A stretch of DNA of 63,418 nucleotides, the filler included, from Octopus bimaculoides (lineage: Eukaryota): assembly GCF_001194135.2 (NCBI RefSeq). It is 8 parts of 7 records of this genome, joined end to end, with 100 filler letters (N's around TTAATTAATTAA, not from the genome) between each part and the next. Parts side by side here need not be neighbours in the genome. Positions count along the whole stretch, not along the records: positions 4,564 to 30,646 come from NC_069000.1; 7 more parts are not named here. The stretch is one strand, 5' to 3'. The notes beneath the pieces were generated by a model, which did no database searches, was not told the DNA's origin, and saw only the letters and a list, made by a program, of their open reading frames with translations. How positions within the stretch are numbered: the first letter of the stretch is position 1; each line of letters begins with the position of its first letter. Shown here piece by piece: positions 1 through 63,418 of the stretch. Position numbers and translations under genes: made by a program.

Positions 1-13819: not shown

Positions 13820-14502
13820 TGAATCTTTTCTGCAGCTCACAATCAATATAGCTGTGCAATGAAATATTACCTGGAAGCTGGTCTTGCTGCATCAAACTAC
13901 TTTTCCATTCCAGTACCTCACCCTATATATGATGAACAGGTAAGTTAATTAGTTTCTCTTCTGTCATGATGAATGATCTGTTGAAACAACCAAGTGTGTG
14001 TGTGTGTGTATAAGATTTCTGTAACATATATTTCTTTCTTCAGTTCCTCATAATCAATAAAGAAAATATTTTGAAATGTTCAGTCCATCTTTTTTTTCTC
14101 TTATTTTCCCAAACAGGTCTACAGAAAGATGATCAAATGTTGTTCCTATCTCCAGTGTCACACACAGGTATGGCATTACATTACTCTCACATTAGTTAGC
14201 TACCTGTCTGTCATAGTCTAATTGTTTTGCAGTCATACTTACTTTGGTCACACTTTATGTATCTGCCACACTTATATTGTCTGTTAGGGACACTGACATG
14301 GTGTACCCATGACGCTCACAGTGTCTGTGCACCACACTCACCTTCTGTTGTTGGTGCTTCCAGTACATTCTGTAAAGTGGTTGGTATTGGGAAGGGCATC
14401 CAGCTGTAGAAACCAAGTCAAAGCAGACTAGGGAACAGTGGTTCCCAACCCTTTTATTTAAATGAGTTTTCCCACAGACCCCTTTTAATATCCTTGTCCT
14501 TA

Positions 14503-14533
<31 letters not shown>

Positions 14534-15392
14534 TTGTATGTGAAATTTTGAATTTAGATCACGGACCCCCAGTGCTATCTTTGTGGACCCCAGGTTGGGA
14601 ACCACTGCTATGGAACCTGGCGTGGGCCCTGGCTTTGCTAGAATGGAAAACAGACATTAAATGATGATGATGATGATTGTGTATCTCATTTATTGTCTCT
14701 GTTGGCCAAACTCATCTGTGATTTACATATTGCCTGCTGGCCACACTTGCAGTGTGTATCTGCCGCACATTATCAAATGACAGGATGATGGTGATGACAT
14801 TTGCGATGACACTGATGAAGATGATGATGCTGCTGCTGTCCATAATGTCGTGTTTCTTTCAATCGAACAGGTTGCCATCCTTTGTCAGTTTCTTGAAAAC
14901 ATTGACTACACGACGGCGTTCAAAGCCCTTCAAGAGACGACCATCTACGATGCCCAAGACATCTACTACTACTTCATCTGGGACCTCAGCATTCTGGAAT
15001 TCCTCTCACGTATCCTTTATTTATTTATTTATTTTTTTTTTTTGGTCACAAACCACCTGAGACACTTCATCTTCAGACTGCATTTCTAATTAAATGTTGT
15101 TGTTGCTGTTTTAGCCCTAGGTCGATCCTCATCTTGTAGACTTGTAACCAGAAATTTCCTGGCCATGAACAAAATGTCTTCTTTTCACACAGTATATCTA
15201 GGACTACATTATCTAATGTACAATTTTTTTTGTAAGACAGTGTGTGAAATGATGAAGATTTAACTGCTATTTCTATTTCCTGTGTTGGCTCTTCTACCAT
15301 TGCTGTTCACTCCAAGTCAGCTTTGAACTATGCTGTCTCTTTTTATTCATACATAATCTATATAAATTCACCCTCTTGTCATACCCAGGAAC

Positions 15393-15465
<73 letters not shown>

Positions 15466-15642
15466 ACGATGGGTTTCTTTCAGTTTCCATCTATCAAATC
15501 CACTCACAGCTTTGAAATCCACTCACAGCTTTGGTCAGCTTAGGGCTATAGTAAGAGACATGTGCCCAAGGTGCCACTCAGCAGGACTGAACTCAAAACC
15601 ACATGGCTGTTGAGAAGCGAACTTCTTAAGCACATAACCAAC

Positions 15643-15682
<40 letters not shown>

Positions 15683-16379
15683 CTGAGCCCACTTGCTGAT
15701 ATGCACATGTACATACTTAACACAGATGTGCACCCCCCGCCCCTACACCTCAACCAGATGTACATAACAACTGAATCATCATCTAACCGTTGTTGTTGTT
15801 GTTAAGTCAGCGCAAAAATACCAGATAAGTTGTTGACTCACAAATTACAAACACACGCCAATGTGGTTGTCGTGGTGATTATGAAAACAGTAGCAGTGAC
15901 ATACCTTTATAAGGATTAAGGCAGAGGTGGTGTCGTCAGCAGCGGCAGCAGCAGCAATGATTGTTGTTGTTGTTGTTGTTGTTGTTCAGCTTGAACGCAA
16001 ATAGAATCTGACTATTAGCTATGTTTGTCCGAAACGTTGGTCTTTTGACCTGTTTCTTTAGAAATTTCAAGTGTTTGAATCTAAATTTGGAGAAATACGG
16101 AAAAAAAACTGAGACTCTCTACCATTCTATATTATTATATTTATGTTGTTATTATTATTGTTGTTGTTGTTGTTGTATAAAAGATGTTTTCTTTAAGTAA
16201 ACAGGAAGTATTATTCCGGTTTCTTTTCATCTCCACACCTTAGGTAATGCTCGCAGGCTACCATTTCCTTCTGACCAATATCGGTTGATTACCATGTAAA
16301 AGAAAAACCACTTGGCACCAGAAACTAAATGGCTTCATCTTTTGCCTGTTGTTGTTATTATTATTATTATTATTATTAC

Positions 16380-16419
<40 letters not shown>

Positions 16420-19400
16420 AAGTCATCCTTCCGGGGGTCGATAAAATAAAGCATCAGTCAAGTACTGGGATTGATGTAATTTGATGACCCCCTACTGCCC
16501 CCACTCCCAATCTTAGACCTTGTGTGTATGTTAGAAGCAATTATTATTTCAACTGGCAGAATCATTAGCACGCCAGGTACAAATGCTTAGCAGCATTTTG
16601 TCCGTCTTTATGTTCTGGGTTCAAATTCTGCTGAGGTTGACTTTACCTTTCATTGTTTTGTGGTTGATGAAATAAGCGTCAGTTGAGCCCCGGGGTTGAG
16701 GGAATCAACTTACTCCCTCCTCAAAATTGCTAGCTTTGTATCAAAAATTGTAATTATTATATTTATTATTATGAAGTGCTCCCTTCTGGGAGTCAATAAA
16801 ATAAAGTGCCAAGGTTGATGTAACTCAACCCCTTTCCATCCCCGATCCCAATTTTAGGCTTTTCTGTGGATGTTCGAAAGGATTATTATTCAAGCTGACA
16901 GACTCGTTAGAGCATCAGACAAAATGCCTTGCAGGATTTCTTCTCACTCTTTAAATTTCAAGTTCAAATCCTGCTGAAGTCAGCTTTGCCTTTTGTCCCT
17001 TTTGCCTTGATGAAATAAGACACCGGTCAAGTATTGAGGTTGATTTAATTGATTAACCGCCCCCTCTCCTCAAAGTTACTGACCTTGTGCCTAAATTAAA
17101 AAGAATTATTATCAGGTATGTTGATCCAGAGGTGTTGGTTTCAAGTGGATTGAGACCATAGAACCAACCAGAGGTGGCTATCGCAGGTAGATTGATATCA
17201 TCAGACCAACCGGAGGTGATGGTCTCAACTGAATATCTAACCCCCACCCCTGTTATATTTATGTAATTTCTTGTTGTGTCCGTGGCGTAGTAGATGGGTG
17301 GTAGAGTCGGTAGGATGTTGGAGGAAATAGTTTGTGGTATTTGGTGACAATGCTGACAGACTGAGATCAAATCCTAACCAGGCCAACTTTGTATTTTATC
17401 CTCAAGAGGGATAAAACGTATGAGGGTATGCTGAAAAGTTCCTGGCTTTAAAGGTATCTTGAAAGGCCTGGCTGGAGGCCCAACCTTCCAAGTTCTTTTA
17501 TAAGTCTCACAAAAACTGAAGGACCGCTGCAATAAGTGTGTGAATCTGAGAGGGGAATATGTTGAATAAAATCATAATTAACTGATCCTCCTGTATTTTC
17601 TTTTGCACAAAGTTAGGAACTTTTTAGTACTCCCTTGTGAGTACTTTTCACCAAAATAAGAACTAACACAATCGCCACCATTTGCAGCATTACTGCCCTT
17701 CCTTCCATGACCACTGCTTGCGACCACAACTTTCAGCAAGACTGATAATGCTACCGTTTCCACCATCACCAACATCACACCGTTGTCACTATCAGTAACG
17801 ATGGTACAAACACTGCCTCTGATTCCATATTCCTTGCCCACCCTACCCCACCCCAGCTCTCCACCCATCACCATTACTATCATCATCCCCACCAACACTG
17901 ACTACTATCACTACCACCACTACCACCATCATCATCATCATCATCACCATAGCAGAGGATCTTCTTCCAACCCCCTCCCCACCTCTCTCTTTCTCACTCT
18001 TTCCTCTTCCACTTTGCAGTTCAGAAGACATCGTTATTCTGCCCCACCGTTATTATTGTTGTTTTTGATGCTGATGTTGTTGTTTTTGTTATTGATGCTG
18101 CTTGTGTTGTTGTTGTTGTTGATGTTCCTTGCCTTTCTTCTTAATTACTTCGTTACCAGTGACTCTCACGTTACCTGGGAGGAGTTTCCTTTTGATAACC
18201 TTTTGTCATCTTCTTCTGCCATTGTTGTTGTTGTTGTTATGCCCCCTTAGCATAGTCACGTGTTCTCCCCAATTACTGTAAAGATTGACTATTGTATTTC
18301 ATTGACCCCAGCTGACAGTTTGATAGAAATGGTACAGTGCCAGATTAAATGCCTTGGCTGGCTCGAGGCTGTAGTTGAACACAGGATAACAGGGTGGGCG
18401 CACCCATTGACTGGAACTGTTTATAGAGAATTACAGAAAAGAAAGGTCGGCTGTGGTGTCAATTACTTGGGACAGACCTGTGTTAAGAAGCTTGGTTCCG
18501 TGGGATTGAACACGGAACCATGTGATATGGAAGCAAACTTAATACATGTCCACCCTAAGTAATTGACACCACAGCCGACCTTTCTTTTCTGTAATTCTCT
18601 ATAAACAGTTCCAGTCAATGGCTGCGCCCACCCTGTTATCCTGTTATAGCACCTAAGCCACCCACTAGACAGCCACTCAGGATGTAGCAATCTAGATATA
18701 GCTGTTACCCATCCAACCAGCCACTCTGGCTTTAGCACCTATCCACCTGCTAGACAGCCACTTTGTTTATAGCCCATTTCCCCACCCTGTCCACCCTAAA
18801 TGTAGCCCCTCCACCACTTATCCACTCTGGATGTAGCCTCCATCCACCTGGCTATCTACCATTCCACCCTGGATATAGTGCCCCCCCCCCACTTCCCAAC
18901 ATCTATCCTTCCACCCTGGATGTGGCCACCCTTAACCACCTCCAGCCACTCTCACTCCAGCTGCAGAACAAACGAATTTATCTGAAAAACAAATCGGTGA
19001 AGAGAATATTGTTTTTCCTTTATTTATCTTCTGGTTTTATTTTATACCCATATAAATATATACACAAATATTTTATGCATACACACATACACACACAGAT
19101 ATGTATATTCCCCACGTACTCTCACTGCCTCCCCCTTCACTCCCACCAATCTGGTTTTCACCATGGGAGTGGCTGTTACTGCTTTGAGGATATTTTAGTC
19201 GTGCAATCAGGAAATAGTTAGCAGAATTAACTTGGCTAATTTATCAACGGCATCAAGTGCTTCCTCACCACCACCACTGCTACTGCTGCTATCACCCCCC
19301 CCCCACCACTGCTTTGTCTGTGGCTTTTACAGCTTCTTTTTCGAACTTACCATCATCACCATCACTATCACCATTATCATCATCATTAACACAACCGTTG

Positions 19401-21049
19401 CCATAATTATCATTCTTCATTATCATAATGTCTGTTTTTATGATGCTAATGGAACCGATTTTCTGCAGAATATATTTCCACATCTCTCCCTCCTCCTCTC
19501 CCCTCTCCCTCCTCCTCTCCCCTCTCCCTCCTCTTCCAGGACATGCTGTAAAATGGTTGACATTAGGAAGGGCATCTGGCCATGTGAAAGTATTGGGTTG
19601 TTCAAAACGTTTGTGCCAATTTTTAAAGGAAAGAAAAAAGTCAATAAATACTTGAATTGACTTGAGGTGGTTTCATGGCAAATAAGTCGAAAGGTAAGCT
19701 ACAATAAATCGGCACAAACTTTCCGGACAACCCAATAGATATTATAGCATGATGCAGTTCTGTGACCTTTCAGATCCTGTCAAACTATTCTGCCTGTGCC
19801 AGCATGGAGCAGGGCTGTTGAATGGCAATGATAACGATAATTCACTCTCTGTTAGAAACCCTTAATTCTGAACTATCTATGAAATTGAGCCCCTTGTTTA
19901 TGGTCAAAATTTAAGCCTCGATTCCCCCATACAATTGTTTACATCTTTGATTTCTCAAATATTTTGTTTCTGAAATTGTTTAATGTGGAAGATTATATTC
20001 TTTAACGAGCAGATTTACATGCTAAACGAGGAGAACAGGTTAAGAAACAACAAGTCGTAAGTATTTACTTTCTTCAGTTTCATTCTTTTCCACAACTCTC
20101 AGAGCATGAAGTGCTCCTCACGAATGCACGTTCGTGAGATTGTGATCTGGAAACAGTTTTGAGTAGGAAGTTTTGAAAGAGAAGTATGAACATGCTTCTC
20201 TCAGTTTCCATCTACCAAATCCACTCACAAGGCTTTGGTCGGCCCGAGGCTATAGTAGAAGACACTTGTCCAAGGTGCCACGCAGTGGGACTGAACCCAG
20301 AGCAACCATGTGGTTGGTAAGCAAGCTACTTACCACACACCCACTCCTACGCAATATATACACACACTGAAAAAGCACACCGCAAACTGCGACAAATAAT
20401 AAAACAGAAATAGAGTTTTCAAAATTTATTGTTTCTGTGCAGCCGGGTGATTAGGGTCCCCTAGTCTAAGGGTTATATCGATTGCGGAGTCATTAGGCCA
20501 AATCCTTGCAACATCTATTTTTGCATGGTCATCAACAAGGGACATAACTCTCCTGAACGACTCTAATCTCCATTGTCTTATTTGTCCAAATATTCGATCA
20601 ACTTACGTTATTAAAGTTATCTCCCTTCTTTGATTTAGATTCTAAATACCTTTTCCCTGAGGGAGATTTTTTTATTTGCCACCAGTTGCTCGACTGATTG
20701 AAAAATGTCAACTCACAAACTGGTTTTGTTCCGTGTTTCGCAGTTGGGTGGTTATTGATATTTTTTCTTTATTTTTTGTGCCAATGGCTGTGGCCAAGCT
20801 GTAGCATTGTCGTTATTTCTTTTGAAAAACGTCCGTTTCTAATTTTTTTCCTTTGATTTCCCTTTTTTTTTTAAAATTCTTGTTTTTAACGAAACGTTTT
20901 CTTTATTTTTTTTTTCTTTATTGTTGTTTCAGATGAAAGCTCTGGGCCAGATGGATTTGAATGTCTGCAACCCTGAAGACATTCTGCAAGAAGCAACTCA
21001 GCACCGCAAGAACAACTTCCTTCGTTCACTGGCCAAATTGTACTTATGA
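4975..21049 (+). CDS. INTS8: Integrator complex subunit 8, 5'-partial spliced CDS (17 exons, about 613 aa visible)
   Basis: Exons joined at GT-AG sites give 1843 nt with consistent phases ending in TGA at 21047-21049. The translation matches the vertebrate INTS8 C-terminal two-thirds as I recall it, e.g. QVAILCQFLENIDYTTAFKALQE vs QVAILCQFLREIDYKTAFKSLQE, and NPEDILQEATQHRKNNFLRSLAKLYL* vs NPEEVLQLAAQRRKKKFLQAMAKLYF*. Confidence 0.96.
5923..5987 (+). CDS. INTS8: INTS8 visible exon 2 (VLSHAIKASNDTQREYLKGFT)
   Basis: tttatttcag acceptor, GTGAGT donor at 5988; phase 0 in, phase 2 out, matching both neighbours. Confidence 0.85.
6189..6361 (+). CDS. INTS8: INTS8 visible exon 3 (YLAQLLPRETKFVALLTKSDVYSYLTETERVEMLNFEDREDVFCEEISCDYGTMSYP)
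   Basis: Long pyrimidine tract then ccccag acceptor; GTATGT donor at 6362; open frame, phase 2 in and phase 1 out. Confidence 0.85.
7174..7307 (+). CDS. INTS8: INTS8 visible exon 4 (DSVSAVSEAERQILYECNPQKVEDLIIKLTQKWGRHPNQIMALTD)
   Basis: Poly-T tag acceptor, GTAAGT donor at 7308; phase 1 in, phase 0 out. Confidence 0.88.
7816..7926 (+). CDS. INTS8: INTS8 visible exon 5 (WQVPKPLRQMLESMPSSMQQTYAYILVGKSRHCLKLK)
   Basis: aacag acceptor, GTATGT donor at 7927; resembles human WEVP...LVYILMAKGLHCSTVK. Confidence 0.92.
8469..8670 (+). CDS. INTS8: INTS8 visible exon 6 (AYNMARDLLTSAMMAIKDYNFALTKHHQYQMLLVDLYQAD...VRSGQ)
   Basis: CT tract then gatcag acceptor; GTTTGT donor at 8671; phase 0 in, phase 1 out. 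Confidence 0.88.
9633..9742 (+). CDS. INTS8: INTS8 visible exon 7 (DTPPTPEVVEQAAVFLLNVKDWEYLSNMEGSSNGFIE)
   Basis: ttttag acceptor, GTAAGA donor at 9743; resembles human EECVAFMLNWRENEYL. Confidence 0.9.
10408..10492 (+). CDS. INTS8: INTS8 visible exon 8 (VSLLLARACKEINGTKTARKPARDFWEA)
   Basis: ctgtag acceptor, GTATGT donor at 10493; resembles human LGQLLAATCKELPGPKESRRTAKDLWEV. Confidence 0.93.
11211..11341 (+). CDS. INTS8: INTS8 visible exon 9 (VGNIFSDNLSQKRSITGRETMIHRNNSLAVMSKESFCQFIKKIK)
   Basis: Long poly-T tract then ctccag acceptor; GTAGGT donor at 11342; resembles human QHKRGNDGRVSLIKQRESTLGIMYRSELLSFIKKLR. Confidence 0.92.
11815..11874 (+). CDS. INTS8: INTS8 visible exon 10 (EPTILSFLISCLTKLYNILK)
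   Basis: ttttacag acceptor, GTTAGT donor at 11875; resembles human EPLVLTIILSLFVKLHNVRE. Too short for the ORF track. Confidence 0.92.
12380..12441 (+). CDS. INTS8: INTS8 visible exon 11 (DNISSEIFSNYITIWPTNIN)
   Basis: ttgtag acceptor, GTAAGA donor at 12442; resembles human DIVNDITAEHISIWPSSIP. Confidence 0.92.
12997..13115 (+). CDS. INTS8: INTS8 visible exon 12 (SSAMDTAALAECVSLLMHHALSQDPLNPSWLRTEADIQF)
   Basis: ttgcag acceptor (tandem CAG-TAG-CAG), GTAAGA donor at 13116; resembles human YTLSINPNNHSWLIIQADIYF. Confidence 0.93.
13836..13939 (+). CDS. INTS8: INTS8 visible exon 13 (AHNQYSCAMKYYLEAGLAASNYFSIPVPHPIYDEQ)
   Basis: ctgcag acceptor, GTAAGT donor at 13940; resembles human ATNQYSAALHYYLQAGAVCSDFFNKAVPPDVYTDQ. 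Confidence 0.95.
14117..14167 (+). CDS. INTS8: INTS8 visible exon 14 (VYRKMIKCCSYLQCHTQ)
   Basis: aaacag acceptor, GTATGG donor at 14168; resembles human VIKRMIKCCSLLNCHTQ. Confidence 0.95.
14436..14607. mobile_element. hAT-type MITE in an INTS8 intron
   Basis: Terminal inverted repeats CAGTGGTTCCCAACC ... GGTTGGGAACCACTG; 8-bp flanks ctagggaa / ctatggaa (7 of 8 identical) fit a hAT target-site duplication. Confidence 0.85.
14871..15009 (+). CDS. INTS8: INTS8 visible exon 15 (VAILCQFLENIDYTTAFKALQETTIYDAQDIYYYFIWDLSILEFLS)
   Basis: gaacag acceptor; ends at the U12-type donor GTATCCTTT (15010); strongest similarity to INTS8. Confidence 0.96.
17419..17638 (+). mobile_element. Internally deleted mariner-type element
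   Basis: Degenerate TIRs (tatgagggtatgctgaaaagttcctggcttt / aaagttaggaactttttagtactcccttgt); retains the transposase C-terminus-like KLKDRCNKCVNLRGEYVE*. Confidence 0.75.
18381..18644. repeat. 88-bp inverted repeat (87/88 identical) with an 88-nt spacer; probable MITE
   Basis: 18381-18468 is the reverse complement of 18557-18644 with one mismatch; the spacer includes a family-B SINE-like fragment. Confidence 0.9.
20013..20056 (+). CDS. INTS8: INTS8 visible exon 16 (HLHAKRGEQVKKQQV)
   Basis: Follows TTCTTTAAC-gagcag; GTAAGT donor at 20057; resembles human YLHHKRGETDKRQIA; phase 1 in, phase 0 out. Confidence 0.93.
20933..21049 (+). CDS. INTS8: INTS8 terminal coding exon (MKALGQMDLNVCNPEDILQEATQHRKNNFLRSLAKLYL*)
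   Basis: Long T-rich tract then tttcag acceptor; TGA at 21047-21049; resembles human IKAIGQTELNASNPEEVLQLAAQRRKKKFLQAMAKLYF*. Confidence 0.95.
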   Translation: MKALGQMDLNVCNPEDILQEATQHRKNNFLRSLAKLYL

Positions 21050-22699
21050 TGATGACGACGACGACGACGATGATGATGATGATGACAACAGTGATACACA
21101 AGTAGCAAGAGAGAAGGAAAGAGAGAGGATGATGGTGGTGGTGGTGGTGGTGGTGGAGGTGCTTGAGAAAAGGCACGAAGGAGAAGTGGACAGCAAGAGA
21201 AAGTGGAGACGACGGTGGGGGTGCGGGTGTGGGGTGGAGATGAGGGGAGGAAGAGGATAAGGGCGATGTGGTGTGTGTGTGTGGGTGGAGGGGATGAGGG
21301 TGGTGGGATCATCTTGTTGGTCCCAAATTGATGATACTTGAGAAAAGTTTGAAGTCTTCTCTGTGACACTAAGTTTTGTTGAAACACATTACCAACTTCC
21401 TGCCAATGATTGATACATTAGTAGTAGTAGTAGTAGTAGCAGCACTACTACTACTACTACTAGTCTTACTATCTCTGCTTGAAGTTCTCTTCATGACACA
21501 AATCTTAACAATATTTTTTTTTTTCTGGTCTTTCATTATTTCCAGACAAAAGAAGTTTTTGTTGTTTCCAAAACATTAAAAAAAACAACAACAACAACAA
21601 CAACAAAGAAAATGAACATAACAACAGCAGAAAACTTTCAACTCCCCTCCCCCACTCTTGCCAACATCTTTCTCTTCTTTCATTATTGTCTTTGTTTATT
21701 TAGGTTTTTATGTTTGCATAAGCCTTTCTACTATTGGTCAAGGCCTGAAATTTGGGGGAAGCGGACTAGTCGATTACATCACCCTCAGTGCTTCAGTGGC
21801 ACTTAATTTATCGACCCCGAAAGGATGAAAGGCGAAGCCATCCTTGGCAGAATTTGAACTCAGACCATAGCTGCAGATGAAATACCGCTAAGCATTTTGG
21901 CCAGCATGCTAAAGATCCTGCCAGCACACCACCTTAGCATACATAATAATAATAATAATAATAATCTCATCCACTGGCATGGTGCCACATCCCTCATTAC
22001 TGCATCATCCCCCCACCTCTCAGTTGTGGTGGTCTTTTCTTGCAAGTTACTTGGTGACCTCAGCCAGTGTTACATAAAAAGCATCCAGTACTCACTGCGA
22101 AGTAGTTAGTGTTGGGAAGGTTATCCAGCCATACAAATCATACCAAAGCGGATACTTGGAGCTTGGCACAGCCCTCTGGCTCATCAGCGTCTGTTAAACC
22201 AGCCAACCCATTTCGTCATGGAAAACAGATGTTAAACAGGGATGAGGATAAGAGACTCTAGAACTGTGATGAGTGGGGGGGGGGGCCTTTACTCCTAGTT
22301 TAGTATAGTAGGGTGCAGCATAGGTTACTTATCCTTAAATCAGAGATGTGGATGCAATACATCCAACAGAGTGGATGCCTCTAAAGCTAATCAAGGACCC
22401 TGGGTGGGGTGTTAGGAGTGTTAAACCAGATAAAGGATTCAGCAATGCTTGTGAAGACAAAAGCATTTCTCTCTCTGTCTCTCTCTCTTTCTTGTTCTTT
22501 CTGCCTATTTTAATTTTTAATCCACTTTTGTAATTTTATAATCATTGTAACAAACAAGTATCACAGTTCCATGATTATTTCTCATTAATCCATCAACTCA
22601 TTAAAGAATTATTCACACTAACTCATTAGGAGTATTTCAATGTCTTGTTTTCTCTTCTAAAGTAATAATAATAATAAAAATCGAAATCAAATCAAATTC

Positions 22700-23150
22700 A
22701 CAAATTCAATGACTGGCACCCGTGCCAGTGGAGCGCTAAGAGCACCATCCAAGCGTGATCGCTGCCAAAGCAGCTGACTGGCTTCCATGCCAGTGGCACA
22801 TAAAAAGCACCATTTGAACGTGTTCATTATCCGCGTTGCCTTACTGGCACATAAGAAAACATTCGAGCAAGGTCGTTGCCAGTGCCACTGGACTGGCCCC
22901 CGTGTAGGTGGCATGTAAAAAAACACCTTTTGAGCGAGGCCGTTGCCAGTACCGTGTGACTGGCCCTCATGCCAGTGGCACGTAAAAGCACCCACTACAC
23001 TCTCGGAGTGGTTGGCATTAGGAAGGGCATCCAACTGTAGAAACTCTGCCAGATCAGATTGGAGCCTGGTGCAGCCTTCTGGCTTGCCAGTCCTCAGTCA
23101 AATCGTCCAACCCATGCTAGCATGGAAAGCGGATGTTAAACGATGATGAT
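22700..23150 (+). mobile_element. Interspersed repeat ending ...aacccatgctagcatggaaagcggatgttaaacgatgatgat (RTE-tail-like SINE/LINE 3' end)
   Basis: Related pieces at about 7465-7660 (-), 14340-14670, 19520-19840, 22100-22240, 24110-24370 and 33330-33600; ends in a (GAT)n tail. Confidence 0.7.
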
Positions 23151-23167
23151 ATATATATATATATATA

Positions 23168-23629
23168 TATAACAAACTTTGGTTGTAGAACAAACAACAA
23201 ATTTAAGGTCATCCAACTAATATATCACATCTCGAACATTTAATCCCATATAAAGAAACATAATGCTTTTTCTATACATAGAATACGGATGTACAAAATC
23301 ACTGAAGATGAAACAATACTTCATTTAAACAGGCATATATTTATTATTTTATTTTAAGTTTTATAATATATAAAAAATAAAAATTTTTTCTAGACACTGA
23401 AGTATTAATTTATTGATTTTTAAAAATATATTTTTTATACGCAATAGACTGTACTCACATTTTTCTATATGCCTGTCTAAATGTTTCATCTTCTGTGATT
23501 TTGTACATCCGTATTCTATGTATACAAAAAGCATTATGTTTCTTTATATGGGATTAAATGTTCGAGGTGTGATATATTAGTTGGATGACCTTAAATTTGT
23601 TGTTTGTTCTACAACCAAAGTTTGTTATA
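23168..23629. mobile_element. Foldback/MITE element with about 165-bp inverted arms
   Basis: 23168-23340 pairs with 23466-23629 apart from a few substitutions and one indel of about 8 nt; very AT-rich spacer; TA at both ends. Confidence 0.85.
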
Positions 23630-23711
23630 CTCGTCTCATTTACTTGAACATTTCTCTTGCAGTCCTATTAACTCTCTTGTTCCTAATAAGAAACAATCAC
23701 TATTATTATTG

Positions 23712-23743
<32 letters not shown>

Positions 23744-25667
23744 GTATGTGTGTGTGTATGTATGTATATGCTTGTGTGTGTTATGGTCTCCTTGCCTTGA
23801 CATTACATGACAGTTGTAAACAAGTATCACCATCGTGCAAGTGGTGTCCTTTGTTTTCAATCTTCAATGAAAACATATGTGGACAAGGTGAAATATTACT
23901 TTCCTTGGAAACAGGTAAGGGCTGGTGGCAGGAAGGCTATCTGGCCATAGAAAATCTGCCTCAACAAATTCTGTCCAGCCTATGTAAGCATGAAAAAGTG
24001 GACATAATGATGATGATGATGATGATCACTTCTTCTAGTACCCTCTCCCCTCTCAAAGGAGCTTTGTCTTACAAGTTACTCGGTGACCCAGCCAGTGCTG
24101 ATGCCACATTAAAAGCATCCACTTCACACTGTAAAGTGGTTGGAAGGACATCTAGCTGTGAAAACCATGCCCAAACTGACCTTACCTGTGCTTGTGCCAT
24201 GCAAAAAGAATTCAGTCCACCCTGTTGGGTGGGTGGTGTTAGGAAGGGCATCCAGCCATAAAGTCCCTGCCAAAACACACACAAAAGTCTGGTGCAGGTT
24301 CCTGCCTGGTTGGTTCCTGTCAAACTGTCCAACCCATGCCAGCATGGAAGAGGGACATTAAATGATGATTAGAGCAACCTTTAGAAAGGTACCAAAATAG
24401 AAAAGTCCTTATCTTGGACGGTGTCCAGTTTGTGACTTAAAATTATCGAATGAGGAACACTCACACTTGACAAGACGTCTTACTCAAGACCTGAGGAACA
24501 CTCATTCATACATGATGAGACACCTTACTCAGTGCATGAGTAACATTCATTCATACTTGACATCTTACTCACCCCATGAAGAGCACCGACACTTGACAAG
24601 ACATCTTACTCAGCAATTAAGCTTGTGTTAATGTATTCAACAGACACACAGACAGGGAAGGTAGGTTTTACCATATTTAATACAGAAGACAGCATTAACA
24701 ATCTAACTGAAAATATACTCGCAATCACACTCATACATATATCTACACACACACACACACATACAGAGAGAGAGATTACAATTTATATGGGGGGACACAG
24801 ACACACACATATACAACAAGCTTCTTTCAGTTTCCGTCTACCAAATCCACTCACAAGGCTTTGGTCGGCCCGAGGCTATAGTAGAAGACACTTGCCCAAG
24901 GTGCCATGCAGTGGGACTGAACCCGGAACCATGTGGTTGGTAAGCAAGCTACTTACCACACGGCCACTCCTACTAATAATAATAATTCTCTCTAATTTTT
25001 GGCACAAGGCCAATCCTAATGCCCAGTGACCAACTGGTACTTATTTTATCAACCCCAAATGTACAAAAGGTAAAGTTGACCTCAGAGCAAAAAGCCAGAA
25101 CAAATGATGCTAAGCATTTCCACTGAGTGCTAACGATTCTGCCAGCTCACCGCCTTAACGAAAGGAATCCTGACAGCAATAATTATTCTTCACTTTGACA
25201 TGATGCCATAAATTTGGTGATGGGGGGTGGGGAGCAGTTGATTAAATTGACTGCACTACTTGGCTGCAAGTTTATTTTAGCGACCTCACAAAAAATGGAA
25301 GGCAAAGGTCCCCTTGGTGGGATTCAAAGTTTGAACACAAAGGGATGTAGATGAATACCAGAAGGTTTCTGCTACTTCAGGGAAAGAAAAGAGAGAGAGA
25401 GAGAGCAAATCTGAGGGAGTGGAGTTGGTGGTTTGGTGGGGTGGGAATAGGGAAAATGACACAGGAAAATTCTGATGCCAATTTAAGTTAAACTTTAGGT
25501 ATGTGTAAGCACAAAGATGCTTGCATACATATATACACATATAATAATACACATACTTACATACACACACACACACACATATATACATACATACACATAC
25601 AGTTATACATACATGTGTGTGTTCTTTTGCTTCACCATTGCATTGCTACTTTCGTTTTTCTAACCCT

Positions 25668-25698
<31 letters not shown>

Positions 25699-28593
25699 TA
25701 TTATCTGTTGTTGTTGTTCTCCTTCATCGTTTTCTTCTTCTTCTTCTTCATCAACAACAAAGAAGAATTAAACTGGAACATATGGCAATACTTCAGCCAG
25801 AACTCATCTCTATCTTGGAACAGCAACAACAACAACAAAAGCAAGATCAACAAGAACAACATCAACAACAGTCTTTTAGGTTACTTAAATGGGAACAGTC
25901 AGGGATTTGAAGTGAGAAAATCAGTTAAACGATAAAGAAATAGAAATAAAGTGAGGAAGCACAATTTTGATGGTGGTGGGCATGAAGAAGACTTGGGATA
26001 AAAACTCAATTAAAAAAATATATGAAACATGGTGCAGTGTTGCTGTTGGTGGTGGTAGTGGTGATGGTGGTGGTGGTTGTGTTAGAGGTGGTTCTGATGT
26101 TGTTACTGGTGGTGTTGGTGGATATGTTGCTGGTAGTGTTGTTAGTGGTGATGGTGGTGGTGGTGGTGATGCTACCATTCTGGTACCAATATAAACCCCA
26201 GACATTCTGTGCCAGATTTAATGGATTTCAATGGAGACAGATTCTGGAATCATTATTAGAGGGATTCCTGGCAGAATATATTTCACAGCCACCACCACCA
26301 CCACAACCACTACTAACACCAAAACCACCACCACTACCACTTTCAACAACACCACCAACACCATCACCACCAGCAACAGCACCATCACCACCACCCTTAC
26401 TACTATCATCAACACCATCACCATTACAATTACCACCACTATTATAAACACCATACCGTTATCATCAGCACTATCACAATCATTAACACCCTAACGTCAT
26501 CACCATCACCCTCCCACACACACATACACACCCCACATCGCCACCACCACCACTACCTAAAACAATGAAAGAACTGTAATTGACTGTCAGTGCCAAAATA
26601 AGTTTACCAAACTTTGATAAAGGTTTCCAGGTTTTCTATATTTATGAGAAAAAAAATAAATAAATAAAAATAAAAGAGCAAGTAGAAAAAAATTTTAAAA
26701 AGAGGAAAAAAAAAACGAGAGAAAAACAGTTTTCTGCCTTTGTTATTTGCCACAAGAGCAAGAAATGAGAAAAGATTAAGGAAATGGGTTGTGGATGGGG
26801 AGGGGGGAGGTTTTTATAGGTGGGTAAGGGGGGAGAGAAATAACAAGGAAAATATAGATGAAACGAAAAATATATAAAAAATATTAAAAAATATAAAATA
26901 TGTAATGTACACACACACACACACACGTGCGCGCATACATACACAAATATGTAGTCGTCATATGTCATTCCATAACGGCTACCTCTGAAGAGCACAAGGT
27001 TACACAATCGGACTGTTACCTAACAATCCGTCGAACCTCTAGTGCGAAACCAATTGGTAAGATCAGCCGTAATGGATATATAATATTGTACACTTCGATA
27101 TATATATATATGTATATTTATTTATTTATTGTTCAAATTTACAGAAAGCAAAAGACGCAGACAGATGAAGGAACAACAAGCAGGTATGTTTGTTTGACAC
27201 TCAGGAAGAATGGAAAAGACACTGCGCTCATCGACAGAAATGTGTTTATGAACATTTTTATGTTTACGTGTTTATAAAAATTGTCACAACTTTTGCGATT
27301 GGAAAACAAACAGTCCAGATTTAAATTGAAGCAGTGACCATAGTATAACATCTTTTAGTTTCTGGATACAGTCGTTGCTCTAAAATATCATCCACTTGTA
27401 AAATATTTGCCTTTGCGTATTCTTTGGGGTTTGAATAATTCACCTCTGGAAACATGGGCGTTTCATTCATCATCCTTAAACAACCCTTATTCAAAGATCT
27501 TTTGAGCAGTCTGGGTTACTTGATCAGAAGAAAATTCTAACTGTGCCCCACCTGCAAGGCCATGCGCTGTTTATCTTGATATGAGATCACTATGTCACAC
27601 ACATACGGATGTGATGCATGTGCCTGGTGTACCCTTATCAGACGGGTAGTAGTCATGGTGGGTATACTGGGCTTCATATATTTGTACCCCAGAAGATTAA
27701 GAACGAATAGAGAGAAATACAGAAATAGATTAATAAGAAATACGAAAAACAAAATGAAAACGAAGTATTACAGCTTTGGAAAACTAGAACGAAAAGAAAG
27801 GATGAAAGGCAAAATGATGAACTCTGAACGCAGAATGTAAAAAAACTAGGAGAAATGCTGCTAACGATTTTATCCGACGATTCTGCCAGCTCGATGCCTT
27901 TGGTTTCAAATTTTGGTACCAGACTAGCAATTTTAGGAGAAATGGAATAGGCGATTTCATCGATCTCAATGCTCAACTGGTATTGATTTTAACGAAACTG
28001 ATAGGCAAAGTTGACCTCGGTGGAAACTGAACTCAGAACGCAAAAAGCCGGATGAAATGCCGCTTAGCCAGATTTTGCCAGTAAAATAAAAATGGTTTCA
28101 AATTTTGGCACAAGAGTAGCAATCTTGGAGAAGTGTGTAAGTCGATTACGTCGACTCCAGTGTTTTACTGCTACTTAGTTTATCGACTCCAAAAGGATGA
28201 AAGACAAAGTCGACCTCGGCAGAATTTGAACTCAGAACGTAAAGACGGACGAAATGCCGCTAAGAATTTTGGCTGACGCTTTAACAATTGCGCTTTTCTA
28301 GCGCCCTATCCCAATACGAATCACCTCCAGATGTTCTGTAAACCAATATGTCCGAGATTACATATACGTCACAGATGGGAAAGTTTCCTTTAAAAAATTA
28401 GAAGGTTAGTCAAATATGGTGCTCAACATAAAGCTATTGTAAGCATTCTCTGCCAGACACTGGTGATGTTGGTACCTGGCCGAAATATCTGTCTACAGGA
28501 GGTTAATGTCTGCAAGAATATATGTATATATATATATATATAGAAAATTTTGTAAAAAGCTGAGAAAAAAGACAAGAAAAAACAACAACGCGA

Positions 28594-28683
<90 letters not shown>

Positions 28684-30421
28684 GGAGAGTGAGAGAGAGC
28701 TAGTATATGGATAGATATGCACTTACGCATATATACATATATATGTGTGTGTGTATGTATATGTATACACACACACACACACTCACACGTATGTATGTAG
28801 GGAAAGAAGCCAAGGTGCGAAGTGTGGTTCGAGTGTACTGAGAACTAAACGATGACTTCATAAAAGAATCGTATGAAAAGAGTTGTGTGTGTGTGTGTGT
28901 TCCCACTCGTCTTTGTATATGAGTATGCGCTTATGTATGTTTGTATGTATATATGTATGTTTGAGTGTGTGTATGTATGTATATGTGTGTGTACGTAACC
29001 AGGAAAATTAAGAACGAATAGAGAGAAATACGGAAATAGATTAATAAGAAATACTAAAAAAACAAAATGAAAACGAAGTATTACAGCTTTGGAAAAGTAG
29101 AACGAAAAGAAAATGTTACAAGAGTAGATTGTTAGATAAGATGAGGTTAAACCCAGAGGAGAGAAGTTCACTGAAGGAAGGTGGATAGCAAAACCTTGAT
29201 AATTGGCTGTCTTAAAAGAAGGGATTAAGACAGTGGTTTCCAACCGGGGCCCATACAAGATTCTGCTGTTAAAACTTATGTGCAATAAATCGATAATACA
29301 CAAGATATTTTGATTTTTTTTTTAATGCAGTTCCTAATAATATTTAATTAAAAGACTATGATGGCATTTCTTTTTTAACATGGGGTTCCAGTAGAAGAAT
29401 CAAGGGGTTTCATAGGCAGAAACTAGTGCATAACTGGTATTTAATTTATCGACCCTCGAAAGGATGAAAGGCTAAGTTGACCTCGGCGGAATTTGAACTC
29501 AGAACGTAAAGACGGACGAAATATCGCTAAGCATTTCGCCCGGCGTGCTAACGTTTCTGCCAGCTCACCGGTTAGACAGTTTCTGTCTACCAAATTCACT
29601 CACAAGGCATTGGTCTCTCGGGGCTATAGTTATGAGACACTCACCCAAGGTGTCGCTCAGTGGAGCTGAACCTGAAATCACCTGGTTATAAAGCGAGCTT
29701 CTTAGCCACACGGCCATACCTGCGCCTGATAAATATTATTAAAACACAACAACAAATAAATGCAAGGGAAATAACTCAAAAATTCAAATTGATAAAAAAT
29801 TCAAAAGGATGAGCAATATAGAGAGGAGTGAGTTTGATCGTCAATATATATAAGTACAACTGGCGATATATCTCGGCTTTATTAGACATCTTCATAGACT
29901 TGATCTTCAGGCGACTGAGCAAGCACACACACACACACACACACAAACACACCTGTACTTACATTAGAAATAGGATCGTAGCCGAATTTTCAAGTTTAAA
30001 TAACTGTGATTAACAATTTACTCAACCATGACATTCGCCTAGAAATTTAAGAAACCCTTTCCCTATGCCCGCCACCATCACCACCATCGCCACGACCACG
30101 ACCACCACGACTACCACCATCATCATCACCACTGATACGCCCCCCCCCCACAACCATCAACCCCCCACCAACATCCCTCAGCTCCATTAATATGAGTTTG
30201 GTTCTCGTTACATCGTAAACAATTTCATGAACGATCATCTCCAATGTCTCTAATTATACTCACTATATTTATAAAGTATGCATGTAAATATATAATATAT
30301 ATACATGTGCATGTATATATGTATACGTGACTTTGTGTGTGTATGTGTTTGTATGTATACATATATATATATGTGCATGATATACACATATACATACATA
30401 CATACATGCATACATATATAC

Positions 30422-30479
<58 letters not shown>

Positions 30480-30746
30480 ATACATGTATATAAAGTATAT
30501 AGCACATAAATTTCGATGAGATGTATCAAAATGTTTTAAGACGCAAACAATTAACATAGCTCACATAATTTCCATATTCAGTTTCTAAGTTGCGCTAATT
30601 ATATATAAATTACACACACACACACATGTGTGCAAGTATATATATANNNNNNNNNNNNNNNNNNNNNNNNNNNNNNNNNNNNNNNNNNNNTTAATTAATT
30701 AANNNNNNNNNNNNNNNNNNNNNNNNNNNNNNNNNNNNNNNNNNNN

Positions 30747-31310
30747 TCATTATTGCATGCATGCTCCAAGCACTGGCACTAAATTATGTCATCATCAGGA
30801 CATGGAATCAAGAGATGACGATGACAAGGTTGTATGTGCAATGCTGGTTTCTGGTAAGACCAATGCTGGAAAGATCATATCAAGACAATAGTTTGTTCAG
30901 AGGTTCAATGTTTCCAAGCTCAAAAATCAGACAATCTTGGCCAATTTCTTCACAAACTTAGACAGCAGAGTGATTCATACTTCACATCAGGAAAAGGTAG
31001 CATTGAAAATCTATGAGCCTCCTTCAAAGAGCACATTGACCCAATCACTTGCAACACCAAAACTGGATTGATAAAAATGACAAAGAGATCTATAACTATG
31101 TGAGACCTGAAGTGATTTTGAAATGCACTGAAGTCTGACTATAGTCCATAGTCCTTTGAATCACGTCTTCAGTGCTAACAGCCAAACATTTCTCACAAAG
31201 AACAGCAGACGTTGTAGAGCTAGACACACTATTTTGATAATGTGATCAATAGGCCATCTTCAGTCAATGAGTAAGTTATAGAAGAAATTTCAGGCCTGGG
31301 ATGAAAGGGC
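30747..31310 (+). mobile_element. Decayed RTE/BovB-like LINE, endonuclease end and linker
   Basis: Frame-shifted motifs SKHW, NYVIIR, CWKDH, QRFNVSKLKN, HQNWIDKNDKEI and HYFDNVINRPSSVNE follow the order of RTE ORF2. Confidence 0.8.
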
Positions 31311-31319
31311 CATAAAGTT

Positions 31320-32170
31320 AATTTAGTAAATACCAAAGTCCTAGTAATACTAGTTAACAGAAAAACAAAAAAAAATTACTAATCCCTTTAGGGAGGCTCT
31401 GCTCAATATGTAAAAAAGGTGAAGGTAGAAATTCTATATGATGCACCCAGTGTCGCTATGGACACATAAGAGGTACAGTTGAATCTCAGGAAGGTTAATA
31501 GAGAAAATACTCNNNNNNNNNNACATAAGAGGTACAGTTGAATCTCAGGAAGGTTAATAGAGAAAATACTCTTTGCATGTGACAGATGTGCAGGAGAAAT
31601 AAACACAAAGAACACACAGGAAATAATTTTCCACCAATGCCCAAGGGGATCCTTAGATGTAACAGATAGGTTTTGTTACCAAGTGACCAAAATTAGCAGT
31701 GGATCAGGATGCTCTGGAAGTGTAATTGCTAGAATAAGAACCAGCTGGGTAAAGTTCAAAGAGCTATTACCTTTTTTTGGTAAGAAAGGGCTTCTTCATC
31801 AGAGTGAAAGGTAGATTGCATGATGCTCATGCATGAAGATCTATGCAACATGTGGGCTGTGAAGGATGAGAACAAGCATAAACTAGAAAGAAATGAAGCC
31901 AACATGCTCTGCTGGATGTGTAAATGTGTTGAGAGAAAAATTGGGTATAAAAGTGTCAAATGTAGTGTGCAAGAGACAAGACTGTGCTGGTCTGGTCATG
32001 TGACGTGTATGGATGAAGAGAGCTGCATAAAGCTGGTGGTTGATGACTACTGATACAGGCAAATTATTGTAGATGTTGAGCCACACAGAGGTGATTACGA
32101 AGGAGTGAGATGACAGGCAGTTTGCTGTACTTGAGAAGATTTGTCCAGCTAAGTAAAATTGAGATGCTAT
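31320..32170 (+). mobile_element. Decayed RTE-clade LINE, post-RT region
   Basis: Reads NTKVLV, CSICKKGEGRNSI, SVIARIRTSWVKFKELLP and WAVKDENKHKLERNEANML, with stops and frameshifts. Confidence 0.8.
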
Positions 32171-33599
32171 CCCACCCCTGACAACTCCCACCACCATACC
32201 AATCCAAACACTTCCACCCCTGTTCACTGCTCATTATTTTCCCCTCCTCTCTATCTCCCACTGTCATTTCACTCCCTCACAAACTTATCTGCATGCGATT
32301 TGTCCCTGTCTCTGTCAAATCTCTTCCCCATACCATCTTCTAACACTTCCCTCTCTCTACTTGTGTCCACTCACTACAATCTCTCTCCTCTATTTCCCAC
32401 TCTCCTTTTGCTGATTAATTCACTTACCCACCCACTCACCTTATCCAATATATAAATTGATTATTATTAAGAATGTAAAAATCTTCTTTACTGTACCTTC
32501 AACTGTGCTAAGCATCACCAACAAACTAATGAAAAGGATGAAAAGCATCTTGTACATAATTTTGTTACTGAAACAAGATTTAAAAAAAGAGATAAAATAT
32601 TATTTCATGTATTTTTCATTTTGAATTTATTTCATTCTTTTTTTTTTTAATATTTTAAAATGTCAAAAAATCATGCAGTCACATTAAATATATTATAGTA
32701 TTTAGTTAAATTAAGGTAAGTTCTTTCTTTTTTTTCCTCTATTAGAAATATCCATTAAAATGTGAGATTAACTTTGTTACCTTTAGACAATATTTTCCAG
32801 AAATGACCATCTCTAGACTTCCTCACTTTTGGCACAATGCCAGCAATGTTGGCACAATGCCGACAGTTTTGGGAGAAAGAGCAAGCTAATTACATCAACC
32901 CCAGTGATCAACTGATACTTATGTTATTGACCCTCAGAGGATGAAAGACAAAGTTAACTTTGGTGGAATCTGAACTCACAATGTAAAGATGGACGAAATA
33001 CTGCTAACTGTTTTGCCCAACTAATGATTCTGACAGCTTTCTGAAAGTATCGTTCACCAATTATAGAATACTCCTACTTACATATTGTAATCATGCCTTC
33101 TTATTGTTAAGTGAACTCAGTAATCAAGGGGTTTGCTTTTGTGCCAATACATAGTACTGACCTAATAATGGAATTGGAATATAGAAGCAAGGGCTCTTTT
33201 ATATTAGCAGGGTAAGAGTCTCAATGCATTCCATTAGAGTTTCAAGTTTTACATTATCTGTATTTTGTGTACAATATAGTACAATGTGTACTCTAAAGTG
33301 CAATATGTGCTATATAGTTCTACTTCATACATACTGGCAACAGCCATGCTCAAAATGGTGTTTTTTACATGCCACCTGCACAGGAGCCAGTCCGCAGCAC
33401 TGGCAACAGCCTCACTTGATTGGAAGCCAGACAGCTGCTCTGGCAATGATCACGCTCAGATGGTGCTCTGAGCGCACCACTGGCACAAGTGCCAGTCATC
33501 AAATTTGGTTCAATCATGATTTCGATTTCACTTGCCCCAACAGGTCTTCACTAGCTGAGTTCAGTATCCAATGAAGGAGAGATTGGCATGGGTGCCAGT

Positions 33600-35060
33600 T
33601 GTTGAATTTGGATCGATTTCAAGGATTCAATATGACAATATCCAGCAGACGGTGTTCGATTACACGAACTGTCTGAAAATCATAGTCCCAGAGTATCATT
33701 ACTTTTCCATCCTCCTGCATAACTTTACTTAATACATGCTCATACCAGTTCTCTGTTACTTCATATTGGTATTTACGGCATAAGAGCCAATGAAGATACA
33801 CACACACACTTTATCGTGGCGGCGCTTGTATTCTTTTTGTGTAAGACTCTCACATCCATTTACCAAGTGGGTCACATTTTCCACACTCTTTCCACAGAGT
33901 CTGCATTTTTGGGTATAAGAAGTTTTATATGATCAGGCTTTCAGTGGTACACTTCAAATCACCTCGCTCAAGCCATGCCCACGATGCTGTATTATCCTTA
34001 ACGTCTTATGTATTCCTTTCAAACTGTCCATGCATTCTCATTTCAAGAAGGTCTTCTTTTCCCTTCTCCTCAGCTCTTTGGTTCAACTCTTCCTTTCCCG
34101 TCATTTCATCTGCATATACACCCATATCTTTCACGGCATATTGCACCAGGTCTTCGTCACTATTTATCAAATACTCATCAAGTGTTCTTCTTTCACTCCT
34201 TATACAATGGTCTATACTAATTAGTCCTAATTAGTCCTTTAGGGTGTAGCGCCCATGCAGTGGGCGTCCTTCTATCCAGTGTTGATATTTCCACCATAGT
34301 CCATTTGAGGATGGATGCACTATATCTGATCGCAGCAACTGCCCAGATATTCATTGTGGTAATCAAATTTTTGGCATTCAGGTTGGATTTCAACACCATC
34401 TTCACCCTTTTTTTTTATGCCTCGCTGCCTTGACTTTCATTTCGCTGTGTAGAATGTCATCCAACTCCAAAATCCTTAAATATCTATACCCATTACCGTT
34501 GGGTTCACCCATGGTATCTCCTGATCGTAACTGCAATCCTCTGCAGGCTGCTTTCTTCCCTCTTTTCATTTTAAGTACTGAGCATTTAGTAATCCCAAAC
34601 TCCATACCAATGTCACTAGTACAATTCAGGACTGTTTCGGTTAAGGAATCTTATCTGTTTTTCAGATTTCCCTAACAATTTCAGGTCATCCGTAAACAGA
34701 TGGTTCAATGATGAGCCTTTCTTCCCACATTGTTATGGGTATTAGTGCAATTACAAAAATTAACTGTGAAAACGAGTCACCTTGGAAGATTCCCTTTTTA
34801 ATATTAACTTCTCCAAAGAATACATTGCTTGAGTGCAATTTGGTTTTCCACTTTTTCATGCTTTGCATCAGAAAATTTGTGATGTTGTCAGCAACACCAA
34901 ACATCTGCAGGCATTCAATGATCCATGAATGAGGCATCATATCATATGCCTTCTTAAAGCCAATCCAAGCCATAGACATGTTTGTATGATGTTTTATACA
35001 ATGTCTCAAAACTGTTTTATTGATAGCCAGGAAAGTGTGTCTTTGCCTCACATATTCCAG
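33600..35060 (-). mobile_element. Decayed Dong/R4-like (RLE-type) non-LTR retrotransposon, RT to endonuclease region
   Basis: MAWIGFKKAYDMMPHSWI, GIFQGDSFSQLIFVIALIP, MEFGITKCSVLKMKRGK, NIWAVAAIRYSA and KVMILWDYDFQT occur in successive broken frames. Confidence 0.85.
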
Positions 35061-35085
35061 TGAGTATCTTCCAGATTATGTTTAG

Positions 35086-35086
<1 letters not shown>

Positions 35087-35139
<53 letters not shown>

Positions 35140-35451
35140 GGTAGTCTTATTTTTATAACGTGCTTTCACTTCACTACCGAGCGCAGCTCTGTGTGCCTTG
35201 GGTATGTGCTGTGGTTTGCTGTGATGCTCTTATGGTTACTGTATTGAAAGTGTTTTACGTAGAATGTGTGCAGTGCCCAGTAGTGCAATTTTCTGTATGT
35301 TATATATATTTGTAAGTCCTGGTGTTTTTGTTATGTATTTGTCTGAATATTTTTTTATCATACCTAAGGCACCTACTATGATAGGAATTGTTTCTGTTTT
35401 TAGATTCTACATTCGAGTTACCTCTATTTCCAGGTCTTTGTATTTTGAAAG
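35087..35451 (-). mobile_element. 3' end of a younger Dong/R4-like element with a (TAA)n tail
   Basis: The minus strand reads SKYKDLEIEVTRM*NLKTETIPIIVGALGMIKK...QKIALLGTAHILRKTLSIQ* (stop at 35236-35238), then a short UTR and (TAA)n at 35087-35138. Confidence 0.85.
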
Positions 35452-35837
35452 NNNNNNNNNNNNNNNNNNNNNNNNNNNNNNNNNNNNNNNNNNNNTTAAT
35501 TAATTAANNNNNNNNNNNNNNNNNNNNNNNNNNNNNNNNNNNNNNNNNNNNAGAACAGGAGAAGAGAGATGTGTGACAAAAATGTTTCTAAAACAATTGA
35601 AATTTTCGAAAAAAAAAATCTAGAATCGTAATTCCGGTTGTACGAAACACAGTAATATTAAAAGACAAACAAAGCTATGAGAAAGAAAAAATGCAATTTC
35701 TGTGTCTTTTACCTGTTTTTTTCCAAAATGGGGTAGTCCGAAATTCCATCAACATAAAATACACAATTATATTGACAGAGATGAAGGAAGGAAGAGGAAA
35801 AGAATCTCTGTTCTTTTCCTTTCCACCATAAAGTGTG

Positions 35838-36175
35838 AAGGCGTATGGCTCAGTGATTAGAGAATTCGGCTCACGAACGTAAACGTCATTCCCGAGTTCG
35901 ATTCCCGGCGACGCGTTGTATCCTTGTACAAGACACTTTATTTCAAGATTTTCCAGTCCACTCAGCTGACGAAAATTAGTTGTACCTGTAATTCAAAAGG
36001 GCCAGCCTTGTCACAATCTGTGTCACGCTGAATCTTCTTGAGAACTACGTTGTTAAAGTTACGCGTGTCTGTGGAGTGCTCAGCCCTCAGCCACTTGCAC
36101 GTTAATTTCACGAGCAGGCTGTTCCATTGATTGGATCAACTAGAACCCTCTACGCTGAAACCGATGGAGTACCAG
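35838..36175 (+). mobile_element. tRNA-derived SINE (family C: aaggcgtatggctcagtg...gagttcgattcc...)
   Basis: Pol III A/B-box-like head; body shared with 4564-4855 and 36702-36835. Confidence 0.75.
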
Positions 36176-37603
36176 GTTTTTAACCCCTTAAGGTAGTAAT
36201 ACCTATTCCAAAAACTCTTTCATATAAAGTACTTCCACAGGGATACTAAAAAAAACATGCAGAATATGAAAACGAATCCAGTATCCCTTTTCCCTCTTCT
36301 AACCCCANNNNNNNNNNNNNNNNNNNNNNNNNNNNNNNNNNNNNNNNNNNNNNNNNNNNNNNNNNNNNNNNNNNNNNNNNNNNNNNNNNNNNNNNNNNNN
36401 NNNNNNNNNNNNNNNNNNNNNNNNNNNNNNNNNNNNNNNNNNNNNNNNNNNNNNNNNNNNNNNNNNNNNNNNNNNNNNNNNNNNNNNNNNNNNNNNNNNN
36501 NNNNNNNNNNNNNNNNNNNNNNNNNNNNNNNNNNNNNNNNNNNNNNNNNNNNNNNNNNNNNNNNNNNNNNNNNNNNNNNNNNNNNNNNNNNNNNNNNNNN
36601 NNNNNNNNNNNNNNNNNNNNNNNNNNNNNNNNNNNNNNNNNNNNNNNNNNNNNNNNNNNNNNNNNNNNNNNNNNNNNNNNNNNNNNNNNNNNNNNNNNNN
36701 NCCCCCGAGAACTACGATAAGGGTACACGTGTCTGTGGATTGTTCAGCCACTTGCCCGTTAATTTCACAAGCAAGCTGTTCCGTTGATCGGAACAACTGG
36801 AACCCTCGACGTCGTAACCGTCGGAGTGCCAACCAATAACAGCTATCCCTAAACTCCCACAGAAGTACTCACAAAAATTAAGAAAGCTCTCTGAATTCCG
36901 TGCCCATTTTCTTCCCCTTGAGGCTGTGGTATCTCTCCTAAAATTCCTCCATATAAGGTACTCCTTTGGAACGACTTAATGGTCGCATGTAATCTGTTCT
37001 GTAGTTTTGTTATTATTTCAATTTTTTGAAGAAGGTTGAATGTGATTCGAGAGCGATTTAGCTGCCATTTCAAGCAACTTAAATGCCAGGTCCCTCATTG
37101 TTTTGTAAAGGCTGCATTGTGCGTGATTGTTGTTGTTATTGTAGTTGTCTTTATCGTCGTCGTCGTCGTCATTGTTGTTGTTTAGGTCCAAATCAGATCT
37201 GGTACAACAGAGCTTTAATCAAACATGTATCCGTCATGCTCATCTTGTCATTTTATTTAGGCACAATGTAGCTAGGACTCAGTTATGTAATGTAACATCT
37301 TTCTACGCTGTGGTTAATTCTTTTATTCCTTTTACTCGTTTCAGTCATTAGACTGCGGCCAAACTGGAGCACCGCGTTGAGGAGTTTTAGTCGCACGAAT
37401 CGACCCCATTATTTTGTATTATTTTTTTGTAAGGCCTGGTACTTACTCTATTGCTCTCTTTTGCCGAACCGCTAAGCTATGGGGACATAAAAACATCAAC
37501 ACTGGTTGTCATGTTAAGCGGTGAAGGGGGACAAATACATACACAAAGACACAAACACGCGCACAAGCACACATACTCACACACACACACACACACACGC
37601 ATC

Positions 37604-37649
<46 letters not shown>

Positions 37650-51914: not shown

Positions 51915-54900
51915 GAAGGGTGTTGTTATTAAACAGTCTGGGAAAGAACGGTGCAAAGGAAAAAGGGTATATTATTATATAATCTAATATGGCTACTTTT
52001 GTGTAGGTGGTGTATTGTGAAACGTAGAAAGAATTTCAAAATCTCTTATGGGAAGGAGGGGAGATCTGTGTCTCGGCCGGCCCTGAGAGGATGTAGTATA
52101 TAACAAAACGAGAGAAGATTAGAGAAAAGAACTCCATGTTTAATGTCTGATATTGCCTGAAATAGTAGAGAAATTTCTCTCATATCACAACACACCCGCC
52201 TCATCGTCTTAAAGAGAGATGCTTCTAGACGATGTAATCTTTGATAAACGAAATAGTCCTGATGATAATAGATGGAACGTTTTTAATCATAAGTCTGCTT
52301 GCTCAGTACTGACCTCGGGCTAATCGACGACATCAAAATCTTCCTCAAATCACTAAGACTATGGCTTTGATAAATTAATATATATTACTCTGTTATGTTA
52401 TTTTCTGTTATGGAGTTCTTTCTTTATACTTACGTCTCTTTGTTCCAACATCGTACATGCATACATACATGCATGCAATTACGCACGTAAATACCCACAA
52501 GCATACATAGATACATACATACATACATACATACATACATGCATGCATGCATACATACATTGTGTATGCGCACGCGCATGTGAGCGTCCATGTGTGAAAA
52601 TGTACAAGATTTAGAAAAATGCTCATGAGGTTACACTAATCGAATTAGGTAGATTAAACCATGCCATATTTCTTTTACGGTTCTTGTTTTTATCTTGGCT
52701 AGATTTAAATAACTAACTTTTTTGTTCTTTAAAACTACTACTAGACATCGTTTATTAAATGAATTTTCGAAAAAAAAAAATTGATGATTCAATACTTAGA
52801 ATCATTTTTTTTAAAGGATGCATTGCAAATTTATAATTACGATTTATGAATGGCTAAAATTGCGTTATCGAATTATTTGGTTTAAGACAGGGTTGCAGTT
52901 TAGTGTTATCTAATTTAAATGTTACGTCTAAGAAATATACTATTTTGTTTTTACATTATATTTAATTATTTGTTTCAAGGTAGAGTCTGAATTTATTTAA
53001 TTTAAATTTTACATCTAAGAAATGTTACTATTTTAAGTATGCTACAGACAGTATTCGTGTTTAAATCATGAAATAACATAATTAGTAACGATTGCATCGT
53101 GGAAGACACATGTTAGCTATTTAAAAACACCCAAACATACTTAACATCACTTAAACAACAATTGTTTGTGATTTGGTGTCGAAATCTTTCGTTACTCCAA
53201 ACTGCGGTCTGCTCATTGACAACGTTAGTGTTTGTCTGTTTCTGAATGGCTAACTTGTGTCTCCCACGCTGCAATCGCTTTCGTTTCGACATATGGTCGT
53301 TCGTAGATCTAAACATTGGCCATGCAAGTACATCTCCCTAACGTAATTAGTGTTCTTATGAATTCATTTGATTGCATTCGTTTGAGAGTTTCTCTAATTA
53401 GAAAGTCGTCATCCGTTTGTAAACCACCTGCAGTATAATTTAATCCAGCATAAATCGGAATGAAAGTATACAAAGCGATTAATACTCGAAATCCCACTGG
53501 AATCCTTTGCTTTCACACTAATATCAAAAAGTGTAATCTTCTAATAATAAATATTTCGTCTAAGGCGGCGAGCGGGCAGAGACGTTAGCACGCCGGGCGA
53601 AATGCTTAGCGGTATTTCGTCTGTCTTTATGTTCTGAGTTCATAATACGCCGAGGTGGACTTTGTATTTCATCCTTTCGGGTTCGATAAATTAAAAACCA
53701 GTTGCATACTGGGGCCGATCTAATCGACTGGCTCCCTCTCCCAAAATTTCGGACCTTGTGCCTAATGTAGAAAAGAATAGATATTTCGTCTAAGGCAGAA
53801 TCGTTAGTACAATATTTCGTCTGACTTCAAAATTGGTGGGGGTGCCTCTAATTAGCTAATCATCTATTGAATGCACACTTCTTCCCATTCGTACAAGCCT
53901 TTAGCCATGAGTCACCAGAATAATATAATAATATGAAACATGTGGCAGAAGGATAGTGAAATAATGTTAACCATACAACATGGTATTACCGATTGTTGGT
54001 ATTATAGTTGTTGGTACATGAATCAACCAGGAAAGGACAAAGAAACGGAATGGTTTGGTCATGGTGCTCCAGCATGGCCGCAGTCGAGTGACTGGAACAA
54101 ATAAAAGAATAAAAAGAATACCACAGAGAAAATAATGACCACCATAGAAGGCAGAGAAAAATCCTTTGGGATGCTCAGAAATGGTAAGTCTAATTTCGGC
54201 CGCTTAAATGCCCCCGAAAATCTTACTCTCTCTCTCTCACGCACCCCCCCCCCATACAAACACACACACACGCGCACACATATATGATGATAGACGTAGG
54301 TAGACAGTAGTTTTATATCAGTTATGAGAGAGATTTAATCTATGAGAATGCACAATGGCTCCACAGGTTATCGGTGCTATGACTTTATGTCGGCATCGGA
54401 TGTGAAGATGAGTGAAAAACCCGCTGCCCTCCTAGCGAGTCTCTTGAATTACAAACGCTTCCTTGTCATTCTCGCTGTGACGAATGTAATGAAAACAAGT
54501 GGTTGACCGGCTGGGAACCTCTTACCAACATCGCAACGCCATCGTTCACTAAACAAGGTAATACATAACATACATACATACATACATGCATACATACATA
54601 CATACATACATACATACATACTTACATACATGCATATATACAAATATACATGCATACATGCATGCATAACTGACATACATACACACATTCATACATACAT
54701 ATACATACATACAAATATACATACATGCACACACATACATACATCAGTGCATACATTCATACGTATATACATACATACAGGTGGACACATACATATGTGT
54801 GTATGTAAGAATATAAATATATATATATATAAATGTATCAATGCATATGTATTTATATGTGTGTATATGAACATTGGCACACACACACACACACGTACAG

Positions 54901-56828
54901 AGAGACACGCACACACATANNNNNNNNNNNNNNNNNNNNNNNNNNNNNNNNNNNNNNNNNNNNNNNNNNNNNNNNNNNNNNNNNNNNNNNNNNNNNNNNN
55001 NNNNNNNNNNNNNNNNNNNNNNNNNNNNNNNNNNNNNNNNNNNNNNNNNNNNNNNNNNNNNNNNNNNNNNNNNNNNNNNNNNNNNNNNNNNNNNNNNNNN
55101 NNNNNNNNNNNNNNNNNNNNNNNNNNNNNNNNNNNNNNNNNNNNNNNNNNNNNNNNNNNNNNNNNNNNNNNNNNNNNNNNNNNNNNNNNNNNNNNNNNNN
55201 NNNNNNNNNNNNNNNNNNNNNNNNNNNNNNNNNNNNNNNNNNNNNNNNNNNNNNNNNNNNNNNNNNNNNNNNNNNNNNNNNNNNNNNNNNNNNNNNNNNN
55301 NNNNNNNNNNNNNNNNNNNNNNNNNNNNNNNNNNNNNNNNNNNNNNNNNNNNNNNNNNNNNNNNNNNNNNNNNNNNNNNNNNNNNNNNNNNNNNNNNNNN
55401 NNNNNNNNNNNNNNNNNNNNNNNNNNNNNNNNNNNNNNNNNNNNNNNNNNNNNNNNNNNNNNNNNNNNNNNNNNNNNNNNNNNNNNNNNNNNNNNNNNNN
55501 NNNNNNNNNNNNNNNNNNNNNNNNNNNNNNNNNNNNNNNNNNNNNNNNNNNNNNNNNNNNNNNNNNNNNNNNNNNNNNNNNNNNNNNNNNNNNNNNNNNN
55601 NNNNNNNNNNNNNNNNNNNNNNNNNNNNNNNNNNNNNNNNNNNNNNNNNNNNNNNNNNNNNNNNNNNNNNNNNNNNNNNNNNNNNNNNNNNNNNNNNNNN
55701 NNNNNNNNNNNNNNNNNNNNNNNNNNNNNNNNNNNNNNNNNNNNNNNNNNNNNNNNNNNNNNGTGGTGGTGGTGGTGGTGGTGGTGGTGGTGGTGGTGGT
55801 GATGATGAAGTTGGTGGAAGTGGTAATGGCGGTGGAAGTGGTGATGGTGGCGGTAGTGGTTGTGGTGTTGATGATAGTGATGGTGGTGGTGGTGGTGGTG
55901 GTGATGACGGCAGTAGTGATTGTGGAGTTGGTGGTGGTAGCGGTGGTGGTGTTGGTGGTGATTGTAGTGCTTATGCTGTCGTTACACTCGACTGATCTTA
56001 TGGACTGCAAAATTCGTGTAAGCAAAAGTAGCGTCTTGGGAAGTCAATTATTGGCTTGATAATGATGATGATGATGACGACGACGGCGACGGCGACGATG
56101 CTGATGATGATGATGATGATGATGATAATGATGATGATGATGGAGATCTTGATGATGGTGGTGATGAAGAATATGAATATGATTATAGCAATGGTGGTGG
56201 TGGTGGTGGTCGTAGTGGTGGGTGGTAGTCGTTTGGTCATGACTGCAGTTTTGGTGCCGATGGTTATAGTTGTGGTTAAGGTGAAAATGATGATGATGAT
56301 GATGATGAGGATGATGATGATGAGGATGATGATGGTGGTGGTGGTGGTGGTGGTAGTGGTGGTGGTGTGGATGATGGTTGTGATGATGATGATGAAAACT
56401 ATGATTGTCCGGACCTTAGTAAGTGGGCATTTGTAGTGAGCGCTTCGGTGCCTAATATTCTGTTCTCTTATATCATCGTCAGCACCAGATACTCTCGAAT
56501 TCTAAGCGAGCCATTGTATAAGAGTCAGAAACGAGAGATTATGTAAATTTGCTTCAGATGCAATGAAATCGACAATGCCTTGTGTTTCTCTAAGGTTTGT
56601 TGAGTACAGATGACAACGTCTCTCTTCCGACAAATACATGGTGCAGCAGAAAATCGAACCATAATCGGTGTGATGCTAGCGAAATTAAACAACAACAGTG
56701 TACTCAAATGACTAACTTTCTTACTGTTGTTTCTTCTGGTTGAGATTTTTTATGATTTCGGCTTAAACCGGTGAATGTTGTGAGTTTACAGCTGAAAACT
56801 TTATCAAAATGTGGTGAAGCTGCTACTG

Positions 56829-56874
<46 letters not shown>

Positions 56875-57042
56875 CACTAATGCTGCTGCTGCTGCTGCTG
56901 CTACTACTTTTTGTTATTATTATCGCACTCGGTTCAGGAGAAGTAGATGAAGCCTGAAAATGAAGGCGAATGATATGAATATGTGTGTGTGCGTGTGTGT
57001 CACATATAATATAGCATACAAACATATATACACATTTATATA

Positions 57043-57076
<34 letters not shown>

Positions 57077-57663
57077 TATTTGTATTATTCTACATGTATA
57101 TATATATATATAATATAATATAGGATAAATTCTTTATAAGAATTTATCAAGTAGTCAGCGTGAAAAAACCTCAATGAAAAAATAACGAAAAATTTCGTAA
57201 TGAAAAAATTCATCGTTTCTTCATAGATATATTTAATTATATATAAAAAGGGCATTAACTGTGTATCAATGCCTCACGCTATCGAGGGACTAATATATAT
57301 ATNNNNNNNNNNNNNNNNNNNNNNNNNNNNNNNNNNNNNNNNNNNNNNNNNNNNNNNNNNNNNNNNNNNNNNNNNNNNNNNNNNNNNNNNNNNNNNNNNN
57401 NNNNNNNNNNNNNNNNNNNNNNNNNNNNNNNNNNNNNNNNNNNNNNNNNNNNNNNNNNNNNNNNNNNNNNNNNNNNNNNNNNNNNNNNNNNNNNNNNNNN
57501 NNNNNNNNNNNNNNNNNNNNNNNNNNNNNNNNNNNNNNNNNNNNNNNNNNNNNNNNNNNNNNNNNNNNNNNNNNNNNNNNNNNNNNNNNNNNNNNNNNNN
57601 NNNNNNNNNNNNNNNNNNNNNNNNNNNNNNNNNNNNNNNNNNNNNNNNNNNNNNNNNNNNNNN

Positions 57664-57717
<54 letters not shown>

Positions 57718-57982
57718 CTTTATTTGCTTGGACGTGCTTACATCAATGAGCATTTGCTGGCCAAGAAATACCAAGCGAAATGTAACAAGTGAACAAGTGA
57801 AAAGCAAGCGAGGCTGACATTCAACAACCAACACTGAAAGATGTATAGGCAGACATGTAACGACATGCAAACAGCTATCAAACAAATGCACCAAACACAT
57901 AACAATAGCTGGGTTGCTTTCGTTACACACAAAGCCCAATGATTGGTAATCGCTTCGATGGACTGATCCCACACAATTAAAT

Positions 57983-58018
<36 letters not shown>

Positions 58019-59138
58019 NNNNNNNNNNNNNNNNNNNNNNNNNNNNNNNNNNNNNNNNNNNNTTAATTAATTAANNNNNNNNNNNNNNNNNNNNNNNNNN
58101 NNNNNNNNNNNNNNNNNNTATATATATATATATGTATGTATATATACATATATGCGACGAGTTCCTTTCAGTTTCCATCTACCAAGTCCTACATATTTAT
58201 AATGTATGTTGGTAAATATGTATGTATTGGCTGATTTTGACTTCAGCTTTCATCTCATTACTGGAGTCTCAGCGGCGCCACCGTGACATACGGCGTGTTT
58301 TGGGGTTGTTTCACTGTTAGCGGTTCTCATTCCTGAATTGGATCAGTCAACACAATTGATGTCTTCATGAAAGAGAGAACGACGGATGAACAGACAGAGA
58401 TACAGAACAAAAGATAAATGAGTGAGGAGAATCGACTCCAGTAAAAAGACTGGTGCTTTACGTATCTAACCCAAAACGATGACAGGCAAAACAGAACACG
58501 GTATATTCTACAAATTGGCTGGTTGAACGAACACACACACACACATACATACACACACAGATATGGTTACAGCTTGCTGCGAAACCCACCCACCCGACTT
58601 ACAGAAATGTTTCTCTTTTCATGGAATTTCGTAGATGCGTTACTCAAATAGTTGGGGGTAGACATTCCAGTAGAATAACTGTCCAAGTAATGAGAGCAAA
58701 GAAAATAAGAGACCGATTGAATTGACAAAAGGCTTAAAAAACAAGTCCAGGGTTCCATTTGTCATATCCATATGACCCCCGGGGATCCATATAAGGATGA
58801 GGAAGATGTCAGGTGGCTGGAGATGTGCAAAAAAAAGAAAAAGAAAAACAGCCAAATCTCCTTTAAATCACATCTTTTCGTCTGATAATTATTTTAAAAC
58901 AGAAAGAAATGAGAGATTCGGAATGTCCGTATTTTAAGACTCCGTTTGAAAACAAAAATTACGATAAAGAGTGGAAATCTTAGGATTTTTAGAAGATTAA
59001 AAAAAAAAAAATTGCATAATCGAATAAATTACCGTGTGTAAAAGACAAATTCGCAAAGCGTTTCTGAAAATTCTCAAAATAGAAAGAAGTTACCAGTGAG
59101 TTATATCAGGTACTCAAACAAGAATACATACATCCACA

Positions 59139-59170
<32 letters not shown>

Positions 59171-59585
59171 NNNNNNNNNNNNNNNNNNNNNNNNNNNNNN
59201 NNNNNNNNNNNNNNNNNNNNNNNNNNNNNNNNNNNNNNNNNNNNNNNNNNNNNNNNNNNNNNNNNNNNNNNNNNNNNNNNNNNNNNNNNNNNNNNNNNNN
59301 NNNNNNNNNNNNNNNNNNNNNNNNNNNNNNNNNNNNNNNNNNNNNNNNNNNNNNNNNNNNNNNNNNNNNNNNNNNNNNNNNNNNNNNNNNNNNNNNNNNN
59401 NNNNNNNNNNNNNNNNNNNNNNNNNNNNNNNNNNNNNNNNNNNNNNNNNNNNNNNNNNNNNNNNNNNNNNNNNNNNNNNNNNNNNNNNNNNNNNNNNNNN
59501 NNNNNNNNNNNNNNNNNNNNNNNNNNNNNNNNNNNNNNNNNNNNNNNNNNNNNNNNNNNNNNNNNNNNNNNNNNNNNNNNNNNNN

Positions 59586-59655
<70 letters not shown>

Positions 59656-60045
59656 ATATGTTGTTGTTGATGTTATATATTTGTGTTTAGGAGTAGGAAA
59701 GCATGCAGAACTATAAACAGAACCAACTTCCGACTTTAAGAAATATGACGACTAGATAAGTCGAATATGCGATATCTACACCGGCGTTCTTACATTACTC
59801 ACCTTATCGTCAAATATGTACAGGCGTAGTTGGTGAAAAGTAAGTATACAAATAAAATTGTAAGACATTCCTGAATTGCATACGTCCATACATGCGTGTG
59901 CATGTACTACACACACACACACACACACGTGTATGTACGTATGTATAGTTATACACATCTGTAAATGTGTATTTATTTATACGCATATATGCATATACAT
60001 ATACATACATATATACATACATACATATACATACAAACATATATG

Positions 60046-60080
<35 letters not shown>

Positions 60081-60316
60081 GTATGTATGCATGTGTGTAT
60101 GTATAACTGGTATAATATATTAAATTAGATATGACCTGGGCCACCTTCGGCCGAAACTTATCTAAGTAATAAATATAATATATATATATATATCTATATA
60201 TACACACACAAACACATATTTGCACACATACCTATATTATTTATAAATATGTATATGTTTACATGCGCACACATATACATATATACGTATGATCTTTACC
60301 TCTGCCATATAGGTGT

Positions 60317-60367
<51 letters not shown>

Positions 60368-60683
60368 NNNNNNNNNNNNNNNNNNNNNNNNNNNNNNNNN
60401 NNNNNNNNNNNNNNNNNNNNNNNNNNNNNNNNNNNNNNNNNNNNNNNNNNNNNNNNNNNNNNNNNNNNNNNNNNNNNNNNNNNNNNNNNNNNNNNNNNNN
60501 NNNNNNNNNNNNNNNNNNNNNNNNNNNNNNNNNNNNNNNNNNNNNNNNNNNNNNNNNNNNNNNNNNNNNNNNNNNNNNNNNNNNNNNNNNNNNNNNNNNN
60601 NNNNNNNNNNNNNNNNNNNNNNNNNNNNNNNNNNNNNNNNNNNNNNNNNNNNNNNNNNNNNNNNNNNNNNNNNNNNNNNNNNN

Positions 60684-60717
<34 letters not shown>

Positions 60718-61681
60718 GTGTGTGTGTGTACACACATATATGTACGTCTGATTCAGGGAAGTAACCTGAACATAAGTATTTATAGCATTTTGATGTTATA
60801 TATGCCTTACCTTGATGTGTTTAGTAATTATCCTTCTGCAAAAAGTCAAAGAAAGGTTGAATGTTCTGTGTTGATCTAGATAATAGCAAATGACAAAGTT
60901 GTGGATATTCAACGACCACGAGGTACCGTGGTAATTCTAACGGTCTGTGATCGGTTTCAAGCATCGAGAAACAGAGAACTGTCGTCTCATGTCGATAATT
61001 TTTATAAAACAAAAAGATGTAGGTTTGGTAGTTAAAAAAGAAGAAATTGAAGATTAAAATATATTATTTGCACTAAATTCCGTTTCTTTACAGCGAAACC
61101 TATTCTCTTTGGTAGTTATATTCCAACTGGCAAGTGAAAGCAAAAACCAGGGCAATAGGCAAGGGAGTGTAAAAAAAATAACTTGATGCCATACTGCTGT
61201 CTTATAGTTTCCACATTCCCGCTTCCTCTCGCCTCCCTCTGCTATCCTGCTTTATTCCTCGCAGTCATTCTCTCTCTACTTTTCGTGAAATATTGGATGA
61301 AAGATGCGAATATTATCTTATCAGCTACAGTATAGAAAATATATGGAAGCAGGTACGAGTTAAAATGAAATATCAAAATTTCATCAAATTGTTGATATGA
61401 TTCCATCTCGGTACGTCTAAATATATACTTGTGTACGACTCAGTTTATACTTCTGCCCAAGTGGCACTCAGACATGTTTATAACTTCCTTTTTAACTAGA
61501 ATGTAGGAACATTAGTCACCATCCTCAGCCCTTCATCCGTACATATTAGAATTCTAGCACGAACTAGGCGTGAGATGGGGGTTATAAGAGTACTTGATGT
61601 CAACCTGCACCAACACTCAAAAACGCAGAAATGCACACATACATACACATTTAGAAATGTGTGTGTGTGTGTGTGTGTGTG

Positions 61682-62067
61682 TATTGTATTTCGAGACGGT
61701 CGTTTTATTTATTTATTTTTTTTTTTGCCAAATAAACACCATGCACTATATATATTTTTTCTTTACTCGTTTATTACTGTTATTTTATTATTTTAATGCT
61801 TGTCCATTGTCCGGAAATCTTTCGCTACACATCTGTGACCTCTTCAGGACACTTTTCGGAGAATGGAGTAAGTGGAACAAGGACACACACGGAAATGAGA
61901 AATGTCGCTGAAGAGGTCACATATTTCCGGATAATGGACAAGCGTTAAAATAATAAAAGAAAAATAATAAACGGGTGAAAAAAAAAATATAGTGATTGTG
62001 TTTATTTGGTAAAAAAAAAAAGTTATGATAATAATAAATAAAATGACCATCTCGAAATGCAACAATA
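61682..62067. mobile_element. Older foldback/MITE element with about 160-bp degenerate inverted arms
   Basis: 61682-61847 pairs with 61908-62067 (e.g. tttcgagacggtc / gaccatctcgaaa; gtgacctcttcag / ctgaagaggtcac). Confidence 0.75.
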
Positions 62068-62223
62068 TTTGTTTCAACACACATTTTCACATCTGGAATC
62101 TTGTAACACAAAATCATAAACACNNNNNNNNNNNNNNNNNNNNNNNNNNNNNNNNNNNNNNNNNNNNTTAATTAATTAANNNNNNNNNNNNNNNNNNNNN
62201 NNNNNNNNNNNNNNNNNNNNNNN

Positions 62224-62259
<36 letters not shown>

Positions 62260-62665
62260 GTATGTATGTACATGTGTATATGTATGTATAGCAGATGTAT
62301 GTATGTTTGACTACACATGTGCATATATATATACACACACACACACACATATATATATAATGCACTTAAACACGCATGTGCATACATACATAGATATGCA
62401 GACATATATGAACACGTATATATAAAATTGCATATAGATACCTTTATATATATGCACATATAGATATATATACATACATATGATTATCTACATACATGCA
62501 TACATACATACATGCATNNNNNNNNNNTATACATACATATGATTATCTACATACATGCATACATACATACATGCATACAGATATACGATGGAGGTCACTG
62601 AGAACCTCAGAGATAGACAGAACCTCAGAGATAGACAGAACCTCAGAGATAGACAGAACCTCAGG

Positions 62666-62712
<47 letters not shown>

Positions 62713-62921
62713 NNNNNNNNNNNNNNNNNNNNNNNNNNNNNNNNNNNNNNNNNNNNNNNNNNNNNNNNNNNNNNNNNNNNNNNNNNNNNNNNNNNNNNNN
62801 NNNNNNNGACAGACAGACAGACAGACAGATAGATAGGTAGACAGACAGACAGACAGATAGATAGGTAGACAGACAGACAGACAGACAGGTAGATAGATAG
62901 ATAGATAGATANNNNNNNNNN

Positions 62922-62964
<43 letters not shown>

Positions 62965-63382
62965 CTTACCTTGGTGTGTATATATTGTTGTATCTTTCTA
63001 TAAGTATATTTAAATGTATATTAGCGACAGTTAAGGAACGAACCGTGATATAGCAGCAACTTCTACCAACTTTCCTAACAGTCTTTTATAAATACCATTT
63101 TATGGTGCCAGCTCATTGGTCAAAACCAAAACTTATCGATTATTTGCAAAACACACGCATTTCTCTCTCAACATTTATTATCTCCGCCTTATCTTCCTTG
63201 TAGTTCTTGATTTTATTCTCTCCCTCTTTCTCTCCGTCCCACTCACTAGCTCTATCTCTCACTCTCCCTAGCACTTTATTTCTATCATCTAGATCCCCCA
63301 TATTTTTCTATCTATCTATCAGTCTGTCTTTATTTTTCAGTTTTGTTTTGCAGTTAGCTAACTCTCTCTATCTCTATCCTTC

Positions 63383-63418
<36 letters not shown>

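What the first reader, a model, noticed from the sequence alone, without database searches (positions are those of the whole stretch)
15010..20012. A 5-kb minor-spliceosome (U12) intron near the 3' end of INTS8
Seen directly: the donor GTATCCTTT differs from all 15 other visible donors, a TTCTTTAAC branch motif lies just before the AG, there is no pyrimidine tract, and splicing restores ILEFLS-H-LHAKRGE. It is the longest visible intron of the gene. Established: Integrator processes snRNA 3' ends, INTS8 links Integrator to PP2A, and U12 introns can be rate-limiting. Inference: an snRNA-processing subunit gated by a minor intron could form a feedback loop. I cannot say whether this intron is already catalogued in other animals.
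Basis: partly seen in the sequence, partly recalled or inferred. Interest (0 to 1): 0.8.

Follow-up and report, generated by a model that had tools for sequence, protein, structure and literature searches.

The report
Conserved U12 intron in INTS8
The 5-kb gap near the end of this mollusc-like INTS8 gene is a minor-spliceosome (U12-type) intron, but it sits at the same spot as the INTS8 minor intron already catalogued in human and mouse, so it is a correct but ordinary finding.

Summary
Window 15010-20012 is a 5003-nt, phase-1 intron. Its donor is C|GTATCCTTT, its branch motif TTCTTTAAC ends 6 nt before the terminal CAG, and it has no pyrimidine tract. Splicing gives ILEFLS-H-LHAKRGEQVKKQQV, colinear with INTS8 orthologues and with Pfam TPR_INTS8 (E 1.6e-162).

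On a matrix built from catalogued human minor introns, the donor scores best of 3184 GT sites in the piece. The other 14 donors of the gene are ordinary U2-type.

The intron is not new. MIDB lists an INTS8 minor intron in human (160 nt, CTT|GTATCCTTT, TTTTCCTTAACT) and mouse (342 nt). I found U12 signals at the identical codon position and phase in a vertebrate transcript contig, a frog and the bivalve Tegillarca. A dragonfly and an ant have lost it precisely.

The Integrator/minor-spliceosome feedback idea is already published. In RNU4ATAC patient cells INTS8 retention rose only slightly and INTS8 protein was unchanged.

Two local peculiarities remain. The intron is 5 kb because of repeats, against 0.1-1 kb elsewhere. 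The branch-to-3' splice site spacing is 7-8 nt, against 11-13 nt in orthologues. U12 dependence itself was not tested; there is no RNA evidence here.

The parts
14871..15009 (+). INTS8 exon L (VAILCQFLENIDYTTAFKALQETTIYDAQDIYYYFIWDLSILEFLS plus the first base of the His codon)
   Evidence: tblastn to Mytilus and Mya INTS8, 66-72% identity; acceptor and donor chosen
15010..15018 (+). U12-type 5' splice site GTATCCTTT (preceded by CAC)
   Evidence: The 12-mer CACGTATCCTTT is identical to the SLC35E3 minor-intron 5' splice site in the MIDB table
15010..20012 (+). U12-type GT-AG intron, 5003 nt, phase 1
   Evidence: orthologous introns
15087..15089 (+). First in-frame stop (TAA) if the intron is retained, after 26 intron-encoded residues; the last 53 residues would be lost
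   Evidence: Read-through translation; sequence
15398..15681 (.). (AT)n and (AC)n microsatellites and a short repeat inside the intron
16355..17071 (.). (TTA)n plus three copies of a SINE-like interspersed repeat found at least 12 times in the piece
   Evidence: (families D4-D8),
18381..18644 (.). Inverted repeat inside the intron: 107-nt arms, 93% complementary, 50-nt spacer
   Evidence: I9
19998..20006 (+). U12-type branch-point motif TTCTTTAAC; candidate branch adenosines at 20004 and 20005, 7-8 nt before the intron end
   Evidence: The 9-mer occurs 28 times among MIDB branch sites
20010..20012 (+). 3' splice site CAG
   Evidence: It is the only AG that gives the conserved HLHAKRGE
20013..20056 (+). 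INTS8 exon M, 44 nt (completes His, then LHAKRGEQVKKQQV)
20057..20932 (+). Last intron, ordinary U2-type (GTAAGT donor; acceptor with 85% pyrimidine tract)
   Evidence: This position is kept in insects that lost the U12 intron
20933..21049 (+). INTS8 last coding exon (MKALGQMDLNVCNPEDILQEATQHRKNNFLRSLAKLYL, stop TGA at 21047-21049)

Best explanation
Window 15010-20012 is the mollusc orthologue of the ancient minor-spliceosome intron that sits between the third-last and second-last coding exons of INTS8 in vertebrates.

Mechanism, inferred from established knowledge of U12-type splicing. The U11/U12 di-snRNP recognises the intron as a unit. U11, and later U6atac, pairs with GTATCCTTT. U12 pairs with TTCTTTAAC, where the single C-to-T difference from TTCCTTAAC turns a G-C pair into G-U, and bulges one of the two adenosines. 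No pyrimidine tract or U2AF is needed. The first usable AG that keeps the conserved protein (CAG at 20010-20012) is the acceptor.

The product joins C|AT into a His codon and restores ...ILEFLSHLHAKRGEQVKKQQVMKAL....

If the intron is retained, translation stops after 26 extra residues at 15087-15089. That is upstream of the last exon junction, so the transcript should be an NMD or nuclear-retention substrate, or give INTS8 without its last 53 residues.

The 5-kb size reflects, at least in part, insertion of microsatellites and SINE-like repeats, not any embedded gene.
For: Shown here:
- Exact consensus donor and near-consensus branch motif, each unique in the window and each at the homology-defined boundary.
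- The donor is the best of 3184 GT sites on a matrix built from human minor introns, and the branch site is the best among the gene's 15 introns.
- U2 donor score is -0.4 against 4.9-12.7 for the other donors, and there is no pyrimidine tract.
- The spliced protein matches Pfam TPR_INTS8 end to end in one stretch, E 1.6e-162, and aligns without a gap to orthologues.
- The same codon position and phase carry T|GTATCCTTTC...TTCCCTTAAC(+10 nt) in a vertebrate contig (102-nt intron), C|GTATCCTTAC...AACCTTAAC(+12 nt) in Tegillarca (993 nt), and TTTCCTTGAC(+11 nt) in a frog.
- No Pfam domain in intron ORFs, and no Rfam or tRNA hit. About a quarter of the intron is demonstrably repeat.

From papers:
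- MIDB lists human INTS8 chr8:94876286-94876445 (160 nt, CTT|GTATCCTTT, BPS TTTTCCTTAACT) and mouse (342 nt, CTT|GTATCCTTC, TGATTCTTAACT) (PMC6717393). The exonic CTT fits ...Thr + T|AT (Tyr) of ILEYLT-Y.
- TTCTTTAAC occurs 28 times among MIDB branch sites.
- Molluscs are relatively rich in minor introns, and Octopus sinensis was surveyed (PMC10639083).
Against: There is no RNA evidence for this organism, so the junction rests on protein colinearity.

The branch adenosine is only 7-8 nt from the 3' splice site. The reported optimum is 11-13 nt (PMC3584512), and the three orthologues measured here show 11-13 nt. The motif 12-mer fits inside intronIC's -55..-5 search region by only one base.

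The branch score (8.6 bits) is below the training median (11.7).

The organism's own U11 and U12 snRNAs were not seen. That the human intron sits at the same codon is inferred from the vertebrate contig plus the MIDB exonic triplet, not from the human genome sequence itself.
Confidence: 0.9

Rival explanations
1. The intron carries U12-like motifs but is removed wholly or partly by the major (U2) spliceosome, as reported for a few GT-AG minor-like introns.
For: PMC10853781 notes that some U12-type GT-AG sites are spliced by both machineries. The short 7-8 nt branch-to-AG spacing is suboptimal for U12.
Against: The donor has C at -1 and C at +5/+6, with a U2 score of -0.4 against at least 4.9 for every other donor in the gene. 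No pyrimidine tract precedes the AG. Strict conservation of U12 motifs at this position from bivalve to vertebrates argues for selection by the minor machinery.
Confidence: 0.05
2. The donor is right, but a different 3' splice site is used some or all of the time. One candidate is the GAG at 20007-20009, an in-frame NAGNAG variant giving S-P-D-LHAK. Another is a site 11-13 nt after the branch point, for example after AC at 20017-20018, giving in-frame S-H-AKRGE.
For: The branch motif lies only 7-8 nt from the CAG. U12 3' splice site choice is described as distance-driven and error-prone (PMC3584512). Both alternatives keep the frame, as read directly from the sequence.
Against: Every orthologue has x-LH-x-(K/R)-(K/R)-GE with no gap. 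GAG would lie only 3-4 nt from the branch adenosine. GT-AC terminal combinations are disfavoured. A U12-LNA-sensitive 3' splice site with the branch A 8 nt upstream has been shown in vitro for Plcb3 (PMC8848931), so the short spacing can work.
Confidence: 0.1
3. One reading: the minor intron makes INTS8 output depend on minor-spliceosome activity. Because Integrator matures the U11, U12 and U4atac snRNAs, this would close a homeostatic feedback loop.
For: Four human Integrator genes carry minor introns, and 3'-extended snRNAs accumulate when U4atac is mutated (PMC6800510, PMC9881141). The intron is conserved from mollusc to vertebrate. Retention would give a premature stop. A vertebrate transcript contig retains only this intron.
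Against: In patient cells the INTS8 delta-PSI is small (about 6, and 1.6-16.5%) and INTS8 protein is unchanged, whereas INTS7 and INTS10 respond. A dragonfly and an ant lost the intron cleanly, so it is dispensable in those lineages. A pan-eukaryotic survey argues that minor-intron evolution may be largely neutral (PMC10639083). Nothing in the window bears on regulation.
Confidence: 0.12

Closest known systems
Human and mouse INTS8 minor intron (MIDB/U12DB; human chr8:94876286-94876445, 160 nt; mouse chr4:11208870-11209211, 342 nt)
   Same: Same gene, and GT-AG subtype with donor GTATCCTT(T/C). The human exonic triplet CTT fits Thr + T|AT. A vertebrate contig and a frog show the identical codon position and phase 1, between ILE(F/Y)L(S/T) and (H/Y)LHxKRGE. 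In both cases it is the second-last coding intron.
   Different: This one is 5003 nt, about 15-50 times longer, and repeat-laden. Its branch motif is TTCTTTAAC (human TTCCTTAAC, mouse ATTCTTAAC). The branch adenosine is 7-8 nt from the AG, against 11-13 nt in the orthologues I could measure.
Tegillarca granosa (bivalve) INTS8 intron, locus L004 20266-21258
   Same: Same position and phase; C|GTATCC donor giving a His codon C|AT; exon resumes ATTTACAT...; no pyrimidine tract.
   Different: 993 nt; consensus CCTTAAC branch motif 13 nt from the AG. The public gene model skips this part of the gene.
Minor introns of INTS4, INTS7 and INTS10
   Same: Integrator subunit genes that depend on the minor spliceosome, grouped with INTS8 in discussion of an Integrator/minor-spliceosome link.
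   Different: Different genes and positions. INTS7 and INTS10 show strong retention and protein loss in RNU4ATAC patients, while INTS8 does not (PMC9881141).
U11-48K and U11/U12-65K USSE autoregulation
   Different: It works through a tandem U11-binding enhancer that activates an upstream U2-type 3' splice site, not through rate-limiting removal of a U12 intron. I did not search for such an element, and nothing I read in the intron suggested one.

Membership tests
U12-type (minor-spliceosome) GT-AG intron | 5' splice site matching RTATCCTT from +1 | tested here: met
   GTATCCTTT at 15010-15018. It scores 14.3 bits on a matrix from 61 human minor sites, the best of 3184 GT sites. The 12-mer is identical to the SLC35E3 minor 5' splice site, MIDB scores 85.9 and 90.9.
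U12-type (minor-spliceosome) GT-AG intron | Branch-point sequence matching TCCTTRAC close to the 3' end | tested here: met
   TTCTTTAAC at 19998-20006 has one mismatch. It scores 8.6 bits, the best of the 15 introns, with 19 of 52100 12-mers as good. The same 9-mer occurs 28 times in the MIDB branch-site table, with scores of about 81-89 where the threshold is 65.
U12-type (minor-spliceosome) GT-AG intron | Short, constrained branch-to-3' splice site distance (optimum 11-13 nt) | tested here: inconclusive
   The distance is 7-8 nt here, against 11, 12 and 13 nt in the vertebrate, frog and bivalve orthologues. The optimum is from PMC3584512. The motif is still inside intronIC's -55..-5 window, and an 8-nt case was U12-dependent in vitro (PMC8848931).
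U12-type (minor-spliceosome) GT-AG intron | No polypyrimidine tract before the 3' splice site | tested here: met
   55% pyrimidine in the 20 nt before the AG, most of it the branch motif, against 65-95% for the other acceptors.
U12-type (minor-spliceosome) GT-AG intron | Poor fit to the U2-type donor consensus | tested here: met
   Crude U2 donor score -0.4 against 4.9-12.7 for the other 14 donors. C at -1, +5 and +6.
U12-type (minor-spliceosome) GT-AG intron | Orthologous to an accepted U12-type intron in other species | tested here: met
   Identical position and phase with U12 signals in L001 (vertebrate), L004 (Tegillarca) and the 3' half of L005 (frog). Human and mouse INTS8 minor introns are listed in MIDB.
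U12-type (minor-spliceosome) GT-AG intron | Removal depends on U11, U12, U4atac and U6atac | not testable with these tools
   This needs knock-down or inhibition experiments in the organism.
U12-type (minor-spliceosome) GT-AG intron | The host organism has a minor spliceosome | not tested
   No snRNA gene was found in the piece (Rfam) and the organism is unidentified. The literature reports molluscs as relatively minor-intron-rich (PMC10639083).
INTS8 (Integrator complex subunit 8) | Full-length match to the INTS8 TPR domain profile and to named orthologues | tested here: met
   The spliced 484-aa model matches PF25756 TPR_INTS8 at E 1.6e-162, profile positions 5-488 of 488, in one stretch. 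Best hits are INTS8 of Mytilus, Mya, Bulinus and others.
Minor-spliceosome/Integrator feedback circuit | INTS8 output changes with minor-spliceosome activity, and this alters snRNA 3' processing | not testable with these tools
   Only human data exist. They show small delta-PSI and unchanged INTS8 protein in RNU4ATAC-mutant cells (PMC9881141).

The most novel reading that the evidence does not exclude
In this lineage the conserved INTS8 minor intron may have drifted into an unusually inefficient configuration: 5 kb long, a G-U-weakened branch helix, and a branch adenosine only 7-8 nt from the AG. Its removal could then be truly rate-limiting and make INTS8, and so Integrator, sensitive to minor-snRNP levels. 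That would be a lineage-specific tightening of the proposed Integrator/minor-spliceosome loop. Alternatively, the short spacing could mean that 3' splice site rules for U12 introns are looser in this clade.
Probability: 0.08. Interest if true: 0.45.

Novelty: already known. Interest (0 to 1): 0.15.

Why it matters
It matters little beyond correct annotation.

The intron is a bilaterian-age minor intron of a gene already on every human and mouse minor-intron list. The regulatory idea attached to it is already in print.

It has practical value for annotation. Four public gene models mishandle exactly this intron, either skipping the 44-nt exon, truncating, or reading through: Mya P0003, Tegillarca P0004, frog P0013 and the vertebrate contig P0011. 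Anyone annotating this genome should force the 15009|20013 junction.

The short branch-to-AG spacing and the clean losses in two insects are small data points for studies of minor-intron evolution.

Tried and rejected
- Nested gene or RNA in the 5-kb intron: rejected. Four of the nine ORFs of 90 aa or more that overlap it had no Pfam hit, the rest look like low-complexity sequence, and there is no Rfam family or tRNA.
- A second U12-like donor: ATATCCTTG at 14488, inside the preceding intron, and GTATCCAT on the minus strand at 13014. Both are consistent with chance and neither abuts coding sequence.
- Alternative branch sites further upstream in the last 55 nt: none scores near TATTCTTTAACG.
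- Fetching the Mytilus and Mya loci failed; those proteins are not on record.
- The frog donor exon lies in or near a 258-N assembly gap, so only the 3' half could be read.
- The primary papers on branch-to-3' splice site distance (PMC86782, PMC60238) are not held. I relied on the review PMC3584512 and on PMC8848931.
- No cephalopod or near-identical protein was returned, so neither the organism nor a same-clade transcript could be established.
- Downstream region 21-30.6 kb: the six ORFs I scanned, of the twelve of 100 aa or more, had no Pfam domain. I treat it as repeat-rich intergenic or 3'UTR sequence.
Full report
WHAT IS THERE

The piece (window 4564-30646) carries the 3' two-thirds of an INTS8 gene on the + strand.

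A rough concatenation of open exon stretches hit only INTS8 proteins, all carrying Pfam PF25756. The hits were Mytilus, Mya, Tegillarca, Bulinus, a dragonfly, an ant and a frog.

I used tblastn of those proteins and a frame-aware search for GT..AG pairs. This gave a model of 16 exons and 15 introns. The last coding exon is 20933-21049, with stop TGA at 21047-21049. The spliced 484-aa model matches Pfam TPR_INTS8 over profile positions 5-488 of 488 in one stretch, E 1.6e-162.

CHECK OF THE OBSERVATION

- **Boundaries.** Exon L ends ...ATT CTG GAA TTC CTC TCA C at 15009 and the intron opens GTATCCTTTA. The intron ends ...GATTATATTCTTTAACGAGCAG at 20012 and exon M starts ATTTACATGCTAAACGAGGAGAA.
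- **Phase and product.** The intron is phase 1. C|AT makes His, giving ILEFLS-H-LHAKRGEQVKKQQV, then the last exon MKALGQMDL....
- **Colinearity.** This aligns without a gap to the orthologues, for example Mytilus ILEFLV-H-LHTRRGEMDKRQTA-MKALSQLDL.
- **Motif uniqueness.** GTATCCTT and TTCTTTAAC each occur once in the window on either strand. Chance expectation is 0.81 and 0.50, and both sit exactly at the homology-defined edges.
- **Other donors.** All 14 are U2-type with G at +5, scoring 4.9-12.7 on a crude U2 matrix. This donor scores -0.4.
- **Acceptor.** The region is 55% pyrimidine, most of it the branch motif, against 65-95% elsewhere.
- **Length.** 5003 nt against 177-1091 nt for the other introns.
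- **Correction.** My count is 14 other donors in the piece, not 15.

QUANTITATIVE CLASSIFICATION

intronIC and SpliceRack matrices were not available. I built matrices from 61 human GT-AG minor 5' splice sites and 83 human branch sites copied from the MIDB supplement (PMC6717393).

| Element | Score here | Training median | Rank in the piece |
|---|---|---|---|
| Donor CACGTATCCTTT | 14.3 bits | 15.2 | Best of 3184 GT sites; other donors of the gene -19.5 to +2.4 |
| Branch 12-mer TATTCTTTAACG | 8.6 bits | 11.7 | Best of the 15 introns; 19 of 52100 12-mers as good |

- The donor 12-mer is identical to the SLC35E3 minor 5' splice site listed for human and mouse, with MIDB scores 90.9 and 85.9.
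- The 9-mer TTCTTTAAC occurs 28 times among MIDB branch sites. Similar 12-mers there score about 81-89, where the database threshold is 65.

ORTHOLOGY

MIDB lists a minor intron in both mammals:
- Human INTS8: chr8:94876286-94876445, 160 nt, CTT|GTATCCTTT, branch TTTTCCTTAACT.
- Mouse Ints8: 342 nt, CTT|GTATCCTTC, branch TGATTCTTAACT.

I fetched genomic or transcript loci for the homologues.

| Locus | Organism | State at this codon position |
|---|---|---|
| L001 | Vertebrate INTS8 transcript-like contig from an ENA assembly | Reads ...ILEYLT then T\|GTATCCTTTC...GCTTCCCTTAACTTCGTGTCAG\|AT CTC CAC CAC AAG; 102-nt intron, same position and phase, retained in frame |
| L004 | Tegillarca granosa (bivalve) | C\|GTATCCTTAC...TAACCTTAACAACTTAAATCAG\|ATTTACAT, 993 nt |
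| L005 | Frog | 3' half reads TTTCCTTGACCAGTTCTTCAG\|ATTTGCATCAT; the donor exon falls in an assembly gap |
| L003 | Ladona (dragonfly) | Exons fused at this point; the next, U2-type intron stays in place |
| L006 | Lasius (ant) | Exons fused at this point; the next, U2-type intron stays in place |
| L002 | Bulinus (gastropod) | Last ~270 residues encoded with no intron at all |

The human exonic triplet CTT fits ...ACT T|AT, that is Thr then Tyr of ILEYLT-Y. The intron therefore predates the protostome-deuterostome split and has been lost in some lineages. The direct statement that the human intron splits this codon is an inference from L001 plus the MIDB triplet. I could not read the human genome.

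MECHANISM

The mechanism is inferred from established U12 biology; only the motifs are shown here.
- U11 (then U6atac) pairs with the donor.
- U12 pairs with TTCTTTAAC. From my knowledge of the U12 5'-GUAAGGAA-3' element, the C-to-T change relative to TTCCTTAAC converts one G-C pair to G-U.
- One of the two adenosines (20004 or 20005) is the branch point.
- No pyrimidine tract is needed.

If the intron is retained, the frame reads RILYLFIYFFFLVTNHLRHFIFRLHF and stops at 15087-15089. That removes the last 53 residues. The stop also lies upstream of the final exon junction, so NMD is expected (criterion as in PMC6717393).

WHAT IS UNUSUAL

1. **Size.** About a quarter of the intron is microsatellite or matches repeats elsewhere in the piece. 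These include (AT)n, (AC)n, (TTA)n and (TTG)n, three copies of a SINE-like family, and a 107-nt inverted repeat. The intron ORFs I scanned had no Pfam hit, and no RNA family or tRNA was found.
2. **Spacing.** The branch adenosine lies 7 nt (8 for the first A) from the last intron base. The three orthologues show 11, 12 and 13 nt, and the reported optimum is 11-13 nt (PMC3584512). The 12-mer still falls inside intronIC's -55..-5 window, by one base (PMC7367187). A U12-LNA-sensitive site with the branch A 8 nt upstream has been seen in vitro (PMC8848931). I therefore treat the spacing as suboptimal but workable. In-frame alternative acceptors exist: GAG at 20009, or a site after 20018. They would break the conserved xLHxKRGE motif.

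THE FEEDBACK IDEA

Four human Integrator genes (INTS4, INTS7, INTS8 and INTS10) are known minor-intron genes. Cologne et al. 2019 (PMC6800510) and the 2022 NAR study (PMC9881141) already discuss defective Integrator as a consequence of minor-spliceosome failure.

In those data INTS8 retention changed little: delta-PSI 1.6% in fibroblasts, 16.5% in LCL, and about 6 in the 2022 study. INTS8 protein was unchanged, whereas INTS7 and INTS10 fell.

The clean loss of the intron in two insects shows it is dispensable there. Nothing in this window tests regulation.

VERDICT

The intron is real and U12-type by every sequence criterion except an atypically short branch-to-AG spacing. It is the orthologue of a catalogued human and mouse minor intron, and the attached hypothesis is already published with weak support for INTS8. 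Novelty: already known. Interest: low.

The organism was not identified. The best protein hits are molluscan at 37-51% identity. A cephalopod is my guess from the repeat landscape only.

Noticed in passing
L001:829-930 (ENA ERZ21820016 contig, vertebrate INTS8): This transcript-like contig has its internal introns removed and a 3'UTR with AATAAA. It still retains the 102-nt U12 intron, which is in frame and stop-free, so the gene caller read through it (protein P0011). This is anecdotal support for slow removal of this intron in a vertebrate.
   Followed up: partly
L003:7815-8009 (Ladona fulva) and L006:2134-2475 (Lasius niger): Both insects encode ...LEFLVHLHAKRGE... or ...LEYLIYLHTKRGE... 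in one exon, a precise loss of the U12 intron. The following U2-type intron (after KQQA / KQLA) is kept at the same position as in the window.
   Followed up: yes
L002:3988-4791 (Bulinus truncatus): The last ~270 residues of INTS8 are encoded in a single uninterrupted ORF. At least six intron positions present in the window are absent. This suggests a retrocopy or 3'-biased intron loss. A 500-N gap within the locus was not placed relative to the gene.
   Followed up: partly
proteins P0003 (Mya), P0004 (Tegillarca), P0013 (frog), P0011: Public gene models mishandle exactly this intron. Mya and Tegillarca skip the small exon, the frog model truncates at ALQEQNR, and P0011 reads through. This looks like a systematic annotation failure at U12 introns.
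   Followed up: partly
window 14781-14870: The reading frame of exon L stays open 90 nt upstream of its acceptor. An in-frame alternative acceptor at 14783 (ATGACAG|GATGATGG) would add an acidic 29-residue insert, DDGDDICDDTDEDDDAAAVHNVVFLSIEQ, that the other orthologues lack. The dragonfly model has an 8-residue insert at this point.
   Followed up: no
window 14488-14496: ATATCCTTG, an AT-AC-type U12 donor-like motif, lies on the + strand inside the preceding U2-type intron. It does not abut coding sequence and is within chance expectation.
   Followed up: partly
window 5252-5772, 6417-6564, 8740-9167, 10647-10882, 16431-17071 (+); 21739-21965, 28085-28289, 29454-29573 (inverted): A SINE-like interspersed repeat of about 200-330 nt occurs at least 12 times in both orientations at 61-87% identity. 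It often abuts (TTA)n or (ATT)n runs. It has no tRNA or Rfam match.
   Followed up: partly
window 23168-23629: A near-perfect inverted repeat (148-nt arms, 98% complementary, 166-nt spacer) lies downstream of INTS8. It looks like a foldback or MITE-like element. A weaker one (107-nt arms, 93%) lies inside the U12 intron at 18381-18644.
   Followed up: no
window 21047-21090: The stop codon runs straight into a (GAT/GAC)n trinucleotide repeat. The 3' flank up to about 21450 is low-complexity, G-rich then (AGT)n.
   Followed up: no
window 6579-6588: A 10-N assembly gap lies inside the intron between exons X2 and A.
   Followed up: no
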